64,000 nt of DNA from Thermoplasmata archaeon. GTDB lineage: Archaea > Thermoplasmatota > Thermoplasmata > Lutacidiplasmatales > UBA184. Below, in pieces: positions 1-64,000 of this stretch. Below the pieces are notes generated by a model. The model was not told the origin of the DNA and did no database searches. It saw nothing but the letters and a program-made list of their open reading frames with translations. The first letter of the stretch is position 1; every line of letters begins with the position of its first letter. The stretch lies in NCBI GenBank assembly GCA_027314165.1, contig DAHVCH010000004.1, positions 2,770 to 66,769 of the forward strand, given 5' to 3'. Position numbers and translations under genes: made by a program.

Positions 1-145
1 GGTAGATCCCCACCCAGTTGTACGGCTCGAAGTCCTTGCGCAGCCAGCGGCAGAAGGGCGTGAGGGTCCCGCCCTCCGGTCCGCTCCGAAGCAGCGTCCG
101 AGCCTCGGAGAGGGCGGAGGACGCGTGCTCCTCGGTGACGTTCAT
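1..145 (-). CDS. GAF-domain protein (free Met-R-sulfoxide reductase-like), N-terminal part; runs off window edge
   Basis: Manual translation from ATG at 145: MNVTEEHASSALSEAR...KDFEPYNWVGIY; the NWVGxY motif is typical of fRMsr/YebR GAF proteins. Confidence 0.6.
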   Translation of the reverse strand, partial: MNVTEEHASSALSEARTLLRSGPEGGTLTPFCRWLRKDFEPYNWVGIY

Positions 146-194
146 TCGGGGACTCGTGTCATCTGGCGGGCAGGTTCTCGGGAAGGGAGGGGAG

Positions 195-312
195 CGCCGA
201 GGGGGAGACTCTCCATCGACGGGGGTGGTCCCCGTCGGTCTTTGAACTCCCGAGGTGGAGATCCACCACGAGCTTTCCAGGCTCGCGCCGTACCGGTCTG
301 AGCCACCTCGGC
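195..312 (-). tRNA. tRNA-Ser(GGA) with 32-nt intron in the T-loop (59/60; intron 209-240)
   Basis: Reverse complement: acceptor GCCGAGG/CCTCGGC, discriminator G, anticodon arm CGAGC-CTGGAAA-GCTCG, long variable arm, T-arm GGGAG-TTCAAA[intron]T-CTCCC; CCA not encoded. Confidence 0.92.
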
Positions 313-397
313 AGCCCCGAGGAGCGGATAGGAGCCCCGAGATAACCCTAGCGCGAAGCGGCCGAGGGGCGGACGGAGCGTCCGGGCCTTGCCTGGC

Positions 398-637
398 CTA
401 CCAGCCGGACACCGACGACCCGCACTTGGGGCAGGGCGTGGGCCGCAGGTCCACTTCCAGCCAGTATCCGCAGCTGGGGCAGTCGCTCGAGAGGGGCCCT
501 AGAGGGGTGGAGCAGTCGAAACAGAGTCCGTGTCGCCGGTCGTCGGGAAGCACGACGAGTTCCTTCCCGCACTGCAGGCAGTGCTGGAATTTCTCCTCGC
601 CCGACAGGAACGTGCGAACGTCAGCTTCCACCAACAT
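398..637 (-). CDS. Small multi-CxxC zinc-ribbon protein
   Basis: Four CxxC pairs (CLQC, CFDC, CPSC, CPKC) in 79 aa; start reassigned to ATG 637. Confidence 0.65.
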   Translation of the reverse strand: MLVEADVRTFLSGEEKFQHCLQCGKELVVLPDDRRHGLCFDCSTPLGPLSSDCPSCGYWLEVDLRPTPCPKCGSSVSGW

Positions 638-871
638 CCGAGCTTCCGACCAGCTTCCGCGAAGATAAGCCTGCCGACCACCGGGCCGACTTGAGGCACC
701 GGACCCGGACTTTTTCGTACGAATTATCTCGCGCGGGCGGCGTGGCCCTCCGTCAGAGCGATGCGCCGGGTCCGCAACTCTTCGAGAGAGCGCGTCGCGG
801 CGACGCACGCCCCGCGGAGCCGTTCCGAGTCGTGCCGCGGACACCGCGGTCGGCCGCGAAAGGCCAGTCGC

Positions 872-1627
872 TCAGTTCTCCCGCCACTGGGCCTTCTTCC
901 AGGCGATGAGGAAGAGCACCGTCGCCGACGCGAGGAGGATGACGACCGCCTCGATCCCGCTCTCGAGGGAGAGCGGCGCGAGCCCCATCGCGCCCTTGAC
1001 GAGGTTCGCCGCCCACGTCGTCGGCGCCAGCTGCGCGGCGTCCTGGAGCAGCGGCCATCGGGAGAGCGCCCCGATCGGGTAGTAGACCGGCGGGATGACC
1101 GTGAGCGCGATCGAGATGAGCGGAGAGACCGCGAACGTCTCCCGCACGTCGGCCAGGTACGTGGCGAGCGTGAAGCCCAGAGAGCTCGCGAAGATCCAGA
1201 GGAGGACCAGCGTGCCGAAGACGATGAGCCCTCCCAGGAAGACGTAGTGGGCCCAGATGAGCGAGAGGACGACGAACACGATCATCCCCGGCAGCGAGTA
1301 GACGAACTCGCTCAGGGCGAGGCCCAGCACGTAGGTCCCGGCGGAGACCGGCGAGGCGACCGCCATCTCGTGGAATTTGAGGTCCTGCTTGTAGTGGGTC
1401 ATGTCGGTCTGGAGGGAGGTGCCGATCGAGAGGACGGTCAGCACCATCCCTCCCGCCACGGCGAACTGGACGTAGGTCGGATTCCCGCCGGAGACGACGA
1501 AGATGAGGAACAGGAAGGAGAACGGGCTCGTCAGCGTGTTCAGCAGGAACAGCGGCTGGCGCTTCAACGGGAGGAACCCGTTCATCGAGACCAGGGCCCA
1601 GATGGCCCGCAGGCGGCTATGCGGCAC
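872..1627 (-). CDS. ABC-2 type exporter permease
   Basis: About 6 TM helices, PPVYYP motif; overlaps the upstream ATPase. Confidence 0.85.
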   Translation of the reverse strand: MPHSRLRAIWALVSMNGFLPLKRQPLFLLNTLTSPFSFLFLIFVVSGGNPTYVQFAVAGGMVLTVLSIGTSLQTDMTHYKQDLKFHEMAVASPVSAGTYVLGLALSEFVYSLPGMIVFVVLSLIWAHYVFLGGLIVFGTLVLLWIFASSLGFTLATYLADVRETFAVSPLISIALTVIPPVYYPIGALSRWPLLQDAAQLAPTTWAANLVKGAMGLAPLSLESGIEAVVILLASATVLFLIAWKKAQWREN

Positions 1628-2558
1628 CGACGGCCTCCTCGTCGTCCTGGGAGATCTCCTTGCCGACGATCTGGACGAACAGGTCCTCGAGGCTCACCGG
1701 ACCCATGGAGATCCTCCGGCCCTTCTCGAGGGCCTGACGGGCGAGCTCGTTGGCCCGCGGCTCGTCGGTGAAGAGCAGCGTCTTGTTCCCGACCCGGGTC
1801 ACCTGCCCCATCTCCTCGAGGTCGGAGGGGGCGAAGCCGTCCTCCAGGGTGACGCGGTAGGGGTACTTGACCCGCGCCGCGATGTCGGCGGGACTCCCGT
1901 GGGCCAGCAGCCGCCCGCTCTCCAGGATGGCGAGCTGGTCCGACAGCGCCTCCGCCTCGTCCAGGTAGTGGGTCGTGAGGAGGATCGTCCGGTCCTCGTG
2001 CGCCGCCTTCCGTATCGCGCTCCAGACGCTGCGCCGGGCCAGCGGGTCGAGGCCGGTCGTGGGCTCGTCCAGGAACAGGAACTCCGCATCGGAGGCCATC
2101 ACCATCGCGACCATCACCCGGCGGCGGAGCCCTCCGCTCAGCCGGTTGACCTGGGTGTTCTTCCAGTGCGAGAGCTCGAGCTCCTCCAGCGTGCGGAGCG
2201 CGGTCCTTTCGGCCTCCGCCCTCGCCGAGCCCCGCATGCGGAGGTAGTAGGAGACCAGCTCCGTCGGGGTGAGCCAGTAGAAGGGCCGGGATTCCTGCGG
2301 GATGACCGCGATCCGGGCCCTCACGGGGTCCGGGTCCTGGACCACGTCGTGGCCGAAGACCTCGAGCGAGCCGGCGGTGGGCATGAGCGAGGTGGAAGAA
2401 ATGCGGACGAAGGTGGTCTTCCCGGCCCCGTTCCTCCCGAGGAGACCCAGGACGACCCCCTTGGGGACCCTGAGGTCGACATCGACCAGCGCGCGGTTGG
2501 ACCCCCCGCGCCAGCGGTACTCGCGCCCGAGCTTGCGCGAGACCAGGATGTCCGTCAT
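1617..2558 (-). CDS. ABC transporter ATP-binding protein
   Basis: GRNGAGKTT, LSGG, FLDEPTTGLD, TTHY. Confidence 0.93.
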   Translation of the reverse strand: MTDILVSRKLGREYRWRGGSNRALVDVDLRVPKGVVLGLLGRNGAGKTTFVRISSTSLMPTAGSLEVFGHDVVQDPDPVRARIAVIPQESRPFYWLTPTELVSYYLRMRGSARAEAERTALRTLEELELSHWKNTQVNRLSGGLRRRVMVAMVMASDAEFLFLDEPTTGLDPLARRSVWSAIRKAAHEDRTILLTTHYLDEAEALSDQLAILESGRLLAHGSPADIAARVKYPYRVTLEDGFAPSDLEEMGQVTRVGNKTLLFTDEPRANELARQALEKGRRISMGPVSLEDLFVQIVGKEISQDDEEAVGAA

Positions 2559-2621
2559 GCCGACAGGGGGACCCGGGGCGTCCCTTAAGACCAGGCCGTG
2601 CAGAGGAAGGCGGTCACGGCC

Positions 2622-3692
2622 TCAGCTCAGGATCTCGGCGAGCCGGTCCTCCGCCATCGCCCGCTTGAGCTCGAGGGCGATCCGGCGGCCGGTGGAGAGG
2701 CCCGGGGCCACCATGTCGGAGTAGGGGGAGCCGTTGATGTACACGTTCGTCCCGGCGACGATCCTCGTGGAGATCTCGAACACGTAGAACTCGAGCTTCT
2801 CCGTCATGATCCCCTCGACGCAGAAGGGCCCGACCATGCCGCCGAACAGGTCGATGGACCGCTCGACGATCTTCTCGCCGATCTCGAAGATCTCGGGCAG
2901 GAGGGACTCCCTCAGGACCACGGGCACGTTGCCGGTGACCACGAACGTGGGCCGGATCCCGGAGCGCAGGAGCTCCTCCTGGCTGCCGAGCTTGTACAGC
3001 TCGTCGATGTTCGCCTCGTCCCGGCGGTCCATCCCGAGCAGCTCGAGCGAGCCGTCGCCGCAGCGGTAGCCCTTGTCGTTGAGAGGGGAATAGAAGAAGT
3101 GGATGTAGTACCGGGTGCCGATGACGTACTCCTGGATGACGTGGGGCTCGACGATCCGGAAGTTGTCGAGCTCGTGGCGGTTCTTCGCGAGGATGAACCC
3201 TCGACCGCCCTTCGCCCCGTAGTACTTCACGATGACCGGCCCATCGACCTCGCTCGAGTCGGTGTACTTCCTCGGCATCCGGACGCCCGCGCCTTCGAGC
3301 CAGACCCGTTCCTTCTCCCGGTCCGACTCCCATTCCATCACGCGGCGGTTGCCGAAGACGGGCACCGGGAGCTTCGAGAAGCGCTCGGGGCCGACGTATT
3401 CCACGAACGACCCGGTGGGCACCAGCACGGCCGCCTCCCTCCGCAGCCGCTCGGCGTGCTCGCCGATCTCCGTCACCTTCGGGAGGGTCAGGAACAGGTC
3501 CGGCTTCGCGAGAGGGAAGGCGTCGTAGAACCGGGGAGCCTTTCCCCGGGCGATCCCCAGGGTCCGGAACCCCTCGAGGCGTGCACCGTGGAAGATCTGC
3601 AAGCTCGAGTGTGAACAGATGGTGGCGATGGTGGGGTCCTTCCCCTCGAGGGGCTCGAGGACGCGGTCGGAGGCGAGTCTAGGGGCTACCAT
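2622..3692 (-). CDS. purP: Formate-dependent FAICAR synthetase (ATP-grasp)
   Basis: IATICSHSSLQIFHGA, GAKGGRG, LRESLL, FEISTRIVAGTN. Confidence 0.9.
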   Translation of the reverse strand: MVAPRLASDRVLEPLEGKDPTIATICSHSSLQIFHGARLEGFRTLGIARGKAPRFYDAFPLAKPDLFLTLPKVTEIGEHAERLRREAAVLVPTGSFVEYVGPERFSKLPVPVFGNRRVMEWESDREKERVWLEGAGVRMPRKYTDSSEVDGPVIVKYYGAKGGRGFILAKNRHELDNFRIVEPHVIQEYVIGTRYYIHFFYSPLNDKGYRCGDGSLELLGMDRRDEANIDELYKLGSQEELLRSGIRPTFVVTGNVPVVLRESLLPEIFEIGEKIVERSIDLFGGMVGPFCVEGIMTEKLEFYVFEISTRIVAGTNVYINGSPYSDMVAPGLSTGRRIALELKRAMAEDRLAEILS

Positions 3693-3780
3693 TGCGGTGC
3701 CAATCGTCCGGTCTTAATTCGCTTTCGCAACCGCCCCCCCGCGATCTTGCCGCCGACCGCAGCTTCATCCCCGAGCGGGG

Positions 3781-4314
3781 GTGGCCCGGGGCGTGTCCGT
3801 CCTGGACCGGATCCCGTTCTTCGTTCCCTGGGGGGAGGCCGTCCTTCTGGTCGCCGTCTCCGGGGCGTTCTTCCTGGTCCTGGGGAGGCTGCTCCGCAGC
3901 GTGGCCAAGCGGGCGGGCGTCCGCGCCCGTGCACGAAGGGCCATCTGGGAGACGCTGAGCCTGCTCTGGCTCGTCACCTCCGCCTACCTGCTCCTCAACC
4001 TCACCGGGATCGCCTCCCAGCTCACCATCCTCACGGCGGGGGGCATCGCCGGGCTCGTCATCTCGATGGGACTGCAGACGACCCTCGCGAACACCTTCGC
4101 CGGCATCTTCCTGCTGCGGGACCAGGCCATCCGGGTCGGGGACCGCATCGAGTACGCGGGGACCAAGGGACGCGTCCTCCGGATCGCCCTCCGGAACACC
4201 TGGATCGAGACGGACGACGGGGCGGTAGCCGTTATCGGGAACTCTGCGCTCTCCGCGGGGCCCCTGGTCAACCGCAGCGCGAGGAGCCGGCTCTCCCACC
4301 TCTTCGAGCCGTAG
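3781..4314 (+). CDS. Short MscS-family mechanosensitive channel
   Basis: 3 TM segments, GLQTTLANTFAGI, IRVGDRIE, GRVLRIALRNT. Confidence 0.82.
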   Translation: MARGVSVLDRIPFFVPWGEAVLLVAVSGAFFLVLGRLLRSVAKRAGVRARARRAIWETLSLLWLVTSAYLLLNLTGIASQLTILTAGGIAGLVISMGLQTTLANTFAGIFLLRDQAIRVGDRIEYAGTKGRVLRIALRNTWIETDDGAVAVIGNSALSAGPLVNRSARSRLSHLFEP

Positions 4315-4390
4315 GGGCTCTCCTCCGCGGTCGGCGGCCCATGTCCGACCCTCGGAAAGGAGCAAATACCGAGCCCCGGGTCGGACCTCC

Positions 4391-5314
4391 ATGCCCCGCA
4401 GCGCCATCCCAGGGACCCTGGGCGCCCTGGTCCTGCCGGGCGTCCTCGTCCTGTCGGCGCTGCTGGGGTTGGTCGCGGTCCCGGGGATGGCCCAGGGTCC
4501 GACGGCCGGGTCCGCCTCCGCGCCCATGCCGCAGGGCCGGGCCTCCTCCGGGCCCACCTACGTGATCCTCGTGCACGGCTACGACCCGAGCACGGTCCCG
4601 GCCTACTCGGTGTGGACCTACGGCGTGAACGTCTACCAGCAACTGGTGAACGCCGGCTACGTCGTGGGCGTGGTCTCGTACTACGGGACCTTCACCCTGA
4701 CCTTCAGCAACGGGACCACCTACACCGACCCCTCCTTCTACGGGACCACGTCCACCCCGATCGAATCCATCGCCCTCGAGCTCGGAAGGACGCTCGACCG
4801 GGCCTTCGCGCACCAGAGCGTCACCCTCGACATCATGGGCCACAGCATGGGGGGCCTGGTGACCGAGTACCTCCTCGAACACGTCCGGCTGCCTCGGGTG
4901 ACCCTTCAGAACGTGATCTTCCTGGGGACGCCCTTGGACGGCGCGCCGGTGACCTACCTCACCCCCTGGGTCAACCTCACCGGCTACGAAGCGTCCGAGA
5001 TGTCCCAGGGCTCCGGGTTCCTCACGACGCTCCACGCCTGGATGCCTAACGCGCGAGCGAACTACCCGGGCACCGAGTGGCTCGTCTACGTCGGGTACGC
5101 GAACCCGATCTGGGCAATGGCCTACTTCTCGGGACATGCGAACGACGGGCTGGTCGATGCTCCTTCGGCCGAGGCGGTGCCCCACGACCACAGCTACCTC
5201 TTCCCGGACCTCCACATCCCGACGCTCGACCCCTACACTCCGGGGAAGGTGAGCTACTTCGAGGACCCGAACTACGCGTCCGAGGTCCTGGCCAACTTCT
5301 CAGGCCACTACTAG
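4391..5314 (+). CDS. Secreted alpha/beta hydrolase (lipase/esterase-like)
   Basis: Signal peptide, ILVHG oxyanion motif, GHSMGG nucleophile elbow, GTP, NDGLV. Confidence 0.85.
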   Translation: MPRSAIPGTLGALVLPGVLVLSALLGLVAVPGMAQGPTAGSASAPMPQGRASSGPTYVILVHGYDPSTVPAYSVWTYGVNVYQQLVNAGYVVGVVSYYGTFTLTFSNGTTYTDPSFYGTTSTPIESIALELGRTLDRAFAHQSVTLDIMGHSMGGLVTEYLLEHVRLPRVTLQNVIFLGTPLDGAPVTYLTPWVNLTGYEASEMSQGSGFLTTLHAWMPNARANYPGTEWLVYVGYANPIWAMAYFSGHANDGLVDAPSAEAVPHDHSYLFPDLHIPTLDPYTPGKVSYFEDPNYASEVLANFSGHY

Positions 5315-5412
5315 GAACACGAGCGCTGCGGAGCTCCCCGCGCCCCAGGGCTGAGTGGAAGGGCCCACCAATCCGAGGGTTCACCGACCGGCACGGCCCC
5401 GGCCCGGGCGGC

Positions 5413-6627
5413 CTAGGGGGAGGCGGCGATCTCCGCGAGACGCTGCTCGAAGGTCTTGGAGTCGCTGAGCCAGTTCCCCAGGGTCGTCGCGGTGTGAGGA
5501 GCCACCTGCTGCTCCCCAGGGCCAACGACGAGGGGTACCAGCCGCACGTCCTCCCCCACGCCTGTCAGCGTCCAGGCCGTCTGGGAGGTGTGCGGGATGA
5601 CCGAGAAACCCCGCCCCAGGAGGCGCTGGGTCTCAGGGTCGATCTGCCTTGGGTCCCAGGAGATCCACGCGCTCCCGTTGTTCGTGACCGCGTCGTCTCG
5701 GACGGTGTGGAGGATGCGCTCCACCTCGTGGACCGGCAGGACCTGGAGCAGCGCATCCACCCCCTCAAAGGCCACAAGCGCTTGAGGATGGTTCTGGAAG
5801 CGGACCCGCAGCCCGCGCAGGGTCCCACCGATGAGATCGCTGCGCATGCCCTGGGGGGTGGCCCGCAGGAGCTGCGTGTCCCCCACGTGCCACCAACGGC
5901 GAACGAGTCCAGGGACCCCAGGAGTGAACGCGAGACGCGCCCCTTGCTGGAAGCCGCCCTGGAGGTTACGCCACAGCTCCCCCTCGACGGGAGCGGTGAA
6001 GAGCGCCGCTTCGGGAAGTCTGACAGGCCCGAAGAGCGCCTCACGGATCCAGTCGTCGCTCGTCCACCCCGCGTGGTCCCGGATCTGCTCGAGCTCCCGG
6101 TGGGCCACGCGATGGGCCTGGGCCACGAGACGGAGGACCTCCCGGGCGCGGTAGCGGACGAGACGGGCCGACCCCAGCTCCAGGGGGACCGTGGAATAGG
6201 AGCGCAGGGACGTATCGGCCGGTGTGATGAGGCCGTTGGAGCGGTCCGGGAGCGTCAAGAAGAGGTGGGTCTTCTCCCCCGCCCGCATGAGCGAGCTGGC
6301 GAGGGTGCAACGTGTGGGCTCGTCCATCACGGACATGGGAAGCTCGACGCTCCGGAGCTGCGGGCGCTCCCCGAAATGAACCACCTCGTAGAAGTGGAGG
6401 AGAAGGGTAGGGTCCGCGGCCGGCGGGGCGTGGTTGGCTGCGATCGCCGGTGTCGCGGACCTGGGGTGGGCGATGGGCACGGGCGGAATCCCCTCGGAGA
6501 GGAAGCTTCCGAACTTGCAGGGTTCACTGGCCGACCACGAACGAGGGCCCTCGACGAGCTCTCCGGTCGCGAGGTCCACCGTCCGGATCCCGGGGCGGGT
6601 CGAACGGCTCTGACCGATGCGCTCCAT
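5413..6627 (-). CDS. Hypothetical protein with DUF835-like (inactive KaiC/RecA-fold) domain
   Basis: Strong SD-like GGAGGTGGTGAGG upstream; VAFEGVDALL...ILHTVRDDA...WISWDP...LL resembles the DUF835 consensus. Confidence 0.6.
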   Translation of the reverse strand: MERIGQSRSTRPGIRTVDLATGELVEGPRSWSASEPCKFGSFLSEGIPPVPIAHPRSATPAIAANHAPPAADPTLLLHFYEVVHFGERPQLRSVELPMSVMDEPTRCTLASSLMRAGEKTHLFLTLPDRSNGLITPADTSLRSYSTVPLELGSARLVRYRAREVLRLVAQAHRVAHRELEQIRDHAGWTSDDWIREALFGPVRLPEAALFTAPVEGELWRNLQGGFQQGARLAFTPGVPGLVRRWWHVGDTQLLRATPQGMRSDLIGGTLRGLRVRFQNHPQALVAFEGVDALLQVLPVHEVERILHTVRDDAVTNNGSAWISWDPRQIDPETQRLLGRGFSVIPHTSQTAWTLTGVGEDVRLVPLVVGPGEQQVAPHTATTLGNWLSDSKTFEQRLAEIAASP

Positions 6628-6645
6628 GCGACCTCACCACCTCCA

Positions 6646-7116
6646 TCACCGGGAGACCAGGCAGGAGCGGACGATCCCGGTCAGGACCGACCTGCTCCGC
6701 CCGGACCAAGGGTCCAGCCGGGCGAAGGGAGGGAGATCGTAGACCTTGGCCACACGACTTCCCACGCCGCCCCGTGCGATGGACCCCTCCGGAGCGAGGA
6801 CCGGGAGAGGCCCAGGGCGTGGGAGGCGGGCCAGGAGCCTGTTGCGGCGGAAGTGCGCGAGGCCTCCGAAGTTCCACCGGATCGTCCCGACGGTCCCAAG
6901 ACCGATTTGACACGGGTGCGAGACCCCTGTCAGCCACATCCTGTCGCCGGACCCTGCTTTGGACATTGCAGGACCGAAGCCCAGGGAGAGCCCTTTCAGT
7001 GCCCGGGCCACGAGGGCCCTTACGACGAACGTCGCAAACGCATTCATGGTCGCCACCCCGAGCGCGTACATGCCGACGCCTTTCTCGAGAGGCGGGGTCG
7101 CTTCCTGCGCGGACAC
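6646..7116 (-). CDS. Hypothetical protein
   Basis: Co-oriented ORF ending 18 nt before the DUF835-like gene start; no recognised motif. Confidence 0.4.
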   Translation of the reverse strand: MSAQEATPPLEKGVGMYALGVATMNAFATFVVRALVARALKGLSLGFGPAMSKAGSGDRMWLTGVSHPCQIGLGTVGTIRWNFGGLAHFRRNRLLARLPRPGPLPVLAPEGSIARGGVGSRVAKVYDLPPFARLDPWSGRSRSVLTGIVRSCLVSR

Positions 7117-7243
7117 AGGGGAGGCTTTCGGCCCTCCCCTTCTTGAACAAGCGGTGTCAATCAGGAACCAACTGATGCCTGCAGGTTCCGTAGCGGGCCA
7201 GCAGGGGGACCCGGTCCACCGAGGGCACCGGGGGCACCGGGGG

Positions 7244-7876
7244 CTATGCGCGCGCCCCGCCCTCGTCGACGGGAGCGGTCCCGTCGAGGCTCGTGCGAGA
7301 AAGGCGGGGGGCCGACACGGCGCGCAAGCGGCGTCGAGCGCTCCCTAGAGGAGAGCGGGAGCGTTCCTGCAGCTCGCGGACCTCGAGCCGGATCGGGGAA
7401 GTGCTCCCCAGAGCTCGAAGCCCAATCAACGGAAGCTGAGGGTTCTCGAACCTGCCCGGCCCCAGGTTCACCCGAAGCACGACGGGGACGCCCCGGTCCA
7501 GGCTGTCGACGATAAGGTCCTGGGTCGAGTTGGGGAGCACACCAAGCCCGAGGGCGGCTAGACCCTGCATCGGGTCCTTGAGCAGGCTTCGAAGGGCCAC
7601 CCACTGCGCTCGGGAGTGTCGCAGAAGACCTTCGGCGTCTTCGGGGGGAATGAGGATCGGGCTCTCGCTCGGGAACTTTCGGAGTTCAGGTCCAACCGAC
7701 CTTCGGTCGGTGGAGGGGAGAGGGTCACGGCACGCGCAGACCCGGGCTTGCGCCTGGTCGAGGTCGACCCGCACCGTCAACGCAGCGGTCGAGCCGTGCC
7801 CAACCGTCGGGTTGCGGGGGCAGAGCTCAGTATCTCTCCAGGGGCAGGTGGCTCGTGGCGCGTTTGTCGCTCCCAT
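7244..7876 (-). CDS. Hypothetical protein with Cys/His-containing N-terminus
   Basis: Purine-rich SD-like GAGGATGGAGG before ATG; CPW-x5-C...H...CAC. Confidence 0.5.
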   Translation of the reverse strand: MGATNAPRATCPWRDTELCPRNPTVGHGSTAALTVRVDLDQAQARVCACRDPLPSTDRRSVGPELRKFPSESPILIPPEDAEGLLRHSRAQWVALRSLLKDPMQGLAALGLGVLPNSTQDLIVDSLDRGVPVVLRVNLGPGRFENPQLPLIGLRALGSTSPIRLEVRELQERSRSPLGSARRRLRAVSAPRLSRTSLDGTAPVDEGGARA

Positions 7877-8203
7877 CCTCCATCCTCATCCTTCCCCTCT
7901 CCCGCCGGACGGTTCCCGTCAGCGGTAGGATAGATATTCCGCGTTTCGCGCTTGACGACTAGACCTCACCTGTAAGGGGAGAGTCGGAGGGGGGGGCCAG
8001 ACCCACGGCGCGATACGTTGTGGCGGGGACCGTGGACCCACGGTGGAACGCATGGCCCGACATCTCCCCTCGAGAGGCCCCCAGCGGTCTTGGAACGTGA
8101 GGCCCCGGGAGGAGGCGGATGCTGAAGGTGCGAAACTCCCACCGGGAGAGATGGGAACGTTGAAGGTCCGCTTCCCCTGGCTCCATGGTTCGGAGAACCC
8201 GCC

Positions 8204-10492
8204 GTGACCCGCTTGAGAGCCCTTCGGGACGACATCCTCGCGTTCCTGTCGACACACCCGGTCTCCGGGGACGCCGCGGACGGGATCTCGCGGGATGACC
8301 TCGCGAAGCGCCTGGGCTACCGACCGAGTTCGGTGTGGGCCGCGCTTCAAGAGTTGGAGGCAACGGGTGAAGTTGTCTCTGCGCGCGCCCATGTCCCCGG
8401 GGCTCCCTACCGTCGGCAGGTCTTCCGCCTCACTGAGCAGGCCCTGCAGCACGCCGCGGCGAACGCGATCCCGTCTCCAAGGGACCTCCCCGACCTCTCA
8501 GAGCCCTTCGTAGGACGTGCGAGAGAGCTCGAGCAGCTCCATCACGTCTACAAGAACGGAGGCATCTGTGTCGTTGATGGGATTCCCGGGGTGGGGAAGA
8601 CCGCCCTCGTGCGATGCTCGCTCCGATTCGTCTGGGGAAGCCGCCTCATCGTATGGATGACCTTGCGCGACCTCTCCACCCCGGGACTCTCGGCGCGGAT
8701 GGCGGACGCGGTGGGGGGATTGAAGCAGCGCCGCAAGAACGACCGACCAACGGCGGCGCTGGGCCATCTCGGCACGCCGTCTCTCGGTAGCCTCGTCCAA
8801 GCGAGCCCCATTGGGGTCGTTTGGGTCCTGGACGAACTCCAGGACGCCACTCCGGAGACCCTGCTCACCGTGCGCGAGGCCCTGGAGCCCTTCGCCTCTG
8901 GGTCGCCCCACTCCGCCATCCTCGTCACACAACGGGAACTGCCGTGGTCCCTTACCGGGGAGATCACCCACCTCGCCCTGAAGGGGCTTTCCCGGAAGGA
9001 CGCCCTGACGCTGACCGGCGCCCTCGGGCTCCCTGACGACCGGTTCGAGGAGCTGTACCGCGGGACGCTCGGGAACCCCCGTTTCCTTCGTCAGGGCGTC
9101 GGGGCACCCACGGGTGGCGAGGAGCTTTTCGCCGACACGGTGCTCGCGAGCATCTCGGCCACGCAGAGGAGGGCGCTGCTCCCGCTCACGCTCACCTGGG
9201 CAAGAGCCCCACACTCCTGGGCTCTCGCATCGGGATTGAGATCCGAGGAGATCGAGAATCTCGTCTCCCAGTCGATCCTCGACCGTACCGACTCGGTCCT
9301 CCGGGTCCCGGAGCCCCTCGCTCAACGGCTGCGCGAGACCGCCGGGTGGGAGGAGCTGCGGCGGTGCCACGCCTTCCTGGCCGACCGGACGGACGGACCG
9401 ATGCGGGCCGCAGAGAAGTTCGTTCACCTGGTCGAGGCCGAGGAGACCGAGCGCGCCGCGCGGTGGCTCGAGAAGGAGCGCACGGCCATCACAGAGGAGG
9501 AAGCGACACGGGTCCTGCCCGCGACCGTACGGCTCGCCCACCTGCTCGACAGGGGAGAGGCCCGCGGGGTCGTCCTGGCGACCGCCGCAGAGCTGGTCCG
9601 TCGCCAGGGCGATTTCGTCGCGGCCGCCTCTCTTCTGGAGCGCGCCCTGGACGACCTCCCTTCACCGAGGTACCCTGCGCCGCTGTTCACCTGCCTCCTC
9701 ATCCAGAGCGCCCTGCGCGCCGGCCACCGCACGGAGGCCGAGAAGTGGGCCCGCCGTCTGACCTCGGGGCGGTCACGGCCGGAAGCAAGACCGGCGGTCG
9801 AACTCCTGGAGGGGACGCTGCTCGCGTATCGTGGAGAGTACGCAGCGGCCCTCCCCCACTTCCGGCTCTCGGTGGAGCTCTCGCGTTCGAGGAGGCAGAA
9901 AGAGATCCAACGGCTCGCACTCCACGGCATTGCCCATGCAGAAGGAGAGCTGGGACACCCCCAGGAGGTCCTGAAGTGCTACCGGGAGGGTTCGGCGATC
10001 GCCCGCGAGCTCGGGAGCCGTTACCTCGACCTTCACTTCGAACTTGACGCCTGTAAGGCCCTCCTCGCCGTGAACGAGCTCGAGGAGGCGGAGGTGCGCT
10101 ACCGGAGCATCCTTCGAGAGTCGCGCGGCATTGGCTCTAGGACCTGCGCGGCCACGGCGCTCCTAGGCATCGCCTTCTTGGACTGGAAGAGAGGGAATCT
10201 GGAGCTCTCCCTACGCCATGGTGAAGAGGCCCTGGCGCAGGCGGAGCTCGCGGCCGATCGTTCGCTGGTCGGGAGGGTCCTCGCCAACCTGGCGGAGATC
10301 CTCAGGTTGGCGGGCCAAAGGGCACGTGCCCTGAAGGTCGCCCAGCGGGCGCTGCGACTCGCCCGCGAGGGGGGCCGCGACGCCGATGTCGTCTTCGCCC
10401 GGGAGGCTTTGGAAGCGGCCCGTGCCCCGAGGAAACGACGGGTAACGAGGAGGGAGCGTCTCCCTCCTCGGCGGGCCGCGCATGTCCCGTAG
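8204..10492 (+). CDS. wHTH + STAND-class NTPase + TPR regulator
   Basis: N-terminal HTH (SRDDLAKRLG...LQELEATGEV), FVGRARE, Walker A GIPGVGKT, Walker B VLDE, GNP motif, C-terminal TPR-like helices. Confidence 0.85.
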   Translation: MTRLRALRDDILAFLSTHPVSGDAADGISRDDLAKRLGYRPSSVWAALQELEATGEVVSARAHVPGAPYRRQVFRLTEQALQHAAANAIPSPRDLPDLSEPFVGRARELEQLHHVYKNGGICVVDGIPGVGKTALVRCSLRFVWGSRLIVWMTLRDLSTPGLSARMADAVGGLKQRRKNDRPTAALGHLGTPSLGSLVQASPIGVVWVLDELQDATPETLLTVREALEPFASGSPHSAILVTQRELPWSLTGEITHLALKGLSRKDALTLTGALGLPDDRFEELYRGTLGNPRFLRQGVGAPTGGEELFADTVLASISATQRRALLPLTLTWARAPHSWALASGLRSEEIENLVSQSILDRTDSVLRVPEPLAQRLRETAGWEELRRCHAFLADRTDGPMRAAEKFVHLVEAEETERAARWLEKERTAITEEEATRVLPATVRLAHLLDRGEARGVVLATAAELVRRQGDFVAAASLLERALDDLPSPRYPAPLFTCLLIQSALRAGHRTEAEKWARRLTSGRSRPEARPAVELLEGTLLAYRGEYAAALPHFRLSVELSRSRRQKEIQRLALHGIAHAEGELGHPQEVLKCYREGSAIARELGSRYLDLHFELDACKALLAVNELEEAEVRYRSILRESRGIGSRTCAATALLGIAFLDWKRGNLELSLRHGEEALAQAELAADRSLVGRVLANLAEILRLAGQRARALKVAQRALRLAREGGRDADVVFAREALEAARAPRKRRVTRRERLPPRRAAHVP

Positions 10493-10767
10493 GAGAAGAC
10501 CAGGTCAGGAGCGGCCCGTTCCGGTGTCGTCCGGTCCGGGGGTTCCTACGGCCAGCTTCCACCAGGGTTCGGGTCCATCGGAGCCACCTCCGAGAGACTC
10601 CGGGATTCTCGGAGTCAAGGACCCGCGCAGGATTTTCCGCGGAGAATCCACCCGGATGCGTATTGCGCGTCCGACGGACCTGACGCGTGTCACCTCCTGG
10701 CGAGGGAATGGACAAGAGCGCATGCGAGGGGCACCGCGCGACAGTCCGCGCGAGCCCCTCGCCTCCC

Positions 10768-10998
10768 CTACTCTACGAGGAAGGCGCCACAGGTGTTGCA
10801 GCGTTCGGCCGAGATCGGAACCCGGCTCCAGCAGTCGGCGCACATCGCTACATCTTCCTCGAAGACGGCGCCGCACCGGGGGCAGATCGCCTCGTTGATG
10901 CGGACCGGCACCCAGCACAGGGGACAGGTGGCCACAGTTGTGTCGACGATGTTCGGCTCCCGCAGCCACAAGGGGGCGAGGCTCTCGGCTTCCAACAT
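10768..10998 (-). CDS. Small double zinc-ribbon protein
   Basis: CPLC, CPRC, CADC, CNTC. Confidence 0.7.
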   Translation of the reverse strand: MLEAESLAPLWLREPNIVDTTVATCPLCWVPVRINEAICPRCGAVFEEDVAMCADCWSRVPISAERCNTCGAFLVE

Positions 10999-11121
10999 GG
11001 TCGGGAGTTGGGTCGCCCCTGGTATCAAGGGATGGTTCCGGAACGGAAGCGAAGCAGCCCCCTGACGCGCGTCATGGAACTCTGAGAGGAGCGAAAGTGC
11101 GCGAAGCGATGTGCTGGAGGG

Positions 11122-11343
11122 TCACTCCTCGCACGACTCCCCATCGAACGACTCGGGGGTTTCCACCGAGGGGCGCAGGCCCAAGGGTAGGACGATCAGC
11201 GCGGCGGACCACGGGATCCTATTCTCTTCACGGTATGCGGCAAGCCACTCTGGGGTCGCACGGGCGAGCCGTATCCTCTCGAGGCGCTGCCAGCCCTCTC
11301 CAGCATGGCGCAACCAAAGCACTCCGGAGTCGTCTCGGCTCAT
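11122..11343 (-). CDS. Small hypothetical protein
   Basis: MSRDDSGVLWLRHAGEGWQRLER...; plausible composition, co-oriented with the zinc-ribbon gene. Confidence 0.4.
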   Translation of the reverse strand: MSRDDSGVLWLRHAGEGWQRLERIRLARATPEWLAAYREENRIPWSAALIVLPLGLRPSVETPESFDGESCEE

Positions 11344-11504
11344 GCAGAAAAATAGAGGGGATTCGGGCTCAAGCCGAGGGGACCCGGCCGTGAACTTCGA
11401 ATCCCGCCTCCGACGTTCCGGGGAGCTTCCAGGGATATTGACCCAATGACATGTTTCCACGGAAAGTCGTGCCTTCGCCGACCCTTCGCGGGTCGAATCT
11501 CCCC

Positions 11505-12329
11505 TCAGATGGCGGGGGAGCCTAGCGTTATCGTCAGGGTAAAGGAGACGGGGGAAGATTGGGAACCCCCCCCGACCAGGAGGACCCCGACCGACAACGC
11601 GAGCGCGCCCTCCCCTCCTGCGGTGAGGGAGAAGCTCATCGACGCCGAAGACCCCACCCATGTGATTCCCGCGGAGTCGACGTCCATCCCCCAGGACAGG
11701 CCATCGAAGGGGGAACGGGCATCGGCCGACGGGATGTTCTGCGGAGCCCGAAGCTCGCCTCCCGGAACGAATGGGGCGGCGCTAAGTTCAGAGGACGGTG
11801 GGGACGCGTAGGGCTCAACGAGCGCGTAGAGCTCTTCGCCGACCGGGAGCGACCCCTCGCCGGAGACGAGGGAGACGGTGAGCGACGCGTGCGCACTGCC
11901 CCCTTGGGGGGGCGTCGAAGCGCGCACGACGAAGAGGAGCGCGGGGAGGAAGTAGGTCGGGACGCCGGGGGCGGCCCACAGGGTGAGCTGCGCCGTGGCT
12001 CCGTTGTCCTGAACGGAGAGAGCGGAGCCCCCCAAGGAGTTCGCGGGAAGGGCGCCCGGAGGGAGCTCGAACGCACCCTCCAGCGTCGCCACCAGGGCAG
12101 AGCGGCCGACCGCGATGCCCGCCAGCAACAGTATCGCGCTGGCGACGAACGGGACAGCCCTCGACCAGCCACGTCGGCCCCGTCGCGGCGAGGGAGCGGC
12201 GGTCCCGAGACGCCGCCCCCTCGCCGGCCATGGAGCGGGGAAGGTGCTCGCAGACCGGGTCCCCTGGTGTCCGCGGGGACCGCCCTCGCACCTGCGCTCG
12301 GGCAGCTGGTCTCCCTCGCTTGGCCCCAT
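11505..12329 (-). CDS. Membrane-anchored exported hypothetical protein
   Basis: Basic N-terminus, one TM (AVPFVASAILLLAGIAVG), Ser/Gly-rich beta-type ectodomain. Confidence 0.6.
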   Translation of the reverse strand: MGPSEGDQLPERRCEGGPRGHQGTRSASTFPAPWPARGRRLGTAAPSPRRGRRGWSRAVPFVASAILLLAGIAVGRSALVATLEGAFELPPGALPANSLGGSALSVQDNGATAQLTLWAAPGVPTYFLPALLFVVRASTPPQGGSAHASLTVSLVSGEGSLPVGEELYALVEPYASPPSSELSAAPFVPGGELRAPQNIPSADARSPFDGLSWGMDVDSAGITWVGSSASMSFSLTAGGEGALALSVGVLLVGGGSQSSPVSFTLTITLGSPAI

Positions 12330-12460
12330 GACATGGGAGGCTTCCTCGCGGACCCTTCTTCAACGAGGGGTTCTTTTTCGGAACGGGACCTGCGCGCAGG
12401 GCTGCATTCCGGAACCTCCGGCGCGGCCCTCGATCTCCGGCCGCCCTCACGATTCGGAGG

Positions 12461-13714
12461 GTGAGAACCGTGGACCGGAACCTTCGCGCGCTCTCGATAG
12501 GCGCTGCGGTCCGGGCACTGGGGACCTCGCTCCTCGGGCCGTTCCTCGCGCTCTACATGCACAATGTCCTTCTGATCGGATATGCCATGGTGGGGTTGCT
12601 GCTCTTCCTCTTCGGAGCGGTATCGGTGCCGTTCTCCATGGCGGGAGGGCTCCTCACCGACCGGCTGGGGCGGAGGTCGGTATTCCTCGGGACCCTCATC
12701 GGGGAGGTGGCCGCGTTCGCGGTGTTGGGATGGTCGATCTCGGTCGGATCTCTCGCCGGGGTCGTCGGTTCCGCGTTCGCGGGGTCGATCATCACGAGCC
12801 TGGGGAACCCCGCCAACTCCGCCTACCTCGCCGACCTGGCCGAGGGCCACCTGCGCACCGAGGGTTTCATGTGGCAGCGGATCGGACACAACGCGGGGTT
12901 CGCCGCAGGGACCGCAGCGGGTGGGCTTCTGATCTCGGCCTTGGGCTTTGCCCTCGTGGTCTACCTCGGGACGGCGGTCCTCCTCGCCTCAACAACCTAC
13001 CTGGTCCTCGTCCTCGACCCATCTGCCGAGGACTCGCGGATCCGAGATGCTCGACGGACCGGGGCCGTCGTGAGACCTGACCGAGCCACCCACCGCGGTC
13101 CGGGAGCGCGTCTGGGAGCGATGGCACGGGACCGCACCTTCCTCGAACTGACCGTTGGGATGTCGCTCATCGCGCTCGTGACGGGCCAGTGGACCGTGGT
13201 CTTCCCCCTTTTCGTGAACTCCCTTATGCACATCTCGTACGGGTGGCTCGGTCTCGGACTCTCCCTTAACGGGGTGCTGGTGGTGGTCGCCCAGCCCTGG
13301 ACCACTCGCATGGCCCGCGGTCGGCGCCACACGACCTTCGCCCTCCTGGGGCTGTTGCTCTACGTCGTGGGGTTCTTTCTTCTCGCCGCCGCAGACACCT
13401 GGTCGCTCTTCCCTCTCGAGGTCTTCTTCGGGGTGGTGTTCCTCCTCACGATGGGGGAGAACGTCGAGGCGGTCCCGTACAGCACATTGCCCTCGAACTT
13501 GGCACCCCTCGCGGAGCGGGGGGCCTACAACGGCGCGTTCAGCGCCGTTACGGGGCTTGGCTACCTTCTGGCGACGCTTTGGGGGACCGCGGGCCTGAGC
13601 CTGTTCCCGAACCCCCTTGTCCTGTGGACGATCCTGATGCTCCCTGCGGTCCCGGGCACGCTCCTGATCACGCACGCGGCCCGGACCATGGCCCCCGCGG
13701 CCGACCGTGCGTAG
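12461..13714 (+). CDS. MFS transporter
   Basis: GLLTDRLGRR motif A, about 12 TM helices. Confidence 0.9.
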   Translation: MRTVDRNLRALSIGAAVRALGTSLLGPFLALYMHNVLLIGYAMVGLLLFLFGAVSVPFSMAGGLLTDRLGRRSVFLGTLIGEVAAFAVLGWSISVGSLAGVVGSAFAGSIITSLGNPANSAYLADLAEGHLRTEGFMWQRIGHNAGFAAGTAAGGLLISALGFALVVYLGTAVLLASTTYLVLVLDPSAEDSRIRDARRTGAVVRPDRATHRGPGARLGAMARDRTFLELTVGMSLIALVTGQWTVVFPLFVNSLMHISYGWLGLGLSLNGVLVVVAQPWTTRMARGRRHTTFALLGLLLYVVGFFLLAAADTWSLFPLEVFFGVVFLLTMGENVEAVPYSTLPSNLAPLAERGAYNGAFSAVTGLGYLLATLWGTAGLSLFPNPLVLWTILMLPAVPGTLLITHAARTMAPAADRA

Positions 13715-13997
13715 CCCGAAAGAAGGGTTCGCGAGCTCGGAGAGGGGAGCAAGGGGGGGAGCGTCCCCGTCCACGGTTTGACCAGTTAGAGGTGGCCCGG
13801 CCTCTGGCACGTGTGGGGAGGTTTCCGCGCGGCCCGAGCCGGGCCCCTGGCTCGGGGGCCCGCGAGACGCCCGCGACTGCGGCCGTTTCGCCCGAATGCC
13901 CGGTCACCGGGCACCGATGAGTTTCAATATGTGTGCTCCCCTATGCTGTTTGGTTTTGAAGGAGAAACAACCAGGTCTCCTGGGATAGGCGAGAGGA

Positions 13998-14564
13998 TTG
14001 GTCGAATTGAGCGCACACGAGCGGGGGCTGCTGATGGCCCTCCTTGCGAACGGCACGGCCACGAACACCGAGCTCGCCCGCGAGCTCAACATCTCCGCGA
14101 CGGCGACCCGTAAGATCCGCCTGCGACTGGAGAAGGCGGGGATCATCCGTGGGTACCGCCCGGTACTGGACCTCTCCGCCCTGGGCCTCCAGGTCTTCGC
14201 TCTTATCGAGATCCGCCTGCTCCCGAAGGGGTGGGAGAGCGGGGGAGGCGCGGGTCTCCAGGCCCAGCTCGCTCGCCACGAGAACGTGCTGGCCCTCTAC
14301 CGCATGCCCGAGGGGGAGGTCACGCATCGCGCGCTGGTCGGGTTCCGGAGCCTGGAAGAGTTCGACCGTTTTGTCCACATCCTGCAATCTCAGTATTCCG
14401 AATACATGACCATCCACCGGACCTCCACCTTTTCGGCGAAGAGCATCCTGAAGGAGGACCCACGATGGGCCCTGACCAAGATCCTGCTGGAAGGCGATGA
14501 GCCCCAGCTTCCGAAGAATCTGGAGCGTGTCCCCGCTCGCGTGCCGGCCCCCGAGGACGGATGA
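13998..14564 (+). CDS. Lrp/AsnC-family transcriptional regulator
   Basis: NTELARELNIS...RLEKAGIIRGYRPVLDLSALG plus RAM-like domain. Confidence 0.9.
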   Translation: MVELSAHERGLLMALLANGTATNTELARELNISATATRKIRLRLEKAGIIRGYRPVLDLSALGLQVFALIEIRLLPKGWESGGGAGLQAQLARHENVLALYRMPEGEVTHRALVGFRSLEEFDRFVHILQSQYSEYMTIHRTSTFSAKSILKEDPRWALTKILLEGDEPQLPKNLERVPARVPAPEDG

Positions 14565-14923
14565 CCGACGTCCTGCTCGTCAGCGGTGGCGCGGAGGCCC
14601 GAGAGGTCTTCCGTGCCCTTCTGCGACTCCACCACTTCCGTGTCAAGTCCGAGGCCGCAGGGACCAAGCAGGCCATGAATCTCCTCAGAACCGGGTTCAA
14701 GGGAGTGATGATCCTGGACACGGAGCTCACCGACGGTGGGTGGGAAGATGTCCTGACCAGGGCCCAGGAATCCCGGCCAAAGGTGCCCGTGGTCCTTGTG
14801 AGCCCGCTCTACGGGGCGGAGTTCGAGAACAAGGCGAAGCACCTGGGGGCCGCCGTCATCCTCCCGCGCCCGTTCGAGATCCCCGAGCTACTGGCCGCGA
14901 TCGAGCAGGCGATAGGTGCATAG
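14561..14923 (+). CDS. Stand-alone atypical receiver (REC) domain protein
   Basis: MILD, PVVLVS, GA..ILPRPF; ATGA overlap with the Lrp stop. Confidence 0.75.
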   Translation: MTDVLLVSGGAEAREVFRALLRLHHFRVKSEAAGTKQAMNLLRTGFKGVMILDTELTDGGWEDVLTRAQESRPKVPVVLVSPLYGAEFENKAKHLGAAVILPRPFEIPELLAAIEQAIGA

Positions 14924-15266
14924 GTCGTCGACCGCCCTTCTCGCCCGAAGCAGGAGAGCTCCGCGCGCCCTCGGAAGCAGGGGCTTTCAAAGGGAACGAT
15001 AGAGAGGCCCACGACCAGGTGCCTCCAGGGGCTCTCGGGGCCCCTCGAGAGAACCTTGGCCCGTTCTAGCCCCTTCGCCCCGAGGGCGTCGCACCGCGGT
15101 CGGAGTCCCTAGGGCGCTTCCCCATGTCAGGAGTGGGCGCGCCTCAACGACCGCGTGTTACGATTCTGAACCCCCGGGGGGGTCCGCGGGACCTAGACGG
15201 AACCGAAGAACCATACCCTCTGCCGCCAACTGACGGACCGCTTGCAAGAGCAAGGTGGAAGTGAAC

Positions 15267-15788
15267 ATGATCGAGGCCCTCGCCTTTCAGGTAACGTCTG
15301 CTCCGATATCGAGACCGACCGTGGCCACCGACCGCGCTCCGCGGGGTCCGCGGGGCCTCGACCACGACCCGGGGTACCTCCCCCTCCTGCTGGAAGGGCT
15401 CCAACTGAAGGGACGACGGGCCCTCTACGCCGGGACCCCTGAACGCCTCCTTGCCATCTCCAACGACCGCGGAGTTCAAGCGTTCCTGCCACCCCACTTC
15501 CGCTGGCTGCTCCCCCCTATCGCCCAGGTGGTCCGCGCCGCGCGGCGGGGCCTTCCCCAGCTGCTCCGCGAGGGACTCCACGACCTCTCGGTCCTGGGAA
15601 TGATGTGCATCCCGCCGAGGGCGGCTGAGGCACTCCTGAACCCCGCCACGCATGGACAGCTCTGCCTGATCGTCGACGGTCTCGACTACAACGACCCGGA
15701 CGGGAGGCTCGCGGCGAAGGGACTGAACGACCTGGCACTGAGGACGGGGGCTATGATCCTGGCGCTGCCGAGCTTGACCTCAGGGTGA
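15267..15788 (+). CDS. Hypothetical protein, possibly degenerate RecA/KaiC-like fold
   Basis: SD-like AGGTGGA; LCLIVDGLD Walker-B-like strand followed by LALRTGAMIL. Confidence 0.45.
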   Translation: MIEALAFQVTSAPISRPTVATDRAPRGPRGLDHDPGYLPLLLEGLQLKGRRALYAGTPERLLAISNDRGVQAFLPPHFRWLLPPIAQVVRAARRGLPQLLREGLHDLSVLGMMCIPPRAAEALLNPATHGQLCLIVDGLDYNDPDGRLAAKGLNDLALRTGAMILALPSLTSG

Positions 15789-15938
15789 CGGGCCCGCCCT
15801 TAGGATTCGTGCCCTCCACCCTCCCGACCGCCCCGCGACACGGCCCAGCAACATGGCGTGCCCCCCGGCAAGATCCCAACGTCGTCTGCGAGGGGCCCGT
15901 CGAGCCCGGATATTCTCTTCCCCCGCGAGGTTGGGACA

Positions 15939-16241
15939 TTACCTACCCCGAGGGGGTTGTCTGAAGGCGGCGGGCTCTTGACGGGTCAGCGCCACCTCCC
16001 ACCACTCTACGTCCCGAGTCCACGGTCGTAACGCTCGCACCACGTGGGTCCGATCCTCCGCTCGCACCAGCAGAGCACCGCGGCTCACTTTCCAGTGGGG
16101 GACCTCATCCAAGATACCCCGCCGTCGGTACGACCTCTCCCCGACCTTCCGGTCCGCCCCCAGAGCTCGTTCGGTGATGCGGGCCCGCCCGTTCATGGTG
16201 ACCTTCCCGAGCTGATAGGCGATGATCGCCCCGGGCGTCAT
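15939..16241 (-). CDS. Small hypothetical protein
   Basis: MTPGAIIAYQL...YRRRGILDEVPHWKVSRGALLV; alternating strand/helix pattern. Confidence 0.5.
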   Translation of the reverse strand: MTPGAIIAYQLGKVTMNGRARITERALGADRKVGERSYRRRGILDEVPHWKVSRGALLVRAEDRTHVVRALRPWTRDVEWWEVALTRQEPAAFRQPPRGR

Positions 16242-16359
16242 TTCCCTCATCCTACGCCTGGGCAATCCCCCCCCATGCACGTCAAGAGTACTAACGACGA
16301 GAAGGAGAAGGGCGTCCATAGAGACGTCATCCATAGATCGTCGGCCCCCTGTCGGGTTC

Positions 16360-16900
16360 ATGGTGGAGGTCAGCGGAGGCGCCGCCGAACGCGTCCGCGA
16401 GGTCGTCGACCAACTCCGGGAGCGGAAGTTCCCCTACGTGCGTCGGTCCCGCCGGCGTATCCCCTGGTGACTCTACGACCTGGCCCAGCGGCCGGGGTTC
16501 CTCGAGATACTCGATCTCGTCCAGGGTTCGTGGACCGGTGGGCCTGGGAGCGGCCCGAGGGGGCCGCCACCCCTCCCCACCCGAAGGGGGACCGGCCCCC
16601 GGTCGCTCTTCTCGACCGACTGAAAGCCCCCCTCGCCCAGAGCTACCTGGGTCTTCCCAACCGCCCGACCGAAGGGGAGGTGACCGTCCTGCGAGTGATC
16701 CTGGAGATCTCCCGCCACTTCGGCTACAAGAGGCCCTGTCCTCGGCCTACAGGGCTTCGAGGAACTGCTCATCACGGAAGCGCGGGACTTGGAGGGGGCT
16801 CCTCCCCTCGATGGAGTACTCGAACGCCACACGGACCGCGGCAAGGCGGTCGACCTCGAGGTCGGGAGGCACGTAACAAATGCCCTTCGGCTCCGGGTCA
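16360..16900 (+). pseudogene. Degraded DDE transposase remnant (IS5/ISNCY-like)
   Basis: Fragments across frames: FPY..RRIPW*LYDLAQ, then DRPP..D.LK..LAQSYLG..NR..EG...FGYK, then SAYRASRN; internal stop and frameshifts. Confidence 0.6.
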
Positions 16901-16953
16901 GCCCCGGCCACCAACCATTAAGGGTGGGAAGCGCCCCTCTACGGAACGGGTCC

Positions 16954-17652
16954 TTGCAGCAAGTCCTCTCCGTCGCCCCGGTCAAGTCGGTCTCCGCGGA
17001 CGAGGCTCAGACCTGGCTCCTTGTCGGGCTCATCTTCCACGTCATATTCAGCATCGGGATCGCCGTGGTCATCTTCCTGTTCTTCGGCGTACTCGGGATC
17101 TTCGGGAACATCTTCTGGCTGATCGGAGCGACGCTCATCGGCCTCATCGTCCTGGCCATCTACATCGGCGTGGACTGGTGCTACCTGCGGACCCGCCGAG
17201 GGGAGTACGAGGGGGCCCGTGGGCCGACGCTGATCCTGGGAATCCTCGGTATCGTGTTCGGGGGCATCATCACCGGGGTGTTCTACCTCATGGCCTACTC
17301 GAAGCTCGGGGACGCGATCCGCGAGCGCACCGCACCGCTGGTGGCCGTCCCGGTCACGGCGGTCAACCCCTACTTCGTCGCCTACGCTCCCGTGCCGGGC
17401 TACGGGGCCCCGGGCGCGGTCCCGATGTACGTCGCGTCTCCCTATCCTACCGCCGCGCCCTACCCGGCCGCCGCGCCTTACCCGACCGCGGCACCCTATC
17501 CGACTGCCGCGCCCCCGCTGGCCATCACCCCCCCACCGGCCCCGCCGCAGGCCCCCGCAACGCCGACCGTGTGCGCCCGCTGCCGCCAGGCGACCACCTA
17601 CGTACCTGAGTACCAGCGGTACTACTGTCACTCCTGTCACCTCTACGCGTGA
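16954..17652 (+). CDS. Membrane protein with Pro/Tyr-rich tail and C-terminal zinc ribbon
   Basis: Several TM helices, PYPxAA repeats, CARC...CHSC; start moved to TTG 16954, past the transposase relic. Confidence 0.75.
   Translation: MQQVLSVAPVKSVSADEAQTWLLVGLIFHVIFSIGIAVVIFLFFGVLGIFGNIFWLIGATLIGLIVLAIYIGVDWCYLRTRRGEYEGARGPTLILGILGIVFGGIITGVFYLMAYSKLGDAIRERTAPLVAVPVTAVNPYFVAYAPVPGYGAPGAVPMYVASPYPTAAPYPAAAPYPTAAPYPTAAPPLAITPPPAPPQAPATPTVCARCRQATTYVPEYQRYYCHSCHLYA
17440..17511 (+). repeat. Coding 18-bp tandem repeat x4 (PYP[T/A]AA)
   Basis: CCCTATCCTACCGCCGCG and three variants. Confidence 0.85.
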
Positions 17653-17727
17653 GGGCCCTGGAGACCCGGGATCGCGCCTGCGCGCTGGACACGACCTGGG
17701 TCCTGGCTTTCGTAAACGTCATACTCC

Positions 17728-18330
17728 TTGCTTCCCCCGAGGGGGCCCGTGGCCGCGAGCCCTCCGCCCACCTCGCCCTCCGCAGGCGGCCCCACTCCCG
17801 GCAAGCCCGGCACCGCTGAGCTGCCCCGCGCCCTCCAGGCGCCCTACCGGCTCTTCCAGTGGTTCCTGGCCACGCCTCGGCGGAGGAACTTCTACATCAA
17901 GACGATGCGCGCGGTGCTCATCATCGGCATGTTGGGCCTCGTCACGATGGTCGTCGTGCCGGAGCTGACGAACACCGCGATGCCCGCGCCGGACTCGCTG
18001 ACCTTCAGCCAGGCCTTCACGATCGCCCCGTACAACTCGACCGCCGTCGCGGGCCTCGTCGACGGGGATGACGTCGTCGCGGGGAACTTCTCGGTCACCA
18101 CCCCGCACGGGGGGCCGGTGGTGTTCTACATCATCCTCCCGGGGAACGGCACCTGGAACCAGCGCTACCCCCAGGCGGTCTATGCCCTGCCCTCCCCCGC
18201 CTCCGCCTCGCCGGTCACCTTCACCGCCGCCTACACCGACTGGTACACCTTCGTCTGGACGAACCCCACGAACTCCACGGTCTCGATCTACGTCAGCTTC
18301 AGCTACCTCTCCTCGGCCCCTCCCGCGTAA
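17728..18330 (+). CDS. Single-TM exported beta-sandwich protein
   Basis: TM VLIIGMLGLVTMVVV; ectodomain with several N-x-S/T sequons. Confidence 0.7.
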   Translation: MLPPRGPVAASPPPTSPSAGGPTPGKPGTAELPRALQAPYRLFQWFLATPRRRNFYIKTMRAVLIIGMLGLVTMVVVPELTNTAMPAPDSLTFSQAFTIAPYNSTAVAGLVDGDDVVAGNFSVTTPHGGPVVFYIILPGNGTWNQRYPQAVYALPSPASASPVTFTAAYTDWYTFVWTNPTNSTVSIYVSFSYLSSAPPA

Positions 18331-18346
18331 CACGGACAGCCTGAGC

Positions 18347-19072
18347 ATGGGCCACGGGGCGGGCTCGACGGGAGCTGACCGGCGGCCCTTCCGCGCATTC
18401 CACCGAGAGCGGAAGCATGCCCCTTGGTCCGCGCTCGCCTTCCTCCTGGGGACGTTCGTCGTCGCTGGAGGGAGCCTCCCCTCCGTGCCCGGCGCGGCGA
18501 GCGGCGTCGCGGAGCTCCTGCCCATGCCGCCGGGGGGCCCGGGCCCGGACGCGATCGCCTCTCATCTCCCCGGGCTGCACGTGAACGCGTCCTACCGCGT
18601 GGACGGCCCCATCTACTTCGGGGGATGCAACGGGTCGGCGCCTTCCGAGCCGGTCGTTCTGAACGCGACCGCCACGGGAGGAGCGCCTCCCTACAACTTC
18701 AGCTGGTACTTCGTCCACGGCTCTCCGCCCGTCACGGGAAACCCGGTCTACCACGCGTTCCACAACGGGGGTTCGGACTGGGTCGACCAGGAGAACGTGA
18801 CCCTGAACGTGACGGACAGCGCGGGCACCTGGCTCCTGGACCAGGTCCACATCGCCGGAGCGTACGGGCCCGCGCCGGAGTGCGTCGCGCCCTCCCAGGG
18901 GTTCCCCGTCCTCGTGGTGGGAGCGGTCCTCGCGGTCGCTGCGCTGGTCATCGGGATCCTGGAGGCGCGCGACAGGTCGGGCCGAAAGCGGACCGGCCCG
19001 CCTCGTGAGGGGAAGGAGGATGGGCCGAGGAGCGGGCCGGGGGAGCGGCCCGAACGGACCCCTTCGCCCTGA
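18347..19072 (+). CDS. PKD-domain membrane-anchored protein
   Basis: ATGGAPPYNFSWYF...VTLNVTDSAG; N- and C-terminal hydrophobic segments. Confidence 0.75.
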   Translation: MGHGAGSTGADRRPFRAFHRERKHAPWSALAFLLGTFVVAGGSLPSVPGAASGVAELLPMPPGGPGPDAIASHLPGLHVNASYRVDGPIYFGGCNGSAPSEPVVLNATATGGAPPYNFSWYFVHGSPPVTGNPVYHAFHNGGSDWVDQENVTLNVTDSAGTWLLDQVHIAGAYGPAPECVAPSQGFPVLVVGAVLAVAALVIGILEARDRSGRKRTGPPREGKEDGPRSGPGERPERTPSP

Positions 19073-19078
19073 TCGTCC

Positions 19079-20323
19079 CTAGTCGTCCTTGGACGCGCGG
19101 CGCCGCCCGTTCCCCTCGAAGCGGAGGGCCCACTCCGCCTGTCGGCTCCCGCGCGACTTGAGCGACCGTCGGACGTCCACCGGCACCTTGCTGTCCTGCA
19201 AGAGCCGGGCCACCTGGTCGCTGTCGAGCCTCGAGACCCGGGGAAGCAGTCCCGCGTCCTGCAGGACCGGGAGGACCTGCTCGGGCGGGAAGACCCAGTG
19301 GGTCTCCTTCCTGCGATAGACGACGGCTCCCCTTCCCGGCAGACGATGGACCCCGAGACGGTCGGAGAGCGCGTGGAGCTCGCTGGCGACGGCCTCCATC
19401 TCCTGCCGTAGCCCCTCCCCCTGGCGCTTCAGGTCGGCATAGCGCTCCACGAGGTCCTCCACGTTCCGCCGCTCTGCCGTGGGGACCTCCTTCCACTCCG
19501 GGCAGATCGCCCGGAAGTCGCATCGGGTGCAGTAGGGCCCGGGACGCGGGTCGTGGACGTCGGACCGGATCCCGTCCACGACGTCGCCCAGGCGGGTGGA
19601 GAGGTCGCCCACCTCCTCCACGGTGCGAGGCTCCGTCCGCAACGGGGTGAGCGTCCGGAAGTGGTAGAGCGTCAGGGCCTCCACGGTCTTCGGGTAGTTC
19701 TTCTCGACCAGGAGCTGGTAGAGGGTCAGCTGGTCCGAGGTCCGGGCGTCCTGCCAGGAGAGCTCCTTGGAGGTCTTGTAGTCCAGGACCTCGAGCCCGC
19801 CCTTGGGGGTCTCGTCGATGCGGTCGACGATGCCGTGGATCCGGATCCCGTCGATCTCCGCGTCCAGATGCTGCTCCACCGCGACCGCGTTGGGCGGGGC
19901 CGCCTGGAAGAGCGCGTGGTAGCGCCGCAGGAGCTCGGCGCCGAGGTCGAAGTTGCGCTTCTCGTCCTCGGGAGAGAGGTACCCTTCCGACACCCAGACC
20001 CGCCGGTAGACCTCGAGCAGCTGCTCGAGGTTCATGATGGCGGCCCCGGGACCCGCGGAGGCGGGCTCGGGCTCGGCAGGGGCTTCGTCGAAGTCGCGGA
20101 GCGTCCTCTGGACCTTCCCCCCCGGCACGACCGCGAGGGCCGCCGGGGAGCGCTCGGCGACGGGCTTCACGAGCTCCTCGAGCGCCGAGTGGATCGAGCG
20201 GCCGAAGGAGAAGTACCCCCGCGGGGTCTCCGGCAGCCGGTCGATGTACATGAATTTCCAGCGAAGCGGGCACTCCGAGTAGGCCCGGAAACCCGAGTAG
20301 GAGAGCGGAGGCACCGTGCCCAT
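19079..20323 (-). CDS. PD-(D/E)xK RecB/Cas4-like nuclease
   Basis: LSYS..Y.ECP, VEQ...GIVDRID...LDYKT, QLTLY, CxxC-x5-C. Confidence 0.85.
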   Translation of the reverse strand: MGTVPPLSYSGFRAYSECPLRWKFMYIDRLPETPRGYFSFGRSIHSALEELVKPVAERSPAALAVVPGGKVQRTLRDFDEAPAEPEPASAGPGAAIMNLEQLLEVYRRVWVSEGYLSPEDEKRNFDLGAELLRRYHALFQAAPPNAVAVEQHLDAEIDGIRIHGIVDRIDETPKGGLEVLDYKTSKELSWQDARTSDQLTLYQLLVEKNYPKTVEALTLYHFRTLTPLRTEPRTVEEVGDLSTRLGDVVDGIRSDVHDPRPGPYCTRCDFRAICPEWKEVPTAERRNVEDLVERYADLKRQGEGLRQEMEAVASELHALSDRLGVHRLPGRGAVVYRRKETHWVFPPEQVLPVLQDAGLLPRVSRLDSDQVARLLQDSKVPVDVRRSLKSRGSRQAEWALRFEGNGRRRASKDD

Positions 20324-20390
20324 GCGGGCCGCCAGGCGACGGCGGGTTATCCCCTTTGGGTGCCGAGCGTGGTCCCGGGCGCTCCCGGGC

Positions 20391-21419
20391 CTAGCGCGCG
20401 GTGCTCAGAAGGTTCGTGCCGCCCGGGCCGGAGGCGAGGGGGGGCGCTGCGCGGGCGAGCGGGAAGCTCCCGGTCGGCTTCGGGATGCCCAGGAGCTCCA
20501 GGAACTCCTTGTAGTGGTTCCGGATGGTGACCGGGGTCACGTTCGCCACGGCCGCGATGCGGTCCTGGCTGCGGGGCTCGCCCATCGTCGTGCACGCGAT
20601 GTAGATGATCGTGGCCAGGACGCCGTTGGGAAGCACGCCGCTCGTCGAGTAGACCTTCTCGACCTGGGCCAGGAGATCCAGCACCCGCTGACGGACGTCG
20701 CGGGAGAGGTTCAGCTCCTGGGTGAAGCGGACCAGGTAGTCCTTGGGCTCGATCGGACGGAGCGCCAAGTGGAGCTCCCGGGCCAGGAGGGTGTAGGCGC
20801 GCCCGACCTCGATCTTGCTCGCCTTCGAGTGGACGATGATCTCCTTCATCGTCCGGGGGACGCGGCACTGGCGGCAGGCCGCGTAGACCGCGGCCGCGAC
20901 CATCGAGACGATCTTCTTGCCGCGCGTCGCCTTGTGCTCGAGCGCCTTGCGGTAGATGTAGGTGGCCGACTCCTTGACCTCCCGGGAGAGGCCCAGGACG
21001 CTCGCCAGGCGGTTCAGCTCCGCCAAGGCGACCACCAGGTTCCTTTGGTGGGTCCGGACGGTCCGGAGGCGGTGGTTGAGCTTCCGGAGGTGGTAGAATT
21101 TGAGGGAGGCGTGGCGCGGCAGGGCATTCCCCTGGAAGTCCCGCCCCGGGGAGCCGATCTCGCTGTAGAGCCCCTTGTCCGGCAACAGGTTGGAGATCGC
21201 AGGACCGTACCCGCGGGCCGTGCGACCGTTGTCGTCGTCGCGGATCCGGGGAGCACGGTCAGAAATGAGCGTGCTGCCGTCCAGGACCAGCCCGCAGTCC
21301 CCGCAAACGAGCTCCCCGTGCAGCTCGTCCCGGGTCAAGTGGGATGATCGACAAGTGGGACAGAGATCCTCTCCGCTGTCGGAGCGGAGCGGCATCGGTG
21401 ACGGTGCCCTGGCACTCAT
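20391..21419 (-). CDS. tfb: Transcription initiation factor IIB
   Basis: CPTC...VCGDCG zinc ribbon, two cyclin repeats (AAVYAACR, VTIRNHYKE). Confidence 0.92.
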   Translation of the reverse strand: MSARAPSPMPLRSDSGEDLCPTCRSSHLTRDELHGELVCGDCGLVLDGSTLISDRAPRIRDDDNGRTARGYGPAISNLLPDKGLYSEIGSPGRDFQGNALPRHASLKFYHLRKLNHRLRTVRTHQRNLVVALAELNRLASVLGLSREVKESATYIYRKALEHKATRGKKIVSMVAAAVYAACRQCRVPRTMKEIIVHSKASKIEVGRAYTLLARELHLALRPIEPKDYLVRFTQELNLSRDVRQRVLDLLAQVEKVYSTSGVLPNGVLATIIYIACTTMGEPRSQDRIAAVANVTPVTIRNHYKEFLELLGIPKPTGSFPLARAAPPLASGPGGTNLLSTAR

Positions 21420-21646
21420 GCTGTTCGCAGGGAATTCGCAGACGAACTAACCTGGACGTAGCGGCTCGGCAACTTTCCCCTCCCCCTCTGGAGCGTGAGC
21501 GTGACCATTCCGGCTGGCCCTAAAAGAACTTGTCGTCGCCCTCAGAACCGCGTACGAACGTTTCACGCGTTATGGACATGGATGCGGATGTATACTCCGG
21601 CCCCATACCGGTGCGAAAACGCCGCCGCTCGAGCCGCGGGACGGGC

Positions 21647-22312
21647 TCAGAGCGCAGCCTGGAAGTCGTCCACGGTGAGCGTGAACGGGCTCTCCGGGGT
21701 GAGCTTCCCCTGTTCGCGGAGGAGCTCGCGGCTGAGCAACCAGTAGAGCGTGGCGAGGGACGCCCTTCCCTTGTTGTTGGCCGGGATGACCAGGTCGACG
21801 TAGCGCGTGTCGTTGTTCACGTCGCAGAACCCGACCACGGGGATCCCCACGGAGAGGGCCTCGGAGAGGGCCTGCATGTCCGTCGCGGGGTCGGAGACCA
21901 CCAGGACCTTCGGCTCGACGAAGCCCGGGAGGTTCGGGTTGGTGAGGGAACCGGGAACGAAGCGCTCGGCGAGGGTGATCGCGCCCACCTGCTTCGCGAA
22001 GACGCGGACGGGCTTCTGACCGTACTGGCGCTGGGAGACCGCGAGGATCTTGTCCGCGGGGAAGCGGGAGAGGAACTTCGCGGCAAGGCGGATCCGGTGG
22101 TCCGTCTCCTTGATGTCTAGGACGTAGAGGCCGTCGTAACGGATCTTGAAGATGAACTTCCGCATCGAGGCGGACTTCTGCTGCGTACCGATGTGGACCC
22201 CGGACGTGAGGTAGGTGTCCTCCGGGATGAGCAGGTCGCCCTCGCCGCGCCGGTCGGACGGCAGGGCCATGGGGGTCGGGGCGTTAGCTCCCTGGGCTTC
22301 TTCGAGGCTCAT
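21647..22312 (-). CDS. rps2: 30S ribosomal protein S2
   Basis: GVHIGTQQK, RFVPGSLTNP, PANNKG. Confidence 0.96.
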   Translation of the reverse strand: MSLEEAQGANAPTPMALPSDRRGEGDLLIPEDTYLTSGVHIGTQQKSASMRKFIFKIRYDGLYVLDIKETDHRIRLAAKFLSRFPADKILAVSQRQYGQKPVRVFAKQVGAITLAERFVPGSLTNPNLPGFVEPKVLVVSDPATDMQALSEALSVGIPVVGFCDVNNDTRYVDLVIPANNKGRASLATLYWLLSRELLREQGKLTPESPFTLTVDDFQAAL

Positions 22313-23595
22313 GGTGAGGGGAAGGTCGCCAGTCGTACCAATTCATTAAGCTTGGCCATCCGTTCCCCTCCTCGGACGCCGCATTTGATGCCCCGGCTGC
22401 CGAAGGCCAGGGCGAGGTGGGCCAGCCAGGCGTCCGGGACCTCGCCAGAGCGGTGCGAGGCGACCGTCGACCACCCCGCTTTGCGGGCCATCTCGACGCA
22501 CCGCAGGGTGTCCGTGAGCGTCCCCACCTGGTTCACCTTGAGCAGGATCGCGTTGCCCGCCCCCTCCCGGATCCCCCGCTCCAGGCGGCTCGGGTGGGTC
22601 GTGTAGAGGTCGTCCCCCACGATCAGGGGCGCGCCTCCGCGCGCGCTCCTTGAGGTCAGGCGGGCAAAGCCCTGGAAATCGCTCTCCTCCAGGGGGTCCT
22701 CGACGTAGGCGAGGCCGTACTTCTCGATCAGCTTCGCGACGAACCCCACCTGGCCGTCCGGGTCCAGCGTCTGGTCCCGGTAGACGTAGCGGCCCTTGTG
22801 GAAGAACTCGCTCGCGGCGAGGTCGAGACCGGGACGGACGGAGACCCCGTTCGCCTTCCGGGCGTCGCGGACCTCCTGACAGGCCTCGGCGAGGAGCTCC
22901 AAGGCCTCGACGCTGGAGAGGGGAGCGACCCATCCCCCTTCGTCGCCCAGGCCCAACGCGGCCTTCGGGAAGCGTTCCCTCAGCCGCTTGCCCACGGCCC
23001 GGTGGACGGCGACGGCCGCCTCCACGGCGGCCCCGGGGTCCTTCGCCTCCGTGAACGCGATGTACTCCTGGATCTCGGGGCCGCCGATGGCGTGGGCCCC
23101 GCCGTTGATGACGTTCCCGACGAGGGCGGGATAGGTCGGCGTCCCCGGGGCGCCGGGGACGGCGCGCCAGAGCGGAACGCCTCGGGCCCGGGCCCGCAGC
23201 TCTGCAAAGGCGATGGAAAGGGCCGTGGTGGTGTTCCCGCCCAGGAAGGAGAGCTCAGGGGTCCCGTCCAGCTCCTTGAGGAGCGCGTCGAAGCCCGGCT
23301 GGTCGTCCAGGGGGAAGCCCACGAGGCGGGGCGCGGCCCTCTTCTGGAAGCGTTCGAGGGCCACGGGGACCCCTCCCTCGGGGAACGCCCGGACCTCCGT
23401 GGTCCCGGTCGAGGCGCCGCTGGGAGCCGCGGCCCGACCGACGATCCCTGAGGGGCCCTCGAGCGTGGCCTCCACCGTCGGGTTGCCTCTGCTGTCGAAG
23501 ACCCGCGCCACCCGGGCGTGCACGATCGTCAGGCCCGAGGAGGAGCTCCCCGACGTCCCTTCCCCGCCGGAAGGCGCGGACGACGAGCCCTTCAC
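22309..23595 (-). CDS. eno: Enolase
   Basis: DSRGNPTVE, PSGASTG, GDEGG, KVNQVGT, SHRSGE. Confidence 0.95.
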   Translation of the reverse strand: MKGSSSAPSGGEGTSGSSSSGLTIVHARVARVFDSRGNPTVEATLEGPSGIVGRAAAPSGASTGTTEVRAFPEGGVPVALERFQKRAAPRLVGFPLDDQPGFDALLKELDGTPELSFLGGNTTTALSIAFAELRARARGVPLWRAVPGAPGTPTYPALVGNVINGGAHAIGGPEIQEYIAFTEAKDPGAAVEAAVAVHRAVGKRLRERFPKAALGLGDEGGWVAPLSSVEALELLAEACQEVRDARKANGVSVRPGLDLAASEFFHKGRYVYRDQTLDPDGQVGFVAKLIEKYGLAYVEDPLEESDFQGFARLTSRSARGGAPLIVGDDLYTTHPSRLERGIREGAGNAILLKVNQVGTLTDTLRCVEMARKAGWSTVASHRSGEVPDAWLAHLALAFGSRGIKCGVRGGERMAKLNELVRLATFPSP

Positions 23596-24059
23596 TTGCC
23601 CCCCGATGGCGCATCCTGGACGAACTCGGTCAGGACCCCTCCGAAAGAGGAGGGGTGCGCGAAGGCGACGAGCCGGCCGCGGGCCCCCTTTCGGGGCTCG
23701 AGGTCGATGAGGCGGGCGCCCTGGGCCGACAGCTCCGAGAGCTTCGCCCGCAGGTCCAGGACGTGGAACGCGACGTGGTGGAGCCCCTCGCCCCGCTTCT
23801 CCAGGAACTTGGCGAGGGTCGCGTCGGGGGCCGTGGGCTCGAGGAACTCGAGGTGCGTGCCTCCCGCGCTCAGGAACCGGACCCGGACCTTCTGCGAAGC
23901 GACGACCTCCGGCTCGGAGGCCGTGGTCCCGAGCGCCCGTTCCCAGAGCGGGACGCTCACGGACAGGCTCGTGACGGCGATGCCGAGGTGGTCGACCGGG
24001 GGCCCCGCTTGTCCAGCGAGGGGAGCAGGGTGCGGGAGGTCGGACGTCATGGGAGCCAC
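23592..24059 (-). CDS. mce: Methylmalonyl-CoA epimerase
   Basis: DHLGIAV, GEGLHHVAF, GGVLTEF; adjacent to the mutase. Confidence 0.9.
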   Translation of the reverse strand: MAPMTSDLPHPAPLAGQAGPPVDHLGIAVTSLSVSVPLWERALGTTASEPEVVASQKVRVRFLSAGGTHLEFLEPTAPDATLAKFLEKRGEGLHHVAFHVLDLRAKLSELSAQGARLIDLEPRKGARGRLVAFAHPSSFGGVLTEFVQDAPSGGK

Positions 24060-24078
24060 GTTCCTCGTCCGGAGGTCC

Positions 24079-25782
24079 TCAATACTCGCGCGAGGGCCGG
24101 TGCTCGCCGAAGAGCTCCCGCCACAGTTGGGCGATCTCGCCCAGGGTCGCCCGCTGCTTCAGCGCCTCGATGACGTAGGGCATGACGTTCCGTCCCTCCT
24201 CCGTCGCCTTCCGCAACGAGGACATGGCCCTTTCGGTCGCCGGACCTGAGCGGGAGGACCTCCAGGAGGCCACGGCGCGCACGGCCTTCCGTTCGAGCTC
24301 GGGGGAGATCCGCTGGCCACGCGCCTTCCCGCGCTTGCGGCCCGCCCCGCGGCCCTTCTCCGCGAAGAGGTCGAAGTCGGGGTTCCCTTCGGAGTGGACG
24401 TTGACGCCGACCACGTGCTCCTGCCCATCCTCCATGGCCCGGGCATGGCGGAACGCCTCCTGGGCGATCTCCTTCTGGAAGTAGCCTCGCGCGACGGCCA
24501 CCGGGGCCCCGCCCATCTTCTCGATCTGCTCGAGGTACCTTCGGGCGTCCTCCTCGACCTGGTCGGTGAGCTCCTCGATGGCCCACGCGCCTCCGAGCGG
24601 GTCGATGGTCTGGGGGACCCCGCTCTCCTCCGCGATGAGCTGCTGCGTCCGCAGCGCGAGCCGGGCCGAGGCCGCGGTGGGGAGGCCCAGGGCCTCGTCG
24701 AGCGAGTTCGTGTGGAGGGACTGGGTCCCTCCGAGGACCGCCGAGAGCGCCTCCATCGCGGTCCGCACGACGTTGAGCTCCGGCTGCTGCGCGGTCAGCG
24801 AGGACCCCGCGGTCTGGGTGTGGAAGCGGAGCTCCCGGGCCCTGGAGGTCCTCGCGCCCAGCCGGTCGCGAGAGAGCTCGGACCAGAGCCTCCGCGCGGC
24901 CCGGAACTTCGCGATCTCCTCGAGGAAGTTCCGGTCCGAGGAGAAGAAGAAGGAGACCCGAGGGAGGAACTCGTCCACGGGGAGGCCCCGCTTGGCCACC
25001 TCGCGAGCGTAGGCGATGCCGTCCGAGAGGGTGAAGGCGACCTCCTGGGCGGCGGTCGCGCCCGCTTCCCGCATGTGGTAGCCCGAGACGCTGATGCCGT
25101 TCCACTGGGGCATCTCCTTCGTCACGAACTCGATGAGGTCCGCGGTGAGACGGAGCGACGCGTCCGGGGGGTAGATGTACGTCCCTCGCGCGGCGTACTC
25201 CTTCAGGATGTCGTTCTGGACCGTGCCCCCGAGCTTCGCGCGCGGGACCCCGTGGGACTCGGCCACGTTGACCAGGAGCCCCAGGAGGATCGTCGCCGTG
25301 GCGTTGATCGTCATCGACACGGTGGCCTTGTCGAGCGGGATGCCCTGGAAGAGGGCCTCCATGTCGGAGAGCGTCGAGATGGACACGCCGCATCGCCCCA
25401 CCTCCCCCTTCGACCAGGGTGCGTCGGGGTCGTAACCGACCTGCGTGGGAAGGTCGAAGGCGACCGAGAGGCCCGTCTGACCGTGGGAGAGGAGGTCGCG
25501 GAACCGGGCGTTCGTCTCCTCCGCCGTACCGAACCCGGAGTACTGGCGCATGGTCCATAGCCGGCCGCGGTACATGGTCGGCTGGACCCCCCGGGTGAAC
25601 GGGGACCGTCCCGGGAACCCCAGCCGCTCCTCGTAGTGCGAGACCTCGTCGTCCGCCGGAAGCCCCAGACGCGGACGATCTCCCCGTGCGCGCTCCTCCG
25701 GAGGGAGCTTCTCCTCGACGTCCTTCCTCCAGCGGGCCTCCTCCTTCGAGCGGGGCGGGCGGTCCGTGGAGCGGCGAGCCAT
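24079..25782 (-). CDS. Methylmalonyl-CoA mutase catalytic (large) subunit
   Basis: PFTRG, WTMRQYSGF, GTVQNDILKEY, GGTQSLHTN; no B12-binding domain. Confidence 0.93.
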   Translation of the reverse strand: MARRSTDRPPRSKEEARWRKDVEEKLPPEERARGDRPRLGLPADDEVSHYEERLGFPGRSPFTRGVQPTMYRGRLWTMRQYSGFGTAEETNARFRDLLSHGQTGLSVAFDLPTQVGYDPDAPWSKGEVGRCGVSISTLSDMEALFQGIPLDKATVSMTINATATILLGLLVNVAESHGVPRAKLGGTVQNDILKEYAARGTYIYPPDASLRLTADLIEFVTKEMPQWNGISVSGYHMREAGATAAQEVAFTLSDGIAYAREVAKRGLPVDEFLPRVSFFFSSDRNFLEEIAKFRAARRLWSELSRDRLGARTSRARELRFHTQTAGSSLTAQQPELNVVRTAMEALSAVLGGTQSLHTNSLDEALGLPTAASARLALRTQQLIAEESGVPQTIDPLGGAWAIEELTDQVEEDARRYLEQIEKMGGAPVAVARGYFQKEIAQEAFRHARAMEDGQEHVVGVNVHSEGNPDFDLFAEKGRGAGRKRGKARGQRISPELERKAVRAVASWRSSRSGPATERAMSSLRKATEEGRNVMPYVIEALKQRATLGEIAQLWRELFGEHRPSREY

Positions 25783-25921
25783 GGGACCCGCGAGGCGGGG
25801 CCGGGCTCTTGAAATCATCGGGGAGGGCCCCGGAGGGAGGGGACGCACGGGCGCCCCAGGCGGGGGTTTCCTCGACCGCGGAAGGACCAACTTTTTCCGC
25901 CGAAGGTCTGTGCCACCGATC

Positions 25922-26638
25922 GTGGACGTTCAGACGCTCGGGGACGAGTGGGAGCTCCTCGGGGCCGACGACCCGATGTGGCGGGTCGCTTCGGTCCCTG
26001 GGAAGCGGGGCTCGTGGACGCCCGAGGAGTTCTTCGCGAACGGTCGAGAACAGCTCGACACCATTCTCACCCACGTCTCCCCCCCGCCCGGGGAGGCCCT
26101 GGACTTCGGGTGCGGCGTGGGGAGGCTGACCCAGGCGCTGGGTGCGAAGTTCGACAAGGTCACCGGGATCGACGTCTCGGAGAGCATGCTCAAGGAGGCG
26201 AAGCGGCTGAACTCGAAGCCGAACGTCTCCTTCGTCCTGAACAAGTCCGACGTGCTGCCGTGTGAGAGCGGCCGGTTCTCCTTCGTGCTCACGCACATCA
26301 CGCTTCAGCACATGCCCCCGAAGCTGGCCCTCGGGTATCTCCGGGAGTTCGTGCGGGTCCTCAAGCCCGGGGGAATGCTCGTGTTCCAGGTCCCGACGAA
26401 GTGGGTCTGGCGGAACGCCGGGTTCCGAGGGTCGGTCGAGCACATCGTCCCGAAGCGGCTCCTGCTCGCCTACCACCACCTGCGCTACCGCGGGGTGGGG
26501 TTCAGCTGGGTCTGGGGGATCCCCGAGCCGAAGGTGCGAGTGGCGCTGACCGGCCTTGAGGTCCTCTCCGAGGAGCGCATCGGCCCGTTCAAGGGATGGC
26601 TGTCCGTCACCTTCTACGCGCGGAAGCCTGCGAGCTAG
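25922..26638 (+). CDS. Class I SAM-dependent methyltransferase
   Basis: LDFGCGVGR, GIDVSESM, RVLKPGG. Confidence 0.88.
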   Translation: MDVQTLGDEWELLGADDPMWRVASVPGKRGSWTPEEFFANGREQLDTILTHVSPPPGEALDFGCGVGRLTQALGAKFDKVTGIDVSESMLKEAKRLNSKPNVSFVLNKSDVLPCESGRFSFVLTHITLQHMPPKLALGYLREFVRVLKPGGMLVFQVPTKWVWRNAGFRGSVEHIVPKRLLLAYHHLRYRGVGFSWVWGIPEPKVRVALTGLEVLSEERIGPFKGWLSVTFYARKPAS

Positions 26639-26684
26639 CCCCGAGCGCGGCGCAGGCGCTCCGTCCAGGACGATCCGCGCCGGC

Positions 26685-27233
26685 CTACGGGATCGCGAAG
26701 CCCGCCGATGCGAGGACGTCCTCGTGCGAGCGGGCGATCTCCTTGCGCGCCACCCGAGCGGTGTCGACGAACCGCAGCTCCGTCCAGGCCTCGTTTCGGG
26801 GGACCGCGCCCTCCGGGAGCGACCCACGGAAGAGGAACTCCAGGTCCCAGTGCCCCTTGCTGTCGGGGAAGCGAGCCGGAGCGTACAATTCGGAGACGAC
26901 CTGAGGTCCCTGGAGCGGGCGCGGGGCGAGGCCCAGCTGCTCCTGGACGATCCGTTCCGCCCCCGCCGCGGGCGACTCTCCGTACAACAGGTGGGAGGAG
27001 GGGAGCATCCAGCCGTGGCGGTGGGCCTCCACACGGGACGGGTCGAGCGCTCCGAGGTGGTCCCAGGGGGCCCGGGGGTCCATGTGCCCCATCAGCACCG
27101 ACCGGGGATGCTCTTCCGAGGTCAGGAGGACGAAGGACGACAGGCAGAGCCCGGCCTCGGGGATCTCGGTCACGTTGAAGCTGGCGGTGGCCGGGCTCTT
27201 CGAGAACCGGCAGAAGGTGCGATCGGTCGTCAT
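26685..27233 (-). CDS. NUDIX-like hydrolase (degenerate box)
   Basis: WMLPSSHLLYGESPAAGAERIVQEQLG. Confidence 0.7.
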   Translation of the reverse strand: MTTDRTFCRFSKSPATASFNVTEIPEAGLCLSSFVLLTSEEHPRSVLMGHMDPRAPWDHLGALDPSRVEAHRHGWMLPSSHLLYGESPAAGAERIVQEQLGLAPRPLQGPQVVSELYAPARFPDSKGHWDLEFLFRGSLPEGAVPRNEAWTELRFVDTARVARKEIARSHEDVLASAGFAIP

Positions 27234-27394
27234 GCGCGGAGAGAGGAGCGGACGGGGAAGACGCTTCCCGAGCCCTCGTGTCCTTCATCGTCGGGGGGGC
27301 GCTTGGGGATGGTGGGCGAAGGGCCTAGCGCCGGCCCGTCCCCCCATCGCCGTGGCGGAGAGGAGGTCTGCCCCGGCTCCGGGCGGCCTTCCGC

Positions 27395-29095
27395 CTATCC
27401 CGCCTTGTTCGGGAGCAGGCCGCGCAGCCGCTCGAGACGGCTCAGGTCGACCTCGACCCAGCTCACGGGCACCTGGACCTTCAGTTCGCTCAGCACCGAG
27501 GGATGTACCTCGCCCACGAGACCGACGAGCTCCCCGGCGATGCGGAGCTTCGCGACGCGCCCGGGGACGCATCCCCGCGCTTCCGCGGGCTCCCGGGGCG
27601 CCGAGAAGCCCAGCACCTCGAAGAGCCGCTCGGACACCCCCGCCGCGAGCGCAAAGCCCGCGAGCTCCCCCGCGTCGACGAGGGCGAGGTGGGTCTCCGT
27701 GCGGGTCCCGGTGTCGGCGTCCGGGTCGCGGACGATGACCGGACCGATCTCGAAGAACCGCTGGGGATAGCTCGAGCGCGTGTTCCTCTCCAACGCGTCC
27801 AGCAGGCTCGTGCGAAGCACCGGACGGGCGCAGGAGAGCTCGGTGGTGATGGGGTTGCTCAGGTGCAACGCCTCGCCGGGCTCCGAGAACCTCTCGGCCG
27901 AGGCGGGAGATACGAGGACCTGGGTGTTGAGCTCCTGGTAGCCGAGTCCGAGCAGGACATCGCCCAGCTGGACCTCAAAGCGCCGATCGGGCCGCCTCCG
28001 TCCCATGCTCATCGCGGGCGGCAGGATCGGGGCGAAGCTCGCGAACCCTCGCGCGATGGCGACCTCCTCGGCAAGGTCGACCGGGGCGAGGAGGTCTGCC
28101 CGCCACGGGGGCACGAGGGCGTGCAAGCTGCCCGAGGCCCGTTCGACGCCCAGTCGAGCCGAGAGGAGGGCGTGCTCGATCTCCGCGGAGGTGAGACGAG
28201 AGCCCAGCAGGCGGTTGATGAGGGTGGCCTGGACCGGGAGCCGCCTCGGGGAGACGACCTCCACCCCGTCCACCGAGGTGTCCGGACGGTGCACGGGAAC
28301 CGGATGCACGGACCAGCCGCGGGCGGCGAAGGGCAGGAGCATGTACCCCACCATCTCCCGCGTCCGGGCCGCGCGCGTCCCGGTCGATTCGATCAGGACC
28401 CGCCGGTCCCCCGGTCGGACCTCCCCCGCGCCCGCCGCGTTCAGGACCGGCGGGAGCGAGAGGACCGCGCGAGCGCTGTCGCGTAGCGTGAGCGCGAGGT
28501 CGTCCTTTCGCCCCAGGGCGCCGAACTCCTTGGCCATCGCGTGTTCGGAGTAGAACGTGTCGGCTCCGACCTCCGCCGATCCGCCGAGAGGGGTGAACCG
28601 CACCTGGCCCAGAGGTTCCATCGCGTAGTGGAACGGGGGCTCCAGTCGCTCCAGAGGGTAGAGCCCGAGGCTCGCGGCCTTGCGGACCCGGCCCAGCGTC
28701 GCATGCAGGAGCTCCTGGTAGCGGACGAGCTCTTCGATGGTCCCGGTGTCGAGCCCGGTCGACCCTTCGGGAGCGACGACCACGGCCATCTCGAGCTCGG
28801 GGCGGAGGGGGCTCACGGAGGCGTTGACGCGGGCCTCCACGCCGGGGAGGGCCGCTCCGGGCGGGCCCCCCGGGAGGCCGCTCGCGCTCCCCAGGGACCC
28901 TTGGAGCTCCAGGGCGAGGCCTCCCTCATCGAGGAGGTCCAGTCGGTCGGCGTTCCCCTCGACCTCGACCTGACCGTTCTGGACCGACTCGATCTCGACC
29001 TTCGTCCGGAAGAGCACCTCGCGCAGCTCGGTCTCGGAGAGCTCCTTCCCGAGGATGGCGAAGAGACGGGCGGTGGACAGGGAAGAGCGGGCCAC
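27395..29095 (-). CDS. pheT: Phenylalanyl-tRNA synthetase beta subunit
   Basis: RADLLAPVDLAEEVAI, FFEIG, GEVHP; SD GGAGGTGGAGG. Confidence 0.92.
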   Translation of the reverse strand: MARSSLSTARLFAILGKELSETELREVLFRTKVEIESVQNGQVEVEGNADRLDLLDEGGLALELQGSLGSASGLPGGPPGAALPGVEARVNASVSPLRPELEMAVVVAPEGSTGLDTGTIEELVRYQELLHATLGRVRKAASLGLYPLERLEPPFHYAMEPLGQVRFTPLGGSAEVGADTFYSEHAMAKEFGALGRKDDLALTLRDSARAVLSLPPVLNAAGAGEVRPGDRRVLIESTGTRAARTREMVGYMLLPFAARGWSVHPVPVHRPDTSVDGVEVVSPRRLPVQATLINRLLGSRLTSAEIEHALLSARLGVERASGSLHALVPPWRADLLAPVDLAEEVAIARGFASFAPILPPAMSMGRRRPDRRFEVQLGDVLLGLGYQELNTQVLVSPASAERFSEPGEALHLSNPITTELSCARPVLRTSLLDALERNTRSSYPQRFFEIGPVIVRDPDADTGTRTETHLALVDAGELAGFALAAGVSERLFEVLGFSAPREPAEARGCVPGRVAKLRIAGELVGLVGEVHPSVLSELKVQVPVSWVEVDLSRLERLRGLLPNKAG

Positions 29096-29151
29096 CTACC
29101 TCCACCTCCGACCTTCGGACAGCGTGTCCCCGCGGACGACCTCGGTCAACG

Positions 29152-30690
29152 TCACACCCTCGCCGCCGAGAGTCGGGACCGGTCGTCCAGGTACAGGTCG
29201 CGGATGTCCGAGAGGCCGAGCGCGACCATCGCGAGACGGCCGATGCCCAGCCCCCACGCCGCCACGGGGACCTTGATCCCCAGGGGACGGAGGACCTCGG
29301 GGCGGAACATGCCACCGGGCATCATCTCCACCCAACCGAGCTTCGGGTGCCGCACCATCCCCTGCACCGAGGGTTCGGTGAACGGGAAGTAGGTGGGTTG
29401 GAACTTGACCTCCTGGATCCCCAGCGCCTTCGCGAACTGGGTGAGCAACCCGAGGAGGTGCCGGAAGGTGAGCCCGCTCTTCCCCACGGCGCCTTCGCAC
29501 TGGTCGAACTGGATCAGGTGCGTCGCGTCCAGCTGGTCGTACCGGAAGACCGAGTCGAGCGAGTACATCCGGAACGGGGGCTTAGGTCTCGAGACGAGGT
29601 AGCGCATCGTCGCGGCCGTCGTCTGGCTTCGGAGCACGATGCGTCGGGCGACCTCTTCGCTGTACGGGGTCTGCCAGCCGCGGGAGAGGGGAGCCGGCTG
29701 GCGCGGCAGGGCCCGCCCCTCGTGGACCGAGGCCACGTCCCGGAGGAGCTTGGGTGGAAGCCCGTGTCCCTGGACGTTCTCGACGAAGAACATGTCGTGC
29801 GTGGAGCGGGCGGGGTGCTCCTGCGGCATGAAGAGCAGGTCGTTGTTGTAGAACTCGAGCTCCACGAGCGGGCTGCGGTACTCCTCGAACCCGAGCCCGA
29901 CCAGGACCTCCTCCACCTGGCGAAGCCACTCCTTGTACAGGTGGCGGCGCGCCCCTTCGACATGCGGAACCTGGGCGCGGACGTCGTACGGCCGGAAGGT
30001 GGCCCGGGTCCAGCCGCCGTGGATGAGGAGCGCGGGCGTGATCGCGCCGATGCTGTCGCCCTCGGCGCCTTCGAGCGGCAGCGCCATACCCTCGGGGGAA
30101 GGGCGCCAGGCGCGGCTGCGCTCGACCTCCTTCGCCGCGAGCCCCCGTCTTTGGAGCTCCTTCAGCGCCTTCTCGTCGGTGACCTGGCCCCCGTCGCTCA
30201 TCGTCCGGAGATCGCCCTCGAGCTCGAGGGGAGCCGCCGCGTCGGTGTCGGAAGCGACGGAGAGCTTCTCGCCCATCTCGATCCGCTTCTGTCGCCGGAG
30301 CGGTCCGATCGCCACCGTCACTTCCTCCGCAGCGATGGCCCCCTCGGGGACGGCCCCGGGCACTTCTCCCGCGGAAAGGGGACCCTTCTCCGCGAGCACG
30401 TTGAGGAGGCGACGCTCCGGGAGCCCTCGCGTGGCGAGCGACTTCCCGAGCGGCGTCAGCGCCCAGTGCTCCCGAGAGGTCTCCTCGAGCACGGTGAGCC
30501 GCTTGCTCCGGAGCCGTTCGAGGCCCATCCTCGCCGCGTCCGCGCCCATCCCCGCCCCGGCCGCGGCCTGGCCCTCCGGGACCGCGGTCCCTGGAGGGGC
30601 CTGCCGCAAGGCCCTCAGGAGACGGACCTCCTGGGGTGAGAGCGTGAGCGAGAGCGACGAAGGAGCGGTGGCCGAGGGCTCGTCGCTCAC
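29152..30690 (-). CDS. pheS: Phenylalanyl-tRNA synthetase alpha subunit
   Basis: QEHPAR, FRYDQLDATH, YFPFTEPS, AWGLGIGR. Confidence 0.95.
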   Translation of the reverse strand: MSDEPSATAPSSLSLTLSPQEVRLLRALRQAPPGTAVPEGQAAAGAGMGADAARMGLERLRSKRLTVLEETSREHWALTPLGKSLATRGLPERRLLNVLAEKGPLSAGEVPGAVPEGAIAAEEVTVAIGPLRRQKRIEMGEKLSVASDTDAAAPLELEGDLRTMSDGGQVTDEKALKELQRRGLAAKEVERSRAWRPSPEGMALPLEGAEGDSIGAITPALLIHGGWTRATFRPYDVRAQVPHVEGARRHLYKEWLRQVEEVLVGLGFEEYRSPLVELEFYNNDLLFMPQEHPARSTHDMFFVENVQGHGLPPKLLRDVASVHEGRALPRQPAPLSRGWQTPYSEEVARRIVLRSQTTAATMRYLVSRPKPPFRMYSLDSVFRYDQLDATHLIQFDQCEGAVGKSGLTFRHLLGLLTQFAKALGIQEVKFQPTYFPFTEPSVQGMVRHPKLGWVEMMPGGMFRPEVLRPLGIKVPVAAWGLGIGRLAMVALGLSDIRDLYLDDRSRLSAARV

Positions 30691-30760
30691 GGAGCTCGCG
30701 AGGATATCCGAGGGAGATAAGGGGGTCGGTCCTCTGGAGCGAGAGGCCGGCCAGGGCGGG

Positions 30761-32812
30761 CTACGAGGAGAAAGGCGTGCCGCAGGAGGGGCACTGCTTC
30801 TCCTTCCCTGAGAGGTTCGCTCCGCACTTCCAGCAGAAGGGGGTCAGCTCCTGGCCGACGCTCGTGCCCCGCCGTTCCGGCTTGGGGGGCGGCGCCGCGT
30901 CCCCCTCCCCCGGCGGGGCGGCGGGCTGACCGGAGAGTTCCCCCGGGGAAGGCCCTCGGATCACCGCACGACGGCGGTCGGAGTAGAACCGGAAGACGAG
31001 GAAGAGCAGGAAGAAGCCCGCCAGGACCGGGAGCGGGTTCCCGAGGAGAATGTCGAAGATCGAGGGCGCGGGCGGGGCCGGTGGGGGAGCGGGCGAGAGG
31101 ACCGCGGTGCCGATCCCCCAGGCGCTGCCGTTCTGCACCACCACGGTCACGTTGACCCACGAGCTCGTGAGCGAGGCGGGCATGGTGAAGTTCCCGTGCC
31201 ACCATCCTCCCGCGGAGGCCGAGGGCAGCGCGGAGGCGAGGCGTGAGACCCAGGAGTCGTTGACGGGGTCGAGGACCGAGAGGTTCAGGCGCGCTCCCGC
31301 GAGGGCTGGAGAGCTCGAAGTGGTCGGCCCCGCCGCGACGGAGACCGTGGCCCCCGCGGACACCGACGACGAGGGGGAGAGCTCGACCGTGAGCGTGGTG
31401 AAGCTCCAGGACCGGAGCCCCTGGTCGAGCGCGACGGCGTTCGGGGTCCCCCAGCCGGTGACCTGGTCCCACCCCGGGTTCGCCCGGTCGTAGCAGTTGC
31501 CTCCGCTCGTGACGTCGGTGAAAGGCGAGGCGCCCCCCGAACCGGCCTCGTGGATCGCCGCCAAGGCGTAGAGGTTCGCGTCGACCTCTCCCAGCCGGGC
31601 CCCGTTGGTGGCGGCGATGTCCGCGAGGATGCCGGCCCAGAGCGGGGTCGAGAAGCTGGTCCCGTCCGCCACGGACAGCGTGCCGTCGAAGAAGTACCCG
31701 TTGTCCCGGGCCGTGGCCGAGACGTCGGGGACCTGCCGGGTGTGACCGGTGGTCCGTGCGACGTAGCTCGCCACACCCCCCAGCTCCTGCCAGGCCGGGG
31801 CGGGGTCGTTCGCGGTGGAGGCCGCCGCCCCTCCGCCGCTGAGCGACCAGGCCACCTCCGGTCCGGGGCCGCTCGCGTCCGTCCCTCCGACCGAGAGGAC
31901 GTAGGGACTGGCCGCGGGGAAATTGACCCCGGGTCCCTGGGTGCAGGTGCTCCCGGGCTGCGTCGCCGCAGAGCCCCCGTCATCCCCGGAGGCGGCGACG
32001 ATCGTGGTACCGTTCCTCACGAGGCTCTGGAACTGCTGGTCCATCGCGCTCTCGAGCGAGGGGTCGGAGCCCTGGGCCTCGCCGAAGGAGAGGGAGAGCA
32101 CGGTCAGGTTGCCGAGCCCCACCGCATATCCCACCGCGTCCTCGAGCGAGGTGCCCGTAGGGCTCCACGGCGGAGAGGTCCCGGGCGGGGCATAGATCGC
32201 GTAGATGGTGGCGCCTGGGGCCATCGAGGCCGCCCACTCGATGTCGATGGTCAGCTCCCGTGATCCCCCCGACGGGTCGCTCCCGGCGTTGACGCCCGGC
32301 GGTGGGGCTCCGTCGATCGGCACGGCGATGACGTGGGGGCGGGGGAAGCTCGAAGGATAGTACGTCGAGAAGAACGTCTGGAGGTCGCTGGGGTTGTAGC
32401 CGTCCCCCCAGGCCAGAACGCCGATCGTCATGTTCCTCGCGAACGGGGGGGACCCTCCGCTCGAGTTCAGCAGGGCGTCCACGCCGTACGTCGACCGGAA
32501 GGGCCCGGGCAGGAGGGTGACGCCCGTGCTCGCGGGGCGGATCGCTCCGCCAGAGAAAGTGACCGGCTGGAGCGGGAACTGGAAGTGGGTCGGCGTTCCG
32601 GACACGGAGCCCACGTTCGGTGAGAACGTGGAAGCGGCCGGGGAAGCGGCCGCGGTCGTGGCCACCATCGCACCGCTCCCGGGGGTCGCCGATGCCATCG
32701 GGGACGAGAGGAGAAAGCTCAGCAGCAGGACCAGCGAGAGGGCCGGTGCGAGGAGCGCACGGCCGCGCACGGCCCCGACCGACCTCCCCAGTGACGCGCG
32801 GCTCACCTGCAT
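30761..32812 (-). CDS. S53 (sedolisin) peptidase, membrane-anchored, C-terminal zinc ribbon
   Basis: ELTID (Glu/Asp), ASGDDG, DGTSFS, WDQVTGWG; TM then CWKC...CPSC. Confidence 0.88.
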   Translation of the reverse strand: MQVSRASLGRSVGAVRGRALLAPALSLVLLLSFLLSSPMASATPGSGAMVATTAAASPAASTFSPNVGSVSGTPTHFQFPLQPVTFSGGAIRPASTGVTLLPGPFRSTYGVDALLNSSGGSPPFARNMTIGVLAWGDGYNPSDLQTFFSTYYPSSFPRPHVIAVPIDGAPPPGVNAGSDPSGGSRELTIDIEWAASMAPGATIYAIYAPPGTSPPWSPTGTSLEDAVGYAVGLGNLTVLSLSFGEAQGSDPSLESAMDQQFQSLVRNGTTIVAASGDDGGSAATQPGSTCTQGPGVNFPAASPYVLSVGGTDASGPGPEVAWSLSGGGAAASTANDPAPAWQELGGVASYVARTTGHTRQVPDVSATARDNGYFFDGTLSVADGTSFSTPLWAGILADIAATNGARLGEVDANLYALAAIHEAGSGGASPFTDVTSGGNCYDRANPGWDQVTGWGTPNAVALDQGLRSWSFTTLTVELSPSSSVSAGATVSVAAGPTTSSSPALAGARLNLSVLDPVNDSWVSRLASALPSASAGGWWHGNFTMPASLTSSWVNVTVVVQNGSAWGIGTAVLSPAPPPAPPAPSIFDILLGNPLPVLAGFFLLFLVFRFYSDRRRAVIRGPSPGELSGQPAAPPGEGDAAPPPKPERRGTSVGQELTPFCWKCGANLSGKEKQCPSCGTPFSS

Positions 32813-32877
32813 TGTCCCATGTGCTCTTCGAGCAGGACCATCGCGACGGCGCATGAAGGTCCGCAGTCCCGTGGTTC

Positions 32878-35800
32878 CTATGTCCGAACCGGCGCCTGAC
32901 AGGATGGACAGCTCTTAGCTCCCGTCGGTAGAGCGGCTCCGCAGCGCTTGCAGGCCGGCTTGCCGCGATGGACCGCCCGCGAGACCTTCTTCTCGATCTT
33001 CACGACGTCCTCCTCCATCCTCTGGACGAGACCCTCGTGTGGAGGTTGCGAGGCGGGGGCGGGCTGGGCCCGCGACGTAGCGCCGGTGGAGCGGGCCCTC
33101 GGGGGAGGGGGCGCCGCCGGCGGGGCCGGAGCCACCGCGTGGGGGGGTGGAGAGGCCACTCGGGGTGGCCCCACCCGGATCTTCGGAGGGGCGGGGGTCG
33201 ACGGCACGGGCTGCGCCGTTGGGGCCGGCTCCGGAGCTGCGCGCGTGGGTCGCCGTACCCGGGCTTTCCTCGGGGCGGATGCCGCGACGGGCGCGGACGT
33301 TGCGAGAGCCTCCGTTGGGGCCGGGGAGGTTTGGGTCTCGGGAGCCGCGGGAGCGGGGACCGGCTCCTCGATGGGAGCGGGTGTGGGGGGAGCGGAGGGG
33401 GTTGGGGGCGTGGGGAGGGTTTCAGGAACGGGTGGGACTGCGGAGTCGGACGCCTGAGCGTCCGAGGAGATCTGGGCCTCGGGGCTTGCAGGCGCAGCTT
33501 CAGGGAGGACTTGGCTTTCCTCGGAAGGGCTCGCGGTCGGCAGTGGGGTGTCGGGGCCGGGGGGCGCTTCTCCGGCTGCCGCCTCTTGCGACTGCTCGCC
33601 GAGCGCGGTCGCAGTCCCCTCCTCCGCGGGCTGCTCGGTGGCCGAGGGCAGGGGCGCACCCGTGCCCGTGCCGGTGCCGGCCGCGGGCTCCGACGGGGCT
33701 GCCGATGTTCCGCTCTCGCCTGCGGAGGGAAGCGACGCGGCGTCCTCGGAGGGCGTGGATAGGGCGGCGGACGCGTCCCCCTCCTCGGCCGCAACGGGCG
33801 CCGCGGAACTGAGCGGCTCCTGTGCGACCGTGGGGGAGGGCTCGGTCGCCGTCGTGGGCGCGGTGGTCGGTTCGGGCTTAGGCGGGACCACCATCGTCAC
33901 TCCCGGAGCCACGTCCGCTTGGGTCCCGGGGGCGATGCGAGAGGAGGCGCTCGGAGAGGATGTGGCTGGAGGGGTGGAGGATCCGGCGGCGGCGGGGCCC
34001 GCGCTCGGACGCGCTTGGGGCACGACGCTCGCCTTGGTCGCAGGCCGGCCGCCAAGGGACGGGGGCCGTGTGGTGGAGCTCTGCTGCGCAGGGCGGAGGG
34101 TCCCGTACGTGCTAGGCCGCGGGCCGGACGGCTGCCCTCGGGCGTTCGCGGGCCGACCGGAGCTGCCCGCGCCCCCCCCGGGTCCTCGGACGCCGCCCGC
34201 CCCCGGGGCGTACACCCCCGGAGGTGGCGCCCGCTGCCGCCCCGGGACCAGGCGTCGGTAGAACGGTTGGCTGACCGCCCGCTTCGGCTGTCGAAGGCCC
34301 AGGACCCATCCGAGGGCCGTCGCGAGGCCCATGATCAGCAGGAAGAAGACGTAGCTCAGAGGAGGCGCGAGCAAGGGCTGCAGCCACGCGTACGCCGAGC
34401 CGAGGAGGGTCACGGTCAGGACGCTGTCGGCGCTCCCCACCTCGTGCTTGGTGAAGATCTGCGCCTGGACGAGGAGCTGTCCGTAAGGATAGGTGACCGG
34501 GATCGCGAAGTTGTCGTCTCCCGAGCCCGTCGAGTCGAGCGTGACGAGGTCGGTGGTGAGCAGCGTCGTGCGGCGCAGCGTCTGGGGGAGCGTGAAGATG
34601 GTGACCGTGATCGGCCCCCCGGTGTAGGCCCGGCTGCCGTTCATCGCCTGGATGTGGATGTCCACCGAACCCCCGGGGGCCGCGGTGGAGGGCGAGAAGG
34701 AGACCGTGAGCGTGATGTAGCTCGCGACGAGGTCCGCGTAGAGGGAGAGGGCGTTCTCGGGGGTCCCGTACCCGGTGATCGGGTCCCACCCGTACTGCGC
34801 GTAGTACAGGCAGTTGGCCGGGAGCCCCGGGGTCTGTCCCTGGGGGATCTCGCGGAAAGGCTGCGGGGTGAACCCGCCCGCGTCCTGGGCCGCCCCGAGG
34901 GCGTAGATCCGCGGGTTGAGGAACCCTAGAGGGGCGCCATGCGTGGCGACCATCTCGGCGGTAAGGCCGGCCCAGAACGGCGAGGCGAACGACGTGCCTT
35001 CCCCGTCCTGGATGTTCCCGTTGTAGAAGAACGTGTCATTGGCCGCCGGTCCCGCGACGTCCGGAACCCCTCGCGCACCGACTCCGTTGGTGGCCTTCTC
35101 GATGGTGAGATAGGCCGATCCGCTCCGTTGCCAGGTGGGAAGCCCGTAATCGCCGGAGTACCCGCCCCCGCTCCCGTGCCAGGCGGGTTCGCTCGCGACA
35201 CCCTGCTGCCGGGAGTTCGGTCCGCCGCCGGCGGTGGCGTTGACGAGGGGAGCCGTCCCTCCCACCGCGGTGACCCACGGGGAGGACGCGGGATAGTCCA
35301 CTTGCGGGTTCTGCGTGCAGGTCCCGAGGCCCCCGTCGGACCCGCCGTTGTCCCCCGAGGCGGCGAAGACGGAGATCCCCCGGGAGGCGGCCTGCTCGAA
35401 GTCGGTGTCGTAGATCGCCTGGAAGGAGAGGTCACCCTCGGGGGCCCCGAAGGACTGCGTCACCACCGTCAACCCGGTGAGGTTCAGCAGGAAGGCCATG
35501 CCCCGCTCGAGCTCCACCGGGCTCGGGGAGTAGCCGTTGGAGGAGGTCCCCTCGGGCACGTAGACCACGTCGAGGGTCGCCCCTGGGGCCTGGGACTCCG
35601 ACCACTCCATGTCGAGCGTGAGCTCCATGGGGGCGTTGCTGGGGTCCTGGGGGGCGTTCGGTCCCGGCTGGCCCGCGCCGTCGAGAGGGTAGGGGTTGTA
35701 CGTGAAGGGCGGCTGGTTCCCGGGGTAGAGCCCCGACGCGAAGGCCTGGATGTCGGCCGGGTCGAACCCTCCCTGGCTCCCCGCCCAGAGCAGGATGCCG

Positions 35801-36702
35801 ATGGTCGAGCTCGTGGCCCAGTGCGGGCCCCCGGAGGCGTTGTAGATGTTGTCCAGCCCGTACATGAAGTGCGTCCAGTCGGGGAAGATCGTGTTGCACG
35901 TGAACGTGCAAGGACCTCCGGCGGGGGTGGCTCCGTAGGGGTGGGCGTTGAGCGGCGCGAGGGCGAAGGGGTGCACGTTCTGCTGCAGACCCGAGACGGC
36001 GAGGACGTAGGGGGAGAGCGAGGGGGGCAGGGAGGGAGGCCCCGACGGCAGCACCGCGGGTTGTCCCTGGACGTAGCCCGCGAGCAGCTGCGTCGAGAAG
36101 AGCTGGTCCACGTCTCCGGCGTTCCCGCGCACCTGCAGGAAGCTCCGGTCCGCAGAGACGGTGAGCACCGTGAACCCGTGGGAGGTGAGCTCCTGCTCCG
36201 TCGCGGCCTCGGCCGCGGGCGTCGGGCCGAACCGGGCGATGTACTGCGGCTGGGTGAGGAACTGGCCCTGGAGCGGGTTCCCAGGCGTGGAGACCGCGAG
36301 GGCGAAGGTGCGGAGCCCCTGCGGGTCGCTGGGGATGAGCTCGACGCCCAACGTCTCGGGGGTGCTGACCGAGACCGGACGGGCATCGGCGAGGGTCGAG
36401 AGCGCGCCCGCGTCGTAGCCGAAGAGCGCGGAGGGGGAAGGGGCGACGAGCCCGAGGTCGTGGGCCGCGTTCCAGGAGGCGGCCTCACCGTGGGAGACGG
36501 CAAAGGACTCTAGCGCCATCGCGGCGACCGACGCCGAGGACGGGTTCATCCCCGCGGCGGCCGGGACGAACGCCCAGCTCGTTCCGATCAGCAGGGCCAG
36601 CGTCGCCAGCGCGACCCACCCTCCCGGGGCCCGCCGCTTCCGAGGGAGGGGGGACGGGAAAGCCACCCCCAGGTCGGTGGAGCTCCCTACCTCGTGGGGC
36701 AT
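32878..36702 (-). CDS. S53 peptidase with prodomain, TM, long Pro/Ala/Glu-rich tail and zinc ribbon
   Basis: ELTLD, ASGDNG, EGTSFA, WDPITGYG; CKRC...CPSC at the C-terminus. Confidence 0.88.
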   Translation of the reverse strand: MPHEVGSSTDLGVAFPSPLPRKRRAPGGWVALATLALLIGTSWAFVPAAAGMNPSSASVAAMALESFAVSHGEAASWNAAHDLGLVAPSPSALFGYDAGALSTLADARPVSVSTPETLGVELIPSDPQGLRTFALAVSTPGNPLQGQFLTQPQYIARFGPTPAAEAATEQELTSHGFTVLTVSADRSFLQVRGNAGDVDQLFSTQLLAGYVQGQPAVLPSGPPSLPPSLSPYVLAVSGLQQNVHPFALAPLNAHPYGATPAGGPCTFTCNTIFPDWTHFMYGLDNIYNASGGPHWATSSTIGILLWAGSQGGFDPADIQAFASGLYPGNQPPFTYNPYPLDGAGQPGPNAPQDPSNAPMELTLDMEWSESQAPGATLDVVYVPEGTSSNGYSPSPVELERGMAFLLNLTGLTVVTQSFGAPEGDLSFQAIYDTDFEQAASRGISVFAASGDNGGSDGGLGTCTQNPQVDYPASSPWVTAVGGTAPLVNATAGGGPNSRQQGVASEPAWHGSGGGYSGDYGLPTWQRSGSAYLTIEKATNGVGARGVPDVAGPAANDTFFYNGNIQDGEGTSFASPFWAGLTAEMVATHGAPLGFLNPRIYALGAAQDAGGFTPQPFREIPQGQTPGLPANCLYYAQYGWDPITGYGTPENALSLYADLVASYITLTVSFSPSTAAPGGSVDIHIQAMNGSRAYTGGPITVTIFTLPQTLRRTTLLTTDLVTLDSTGSGDDNFAIPVTYPYGQLLVQAQIFTKHEVGSADSVLTVTLLGSAYAWLQPLLAPPLSYVFFLLIMGLATALGWVLGLRQPKRAVSQPFYRRLVPGRQRAPPPGVYAPGAGGVRGPGGGAGSSGRPANARGQPSGPRPSTYGTLRPAQQSSTTRPPSLGGRPATKASVVPQARPSAGPAAAGSSTPPATSSPSASSRIAPGTQADVAPGVTMVVPPKPEPTTAPTTATEPSPTVAQEPLSSAAPVAAEEGDASAALSTPSEDAASLPSAGESGTSAAPSEPAAGTGTGTGAPLPSATEQPAEEGTATALGEQSQEAAAGEAPPGPDTPLPTASPSEESQVLPEAAPASPEAQISSDAQASDSAVPPVPETLPTPPTPSAPPTPAPIEEPVPAPAAPETQTSPAPTEALATSAPVAASAPRKARVRRPTRAAPEPAPTAQPVPSTPAPPKIRVGPPRVASPPPHAVAPAPPAAPPPPRARSTGATSRAQPAPASQPPHEGLVQRMEEDVVKIEKKVSRAVHRGKPACKRCGAALPTGAKSCPSCQAPVRT

Positions 36703-36775
36703 GCAAGAGGGGGAGGTCGCCCCTCCATGATAAGCCGTCTGGGCCGCCAATCCGCCCCCGCAACGTACGGGGAAG

Positions 36776-38269
36776 CTACGGCTTTGCGTGGACCGGGTTG
36801 GGGTTCCAGTTGGCTTTGGTGTATCCCGCCGCAAGGTGGAAGGGGGCCTCTCCTCCGAAGGGATCGGGACGAGGCGCCGGGAGCTCACCGTTCTTCTTCC
36901 GCAGGTAAGCGTCGATGGCCTCGGCGCCACGCGTGCCGGCCGCCATCGCGTAGACCACCGACTTGCCGCCCACCGCGAAGACCCCCTGGGCGCCGGTCAT
37001 GGTGTCCGCACCCTTGCCCTCGACCCAGCCCTGAGGGGTCACGCGGAGGTCGAGCTCCCGCTCGAGCCCGGTGGTGTCGGCCCGCTGTCCCACCGCGACG
37101 ATGACCGTGTCGCAGGGGATCGTTTCCTCCGAACCCGGGACCGCGGTCGGGGACCTGCGCCCGCTCGCGTCCGGCGGACCGAGCTCGACGCGCTGCACCA
37201 CGAGACCTTCGACGTGGTCGTTGCCAACGATGCGCACCGGCGCCCGCTGCCAGAGGAACCGGACGCCCTCCTGCATCGCCCCGCGAACTTCCTCGCGGTC
37301 GGCGAGCATCTCCCGCTCGGTGCGACGGTACACCAAGGTGACCTCTCCGCCCTTCGTGAGACGGACCGACGAGCGGATCGCGTCCATCGCCACGTCACCG
37401 CCCCCGATCACCAGGATGCGCCGTCCCAGGGGGACGGGTCGTCCCCGGTGGAGGTCGAGCAACATCTGGAGGGCGGGGAGCACCCCCGGCAGGTCCTCCC
37501 CCGGAACCTGGAGCTTCCGGTGAAGCCGGGTGCCCACGGAGAGAAGGATCGCGGCGTATCCCTGCCGGAGGAGGTCCTCGGGGGAGACCTTCACGCCCAC
37601 CTTCGTCTCCTTGACGAAGGTCACGTCCAGGTCGCGGAACCGGGCCAGGTCCTGCCGCACGTCCTGGTCGGTGATCCGGTAGTTGGGAATGGAGAGGATG
37701 AGCCCTCCCAGGAGGTCCTCTTGCTCGTACACTGTCACAGAGTATCCTCGGATGCCGAGCTCCCACGCCGCCATGACCCCCGCGGGTCCGGCCCCGACGA
37801 TGGCCACCCGCTGGTGCCGCGGCTTCTGCGGGACATAGGCCAGGTCGCTCTTGCCGAGCTCCAGCGCGGCCCGCTTCAGCTGGCGGATGGCGATCGGGAC
37901 GCCCTTCTTCGAGATGACACAGGCGTCCTCGCAATAGTGGTAGCAGACCTTGCAGAGGGTGGTCGCGAGCGGGTCCTCCGCGAGCGTCACCTTCGCCGCC
38001 CCCTCGAAGTCCCGCTCGGCGATCCGCAGGATGTACTCCCGGCAGTCCTGGGAGATCGGGCAGGCCTCGACGCACCAGGGGCGCCGGCACTGGATGCAGC
38101 GTTTGGCCTCGAGGACCGCGTCCTCGAGCGAATAGGGGTGGATGATCTCCTCGAAGCTCTGGACCCGCTGCTCGACCGGGGCCTCCGGGACGGGTACCCT
38201 CACCGGATTGAGCTTGGGGGGGGTCTTGGTGGGGGCAGCGCCCGAGGAGGCTTCCGGTGTCGCGCTCAT
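36776..38269 (-). CDS. GltD/SudA-like Fe-S flavoprotein NAD(P)H oxidoreductase
   Basis: RCIQC..PWC..ACP, CKVC...CEDAC, GAGPAG, IGGGDVAMD, YRR. Confidence 0.88.
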   Translation of the reverse strand: MSATPEASSGAAPTKTPPKLNPVRVPVPEAPVEQRVQSFEEIIHPYSLEDAVLEAKRCIQCRRPWCVEACPISQDCREYILRIAERDFEGAAKVTLAEDPLATTLCKVCYHYCEDACVISKKGVPIAIRQLKRAALELGKSDLAYVPQKPRHQRVAIVGAGPAGVMAAWELGIRGYSVTVYEQEDLLGGLILSIPNYRITDQDVRQDLARFRDLDVTFVKETKVGVKVSPEDLLRQGYAAILLSVGTRLHRKLQVPGEDLPGVLPALQMLLDLHRGRPVPLGRRILVIGGGDVAMDAIRSSVRLTKGGEVTLVYRRTEREMLADREEVRGAMQEGVRFLWQRAPVRIVGNDHVEGLVVQRVELGPPDASGRRSPTAVPGSEETIPCDTVIVAVGQRADTTGLERELDLRVTPQGWVEGKGADTMTGAQGVFAVGGKSVVYAMAAGTRGAEAIDAYLRKKNGELPAPRPDPFGGEAPFHLAAGYTKANWNPNPVHAKP

Positions 38270-38449
38270 CGTACCCCTCGGTCTCCTCACGGAGCGGTGC
38301 GGCTATAACCCCCCTGAGGTGCGCCGTGCCCTGGTCTGGCACGGGGCCCTTCCCGATGGCGGCCGACCGTCGCGTGCGAAGCCATATGGGGGGCATGTGT
38401 CTCAAGACCGCATCGTCGCGGGGCCTCCCCGGCGAACGGACCTAGTCCC

Positions 38450-39790
38450 ATGGTGCTCGACGCGCTCGGAAAGTCCCTCCGGAACGTCCTCGCGAAGATC
38501 GCGAAGAGCGGAGCCATCGACGAGGACCTCCTGGCGGAGATCTCGCGCGACATCCAGCGCGCCCTTCTGCAGTCCGACGTGAACGTCCAGCTGGCGCTCG
38601 AGCTCACGACGCGCGTGAAGCAGCGGGCGAAGGACGAGAAGCCCCCCGCCGGCGCCAGCGTCCGGGATTTCCTCGTGCGGATCGTCTACGAAGAGATCCG
38701 TCGGATCATGGGGGAGGAACGCACGTTCGAGATGAAGCCCCGACGGATCATGCTCGTCGGGCTCTTCGGTCAGGGGAAGACCACGACCGCGGCCAAGCTG
38801 GCCCGGCTGTACCAGAAGAAGGGCGTGAGAGCCGCGCTCATCGGGGCGGATGTCCACCGTCCGGCGGCCATCGACCAGCTCGAGCAGCTCTCGAAGAAGG
38901 TGAACGCGTCCTTCTACTCCGACCGGGCGGAGAAGCGGGCCGAGGTCATCGCCCAAAAGGGACGGGAGAAGTTCTCGACACAGGATGCGATCATCCTGGA
39001 CACGGCGGGCCGCTCCAACCTGGACCCGGACCTCATCCAGGAGATCCAGCGCTGCAAGAAGACCTTCGACCCGCAGGAGGTCCTCCTGGTCCTGGACGCG
39101 GCGATGGGGCAGGCGGCCGGCCGGTCGGCCGAGGCCTTCCACAAAGCGGTGGGGCTCACCGGCGTCATCCTGACGAAGCTGGACGGTTCCGCGAAGGGCG
39201 GTGGAGCGCTATCGGCCGTGGCGCGGAGCGGCGCCCCCATCCTCTTCGTCGGGGTCGGCGAGCACGCCGAGGACCTGGAGAGGTTCGACCCGGCGCGGTT
39301 CGTCTCCCGCCTCCTGGGCATGGGGGACATCCAGACCCTGCTCGAGCGGTTCGAGACCCTGGAGGGCAAGGAAGAGGCGGAGAAGGCGGCCGAGTCCCTC
39401 CTCACCGGGAAGTTCACCCTCAAGGAGTTCTACGTGCAGTTGGACTCGCTCGGGAAGATGGGGCCTTTCTCGAAGCTGCGGACGCTCATCCCGGGGCTCG
39501 CGCAGGCCAAGATCGATGACAAGCAGGTGGAGGAGACCCAGTCCCGGCTGGCCTCCTTCAAGGTGATCATGGACTCCATGACGAAGGAGGAGATGTCGAA
39601 CCCCCAGCTGATCAAGGGGGACCGGATCCAGCGCATCGCCCGGGGCAGCGGCCACCGCCCGCAGGAGGTCCGGGCCCTGCTCAAGTACTTCGAGCAGACC
39701 AAGCGCGCGGCGCACGGGATCGCCTCGAACCGCAAGCTTCGCAGGCACATGGAACGGCAGATCCAGGCCGGCGGGCTCAAGGCCCCGTGA
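38450..39790 (+). CDS. srp54: Signal recognition particle protein SRP54
   Basis: GQGKTT, DTAGR, TKLDGSAKGGGALS, M-domain SMT.EE. Confidence 0.96.
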   Translation: MVLDALGKSLRNVLAKIAKSGAIDEDLLAEISRDIQRALLQSDVNVQLALELTTRVKQRAKDEKPPAGASVRDFLVRIVYEEIRRIMGEERTFEMKPRRIMLVGLFGQGKTTTAAKLARLYQKKGVRAALIGADVHRPAAIDQLEQLSKKVNASFYSDRAEKRAEVIAQKGREKFSTQDAIILDTAGRSNLDPDLIQEIQRCKKTFDPQEVLLVLDAAMGQAAGRSAEAFHKAVGLTGVILTKLDGSAKGGGALSAVARSGAPILFVGVGEHAEDLERFDPARFVSRLLGMGDIQTLLERFETLEGKEEAEKAAESLLTGKFTLKEFYVQLDSLGKMGPFSKLRTLIPGLAQAKIDDKQVEETQSRLASFKVIMDSMTKEEMSNPQLIKGDRIQRIARGSGHRPQEVRALLKYFEQTKRAAHGIASNRKLRRHMERQIQAGGLKAP

Positions 39791-39871
39791 CCGAGGGCTC
39801 TCGCAGTTCGAAGATCCATCCAAGAGCGCGGTCGGACGGGCGGTCAGCGACGGACGGGGTGGAGGGGTCGG

Positions 39872-40426
39872 TTGGACGGGGTCGGCGGCGCGCTGTTCGC
39901 GGTGGGCGCCATCGTCCTGTTCTTCTTCCTCCCAGGGTACCTGCTCGTCAAGGCGCTCTGGCCGGAGAAGCGCTGGCGAGGCCCGCAGGGGGCCATCACC
40001 GCCGTCGAGATGCTGACCGGAGGGTTCGTGGCCAGCCTGGGGATCTTCCTGATCGTGGGGTTCGTCCTGGGGAACACGGGGCTCTTCTACGCCTCTCCCT
40101 CCTCCCCGACGCTCGAGGGGATCCTGGCGGGGCTGGCCGTCATCTTCCTCGCCATCGGCTGGATCCAGGGGGCGTACCGGAAGGACCCGCCACCGGCGCC
40201 GTCGTTCGTCGAGCCTCCCTTACCCGGGGAGGAGGACCTCGAGCCGATGCTCGGACGCTTCCAGGAGTGGGCGAGGGAGGAGAGGCGGCTCCAACGCGAG
40301 ATCCACCGAGCCCGCCGGGAAGGGGCTCCCTCGGCGGACCGCGAGCGACTTGAGGAGCAACTCCAAGAGCTCCGCGCTGTACGAAGGAAGGCGGAGAGGA
40401 CCCGGGAGGAGGAGCTCAGTGGGTGA
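39872..40426 (+). CDS. Membrane protein (DUF1616-like) with coiled-coil tail
   Basis: FFLPGY..VKALWP, 3 TM, charged C-terminus. Confidence 0.65.
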   Translation: MDGVGGALFAVGAIVLFFFLPGYLLVKALWPEKRWRGPQGAITAVEMLTGGFVASLGIFLIVGFVLGNTGLFYASPSSPTLEGILAGLAVIFLAIGWIQGAYRKDPPPAPSFVEPPLPGEEDLEPMLGRFQEWAREERRLQREIHRARREGAPSADRERLEEQLQELRAVRRKAERTREEELSG

Positions 40427-40793
40427 GGGAAGGAGCGGCGACGGGGTCAAGATGGTCCTCGTTCTCCGCCACGAGATTGGGCTCTCGGCGGGGAAGGCGG
40501 CGGTCCAGGTCGCCCACGCTGCCGTGATGCTGGCGCTGGACGAGAAGGTCCGACGTCGCCGGGAGTTCCGGATCTGGCTGGAGCAGGGGCAGAAGAAAGT
40601 GGCCCTGCGCGTCGAGACCCTCGCCGAGCTCGAGGCCCTGCAGCGCAAGGCCGAGGGGCGGGGCATCCCGACGGCGATGGTCCAGGACGCCGGGCTTACG
40701 GAGGTCCCGCCAGGGACGAAGACCGTGCTCGGGATCGGACCGGCCCAGGCCTCCGAGATCGACCGGGTCACCGGAAGCCTCCCGTTGCTCTGA
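40419..40793 (+). CDS. pth2: Peptidyl-tRNA hydrolase Pth2
   Basis: GKAAVQVAHAA, GQKKVAL, DAGLTEVPPGTKTVLGIGP. Confidence 0.95.
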   Translation: MGEGRSGDGVKMVLVLRHEIGLSAGKAAVQVAHAAVMLALDEKVRRRREFRIWLEQGQKKVALRVETLAELEALQRKAEGRGIPTAMVQDAGLTEVPPGTKTVLGIGPAQASEIDRVTGSLPLL

Positions 40794-40919
40794 GCTCCCA
40801 TCGGCCCTGGGGGGGGGCAAGTAGAATGGGGCGTGGAACCCGGGGTCGCGCGCGCCGACAGAACGTTAGATCTCCCCGCCGAAAGTCGGGGTTTCTCCCC
40901 GTTTCCCTCAGGCGTTTTG

Positions 40920-40936
40920 GCCAATACATAAATACC
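40920..40936 (+). promoter_or_regulatory. Putative TATA-like promoter of the peptide ABC operon
   Basis: AT-rich AATACATAAATA in GC-rich context about 80 nt upstream of the first permease. Confidence 0.45.
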
Positions 40937-41010
40937 TCGAGAAAGTCTCGCACGGTGGTGAGGAGGTCCGGGTCCGCCCTACCGAGGCCCGACATCCCCG
41001 GGAGCCAGAG

Positions 41011-42300
41011 TTGAAGCTCTGGATCTACATCCTACGCCGCCTGCTGCTGATGGTCCCGGTTCTTATCGGGGTCGTCACGATCACGTTCATCATCATCTCG
41101 GCCGTGCCGGTGGAGGAGCGGCTGCTGGCCTGCATCCCGCCGGGCCGTCACAGCCCCCCGATAGGTTCGCCGGGGTGGGAGAGAGAGCTCCAGATCTGCG
41201 GACTGAACACTCCCGTCTACGAGCAATACGGCCAGTACCTGTTCAAGACGTTCACCTTCCAATGGGGCTTCATCCAAAATTCTTCGGTCGACGGAATGTG
41301 GGGACATGCTCCCCAGGTGCATCCGTGCTTGCAGCTCAACGTCTCAAAACAGGAGGGTGGATGCGCGGTGCTGACCCTCATCGGGGCCTGGCTCCCCTAC
41401 ACCATCGAGCTGGCCGTCCTCTCGCTCATCATCATCCTCGCGATGGCCATCCCGTTAGGGAACCTCTCCGCCGTCAATCGGAATCGGCCCTTCGACCAGG
41501 CCACCCGGATATTCTCCTTCAGCGGATACGCGTTGCCCGGCTATCTGCTCGGGGCGCTCCTGATCCTGGCGCTGTACTTCATCCTGTATGGTATAGATCC
41601 CACAGGAGGTTGCGACGGGAGCGCCTACGCCCAGATCGTGGGCAGTTGGCACGCGTCGTTCAACAACCCTGACCAGGCCTGCTACACCATGACCACCTAC
41701 AGCGGTGGTACCCAGCAGTCCACCATCCTTTGGGGAGGACGCCCACCCTACGCCAACCCGATCTACGCGACCACCCCCACCGGGTTCCCAACGGTCGACG
41801 GGATCATCTGGGCGCTCACCCACTCCCCGCCCCCCGGGATGCCCGGTGGGCGCTACTACTACTGGGACCTCGTGGGCGACCACGTCCTGCGCCTGATCAT
41901 CCCGGCCATCACGGTCGCCTACACCTCCGTCGCGGCGCTCCTCCGTTACGTCCGCAACTCGATGCTCGAGGTGATGAACCTCGACTTCATCCGCACCGCC
42001 CGGGCGAAGGGCGTTCCCGAGCGAGCCGTGGTGAAGACCCACGCCGGGCGCAACTCCCTCAACGTCACCGTGACCGTCCTGGGGCTGACCTTCGCCGCGT
42101 TCCTCGGAGGCTTCGCGGTCATCGAGTCGCTCTTCGGGCTGTTCGGGGTGGGGATGCTCTTCGCCTACTCGGTGTTCCCTTCCCCGGACATCAGCACCAT
42201 CTTCGCGAGCACCGTGCTCTTCACCATCATCATCGTCGTGGCCAACGTCGCCGTGGACGTCATCTACGGCGTGCTGGACCCGAGGGTCCGTCTCGGGTGA
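41011..42300 (+). CDS. Peptide ABC transporter permease (DppB/OppB-like)
   Basis: YILRRLL, DFIRTARAKG, LDPRVR. Confidence 0.9.
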   Translation: MKLWIYILRRLLLMVPVLIGVVTITFIIISAVPVEERLLACIPPGRHSPPIGSPGWERELQICGLNTPVYEQYGQYLFKTFTFQWGFIQNSSVDGMWGHAPQVHPCLQLNVSKQEGGCAVLTLIGAWLPYTIELAVLSLIIILAMAIPLGNLSAVNRNRPFDQATRIFSFSGYALPGYLLGALLILALYFILYGIDPTGGCDGSAYAQIVGSWHASFNNPDQACYTMTTYSGGTQQSTILWGGRPPYANPIYATTPTGFPTVDGIIWALTHSPPPGMPGGRYYYWDLVGDHVLRLIIPAITVAYTSVAALLRYVRNSMLEVMNLDFIRTARAKGVPERAVVKTHAGRNSLNVTVTVLGLTFAAFLGGFAVIESLFGLFGVGMLFAYSVFPSPDISTIFASTVLFTIIIVVANVAVDVIYGVLDPRVRLG

Positions 42301-42334
42301 CCGAGCAGGGTAGGGAGGCCAGGGAGCGATCACC

Positions 42335-44077
42335 ATGCGTGCGATCTTCGTCTACATCGGTATCCTCCTCTGGGTCGTTTCGGGGCTCCTCCTCGGCGCG
42401 TACGCCGTGAACCCCGGGAGCCAGACGCTCGCCGGCGCCGGTGTGGTGGTCCCTTCGTACTACGTGACGAACTTCCTGGGCACCTACCAGGCCGCCACAC
42501 CGGTCGGTCTGCCCTTCTATGAGCCCGGGACCAACACCTCGGTCACCTTCACCGTGAACTATCAGTTCGGGAACACGAGTACCGTGGTCACGGTCTACCC
42601 GTGTCCGGGAGGCTCCCAATCCATCAGTTGTTACAACTGGTACGGCAAGCCGCTGCTCACGCTCCACGGGGCCAGCTCCACGGGCACCTTCAGTGGCAAC
42701 GTCGGCGAATGGTACATCGTCAACGCCTCGGACCCGGTCAGGGTGCAGGTCTCCGTACCGCCCTCGCCCAGCGCGCTGGGGGAGGAGATCGGGGCCGCCG
42801 GGTTGGGAGCCGGGGGTGCGGCCCTCTTCATCCTAGGGCTCATCATGCGGGACCCGCTGAACCGGCCCGCGCCACGCCTTGCGCAGTTGAAACGGACGCT
42901 CTACTTCTTCTTCCAGAGTCGGCTCGCGGTCCTGGGGCTCGTGCTCCTGATGTTCTACGTCCTGGTCGCCGTGCTCTCTCCGGTCATCGCTCCGTACTCT
43001 CCGCCCGGCGGCGGATGCGGAGGGTTCGGGTGCAACGGCGACTACGTCATCCTCCCCGTGCAGTGGGCCTACAGCCCCTGCACCCAGACGAACTGTCCCT
43101 CTCCAATCTACGCCACCGACTTCACGAACGACTGGCAGTGCGTCTACCCCTCGTTCTTGGCCACGAACTTCGTGCCGCCGGGAGATTGCGTCTCGTATGC
43201 CGCAGGGACCATATCCGCCCCCGCGGCGAACAGCCAGAACAATCTGATCCCACCGACCTGGACGCTCTGGCCGTTCAACCCGGGCCCGGTTCCGATGGGG
43301 TCGATGGCCCTCACGAGCGGATCGGCAGGGACCTACGTCGACATCTTCACGAGCCTGGTCCGGGCGACACCCTGGGACCTCTCGATATCCGTGGGGATCG
43401 TGGCGGTCGGCGCTTTCGTGGGCCTCCTGCTCGGGACCTTCTCCGGGTACATGGGAGGCATCACCGACGAGATCGTGATGCGTATCACGGACGTGTTCCT
43501 CTCGATCCCGGGGTTCTTCCTGATCCTCGTCATCATGGCCTCGCTTTTCACCCAGGCCAGCGGCCTTCCCAACGATGAACGGGTGCGCATAGGTCTCTTG
43601 ATGGGGGCCTTCATCATCACATGGTGGCCCGGCTACACCCGTATCCTGAGGGGTCAGGTGCTCGTGACCCGTGAGCAGAAGTACGTCGAGGCCGCGCGCG
43701 CGAGCGGTGCGGGACCCGGCTGGATCCTCCGCAAGCACATCATCCCCAACAGCATCTTCCCGATGCTCGTGCAGTTCTCCCTGGACGTGGGAAGCATCCC
43801 CCTTATTCTGGGAGGCATCGCCTTCCTCGGGTTCGGGACCTACCTCTTCTCGACCCCGAACGGGTCCCCCTTCCCCGAGTGGGGGGTGCTCTCCTCCTAC
43901 GAGGTCGGCATCGGGTCCGCCTCCGGCCAGGACCTCTTCGCGACGGTCACAAGCAACATCCCGTTCCCCTGGTGGGAGTTGCTGTTCCCGGGGCTCGCCC
44001 TCTTCGTGTTCTGCATCGCGGTGAACTTCTTGTCCGATGGTCTGCGGGATGCGCTTGACCCCCGCCTGAGGAGGTAG
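42335..44077 (+). CDS. Peptide ABC transporter permease (DppC/OppC-like) with extra N-terminal ectodomain
   Basis: YVEAARASGA, HIIPN, DGLRDALDPR. Confidence 0.9.
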   Translation: MRAIFVYIGILLWVVSGLLLGAYAVNPGSQTLAGAGVVVPSYYVTNFLGTYQAATPVGLPFYEPGTNTSVTFTVNYQFGNTSTVVTVYPCPGGSQSISCYNWYGKPLLTLHGASSTGTFSGNVGEWYIVNASDPVRVQVSVPPSPSALGEEIGAAGLGAGGAALFILGLIMRDPLNRPAPRLAQLKRTLYFFFQSRLAVLGLVLLMFYVLVAVLSPVIAPYSPPGGGCGGFGCNGDYVILPVQWAYSPCTQTNCPSPIYATDFTNDWQCVYPSFLATNFVPPGDCVSYAAGTISAPAANSQNNLIPPTWTLWPFNPGPVPMGSMALTSGSAGTYVDIFTSLVRATPWDLSISVGIVAVGAFVGLLLGTFSGYMGGITDEIVMRITDVFLSIPGFFLILVIMASLFTQASGLPNDERVRIGLLMGAFIITWWPGYTRILRGQVLVTREQKYVEAARASGAGPGWILRKHIIPNSIFPMLVQFSLDVGSIPLILGGIAFLGFGTYLFSTPNGSPFPEWGVLSSYEVGIGSASGQDLFATVTSNIPFPWWELLFPGLALFVFCIAVNFLSDGLRDALDPRLRR

Positions 44078-44237
44078 AGGCCCGCTGAGCGCAACCCTCG
44101 AGTCGAGACCCCCGCTCCCCGGGCTCGGGAGCTACCCTGAGGCCCCGGTTGTCCCGGGCCCGTCGGCCTTCCCCACCGGGGGGGCCCCTTCGGATGCCTC
44201 GGCGGCGGAGGTCGCAGGGGGTCGGACCGAGCCCCCG

Positions 44238-45746
44238 TTGCTGGCCGTCCGCGACCTGAAGACCTACTTCTACACGTACGACGGCGTCGTCCGCGCGCTC
44301 GACGGGGTGACCTTCACGGTCCGCAAGGGCGAGACCATCGGTCTCGTCGGCGAGACGGGATGCGGAAAGTCGGTCACCGCGTTCTCCATCACCCGGCTCA
44401 TCGCGGAGCCCCCGGGCCGCGTGCAGTCCGGCCAGGTCCTCTTCTCCGGTGCGAACCTGCTCTGGAGGGTCGATCGAGAGGCGTCGGTCAAACCGATACG
44501 CGGCACGGTGCGGGCCAAGGTCCGCCGTCGCTTCGCGCGGATCAAGGAGTCCCAGCAGAGGCTCTCGGCGGTCCGCGGCTCGCAGATCACGATGATCTTC
44601 CAGGAGCCGATGGCGGCTCTCAACCCCGTCTTCTCGATCTCCCGGCAGCTCGGGGAGGCGCTCATGCTCCACCGCGCCACACCTACGGTCGAGACTCTCC
44701 TGGCGGCCCAGCCGCGCGCCGTGAACCTCACGGCCGCGACACGCGACCTGCTCGACGCGGCGAGGGAGCCGGGCCAGCCCCGTCTACGTTCGACGGCGCA
44801 GAACATCGCCCACGCGGTGGGCGTGCCGTCGCTCGCGCTCGAGCTCTTCTACCTGTTCCGCGGCCAGACCTCGAACCCTCAGTCCCGGGTCCGCGGGGTG
44901 GTGAAGGCCTTCGCCCGCCTGCGGGTGGGGGGCCTCCACCGAGCGAAGCTCCATCACGAACGGATGCTGTCCGAGTTCCGCATCGAGGAGCGGGAACTCT
45001 ACAACCGGGAGATGACCACCGGGTCCAGCACGGCCCCCTTGCGCCGTGCCCTCCACGTCCGCATGCTGATCGAGCGGGTGAAGGGCGGCTGGCTCTCCGT
45101 GCCCGTCCTGAAGAAGGTCGCTTCACGGCCCCTCGATCAGGAGGTCTTCTGGCAGACGGTGGGGATGCTCGAGTCCGTGGGCATCGCCAACTGCGTGCAG
45201 GTCGCGCGCGGCTTCCCCCACGAGCTCTCGGGGGGGATGATCCAGCGGGTGATGATCGCGATGGCGCTTGCGCCGGAGCCGAAGCTCCTCATCGCCGACG
45301 AGCCCACCACCGCGCTCGACGTGACCATCCAGGCCCAGATCCTGGACCTCATGCACTCGCTGAAGAACCGGATCGGCACCTCCATCCTGCTCATCACGCA
45401 CGACCTGGGGGTCGTCGCGGAAGTGTGCGACCGGGTGTGCGTCATGTATGCCGGCCACATCGTCGAGGTGGGGCCCGTCAATGACCTCTTCGCCCGACCT
45501 CTGCACCCCTACACCCAGGGGCTGCTCGCCTCGATCCCGCGGATGGACGACCCGACGAAGAAACTGGAGTCGATCCCCGGTTCGGTGCCGAACCTTATCC
45601 GTCCCCCGGGCGGTTGCCGGTTCCACCCGCGCTGCGCCTTCGCCATGGAGAAGTGTAAGACCGACCGACCCCCCATGACCCGCGAGGGCCCGGACCACGT
45701 CGTGGCCTGCTGGCTCTTCCAGGGTCCCGAGGCGAGGGAGTATTAG
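44238..45746 (+). CDS. Peptide ABC ATPase (DppD-like) with large insertion
   Basis: [37 protein letters not shown]. Confidence 0.92.
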
Positions 45747-45753
45747 CGCGGCC

Positions 45754-47676
45754 ATGAGCACCCCTGTCGCTCCTCCCCCCCCGCCCTCCATGGAGGATGG
45801 GCTGGAGAAGGTCCAGTCGAAGGCCGAGCCGGGGAAGGAGCTCCTGCTTTCGGCCTGGAACCTCCAGAAGCACTTCCCGCTCCGAGGGGGAATCCTCTCC
45901 ACGCACATCGGCGATGTGCGCGCCGTGGACGGGGTCACGATGGACCTCCGCCGCGGAGAGACGGTGGGGCTCGTCGGGGAGAGCGGCTGCGGGAAGACGA
46001 CGGTGGGACGGCTCCTCCTGCGGCTCATCGAACCGACCCGTGGGCACACGTTCTATTTCGACCCGGAGAAGCCGATGCCTCCGGACATCGAGAGCCAGCT
46101 CCAGACCCTCTACGATGGGCTCGAGCGGCTCATCCCCCCGGGCACCATCGACCGCGTGGCCGCGCTGCGGTCGAACCAGGCGGCCCAGCCGATCCTGAAG
46201 CAGCTCGACCAGATCGCCAACCAATACTCGCTCTACCGCCGCAAGCCCCGCGAGATGCGGAGGATGCGCGGGAAGATGCAGATCGTTTTCCAGGACCCCT
46301 TCTCGTCCCTCTCCCCCCGGATGCTCGTCCGGGACATCGTCTCCGAGCCCCTGGCCGTCCATCACGTGGGCAACCGCAAGCAGCGCTACCAGAGGGTCGC
46401 CGAGCTGCTCGCCTCCGTGGGGCTCAACCCCGAGCATGTCTGGCGGTTCCCCCACGAGTTCTCCGGCGGCCAGCGCCAGCGCATCGGCATCGCGCGAGCC
46501 CTCGCGCTCCGACCGGACTTCATCGTACTGGACGAGCCCACGAGCGCGCTCGATGTGAGCGTCCAGGCCCAGATCCTCAACATCCTCCTGCGGCTGCAGC
46601 GGGAGCAGCGGCTCTCCTACCTGTTCATCTCCCACCACCTGAGCGTCGTCCGGGCCATCTCCCACCGCGTCGTGGTGATGTATCTCGGGAAGGTCGTCGA
46701 GCGGGCGCCCACCGAGGAGCTCTTCGAGAACCCCCTTCACCCGTACACCCAGGCGCTGCTGTCGGCGATCCCGATCCCCGACCCGACGCTGAAGCGGGAG
46801 AGGATCATCCTCTCCGGAGACGTGCCGAGCCCTGCCGCCCCGCCCTCCGGTTGCCGGTTCCACACTCGGTGCCCGAAGGTCATGGCCATCTGCTCGAAGG
46901 TCGAGCCTCCGCTCCTGCCTCTTCCCGGACACCCTGAACACTCCGTTTCCTGCCACCTGTACTCGGAAGAGAACTTCCCTGCCCTGGGCCTGCTTGGAGC
47001 CCGCACCTCAGGGATCATCGAGATCCCTGCCCGAGGCTCGGGAAGCCTCCAGGAGGTCTCGCATCCGGGAAAGGCGAGAGGCCCTCTGCACTCGGAGAGG
47101 CCGGCCGAGTCGCCCATCCCCACCTACACCGACCTCCGACCCCCGCCCCCCGAGAGCCCCGCGCCTCCTCCAGAGGCGCCCGCGTCGGACGTTTCGCCCC
47201 CTTGGTCCTCCTCGGCGCGGCCCCCCCGGTACGGCAGTTCAGAAGACCCCGCCGCTCCCGAGACGTTGCCGTCCACTCCACCCCCGCCTCCGCCACCTCC
47301 GGAACCGTCGGGACGGCTGTACCCCCCTCTCGCAACCTCAGCGCCGCCGCCCTCGGCGACTCCCTCCCCGCCCCCTCCTCCCCCTCAACCTTCACCGGCG
47401 ATGGGTCGGCGCCCCTCCGCCTTCGCGAGCTACAATTCCTCCGCGAATGCGCCGCTCGCGAGCGGGAGCCCGGCACGGCAGCCGCCGCCCCCTCCTCCGG
47501 CCCCGGCACCAGAGCCCATTCCCCCGCTGCCTTCCTCTGCGCAGGAGCCCCCTCCTCCCCCCGCGCCCGCGAGCCCTCCCTGGCGGATGGGAAAGCTCTC
47601 CGAAGGCGCCCTCACCCCGGAGGAGGGAGCCGAGAAGCCCAGGCTCAAGAAGGGCTCCGGCGGCGGGTCAAGCTAG
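45754..47676 (+). CDS. Peptide ABC ATPase (DppF-like) with Pro-rich C-terminal tail
   Basis: [29 protein letters not shown]. Confidence 0.92.
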
Positions 47677-47703
47677 CCCGCCAAGAGCGGAGGGGCGTCG
47701 GCC

Positions 47704-48138
47704 ATGCCCTCGAAGTCATCGAAGGAGGATTCGGGGCATCTAAGTCCCCTGGGGCTCCGGCGACTCACGGGGGAGGCCCGCGCCAAAGCCCTGGCCGAAC
47801 CCGGACCGTCGTGGTCGGAGTGGGCCAAGGGCACCGCCGGCAAGATGTACGTCGGACTTGGGATGCTCATCCTGGACGCGCTGGTCTGGGTGAGCCTCGA
47901 GGAGTCCTCGCTCCGGCTCCTCACGATCCCGGCGGTCCCGCTCCTGGTCTACTTGAACTACCTGCTCTATTCGTACCTCTGGGCCCGGCCGCCAAAGGAC
48001 ATCCAGACCAAGGCCCAGTTCCATCGGACCTGGGTCCACCCGTTCCTCCTCGGCAAGTGGGACCCCGAGTACAAGGCCTGGACGACGGGACGCGCCATGA
48101 AGGACGCCACGGCGGTCCCTCCCGAAGAGTTCGTGTAG
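47704..48138 (+). CDS. Hypothetical membrane protein
   Basis: Two TM helices; co-oriented after the ATPase. Confidence 0.65.
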   Translation: MPSKSSKEDSGHLSPLGLRRLTGEARAKALAEPGPSWSEWAKGTAGKMYVGLGMLILDALVWVSLEESSLRLLTIPAVPLLVYLNYLLYSYLWARPPKDIQTKAQFHRTWVHPFLLGKWDPEYKAWTTGRAMKDATAVPPEEFV

Positions 48139-48331
48139 GGCACCAAGAAGCGCTGACGTCCCACCATCTTGGCCGAACCGAACGCGCCCCGGAGCTGCGA
48201 CCGATATCGCGCACAGGTCCGTCACTCGGTCGGGTCTGTTCCCCCCACGGAGCACTGGAGAGCCGCCCGAGGGGAGCCTCAGAGCGGGCGTCCCACTTGC
48301 CGGGGCGCCCGCTCCTCGAGAAAGGGTTGGA

Positions 48332-48895
48332 CTAGGCGAGGTTGGGGTTCGCCGCCGTGACCACCAGCCAGGCCATCATGCCGGAGTGCCCTGGGCCGCA
48401 GGGAACCGTGCAGATGATCTGGAAGCGCTCCCCCACCGTGGCGCTCGAGGGGAGCGTCAGCGTGTAGTGGTTCGTCACTCCAGGGCTCGCGCTCACGTCG
48501 ATCCCGAGCGAGGGGATGCCGAACCCGTGCGAGCCCCCGCCGCTCGTCACGTTCAGCTCGACCACGCCGTTGACCGGGACCCAGAGCGTGCCTACCGAGG
48601 TGGTGAGCCCCGTGCCGTTGGTCAGGCTGGCGCCGAAAGCGTCGGTGTAGTGGAAGGAGAACTGGTAGTCGCTCGCAACCACGTCGACGTGCATGTTCGG
48701 CGTCCCACTGCCGGTGGAGGTCGTGTGCGTGAGGACAAGGCCCGTGCCCACCGCCGACATGAAGACCAGCAGGGCGACCACCGGTATGAGATTGTACTGC
48801 ACCCATGCCTTTTGGCTCGACTCGAGGTGGTGGGCGGGCCTGGTCACCGGAGCCTTGGGCTCCGGCGAGGTCGTGGACGGGACGTCGTCGCTCAT
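48332..48895 (-). CDS. Membrane-anchored CuA cupredoxin (oxidase subunit II-like)
   Basis: SHGFGI...CTVPCGPGHSGM (H...CxxxCxxxHxxM); ATGA overlap with DoxX. Confidence 0.85.
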   Translation of the reverse strand: MSDDVPSTTSPEPKAPVTRPAHHLESSQKAWVQYNLIPVVALLVFMSAVGTGLVLTHTTSTGSGTPNMHVDVVASDYQFSFHYTDAFGASLTNGTGLTTSVGTLWVPVNGVVELNVTSGGGSHGFGIPSLGIDVSASPGVTNHYTLTLPSSATVGERFQIICTVPCGPGHSGMMAWLVVTAANPNLA

Positions 48896-49479
48896 GCTAC
48901 CAGGGCCCTCACGAGGCGGTGGAAGGAGGTGTCCTTCGGCGCGATCCGCTCCGGCAGATGGAAGTGCGAGGACAGGCCGAAGCGCAGCGGGACCACGAGG
49001 GTCAGCATGATGTAGACCAGGGAGAGGCTCAGGTCGCCCCCAAGGTCCACCTTCCCCGAGAACCCGGTGTACCAGCTGTCGAACCCGCCCATCACGTAGA
49101 TCGCCAGCATGATCGCGGAGGACCACAGGGCGGCTGGGCGTTGGAAGATGCCCAGCATGAGGAACAGGCCGCCGAACGTTTCCCCGAGTCCCACGAGGAT
49201 CCCCAGGAGGAGGCTCTGGGAGGCCATCGCTGGGGTCGAGAAATACATCCCCAGCACCGCCGAGGAGAGCGCTCCCTGGGACATCAGGACCCACTTGAGG
49301 ATCCCATCGATCAGGAAGACCGCTCCGAAGACGATGCGCACGGCGATCCAGAGCATCTCCGCCGGGGCGGTCCCGAACGAGTGGACGGTCTCGACGTCGA
49401 GGGCGTTCCCCGAGGAGAAACGCCGGAGGCCATGGGCGGTCTTCCGGCCTAGCTCGCCGGTCACCTGGACTTGTTCCAT
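48892..49479 (-). CDS. DoxX/DoxD-family membrane protein
   Basis: RIVFGAVFLIDGILKW, GETFGGLFLMLG. Confidence 0.8.
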   Translation of the reverse strand: MEQVQVTGELGRKTAHGLRRFSSGNALDVETVHSFGTAPAEMLWIAVRIVFGAVFLIDGILKWVLMSQGALSSAVLGMYFSTPAMASQSLLLGILVGLGETFGGLFLMLGIFQRPAALWSSAIMLAIYVMGGFDSWYTGFSGKVDLGGDLSLSLVYIMLTLVVPLRFGLSSHFHLPERIAPKDTSFHRLVRALVA

Positions 49480-49564
49480 GGTCCTGCTCCTAGAGCCCCT
49501 CGAGCCGGCACAATGGCGTTGAAAGAGGTGCGTGGGACATGGTCTCGTTCTCCACCAACCCTGC

Positions 49565-50197
49565 TCACTCCACGGTCAGGGTTCCCATCATGAACCCCAT
49601 GCTGGACATCGAGGTCGGGTCGCACGGGGTCATGCACTGCCACTCGAAGCTGCCGGTTTGGTTGAAGTAGGCATAGAAAGTGACCACGCTCGGAGCGGTG
49701 GCCGACGCGGCCGGCAGGGGCACGTTGAACCCGGTCGAGAGGACGGAGAGCGTGTGGGAGATGTCCGTCGAGCTCACCGAGCTCACACCCGTCGAGGCCC
49801 CGTTGACGTAGATCAGATCGTTGACCGTCCCGGCCACTTGGAGGTAGGTCGAAGTGGGGACGTTCACACCGTTGTCGTAGTTCGTGATCGTGAACTCGAT
49901 CTGGGTGTGCGCGGGAACCGTGAAGTTGCCCGGCGAGAACTCATCCAACGAACTGTTGTAGATGCCCGGCGTGATGGAGAGGTACAGATGGTCCGTACCC
50001 GCGGGCGCCGCAGCCTTCGGCTGGGGAGCCATGCTCGTCCCCGCCAGGTACCCGACCCCGAGCCCTGCGATGAGGAGGATCACTCCGACCGCGAGGAGGA
50101 GACCCACCCCGTAGCCTGAGCGGCCCCTCGGTGAGGAGGTGGTCGCCGTCTTGTCGCCTTCGCCGACTTCTGCTTGAGTTCCCGTTTCACCGCTCAT
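49565..50197 (-). CDS. Membrane-anchored cupredoxin-like protein
   Basis: FSPGNFTVP..TITNYD, ISHT, WQCMTPC...M..MGFM. Confidence 0.75.
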   Translation of the reverse strand: MSGETGTQAEVGEGDKTATTSSPRGRSGYGVGLLLAVGVILLIAGLGVGYLAGTSMAPQPKAAAPAGTDHLYLSITPGIYNSSLDEFSPGNFTVPAHTQIEFTITNYDNGVNVPTSTYLQVAGTVNDLIYVNGASTGVSSVSSTDISHTLSVLSTGFNVPLPAASATAPSVVTFYAYFNQTGSFEWQCMTPCDPTSMSSMGFMMGTLTVE

Positions 50198-50588
50198 AGG
50201 CTGGCCCTATTGGCGTCCATTGCTACGTGGATGATGTGCCCTCTCGCAAGACCGAAAGGTGAGTAAGGACCAGCAACGAATTACGACCAGAACCACGCAG
50301 GTGGGCACTTGCCGTCCTGGCGACGCCCCCCGGGGCACCCCCCTGCCCTTGTACATACTGTAACCCCGCGGGGACCGTCCCATCGGGGTCCGGGGGCGTC
50401 CCAGACGAGGGCGTGCAGGCCCCCGGCGTTGAGGTCAGGAGGAGCGTTCGGCGCCCGAGATCGATTGGTGCGGGGCCCGGGTCGCCCGGTCCCCTAAGAG
50501 CCTGTGGAGAAAGGACGGTATGGACCGTAAGAACAGCGCTGACATCAGACTAGGGGGACCTACATGCTACCAGACGGAGGACCGGTAT

Positions 50589-51170
50589 ATGCAGAAGGGA
50601 CCCGCGCAAACGGCCGATCATCGAAGGCGAACCAACACCCATCTTCTCATCATCGCCGCGCTTGGCGTGGTCGCTTCCGTGGCGGTGGCCCTCATGGTCA
50701 CGGCTGCGCCCACACGAACGACCACGGAGACGGTCCGGTTCGTGATCTCTGGAGATCAGGGCAACATGGCCTACTCCCCCACGAACATCACGGTCCATGC
50801 GGACGCGCTGGTTACGATCATCATCACGAACTACGACACGCAGGCCCACAGCGCTCCTCCTCTCGCGCAGCAGGTGAGCGGGACCACCGGGGGAGTCGCG
50901 TACTATCAGTTCTCCCTCAGCGCCCACACCCAGAGCCTCGGACAGCTGGCGTCCTCGGACATCTCCCACACGTTCTCCATGGACTACGGGTCAACCTGGC
51001 TTAACGTCCCCGTCCCGCCAGCAGCCTCTCCCACCAACCCGAGCGTCACCACCTTCACGACCGGCTTCTCCTCCATCGGCACCTACACCTGGTACTGCGA
51101 CGCGATGTGCGGCAGCCTACCGATGACCCCGCCCGGGGAAATGGCGGGCTACGTCCACGTGGTGAAGTGA
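50589..51170 (+). CDS. Membrane-anchored cupredoxin-like protein (paralog of 49565-50197)
   Basis: YSPTNITV..IITNYD, ISHT, WYCDAMC...M..PGEM; GGAGG before ATG 50589. Confidence 0.75.
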   Translation: MQKGPAQTADHRRRTNTHLLIIAALGVVASVAVALMVTAAPTRTTTETVRFVISGDQGNMAYSPTNITVHADALVTIIITNYDTQAHSAPPLAQQVSGTTGGVAYYQFSLSAHTQSLGQLASSDISHTFSMDYGSTWLNVPVPPAASPTNPSVTTFTTGFSSIGTYTWYCDAMCGSLPMTPPGEMAGYVHVVK

Positions 51171-51185
51171 GGGCCCGGAACTCCA

Positions 51186-52433
51186 ATGAACGACCCCTCC
51201 ACCCCTTCCGTGGTCCCGAGCGACATCGCCGTGGACAACGGGAGGAGGGCGAAGCATACCCAGACCAGCCTGGACAACCTACGTCGGGTTCAGCAGACCG
51301 GCCGATCGTCGCTCACCGTCTCGCTCCCCCACTGGTGGGTCGAGAAGATGGGAGTGCGACCCGGGGACGTCATCCTGCTGCAGCCCGCGAGCGGCAACCG
51401 GCTCGAACTCAGCCTCACCTCCCACGGTGCCTCCGCCACCCGGTCCCAGGACGCGCTCGTCATCATGGCCGACGAGGCGCCGGCAGGCCTCCTGTCGCGG
51501 CTCATCACGGGGGCCTACATCACCGGACACGACCAGATCGTGATCCGCACCCAGCAGGGCTTGGACCAGGCTCGGTCCGACGAGATCGCTCGCACGGCCG
51601 CGCGTCTTCTCGGGACGGGGATCGTGGAGGAGGGCCCTAACGAGACCACCATCCAGGTCTTCGCCGACCCCTCACGCCACCACTTCACTGCGCTCCTGGA
51701 CCGCATCGTGACGATGCTGAAGCTCGAGGTGGGCTACTGCCGAGACGCCCTCCGGAGCGGAAGTTCCTCGTGCCTGGCGAGGATGGACCTGACGGAAGAG
51801 GAGATCGACCGGGCGTACTTCCTGATGGTCCGCCAGATCCTGCTCGCGGCCGATGACTTCCAGATGGCCGACGACGTGGGGATCGTCAGTCACCGCATCC
51901 AGATCGGGTCCCGGATGGTCGCGAAGGGCCTGGAGATCATCGGGGACAAGCTCAACGACACCGGGAAGGTGCTCGCGGACGCGCTGCATGGGAAGGGTCC
52001 CCCCGTCCTTGCCCTGGCGACGTCCGTGGAGCTCGCCGAGGAGTTCGAGGAGTTCGAAGGACTTCTCGGCCAGACGCTGCAGGGGTTCAAGCAGGTCTCG
52101 CCGGAGACCGCACACGCCGCGTTGACCTCCCTCAAGGAGCGCATCGAGACGCTGATGAACCGGCGCCAGAAGATGAACCGCCACGCGAGCAACGTGTCCG
52201 TCATCGCGTCCACGCAGCGCATCGCCTCCAACCTACTGACCGCGATGGAGATGCTGGTCATCATCAACGAACTGACGATCAACCGCTCCACCGAACCGGA
52301 GCTGTTCGCCGAGCATCACCGGATGATGATGGTCATCCACTCGATCGGGGGGGAAGAGCTCCCTGCGCCCGTCCCGGCGTTGGACCTCCCGACGTCGAGC
52401 GCTCGTCCCCACCCGATCCGCTCCTCGCGTTAG
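51186..52433 (+). CDS. AbrB-PhoU family regulator
   Basis: RRVQQTGRSSLTVSLP..W AbrB domain, GAYITGHD, EEEIDR PhoU-like helices. Confidence 0.85.
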   Translation: MNDPSTPSVVPSDIAVDNGRRAKHTQTSLDNLRRVQQTGRSSLTVSLPHWWVEKMGVRPGDVILLQPASGNRLELSLTSHGASATRSQDALVIMADEAPAGLLSRLITGAYITGHDQIVIRTQQGLDQARSDEIARTAARLLGTGIVEEGPNETTIQVFADPSRHHFTALLDRIVTMLKLEVGYCRDALRSGSSSCLARMDLTEEEIDRAYFLMVRQILLAADDFQMADDVGIVSHRIQIGSRMVAKGLEIIGDKLNDTGKVLADALHGKGPPVLALATSVELAEEFEEFEGLLGQTLQGFKQVSPETAHAALTSLKERIETLMNRRQKMNRHASNVSVIASTQRIASNLLTAMEMLVIINELTINRSTEPELFAEHHRMMMVIHSIGGEELPAPVPALDLPTSSARPHPIRSSR

Positions 52434-53159
52434 CGGGTTGCCGGTCCCCCGTCCCTGCGACGGAGGCCCCCGAGCGCGCAGCCGGGGTGAGGGCCGGATG
52501 AGAGGCGCGGCGTGCCGCGATCTCACCCGGCTTCAGGTCCGCGGTGCCCGCGACGAACAGGCGTTCCTCCCCCCGCGCAGTGAAAAGGAGCGGGGGGTCG
52601 CCAGGATCGCCCCACCCTGGGCCTCCGGAGGCACTCAGGAAACCTCCACTGGCGCTGCGCGAGCGATTCACCAAATCGACACACGGAGCCTCCACAAGGG
52701 CCTCGTACGCGGTCGGCATGGTGGCGACCGTAGCCGTCCACGCTTCGCACGGGGCCAGAGCCCACCCGAGCGGGCGCGGGCAACGCTCCCCGTTCGCGTG
52801 GGGGGGAGACCGACAGCGGGAGGAGGCTCATGCGAGCAGCGGCCCGAGCCCTGGAGGCGCGCTTCCTCTCGGTTGCGGACGTCGACCAGGGCGGAGCGGG
52901 GGGTGGGTAAGGAGCTTCCGAGCTTCAGCCGCCTGAGGCGCACTGGCGCAGCGGATCCTGGGAGCATGCATCCGGGGAGAGGCCACGCGCTGTACGAAGT
53001 CCGAGGGTAGCCCGCCCCCCCGACCATCCTTCAGTCAGGTGGGGGGTCCCCACGAGCTCGGTCCACGCGCTCAGGTAGCAGCGACTGCCCACCTTCCCAC
53101 GAACGGGAATGGGGGAAGAGCGGCGCGCCTGCCAAGTAAGGAAAGACCGGACGAGATCC

Positions 53160-53255
53160 CGAGAGAAGAGAAGAAAATGGATGAAAAGAAAACAGAAGAG
53201 AAGAGGTTCAGGAAGGGGTTGGAGAGGGGAGCCCAGTCGTGGGCCCCCCTCTCTC
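53160..53255 (-). terminator. Hairpin plus pyrimidine tract after the solute-binding protein gene
   Basis: Inverted repeat 53222-53253 followed on the minus strand by about 60 nt rich in C/T. Confidence 0.65.
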
Positions 53256-53274
53256 GGTCAGGGTTCCCTCGCCT

Positions 53275-56200
53275 CTACGGGAGGGGGTTCCCCTGGTAGC
53301 CCATGTCGTACCAGACGTACCCCGGCAGGATGGGGTTCGGGGTCATCGAGGCGGGGTTGATCCACGCCGCGTAGGTCCCGACACCGACCTGCTGGAAGTC
53401 GTAGACGTACATCGCGAGGTTGTTCTGGATGTGCTCCGCCTGGTTGAACATGTCCTCACGCTGGGTGATGCTGCACGCCGGTGGGGCGCAAGAGTTCCCC
53501 GCCGCCGCCAGGTTATACATCGCCTCGTACGCGCTGCCCTGGCAGGCCTGGGTGACCACCATCGTGTAGCCGTTGGCGCTGCCCGCGCAGGTCCCCATGT
53601 AGTTCCCGGACGCCAGAGAGCCCGTGAGGCCCTCCGACCACGCCGTCGTCAGCGTGTAGGTAGAGTCGGGGTACATCATCGGGACCGTGTAGTCCGACGG
53701 GTCGGGGTAGTCAGGGAGCCAGCCCAGGAAGAAGGAGGAGAACCCTCCGCTGCCCGGAGCGCCGTAGAGGTCGGCGACCAGCGTGTTGAAGTTGATCACG
53801 ACGATCGCAGCCTGGACCGCGTTCCCCGAGATCTTGGCCGTCCACTGGGCCCACTGCTGGTACATCGCGAGGTCCGTGGGGTCTCCCGCGTTGATGATGA
53901 GCGGGTAGACACACGGGCTCGCGGTCGTGCAGACCGCTCCGTCGAAGGAGTCCGCCTGCACCTGTGACCACCACCAGGCCGCACCACCCACATCGTTCTT
54001 GTTCGAGTCGGGGTTACCGGACGGCCAGGTGATGTTCGCCGGGTAGAAGTTCCCCATGTCGTGGGGGATCGACCCGCCGTACAGCTCGCAGTACTGCACA
54101 CCGTCGACGGTGCAGAACTGGTCGGCCTGCGTCTGGTAGGGGAACGTGTGGGTCAGGAACTCACGCATGTTGAGATCCTGCATCATGTTCTGGGGTGCGG
54201 TCAAGTGGACCGTGGTCAGGGCCTGCGCGGCCGCCGAGTTCTCCATCATGTTGAACGACGTGAAGAAGATGTTCAGCGTGGGCGCGGTCATGGCCCCGAT
54301 CTTCCCCGCGGCGATGTCGTTGAGCATGGTCGGGGTGTCGGTCGAGGGGATGGTGGCGAAGTCCGCCGTCCCGCTCGCGTAGGCCTGCTCACCGGGGGTC
54401 TGGGAGGTCTCCCAGCTGTTCGAGATGTAGGTCGCCTGGATCTGGCTGTGGGTCGGCAGGCAACCGGCGGCGTGGCCGCCAGTGCAGGACGTGCCGGTCC
54501 AAGCCGGGCTGACCGAGAGCGCGTAGGACTGCCCGTAGGCGTAGGCCTTGAGGTAGTACGGCCCGCTCCCGACCATGTTCTGGGCGATGTTCTGGTTCCA
54601 GGAGGTCGGCGCGCCCTGCTGCTCAGCGGTGTCCCACTCGGTCCCCAGAGGGAACGCGGAGGCTGCCGGAGGAGCGTTGCAGCTGGACCAGCCCTGGAGC
54701 GTGAAGCCCTGGGTCATCTCCCAGCGGCAGCTCTGGATGGCCGCGCCGTTGGGGTCCGCGAAGAGCTCGAGGAACTCGGGCCAGACCGCGCCGGAGGGTC
54801 CCGTGTGGAAGGTGACACAGCCGTTGCCGTGCACACCGTCCATCATCGTGGCCGTGCAGGTCGCCGAGTCGTTCACGGTCATCGAGTTCAGGATGTTGGC
54901 CGGGGTGCTGGCGAAGGGATAGTGCAGCCCGCCATCGAAGTTGGGGTTACCGAGGGGCAGGAGCGCCTGGCACTGGATCCAGCCAGGGTTGTTCCCCACA
55001 CCAGGGTAGTCCGCGAACAGGCAGGTTCGGGCGAGGGACCAGACCACATCGGTCGGCCAGACGTTCATGGTCGCGCCGTTCGCCGGGTCGTAGAACTTCG
55101 CGTCCGGGCTGATGACGAACGTGTAGTCCGCCCCGCCGTTCGTGATGAGCGAGCTGCCGAACATCGCCTGGCAGCTCCAGGGCCCGGTGGTCGTCCCCGG
55201 GACGCAGGAGGCCGCGCTGGGCACGAACCCGTTGGGCGAGGGGCCCGCCTGGGACCCGTTGTAGTCGATCAGGGTCTGGTAGACGTTGTAGATGACCTCG
55301 GCACCGGCCGTCTCGTAGTCGACGGAGGGGTCCAGGCTCACGGCCCCGCCGGGGACGTACTCGTAGGACTGGATGGTGCCCTGGGGGCGGCCGTTGGCGT
55401 GGGTCGGGAAGGAGGTGGTCTGAACGACTCCACTGCCCGAGGTCCCGCCGACGTACACCGTGAACGTGTAGTTGCTCCAGGCGTGGTAGGTAATCCCGCC
55501 GGTGAGCAGGGTCGTGACCGCCTCGAAGGCGACCGCGTAGGAGCCCGCCGTCGCACCGGAGCTCGCCGTGAACGTTGCGGTGAGCGCGGTCGCGGAGCTG
55601 AGCCCATCACCCGAGGGGGTCCCCATCGTGAGGGGAGCGCCGCCGAGGATGTCGAACGTGTTGCCGGCCGCCGTCACCTGGGTGTTCCCGTTGACCGGGA
55701 CACCGGAGATGTAGGCCGCGAGGGTCACCGATCCGCCCGCCGGGAGGATGGCGGTCGGGTTGGTGGTCGAGGTCCCGTTGGAGACGATGTACCCGCCGGT
55801 CTGGACGTGGTCGCCCAGAGGGTCGTTGGCGTAGGAGGAGGTCGCCGTGAAGGGGAGGAGGCTCAGCAGGTTGTCGTGAATCACGTTGTTCGTGTCCGTA
55901 ACCTGGACATAGACATCGTAGGCGCCCGCCGAGGTGTAGATGTGGGTGGTTGCAGAGGTGGAAATCTGCCCGGAGGACTGGCCGTCACCGAAGAAGAAGT
56001 CGAAGCTCTTCGGGGTCCAGGTGGGCTTCAGCTGCACGGCGTTGAAAGTTACAACACCGCCAACTTGAGAGGTTGAGAAGGGAGAGGTCACTTTGACATC
56101 ATGGGTATAGACGGCCGTTGGAGGAGGAGCAATGCCCTGACAAATGGGGCTGCTCACCGGCTGACAGCTCGGGGGAGAGGACGTGGTCTTCGAGACCGGG

Positions 56201-56385
56201 GTCGCGTGGTTGGTCGCCGGGGTCGTGGAACCGAGCCCGACGAAGGCGCCAACGCCTCCGATCACGAGGATGACCACGAGAAGGATGATCCCGATGAGGG
56301 GTCCCAGCCCGCCGCTGCTGCGCTTGGGTGGTGCGCTCGTCGTTGGTGTCGGTGCTCCGCTTGAGGGGGTCGCCGTGCTCGACAT
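53275..56385 (-). CDS. Peptide ABC solute-binding protein (family 5) with PKD domain
   Basis: N-terminal TM, FGDG PKD motif, SLDPSVDYE, VYQTL, GSGPY, GWLPDYPDP. Confidence 0.88.
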   Translation of the reverse strand: MSSTATPSSGAPTPTTSAPPKRSSGGLGPLIGIILLVVILVIGGVGAFVGLGSTTPATNHATPVSKTTSSPPSCQPVSSPICQGIAPPPTAVYTHDVKVTSPFSTSQVGGVVTFNAVQLKPTWTPKSFDFFFGDGQSSGQISTSATTHIYTSAGAYDVYVQVTDTNNVIHDNLLSLLPFTATSSYANDPLGDHVQTGGYIVSNGTSTTNPTAILPAGGSVTLAAYISGVPVNGNTQVTAAGNTFDILGGAPLTMGTPSGDGLSSATALTATFTASSGATAGSYAVAFEAVTTLLTGGITYHAWSNYTFTVYVGGTSGSGVVQTTSFPTHANGRPQGTIQSYEYVPGGAVSLDPSVDYETAGAEVIYNVYQTLIDYNGSQAGPSPNGFVPSAASCVPGTTTGPWSCQAMFGSSLITNGGADYTFVISPDAKFYDPANGATMNVWPTDVVWSLARTCLFADYPGVGNNPGWIQCQALLPLGNPNFDGGLHYPFASTPANILNSMTVNDSATCTATMMDGVHGNGCVTFHTGPSGAVWPEFLELFADPNGAAIQSCRWEMTQGFTLQGWSSCNAPPAASAFPLGTEWDTAEQQGAPTSWNQNIAQNMVGSGPYYLKAYAYGQSYALSVSPAWTGTSCTGGHAAGCLPTHSQIQATYISNSWETSQTPGEQAYASGTADFATIPSTDTPTMLNDIAAGKIGAMTAPTLNIFFTSFNMMENSAAAQALTTVHLTAPQNMMQDLNMREFLTHTFPYQTQADQFCTVDGVQYCELYGGSIPHDMGNFYPANITWPSGNPDSNKNDVGGAAWWWSQVQADSFDGAVCTTASPCVYPLIINAGDPTDLAMYQQWAQWTAKISGNAVQAAIVVINFNTLVADLYGAPGSGGFSSFFLGWLPDYPDPSDYTVPMMYPDSTYTLTTAWSEGLTGSLASGNYMGTCAGSANGYTMVVTQACQGSAYEAMYNLAAAGNSCAPPACSITQREDMFNQAEHIQNNLAMYVYDFQQVGVGTYAAWINPASMTPNPILPGYVWYDMGYQGNPLP

Positions 56386-56544
56386 GTTCGTTCAATGACC
56401 GATCGGAACCGGTCGGGCGGCTAACCCATATGCTAGTATAAATACCCTGGCGAGGCGGCGCCCCCCACCGTCGTTCTCCGCCGTTGGAAGGATTCCCCCG
56501 CCCCAGCGGTAGCGGATTATGTAGGAAGGGGGGTTCGGCGGCGC

Positions 56545-57252
56545 GTGGAGCCTACCCGCCCCCCGAGAAACGCCTATCAGCTGCTCCCCTCGATCCTCAG
56601 CGCGGACCCGACCGACCTTGCGAGCGCCCTCCGGGCCGCGGAGGAGGGCGGGGCGGACGCGTTCCACATCGACGTGATGGACGGCCACTTCGTCCCGAAC
56701 ATCACCTTCGGCCCCGCGGTGGTGAAGGCCGTCCGGGCCCGGACCCGGCTGCCCTTGGACATCCACCTCATGATCTCCGAGCCTAGCAAGTACCTCAAGG
56801 CCTTCGCCCAGGCCGGAGGGGACACGCTCGCCTTCCACCTCGAGGCGGGCGGGGACCTGCGCGCGCTCGCCCGCGAGGTCCGGGCGCACGGCCGCCGCCC
56901 GGGCTTGGCGGTCCGCCCCGACACGAAGTTCGCGGAGGTCGAGCCCCTCCTGCCGGAGTTCGACGAGGTGGTGGTGATGACCGTGATGCCGGGGTTCTCC
57001 GGACAGAAGTTCATGGCGGACGTCCTTCCGAAGATGCGGCAGGTGCGGGAGGCCCTGGACCGGGCCGCCCGGCCCGTCGACCTCTCCGTCGACGGAGGCA
57101 TCACGCCCGAGACGATCGGCGCCGCCGCGAAGGCCGGGGCGAGGCTCTTCGTCTGCGGGAACTCGGTCTACGGGGACGGGCCCTCGCCCCAGGACAACCT
57201 GAGGGCCCTACGGGCCACGCTGTCCCGGGAGGCGCCGCTTGAGGTTCGCTGA
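56545..57252 (+). CDS. rpe: Ribulose-phosphate 3-epimerase
   Basis: PSILSAD, HIDVMDGHFVPN, MTVMPGFSGQ, VDGGI. Confidence 0.95.
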   Translation: MEPTRPPRNAYQLLPSILSADPTDLASALRAAEEGGADAFHIDVMDGHFVPNITFGPAVVKAVRARTRLPLDIHLMISEPSKYLKAFAQAGGDTLAFHLEAGGDLRALAREVRAHGRRPGLAVRPDTKFAEVEPLLPEFDEVVVMTVMPGFSGQKFMADVLPKMRQVREALDRAARPVDLSVDGGITPETIGAAAKAGARLFVCGNSVYGDGPSPQDNLRALRATLSREAPLEVR

Positions 57253-59125
57253 GCTCGTCGACCTCTTCGAACGGATCTCGGCGACGACCAAGCGGCTGGA
57301 GATCCGTGCGCTCCTGGCCGAGCACCTGAGGGGGGTCTCGGAAGAGGACATCGCCCCGATGGTCTACTTGCTCCAGGGCCAGCTGCGCCCCGAATACGAG
57401 GGCGTGGAGCTCGGTGTCGCCGACTCTCTCGCCCGGAGGGCGCTGGCCACCGCGACCGGTCTCCCCGAGGTGCAGGTGCGGGCGGAAGCCTCCCGCTCCG
57501 GCGACCTGGGGACGACGGCCGAGTCGTTGCTGAAGACGCATGCCCGCGGGAGCGGGGAGACGGGGCTGACCTTGGCCGAGGTCTACCAGAAGCTGACCGA
57601 GATCGCTCGCGCCTCGGGAGAAGGGTCGCAGGAGGCGAAGATCGACCTGTTGGTCCGCCTCCTCTCCAGGACCGGACCGACCGAGGCGAAGTACCTGGTG
57701 CGCTTCACCTTGGGAAAGCTCCGATTGGGCGTCAAGGAGATGACCGTCCTCGACGCGCTCGCCGAGATCTACGGGGAGGGGGAGCCGAAGAAGGCCCGGG
57801 GGACGATCGAGAACGCGTTCAACGTGACCTCCGACCTGGGAGAGGTGGCCTCCACCCTCGCGAGGAAGGGCCGCCTCGACTCGCTGCTCTCGCTCCGCGC
57901 CCGTGTCGGCAAGCCCATCCGCCCGATGCTGGGAGAACGGGAGGCGACGCTCAAGGACGTGCTCGAGCGGATGGAAGGGCGGACCGCCCTGGAGTACAAG
58001 TACGACGGGCTTCGCCTCCAGGCCCACGTTCCGGAGAAGGACGGAGAGGCGGTCCAGCTCTTTTCCCGGCGCCTCGAGAACGTGAGCAGCCAGTTCCCCG
58101 AGATCGTGCGCGACCTTCCGAAGGCCCTCCGACGTCGGCCCGCCATCGTCGAGGGCGAGTGCGTCCCGGTCGATCCGACGACCGGGGAGCTGCGCCCCTT
58201 CCAGGAGATCTCCCGGCGGCGGGGCCGGAAGTACGACCTGGAGAAGTTCGAGGAAGAGGTCCCGGTCCGGTTCGTCCTCTTCGATGTTCTTCTGGAGGGG
58301 GAGGAAGAGGTCCTCGCCCTACCCTACCCGGAACGCCGCGAGAGGCTCGAGAAGCTCGTGAAGGTGGGGGACCGGATCGCCCTCTCCACGCGGATCGTCG
58401 TCGACAACGTCCCCGATGCGGAGCGCTTCTTCCAGCAGGCCCTGACCGACGGTTGCGAAGGCGTGATGGCGAAGTCCCTGGCCTCCGGCTCGACCTACCG
58501 GGCGGGGGCCCGCGGTTTCTGGTGGATCAAGTATAAGCGGGAGTACACCCACGAGCTCGCCGACACCCTCGACACGGTCATCGTCGGGGCCTTCTGGGGG
58601 CGAGGGAAGCGAGCCGGGAGGTATGGGGCGCTCCTGGTCTCGGTCTACGACCCCGAGGAGGAAAGCTTCCCCACCGTCTGCAAGGTGGGGACGGGGTTCG
58701 ATGACGCGACCCTCGAGAGGCTCACGAAGGAGCTCGGGCCGAAGCAGGCGAAGGAGAAGCCCGAGGGAGTGGACTCCACCCTCATCCCCGACGTGTGGAT
58801 CGAGCCCTCGATGGTGCTGGAGCTTCGCGGGGCGGAGCTGACGCTCTCCCCGATCCACCGCGCGGCGCTCGGGAAGATCCGCGAGGGGTATGGGCTCGCG
58901 CTCCGGTTCCCGCGCTTCACCGGCCGGGTGCGGGAGGACAAGGACCCCGAGCGCGCGAGCACCACCGAGGAGGTCGTACGGCTCTACCAGACCCAGGTGC
59001 GTCGCGCCGAGCCCGAGAGCTCCTCCGAGGGGACCGAGGTCGATCCCGAGGCCAAGAGAGGCGCGGAGAAAGGTCCTGCGGCGCGGAAGGTGGGGGAAGA
59101 CCGCCGCGCTCCGGGGCCCTTCTGA
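57239..59125 (+). CDS. lig: ATP-dependent DNA ligase
   Basis: EYKYDG, EGVMAK, WIKYK, LRFPRF. Confidence 0.96.
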   Translation: MRFAELVDLFERISATTKRLEIRALLAEHLRGVSEEDIAPMVYLLQGQLRPEYEGVELGVADSLARRALATATGLPEVQVRAEASRSGDLGTTAESLLKTHARGSGETGLTLAEVYQKLTEIARASGEGSQEAKIDLLVRLLSRTGPTEAKYLVRFTLGKLRLGVKEMTVLDALAEIYGEGEPKKARGTIENAFNVTSDLGEVASTLARKGRLDSLLSLRARVGKPIRPMLGEREATLKDVLERMEGRTALEYKYDGLRLQAHVPEKDGEAVQLFSRRLENVSSQFPEIVRDLPKALRRRPAIVEGECVPVDPTTGELRPFQEISRRRGRKYDLEKFEEEVPVRFVLFDVLLEGEEEVLALPYPERRERLEKLVKVGDRIALSTRIVVDNVPDAERFFQQALTDGCEGVMAKSLASGSTYRAGARGFWWIKYKREYTHELADTLDTVIVGAFWGRGKRAGRYGALLVSVYDPEEESFPTVCKVGTGFDDATLERLTKELGPKQAKEKPEGVDSTLIPDVWIEPSMVLELRGAELTLSPIHRAALGKIREGYGLALRFPRFTGRVREDKDPERASTTEEVVRLYQTQVRRAEPESSSEGTEVDPEAKRGAEKGPAARKVGEDRRAPGPF

Positions 59126-59220
59126 CCCTGACCTCTCGAGAGGCGACCCCCGCTGCGCCTCGAGGGGAAAAGACTTAAAGCGGGTCCCTCGTCCATAACC
59201 TTCGAGGAGCCCCCCCCACC

Positions 59221-59541
59221 ATGCTCGTAGAGATCACCCAACTGGTCGACCGCGACATCTACACCCCCGATGGACGCCACCTTGGCAAGGTCAACAACAT
59301 CGTCCTTGACGTCGAGGGCGGCCGGGCCGACGGGTTGTTCGTCTCCGAGCCCAGCGAGTACCTGGTCGAAGGCTCCCGCAGCGTGAACGTCCCGTTCCGC
59401 TGGGTCTCCGCCGTGAACGACGTGATCCTCCTGAAGTACTTCCCGAAGCGGGTCTCGGCCAAGAAGGCCCCGCCGGCGACCGCCCCGGCCGCCGCCCCCG
59501 CCCCGCCCCGCGCGCCGGTCTTAGAGCGGGCCTCCCGCTGA
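59221..59541 (+). CDS. PRC-barrel domain protein
   Basis: IYTPDGRHLGKVNNIVLD...VPFRWVSAVNDVILL. Confidence 0.85.
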   Translation: MLVEITQLVDRDIYTPDGRHLGKVNNIVLDVEGGRADGLFVSEPSEYLVEGSRSVNVPFRWVSAVNDVILLKYFPKRVSAKKAPPATAPAAAPAPPRAPVLERASR

Positions 59542-59549
59542 AGCCGAGC

Positions 59550-59664
59550 GCGGGGATAGCCAAGCTTGGCAACGGCGCGGAACTTAAAACCGGGAGAGCG
59601 AACCTCTCCCGGGGAAGGTATTCCGTCGCGTAGGCGTTCGCCGGTTCGAATCCGGCTCCCCGCA
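59550..59664 (+). tRNA. tRNA-Leu(TAA) with 31-nt intron at 37/38 (59589-59619)
   Basis: Acceptor GCGGGGA/TCCCCGC + A73, anticodon stem CGGAA/TTCCG, loop CTTAAA[intron]A, variable arm, GCCGG-TTCGAAT-CCGGC. Confidence 0.92.
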
Positions 59665-59741
59665 TGGACGATGTCCCGCGTCCGAGGCGGGTGGCCTCCT
59701 CTTCTTCGACTGCGCCTCGCTCCTCCTCCGGAGAGCCTCGC

Positions 59742-60395
59742 ATGAGCGGAACATCGGGGCGCCATCTGAAGCGCAGCGAGCTCACCCGACGCCTCGCGGA
59801 CCTCGAGGGATTTCCCCGACCGGAGGCACGGTTCGAACAGGTCCCGACACCTCCGGAGGAGGCGAGCGCGCTGCTCTGGGAGGCGCTCTCCCGCGGTGAC
59901 CTTCTCGGACGCCGGGTCCTCGACCTTGGCGCCGGAACGGGGACGTTGGCCATCGGGGCGGCGCTCCTCGGCGCGAGTCGCACGATCGCCGTGGAGAGGG
60001 ACGCGGAGGCCGCCGAGGTCGGGCGGAGGAACTCCACCCTCGCCGGCGTGGAGGTGGACTGGAGGGTGCTGGAGCTGACCGAGGCCTCGGCGGGGAGCCT
60101 CCAGGTCGAGGCGGACACCGTGGTCATGAACCCGCCCTTCGGGGCCCAGAGAAGGCACGCGGACCGTCCGTTCCTGGAGGCCGCAGCGGCCGCGCTGCCC
60201 CGGGCGGGGGGAGGAGCGGTCTACCTGCTCTCCAACGCGGCGTCCCAAGCTTTTATAGAGCGCTGGTCAATCGCTCGGCATCTGACCATCGAAGAGCACC
60301 GAAGGTCCACCTGGCCGCTGCCGCCGACGTTCTCCCATCATCGGGAGGCGCGGGGGAAGGTCGAGGTCGACCGATGGATCTTCCGACGCAGGTAG
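59742..60395 (+). CDS. METTL5-like RNA methyltransferase
   Basis: FEQVPTP, LDLGAGTG, MNPPFG..HAD..FL. Confidence 0.88.
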   Translation: MSGTSGRHLKRSELTRRLADLEGFPRPEARFEQVPTPPEEASALLWEALSRGDLLGRRVLDLGAGTGTLAIGAALLGASRTIAVERDAEAAEVGRRNSTLAGVEVDWRVLELTEASAGSLQVEADTVVMNPPFGAQRRHADRPFLEAAAAALPRAGGGAVYLLSNAASQAFIERWSIARHLTIEEHRRSTWPLPPTFSHHREARGKVEVDRWIFRRR

Positions 60396-60411
60396 AAGGA
60401 AGCGACCAACG

Positions 60412-61197
60412 ATGAGCGAGACATCCGAAGAGCGGCTGGTCCTCCCCGGAGACCTTCTGGGGACCGCCGAAGAATACGTTCCCGGCCGAGGCACCTACGA
60501 GTACAATGGACAGGTGTTCGCCGCCCTCATGGGCCATCCCCACATCGACACGCAGAACAAGAGCGTCTCCATACGCGCCATCCACGAGGTCCCGCACCTG
60601 GTGGAGGGCGACCTCGTCTACGTCCGAGTGGAGGAGATCAAGAGCGCCATGCTGGTCACCCAGGTGCTCACGAGCGCCAGCACCGGCCGGGGCGTCCCCG
60701 GGAACCCCGAAGGGACGGTCCACATCTCCAAGGCCAAGGAGAGCTACGTCGAGGAGCTCTCGAGGGAGTTCGCCATCGGCGACGTCCTGAAGGCCGAGGT
60801 GCTCCAGGGCTACCCCGTGGTGAAGCTCTCCACGCAGGGCCCGCAGCTCGGCGTGGTCTTGGGACGGTGCACGGAATGTCACGGGATCCTCGCTCACGTG
60901 AGCGGCAACCAGCTCGTTTGTTCCCGATGCGGCCGCCGTGAGCAGCGGAAGGTCTCGAGCGAGTACGGGGGCCACAAGGGCGGCTCCTCCGAAAGCGAAG
61001 CCCCCGAGGGAGCGCCCCGGGAGCGCGAACTCCACCGCCGCGAACGCGACGGGGAGGAGGGAGACGGGCGGCACCGTCACCCCCGACGCGAGGGAGGATT
61101 CGACCGGCGCCACGAGCGTGGCGAGGGCGGTCCGAGGGAGCGACCTCCGGCCGAACCGGCGGGAGAGGGTCCCGGACCCTCCGACTTCCCCGGGTGA
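60412..61197 (+). CDS. csl4: Exosome RNA-binding subunit Csl4
   Basis: VLPGD.LG..EE..PG.GTY, S1 domain, C-terminal CxxC..CxxC, RKVS; charged tail. Confidence 0.9.
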   Translation: MSETSEERLVLPGDLLGTAEEYVPGRGTYEYNGQVFAALMGHPHIDTQNKSVSIRAIHEVPHLVEGDLVYVRVEEIKSAMLVTQVLTSASTGRGVPGNPEGTVHISKAKESYVEELSREFAIGDVLKAEVLQGYPVVKLSTQGPQLGVVLGRCTECHGILAHVSGNQLVCSRCGRREQRKVSSEYGGHKGGSSESEAPEGAPRERELHRRERDGEEGDGRHRHPRREGGFDRRHERGEGGPRERPPAEPAGEGPGPSDFPG

Positions 61198-61254
61198 TCC
61201 CCGACCCGCCGCTCGAGCGCTCCGAAGGCGAGCTCACGGTAGGAGGAGGGCTCG

Positions 61255-62487
61255 GTGACGGGCAGTAGCCGGAAGGAGGAGCGGCGCCTGAAGGAGCTCC
61301 TCCAGGCTCACGAGCGTTGGCGGACGCGGGAGTGTCTGAACCTTCTCGCCTCGGAGAACCTCGCTTCGCCCACCGTCCAGAAGTACCTCTCCAGCGACCT
61401 TTCCCGTCGCTACACCCTCCCCCTGGACCAGACGCTCCACGGGGAGAAGGTCGACAACGGCTACGCCGGGACGAGGTTCGCCGACCAGGTGGAGGCCCTC
61501 GCGGCGGCTTCGACCGCCCGGCTCCTCCACGGGCGCTTCGCCTCCGTCCGTCCCCTCTCGGGGCACGTGGCGGCCATGTGCGTGCTCGCTCCCCTTCTTC
61601 CCCCGAAGGCCCGCTACATGGCGGTCCAGCCAGAGGACGGGGGGTACGACGGGTACGCGCCCGGCTACCTCCCCTCCGTCCTGGGGCACAGCGTCCTGCC
61701 CCTGCCGCTCCACGGCCCGCTCCATCAGCTGGACGTGGAGGAGGTGGCCCAGCTCATCCACCGCGACCGCCCTGACGCGGTCGTCCTGGGCCAGAGCTTC
61801 GTCCTCTTCCCCTACCCGCTCAAGGAGGTGGCCAAGGTCGCGCACGAGGTGGGCACCCTGGTCCTCTACGATGCCTCCCACGTGATGGGACTGGTCATGG
61901 GAGGGGAGTTCCAGGACCCCTTGGGCGATGGTGCGGACGTGGTCTTCGGGTCCACTCACAAGACCCTCTTCGGTCCCCAGGGCGGTCTCCTCGCCACCGC
62001 GCGCGAGGACCTCTTCCGCCAGATCGACAACGCCCTCACCTGGAGGCTCATCGACAATGCCCACTGGAACCGCATCGCGGGCCTCGCCCAGGCCCTGCTC
62101 GAGATGGAACGGGTCGGGGCCCCCTATGCTCGGCGGGTGGTCGAGAACTCCCAGGCCCTGGGGAAGGCGCTCGACGAGGAGGAGGTCCCCGTGGTGGGGA
62201 AGGAGGCGGGCTTCACGGCCTCCCACCAGGTCCACCTGGACGGCGCCGAGCTCAAGCGCCGCTACGGGGTCGCGCCTCCGGGGCTCGCCCGGCGGCTCGA
62301 GTCGCAGGACATGATCATCGACCTGGTGGGACGCCTCGGGACCGCCGAAGCCACTCGGCTGGGGCTGAGGCCGAAGGACATGCCTCGGGTCGCCCGGCTC
62401 CTCAAGCAGGCGGGGCTCGACCGGAAGGATGTCCGTAAGGAGATCTCCGCGTTCCGCCACAAGTTCCGAGGGATGGCCTTCACTTAG
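61255..62487 (+). CDS. glyA: Serine hydroxymethyltransferase-family PLP enzyme
   Basis: NLLASEN, YDASHV.GL, STHKTLFGPQGG, RLGT. Confidence 0.82.
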   Translation: MTGSSRKEERRLKELLQAHERWRTRECLNLLASENLASPTVQKYLSSDLSRRYTLPLDQTLHGEKVDNGYAGTRFADQVEALAAASTARLLHGRFASVRPLSGHVAAMCVLAPLLPPKARYMAVQPEDGGYDGYAPGYLPSVLGHSVLPLPLHGPLHQLDVEEVAQLIHRDRPDAVVLGQSFVLFPYPLKEVAKVAHEVGTLVLYDASHVMGLVMGGEFQDPLGDGADVVFGSTHKTLFGPQGGLLATAREDLFRQIDNALTWRLIDNAHWNRIAGLAQALLEMERVGAPYARRVVENSQALGKALDEEEVPVVGKEAGFTASHQVHLDGAELKRRYGVAPPGLARRLESQDMIIDLVGRLGTAEATRLGLRPKDMPRVARLLKQAGLDRKDVRKEISAFRHKFRGMAFT

Positions 62488-62609
62488 GTGGGCTGCCCGC
62501 CACCCGCGCGTCGCCCCCGCTGGCCCTGAGCTCATCGCCCTGGGGGACACACCGACACCCCACCCTACGAGGACCTCGGTCGGGAGCCCCTCCGCCGGGC
62601 CAAGAGGAG

Positions 62610-62685
62610 CCGTAGTAGAGAAGAGGAACAGAAGAAAAGAGGGAAGGAAGGGGTTCGGCCCCCTCGGTCCTGGACCGAGGGGGTC
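62610..62685 (-). terminator. Hairpin plus pyrimidine tract terminator
   Basis: CCCCCTCGGTCC/GGACCGAGGGGG inverted repeat (62659-62683) followed on the minus strand by a C/T tract. Confidence 0.7.
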
Positions 62686-62690
62686 GCGGG

Positions 62691-62792
62691 TCAGAGCCGG
62701 CTACGGCGCTCCGAGTATCCCTCGTGCGCCGTACGCTGGTGGCTCTCCAGACTAGGCCCGTCGCTGAAGCTGGCCTCGCACACCGGGCAGGT
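62691..62792 (-). other. In-frame post-stop extension encoding a C2H2 zinc finger (candidate readthrough)
   Basis: After the TGA at 62793-62795 the frame reads TCPVCEASFSDGPSLESHQRTAHEGYSERRSRL*. Confidence 0.75.
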
Positions 62793-64000
62793 TCACGAAC
62801 GGCCAGCGGACGAGTCCGAAGACCCGCCGCTGCTGCTGTCCATGGAACCGCCCATGTTGTTGTCCCCGCCGCCCATCTTGGGCTTGCGCGCGAGCATCAT
62901 GCCGGTGATGATGCCCACGACGGCCCCAACGATGATCCCGATCTCCAGCAGGATGGTCCCAAGGACGTTGGGCGCCATGCCGCCAGGGCTCGAGTACTGG
63001 GTGGTGGTGTTGTAGTACCAGTTCGTGGTGGTCGTGGTGTTGATCCAGACGGGCTCAGGCACCGTCACCGGCGTCACCGTCGGGATCGGCAGCACGGTGA
63101 AGGTGGCGTTGAAGGCCACCGTCGTCAGCGCGTGCCCGATGCTGGAGGCCGCTCCGTTGGTCGTCTGGATCTCGACCGCGTACTGCGTCGCGACGCTGGG
63201 GGCCGTGTAGAACGTCTCCCAACCGGATCCGATACCGGACGAGCTCCAGACCGAGGTGTTGAACACCTGGCTGCTGGTGGCCACGTCCCAGATCGTGAGG
63301 TAGGCCGCGGCGGAGGCCGGGTCGTTCCACGAGTAGTAGACGGACACGTTCCCGCCCGCGACCGAGGTGGTCGGTCCGACGGTCGCCACCTGGCTGATGA
63401 CATCCGCCACGCAGAAGCTCTGCATGGATGCGTCCATCCAGGTCGCGATCGGTCCGGAGGGCTCGCCCTGGCCGGGGATGGTGCTGTTGTAGACCCCGAT
63501 CTCGATGTTGTAGCAGCCCGCCGGGTAGGACAACGCCGCCAGGTAGTAGCTGGTCTGGGTCGAGGCAAAGTGCGCCGTCTTCGCCGACACGACGGTGCCG
63601 GCGCTGTTCGCGATGTCCAGATCGAGCGAGAGCTGGGCACCGAAGGTCCCCAGTCCGGTGGTCGTCCAGTTCGCCCAGACGTTGTACTGGGGTCCCTGGA
63701 AGGCCTGGCCGTACGCCGGGCTCGTAAAGCTCACGACCGCCGGGACGTAGTTGACGGTGATCGTCGTCGAGGTGAAGACGCCCACCTGCCCGTCGTTCGG
63801 GACAGCCACGTAGCCGGGGACGGACTGCGCGGTCCAGTGGTAGTAGCCAGTGAAGGCTCCCGCGATGTACAGGTCCGCCGTGATTCCCGTCGTACTCGCG
63901 GTCAGGCCGGTCGAGGGGTTCACCACGGAGACGCCCCAGGTGGTGCCCGTAGCGAGACCGGACTCCACGAACTGCAGCGTGTAGGTGAGCATGCCCACCT
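62793..64000 (-). CDS. Large cell-surface (S-layer-like) protein, C-terminal part; 5' end outside window
   Basis: YTLQFVESGLATGTTW repeat-type motif, many N-x-S/T sequons, Thr-rich linker, C-terminal TM, Gly/Ser-rich cytoplasmic tail. Confidence 0.8.
   Translation of the reverse strand, partial: VGMLTYTLQFVESGLATGTTWGVSVVNPSTGLTASTTGITADLYIAGAFTGYYHWTAQSVPGYVAVPNDGQVGVFTSTTITVNYVPAVVSFTSPAYGQAFQGPQYNVWANWTTTGLGTFGAQLSLDLDIANSAGTVVSAKTAHFASTQTSYYLAALSYPAGCYNIEIGVYNSTIPGQGEPSGPIATWMDASMQSFCVADVISQVATVGPTTSVAGGNVSVYYSWNDPASAAAYLTIWDVATSSQVFNTSVWSSSGIGSGWETFYTAPSVATQYAVEIQTTNGAASSIGHALTTVAFNATFTVLPIPTVTPVTVPEPVWINTTTTTNWYYNTTTQYSSPGGMAPNVLGTILLEIGIIVGAVVGIITGMMLARKPKMGGGDNNMGGSMDSSSGGSSDSSAGRS

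What the first reader, a model, noticed from the sequence alone, without database searches (positions are those of the whole stretch)
62691..62795. Candidate programmed UGA readthrough adding a C2H2 zinc finger to a surface protein
Seen: the surface protein ends ...SSAGRS-TGA, and the same frame continues for 33 codons matching the C2H2 consensus C-x2-C-x3-F-x5-L-x2-H-x4-H exactly. There is no ATG in the extension and no start codon before its first Cys, so the intact finger cannot be a separate ORF. The TGA sits at the aromatic position of the usual (F/Y)-x-C pattern. The terminator comes only after the second stop. Inference: leaky decoding (Trp/Cys/Arg near-cognate; Sec less likely, as this is not a ligand position) would give two isoforms of an envelope protein, most without and a minority with a cytoplasmic zinc finger. 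That could set the stoichiometry of a cytoplasmic anchor. I know of no described archaeal case of this kind. TGA is an ordinary stop elsewhere in the window.
Basis: partly seen in the sequence, partly recalled or inferred. Interest (0 to 1): 0.88.

Follow-up and report, generated by a model that had tools for sequence, protein, structure and literature searches.

The report
Stop codon splits protease from zinc finger
A membrane-anchored acid protease of an uncultured mine-drainage archaeon carries a real, long-kept TGA stop just before an intact C2H2 zinc finger that sister species make as part of the same protein, and the data cannot yet tell a cut-off remnant from a rarely read-through extension.

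Summary
On the minus strand a 1238-codon thermopsin-like protein (signal or anchor, glycosylated ectodomain, TM helix, 32-residue tail) ends at TGA 62793-62795. The same frame runs on for 33 codons that form a complete C2H2 finger, and a hairpin plus pyrimidine tract follows only the second TGA.

The finger is not chance. It is the only strict C2H2 motif in the six-frame translation of the genome. Syntenic orthologs in two sister species carry it fused, with TTC (Phe) where this genome has TGA. The TM-linker-finger module ends 25 reading frames in 19 genomes of one Thermoplasmata family, and only this one is interrupted.

The stop is not an assembly error or a fresh mutation. Proteins from other assemblies at 95% and 80.5% identity end at the same ...SDSSAGRS.

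No Sec machinery, suppressor tRNA or code change was found.

Evidence on selection is mixed. All six key residues survive, but the finger evolved faster here than in sister lineages and its natural stop has moved.

My odds are about 0.5 for a fixed truncation that leaves a slowly decaying remnant made only by basal UGA leak, and about 0.4 for selected leaky readthrough. DNA downstream of the 80%-identical relative would decide, and I could not reach it.

The parts
62967..64000 (-). In-window part of the ectodomain of a thermopsin-like (peptidase A5) protein. The gene starts beyond the window end, with its ATG at window-equivalent 66509 on G000:C44. The whole protein is 1238 codons up to the TGA.
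   Evidence: Frame traced on the contig. Pfam PF05317 Thermopsin E=1.1e-41, residues 136-412. There are 7 N-x-S/T sequons in the last 401 residues.
62892..62966 (-). C-terminal transmembrane helix VLGTILLEIGIIVGAVVGIITGMML.
   Evidence: Translation. It is conserved in relatives. The equivalent segment of the G003 ortholog is modelled as helix 3-30.
62796..62891 (-). Cytoplasmic tail ARKPK...SDSSAGRS: 32 residues, Gly/Ser-rich, basic at the membrane side.
   Evidence: Translation. The equivalent linker is disordered in the ortholog model. The last 8 residues are identical in P0001 and P0002 while the middle varies. The cytoplasmic side is inferred from the positive-inside rule.
62793..62795 (-). 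In-frame TGA between tail and finger. It aligns with TTC (Phe) in the sister-species orthologs.
   Evidence: Contigs of 4 further runs cover the place and no difference is listed there, but the difference table was cut. Proteins P0001 and P0002 end here.
62694..62792 (-). 33-codon in-frame extension. Its C2H2 finger core CPVCEASFSDGPSLESHQRTAH lies at 62724-62789, followed by 10 further codons.
62691..62693 (-). Second TGA, the end of the extension. It lies 10 codons after the last His, against 2-4 codons in 10 of 10 relatives.
62615..62683 (-). Terminator-like element: a perfect 11-bp hairpin (62659-62683) followed by a pyrimidine/T-rich tract (62615-62658).
   Evidence: The one strain difference listed at 62670 falls in the loop.

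Best explanation
The gene encodes a membrane-anchored extracellular thermopsin-like acid protease. Its ancestors carried a single cytoplasmic C2H2 zinc finger at the very C-terminus, after a TM helix and a flexible linker.

In the lineage that holds this genome, the codon two places before the first zinc-binding Cys became TGA. That allele was fixed, so the main product is a finger-less protease ending ...SDSSAGRS. Finger-less forms of such proteins also exist naturally in relatives.

The finger now lies in the 3' untranslated part of the same transcript, ahead of the old terminator. It is made only by the unprogrammed basal leak of UGA and is drifting under relaxed constraint, but has not yet been hit in a key residue.

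Shown: the ancestral fusion, the reality and age of the stop, ordinary use of TGA, and faster evolution of this finger. Inferred: that the leak is too small to be selected.
For: - Ancestral fusion: positional orthologs next to the same SHMT gene in G003 (41% identity over 1277 aa) and G002 carry the finger fused, with TTC at the site. So do P0153 and P0154.
- Uniqueness of the break: of 25 matches that span the whole TM-linker-finger profile in 301 genomes of the class, 24 have no stop and only G000 has one.
- The finger is dispensable: 19 of 37 other genomes of the family show no full module, and G005 and G015 have TM+tail forms that end without a finger.
- Relaxed constraint specific to the finger: G000-unique against sister-unique nucleotide changes in the 66-nt core are 16:6 and 14:3 (outgroup G014) and 17:6 and 15:4 (outgroup G009). 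Stalk+TM gives 12:25 and 26:33, that is, no acceleration.
- The G000-unique changes fall evenly on codon positions, 5/5/4.
- The natural stop has moved to 10 codons after the last His, against 2-4 in 10 of 10 relatives.
- No sign of a recoding device: TGA-A context in 150 of 879 TGA stops; no tRNA with anticodon UCA; tRNA-Trp has a normal 5-bp anticodon stem; no Rfam match near the gathering score in 62400-63000, where both listed matches (E 0.52 and 1.1) score under 18 bits against gathering scores of 67-77 and lie on the + strand.
Against: - The stop is old. P0002, only 80.5% identical over 1240 aligned positions, ends at the same ...SDSSAGRS.
- In a neutral simulation the six key residues and an open frame survive with probability 0.23, 0.056 and 0.014 at 0.1, 0.2 and 0.3 substitutions per site. 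My rough estimate of the neutral distance on this branch is 0.1-0.3. It is an inference from omega of about 0.26 and a glyA dS of about 0.14, derived.
- None of the 11-16 G000-unique nucleotide changes lies in the six key codons (random expectation P = 0.006-0.03), and they cluster in 6-7 permissive codons.
- Ser13 and the basic residue at position 19 were kept through 2-3 nucleotide changes each.
- The 8 residues before the stop are identical in G000, P0001 and P0002 although the rest of the tail varies.
Confidence: 0.5

Rival explanations
1. Selected leaky readthrough. The UGA is decoded at low frequency by a near-cognate tRNA (Trp, Cys or Arg), giving a majority finger-less protease and a minority isoform with the ancestral cytoplasmic finger. 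Selection keeps both the stop and the finger, so the stop sets the ratio of the two forms.
For: - Age and spread of the stop: the P0001 cluster of 12 sequences and P0002 at 80.5% identity both end at it. Contigs of runs from 4 studies cover the site and no difference is listed there.
- Survival of all six key residues is improbable under neutrality, P = 0.014-0.23.
- G000-specific changes avoid the key codons, P = 0.006-0.03.
- The 8 residues upstream of the stop are conserved in a variable tail.
- The terminator is kept downstream of the finger, so the finger is on the mRNA.
- The residue at the stop position varies among relatives (F, H, N, L), so any inserted amino acid should be tolerated.
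- The only strain difference listed inside the finger is synonymous, AGC>AGT at 62742.
Against: - Sister species and 24 of 25 family modules have no stop.
- The finger is accelerated in exactly the lineage that has the stop.
- The natural stop has shifted.
- No special context or structure was found.
- Strain-level data have no power, because the whole segment 62627-63060 shows only 3 listed differences.
- The age of the stop could be overestimated if the 3' end was exchanged between lineages.
- Near-cognate readthrough has not been demonstrated in Archaea according to PMC8211752 (passages read).
Confidence: 0.4
2. Assembly or consensus error, or a minor population variant: the true codon is a sense codon and the protein is simply fused.
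For: The genome is a 96-contig assembly that is 85.7% complete.
Against: - Runs X1, X2 and X3 hold all 123 sampled words of 62300-63500. They may, however, be the source of this DNA.
- Logan contigs of X4, X7, X9 and X11 (4 studies) cover the site, and no difference is listed there although neighbouring single-run differences are listed. That table was cut, with 109 rows not shown.
- Independent gene calls P0001 (12 members) and P0002 end at the same residue.
Confidence: 0.03
3. Specific recoding of this UGA as selenocysteine, or a genome-wide reassignment of UGA.
For: ARAGORN with the intron option called a tRNA-SeC with a 210-nt intron on C7.
Against: - That call has no Rfam support.
- The best tRNA-Sec model score in the genome is 40.3 bits, under the 47-bit cut-off, and it is the ordinary tRNA-Cys.
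- No SepSecS was found and no SelD over the cut-off.
- TGA ends 879 of 1401 high-GC3 ORFs.
- The position is not a metal ligand.
- The genome is 85.7% complete, so absence is not proven.
Confidence: 0.02
4. The finger region is translated on its own as a micro-protein, starting at the in-frame GTG (62783..62781) or by re-initiation after the stop.
For: A 30-codon GTG ORF exists. Finger-only frames of 66-67 residues match the profile in another family of the class (G037, G049).
Against: The GTG lies after the first Cys, so the product would have only three of the four zinc ligands. There is no start codon between the TGA and the first Cys. In all relatives the finger is the end of a long protein.
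Confidence: 0.03

Closest known systems
Leaky UGA readthrough that makes a minor C-terminally extended isoform (phage Q-beta coat/A1 protein; retroviral gag-pol). Both examples are recalled, not from a call.
   Same: One in-frame UGA lies between a complete major product and a functional extension in the same frame, with no separate start.
   Different: Those cases have measured readthrough and, for gag-pol, a defined downstream RNA structure. Here nothing is measured and no element was found. The host is an archaeon, and sister species simply have a sense codon.
Sec and Pyl recoding, the only stop-codon readthrough demonstrated in Archaea according to PMC8211752 (passages read)
   Same: An in-frame stop inside what was ancestrally one coding sequence.
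   Different: No Sec machinery was found, the codon is TGA rather than TAG, and the position is not catalytic or a ligand.
Classical C2H2 zinc finger (Pfam PF00096 and related models)
   Same: Exact ligand spacing with the Phe/Leu core. The ortholog module is modelled as two short strands and a helix. A profile of the module hits long multi-finger proteins best, with 10-81 matched stretches per hit.
   Different: It is a single finger, at the extreme C-terminus of a membrane-anchored extracellular protease in an archaeon. It scores just under Pfam's gathering score.
Thermopsin family proteases, peptidase family A5 (Pfam PF05317; PMC3842238 seen only in a search listing)
   Same: The N-terminal part matches PF05317 at E=1.1e-41. 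NCBI names the G003-type ortholog 'thermopsin family protease, partial'.
   Different: The protein is much longer (1238 aa), with a C-terminal TM anchor and, ancestrally, a cytoplasmic finger.
Small archaeal zinc-finger micro-proteins (Brz of Halobacterium, PMC2253796; HVO_0758 of Haloferax, PMC10716476; both seen only in search listings)
   Same: A single short zinc-binding unit in an archaeon.
   Different: Those are free-standing proteins with their own start codons, and by its abstract the Haloferax one is of the C(P)XCG type. This one is the tail of a large membrane protein.

Membership tests
C2H2 zinc finger (PF00096) | Ligand spacing C-x2-4-C-x12-H-x3-5-H with conserved hydrophobic core residues | tested here: met
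   CPVCEASFSDGPSLESHQRTAH has the exact spacing, with F and L in place. The same six columns are invariant in 11 of 11 aligned sequences.
C2H2 zinc finger (PF00096) | Score at or above Pfam's gathering threshold | tested here: not met
   23.5 bits against 25.2, E=6.9e-5. The margin is narrow, as is usual for a lone 23-residue domain.
C2H2 zinc finger (PF00096) | Beta-beta-alpha fold | tested here: met
   This was tested on the G003 ortholog module, not on G000 itself: strands at 54-55 and 62-63, helix 66-77, block pLDDT 78-86. No fold search was run.
C2H2 zinc finger (PF00096) | Zinc binding | not testable with these tools
   This needs purified peptide and metal analysis.
Thermopsin, peptidase A5 (PF05317) | Match to the family model above the curated cut-off | tested here: met
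   143.5 bits against a cut-off of 25, residues 136-412.
Programmed stop-codon readthrough | In-frame stop followed by sequence with protein-level homology and no start of its own | tested here: met
Programmed stop-codon readthrough | Stop conserved among relatives that keep the extension | tested here: inconclusive
   The stop is kept in P0001 (12 members) and P0002, but their downstream DNA could not be fetched. Sister species G002 and G003 have TTC.
Programmed stop-codon readthrough | Purifying selection on the extension in stop-bearing lineages | tested here: inconclusive
   Key residues are kept but the finger is accelerated against its sisters. The strain data have no power.
Programmed stop-codon readthrough | Stimulatory context or downstream RNA structure | tested here: inconclusive
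   TGA-A is common, 150 of 879. The fold has z = -2.56, with 2 of 200 shuffles as good, and there is no comparative test. There is no Rfam match near the gathering score. Archaeal readthrough signals are not defined, so absence cannot be scored.
Programmed stop-codon readthrough | Extended protein detected | not testable with these tools
   This needs proteomics, ribosome profiling or a reporter assay.
Selenoprotein gene | tRNA-Sec, SepSecS/PSTK and SelD in the genome | tested here: not met
   The genome is 85.7% complete, and PSTK and SelB were not searched.
Gene truncated by a nonsense mutation | Orthologs have a sense codon and a continuous frame | tested here: met
   Syntenic G002 and G003; 24 of 25 full module matches have no stop.
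Gene truncated by a nonsense mutation | Downstream part decays neutrally | tested here: inconclusive
   The finger is accelerated and its stop has shifted, but there are no hits in key codons.

The most novel reading that the evidence does not exclude
A UGA kept for a long time between the cytoplasmic tail and an ancestral C2H2 finger of an archaeal surface protease is read through at low frequency by a near-cognate tRNA. Cells would then make a fixed small share of finger-bearing molecules. This would be the first selected non-Sec, non-Pyl stop-codon readthrough in Archaea. It would sit on a previously undescribed class of membrane-anchored acid proteases that end in a cytoplasmic zinc finger.
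Probability: 0.4. Interest if true: 0.85.

Novelty: new variant of a known kind. Interest (0 to 1): 0.55.

Why it matters
If the finger is still used, this is a natural, evolutionarily young case of readthrough arising from a plain fusion. The fused state is preserved in sister species for comparison, and it occurs in a domain of life where only Sec and Pyl readthrough have been demonstrated (PMC8211752, passages read).

It would make testable how a stop codon can be recruited to set isoform ratios.

Independently of that, the window points to an apparently undescribed module, TM helix - flexible linker - single C2H2 finger. It ends extracellular acid proteases (thermopsin-like, pro-kumamolisin/subtilase-like) and neighbouring unknown proteins in one family of acidophile-associated Thermoplasmata. 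This raises the question of what a cytoplasmic finger does for enzymes that work outside the cell. My two literature searches listed nothing on such a module. They cover only the held library.

If the finger is only a remnant, the case is an ordinary truncation caught before decay.

Tried and rejected
- Translation in a wrong frame was replaced by script translations.
- Other stop-interrupted cases: the rows marked '1 TAG' were checked. For G002 and G003 the TAG is the natural stop after the finger. The G022:C25, G040:C6 and G005:C8 matches hold no C2H2 finger. No second interrupted module was found.
- Strain-level selection test: differences listed by read laying were classified, but the segment 62627-63060 has only 3 listed differences. 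The finger's 1 (X7) or 0 (X9) differences therefore say nothing. The difference table was cut (109 rows not shown), so identity at 62793-62795 in those contigs is likely but not strictly shown.
- DNA of close relatives: a scan of metagenome contigs with the 235-aa C-terminus found no relative.
- Shorter protein fragments: none.
- Profile search of 1.84 billion representatives with the module: the 150 best hits listed each have 10 to 81 matched stretches (long multi-finger proteins). It is uninformative about how widely the module occurs.
- RNA elements: Rfam found nothing near the gathering score on 62400-63000. A GP_knot1 match at E=1.1 lies on the other strand and far below threshold.
- The fold around the TGA is only mildly better than shuffles.
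- A tRNA-Trp with a 4-bp anticodon stem was looked for and not found.
- Openness and GC3 of the extension were rejected as evidence.
- Supplements of papers were not consulted, and none bears on a claim here.
Full report
**What is there.** The window is G000:C44:2770-66769 of a 96-contig, 2.54-Mb assembly with 69.5% G+C and 85.7% completeness. Relatives found with the module carry record titles 'Thermoplasmata archaeon'. Runs that hold the stretch are labelled mine drainage, soil or sediment metagenomes.

On the minus strand an open frame of 1240 codons runs from beyond the window end down to TGA at 62795..62793. The protein has these parts:
- a hydrophobic N-terminal segment;
- a thermopsin (peptidase A5) domain, PF05317, E=1.1e-41;
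- a long ectodomain with N-x-S/T sequons;
- a Thr/Asn-rich stalk;
- a TM helix (62966..62892);
- a 32-residue Gly/Ser-rich tail that begins ARKPK (62891..62796).

After the TGA the same frame reads T-CPVCEASFSDGPSLESHQRTAH-EGYSERRSRL and then TGA (62693..62691). Eight bases further on lies a perfect 11-bp hairpin followed by a pyrimidine-rich tract.

**Is it more than chance?** Yes.
- A six-frame scan of the genome (5.07 million residues) finds this as the only strict C2H2 pattern.
- Pfam zf-C2H2 gives E=6.9e-5, slightly under the gathering score.
- The open frame and its GC3 of 0.85 are not evidence. 71% of 1397 high-GC3 ORFs have at least 33 open codons after their stop, and 16% reach that GC3.
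- The decisive evidence is homology, described next.

**Relatives.**
- A search of 41 related genomes with the last 169 codons found the same arrangement (stalk, TM helix, linker, C2H2 finger, stop) as one continuous frame in the loci read. The two '1 TAG' rows for the sister species are the natural stops after the finger.
- G003:C104 (41% identity over 1277 aa) and G002:C33 lie next to the same SHMT gene (83% and 76% identity) in the same orientation, so they are positional orthologs. They read GCC TTC CGG TGC and ATG TTC ACC TGC where G000 reads TCG TGA ACC TGC.
- A profile of the module searched over 301 genomes of the class gives 25 matches spanning the whole profile, in G000 and 18 of 37 other genomes of its family. 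Elsewhere there are only finger-only or TM-only matches. 24 of the 25 have no stop; the exception is G000.
- An AlphaFold model of the G003 module shows a TM helix, a disordered linker and a strand-strand-helix finger (mean pLDDT 70).
- Other carriers of the module are roughly 1700-residue proteins with a pro-kumamolisin activation domain and a subtilase-type match, and unknown neighbours of 524-613 residues. They often occur as tandem gene pairs.

The finger is therefore an ancestral, family-specific cytoplasmic end-piece of extracellular acid proteases. The TGA is derived.

**Is the stop real, and how old is it?**
- Runs X1-X3 hold all 123 sampled words of 62300-63500, but may be the source of this DNA.
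- Logan contigs from X4, X7, X9 and X11 (4 studies) cover 62793-62795. X7 and X9 differ from the window at 48 and 53 places in 62627-64000. No difference is listed at the stop, while single-run differences nearby are listed. The table was cut, however.
- More firmly, the protein database holds just two close clusters. P0001 has 1237 aa, 12 members and 95.2% identity; P0002 has 1238 aa and 80.5% identity. Both end ...SDSSAGRS.
- The fused forms P0153 (G003 type; NCBI name 'thermopsin family protease, partial') and P0154 (G002 type) also exist.

The stop is thus neither an assembly error nor a private mutation. It arose after the split from the G002/G003 lineages and before the split of the G000 and P0002 lineages.

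**Recoding devices.**
- TGA ends 879 of 1401 high-GC3 ORFs, and A follows it in 150 of those 879.
- No tRNA with anticodon UCA was found.
- An ARAGORN 'SeC' call with a 210-nt intron has no Rfam support.
- The best tRNA-Sec model score, 40.3 bits, is under the cut-off and is the tRNA-Cys.
- There is no SepSecS and no SelD over the cut-off.
- tRNA-Trp(CCA) has a normal 5-bp anticodon stem.
- No Rfam family comes near its gathering score in 62400-63000.
- The RNA around the stop folds somewhat better than shuffles (z = -2.56), but I have no comparative support for any structure.

**Selection on the finger after the stop.** The evidence points both ways.

For continued selection:
- All six invariant residues, plus Asp10, Thr20 and a basic residue at position 19, are in place.
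- In a neutral simulation this and an open frame persist with probability 0.23, 0.056 and 0.014 at 0.1, 0.2 and 0.3 substitutions per site.
- I estimate 0.1-0.3 for the G000 branch since the P0002 split. This is a rough inference: omega of about 0.26 (7 non-synonymous and 10 synonymous listed changes in 62796-63564) and a glyA dS of about 0.14 (16 synonymous changes in 430 nt).
- None of the 11-16 G000-unique nucleotide changes touches a key codon (P = 0.006-0.03 if placed at random).
- The 8 residues before the stop are identical across the three stop-bearing forms, whereas the middle of the tail varies.

Against continued selection:
- Relative-rate counts show the finger core evolving faster in G000 than in its sisters: 16:6 and 14:3 with outgroup G014, 17:6 and 15:4 with G009, and 12:9 and 10:9 with G004. 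Stalk and TM are not accelerated.
- The unique changes fall evenly on the three codon positions.
- The natural stop, 2-4 codons after the last His in 10 of 10 relatives, is 10 codons away here.
- Finger-less TM+tail forms exist in relatives.

The strain data cannot help, because the whole 3' segment 62627-63060 is nearly invariant among the strains laid. That uniformity also warns that the 3' end may recombine between lineages, which would make the stop younger than the 80.5% identity suggests.

**Verdict.**
- I put about 0.5 on a truncation whose downstream finger is a slowly decaying remnant, made only by basal UGA leak.
- Error, Sec/reassignment and a separate micro-ORF share less than 0.1.

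A pattern of relaxed but not absent constraint is what either a young remnant or a rarely translated domain would show. The DNA after the stop in the P0002-type lineage would separate them.

**Comparison with the known.**
- In form it resembles Q-beta A1 or retroviral gag-pol readthrough (both recalled), but without measured readthrough or a defined signal.
- A 2021 review states that in Archaea only Sec and Pyl readthrough and -1 frameshifting have been demonstrated (PMC8211752, passages read).
- My two searches for a cytoplasmic C2H2 tail on archaeal surface proteins or thermopsins listed nothing relevant (listings and abstracts only).

Noticed in passing
L039 (G159:C1:489800-497700) 551-5692 and 5824-7662; L040 (G017:C1:22200-29700) 535-5589 and 5740-7311; also G303, G173 and G112: The TM-linker-C2H2 module also ends roughly 1700-residue proteins with a pro-kumamolisin activation domain and a subtilase-type match. 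It also ends the next gene downstream, an unknown protein of 524-613 residues with no Pfam match. These tandem pairs recur in several genomes. Full modules were found in 18 of 37 other genomes of the family and in none of the other families searched.
   Followed up: partly
Alignment A1/A2, linker columns (L004-L009, L013, L015): In the other genera the linker holds a short conserved motif, (A/G)-(P/A)-(Q/K)-(A/P)-W. It is missing in the genus of the window (G000, G002, G003).
   Followed up: no
L021 (G040:C6:25500-28700), minus strand around 1450-1653: A protein of another family of the class ends with a TM helix, a Gly-rich tail and a different Cys-x2-Cys ... Cys-x2-Cys unit. Zinc-type cytoplasmic end-pieces on membrane proteins may therefore be wider than this C2H2 module.
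   Followed up: no
window 62488-63060: Among the strains laid, the intergenic stretch 62550-62627 is replaced in X7 (79 other letters). The adjoining 62627-63060 has only 3 listed differences, against about 5% in glyA. An in-frame 3-base deletion at 62829 is shared by X7, X9 and X11. This looks like a recombination boundary or a local sweep at the 3' end of the gene.
   Followed up: partly
G000:C22:12931-13112: tRNA-Trp(CCA) has a 109-nt intron after the anticodon. Rfam gave no match on this locus, probably because of the intron.
   Followed up: partly
G037:C33:14474-14560 and G049:C11:27590-27676: Open frames of only 66-67 residues in another family of the class match the finger part of the profile. 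These could be free-standing C2H2 micro-proteins.
   Followed up: no
window 62724-63998 (+): An open frame of more than 425 codons lies antisense to the protease gene. Its Arg/Gly/Asp-rich composition is that of a shadow frame of a 70% G+C gene, not a gene.
   Followed up: no
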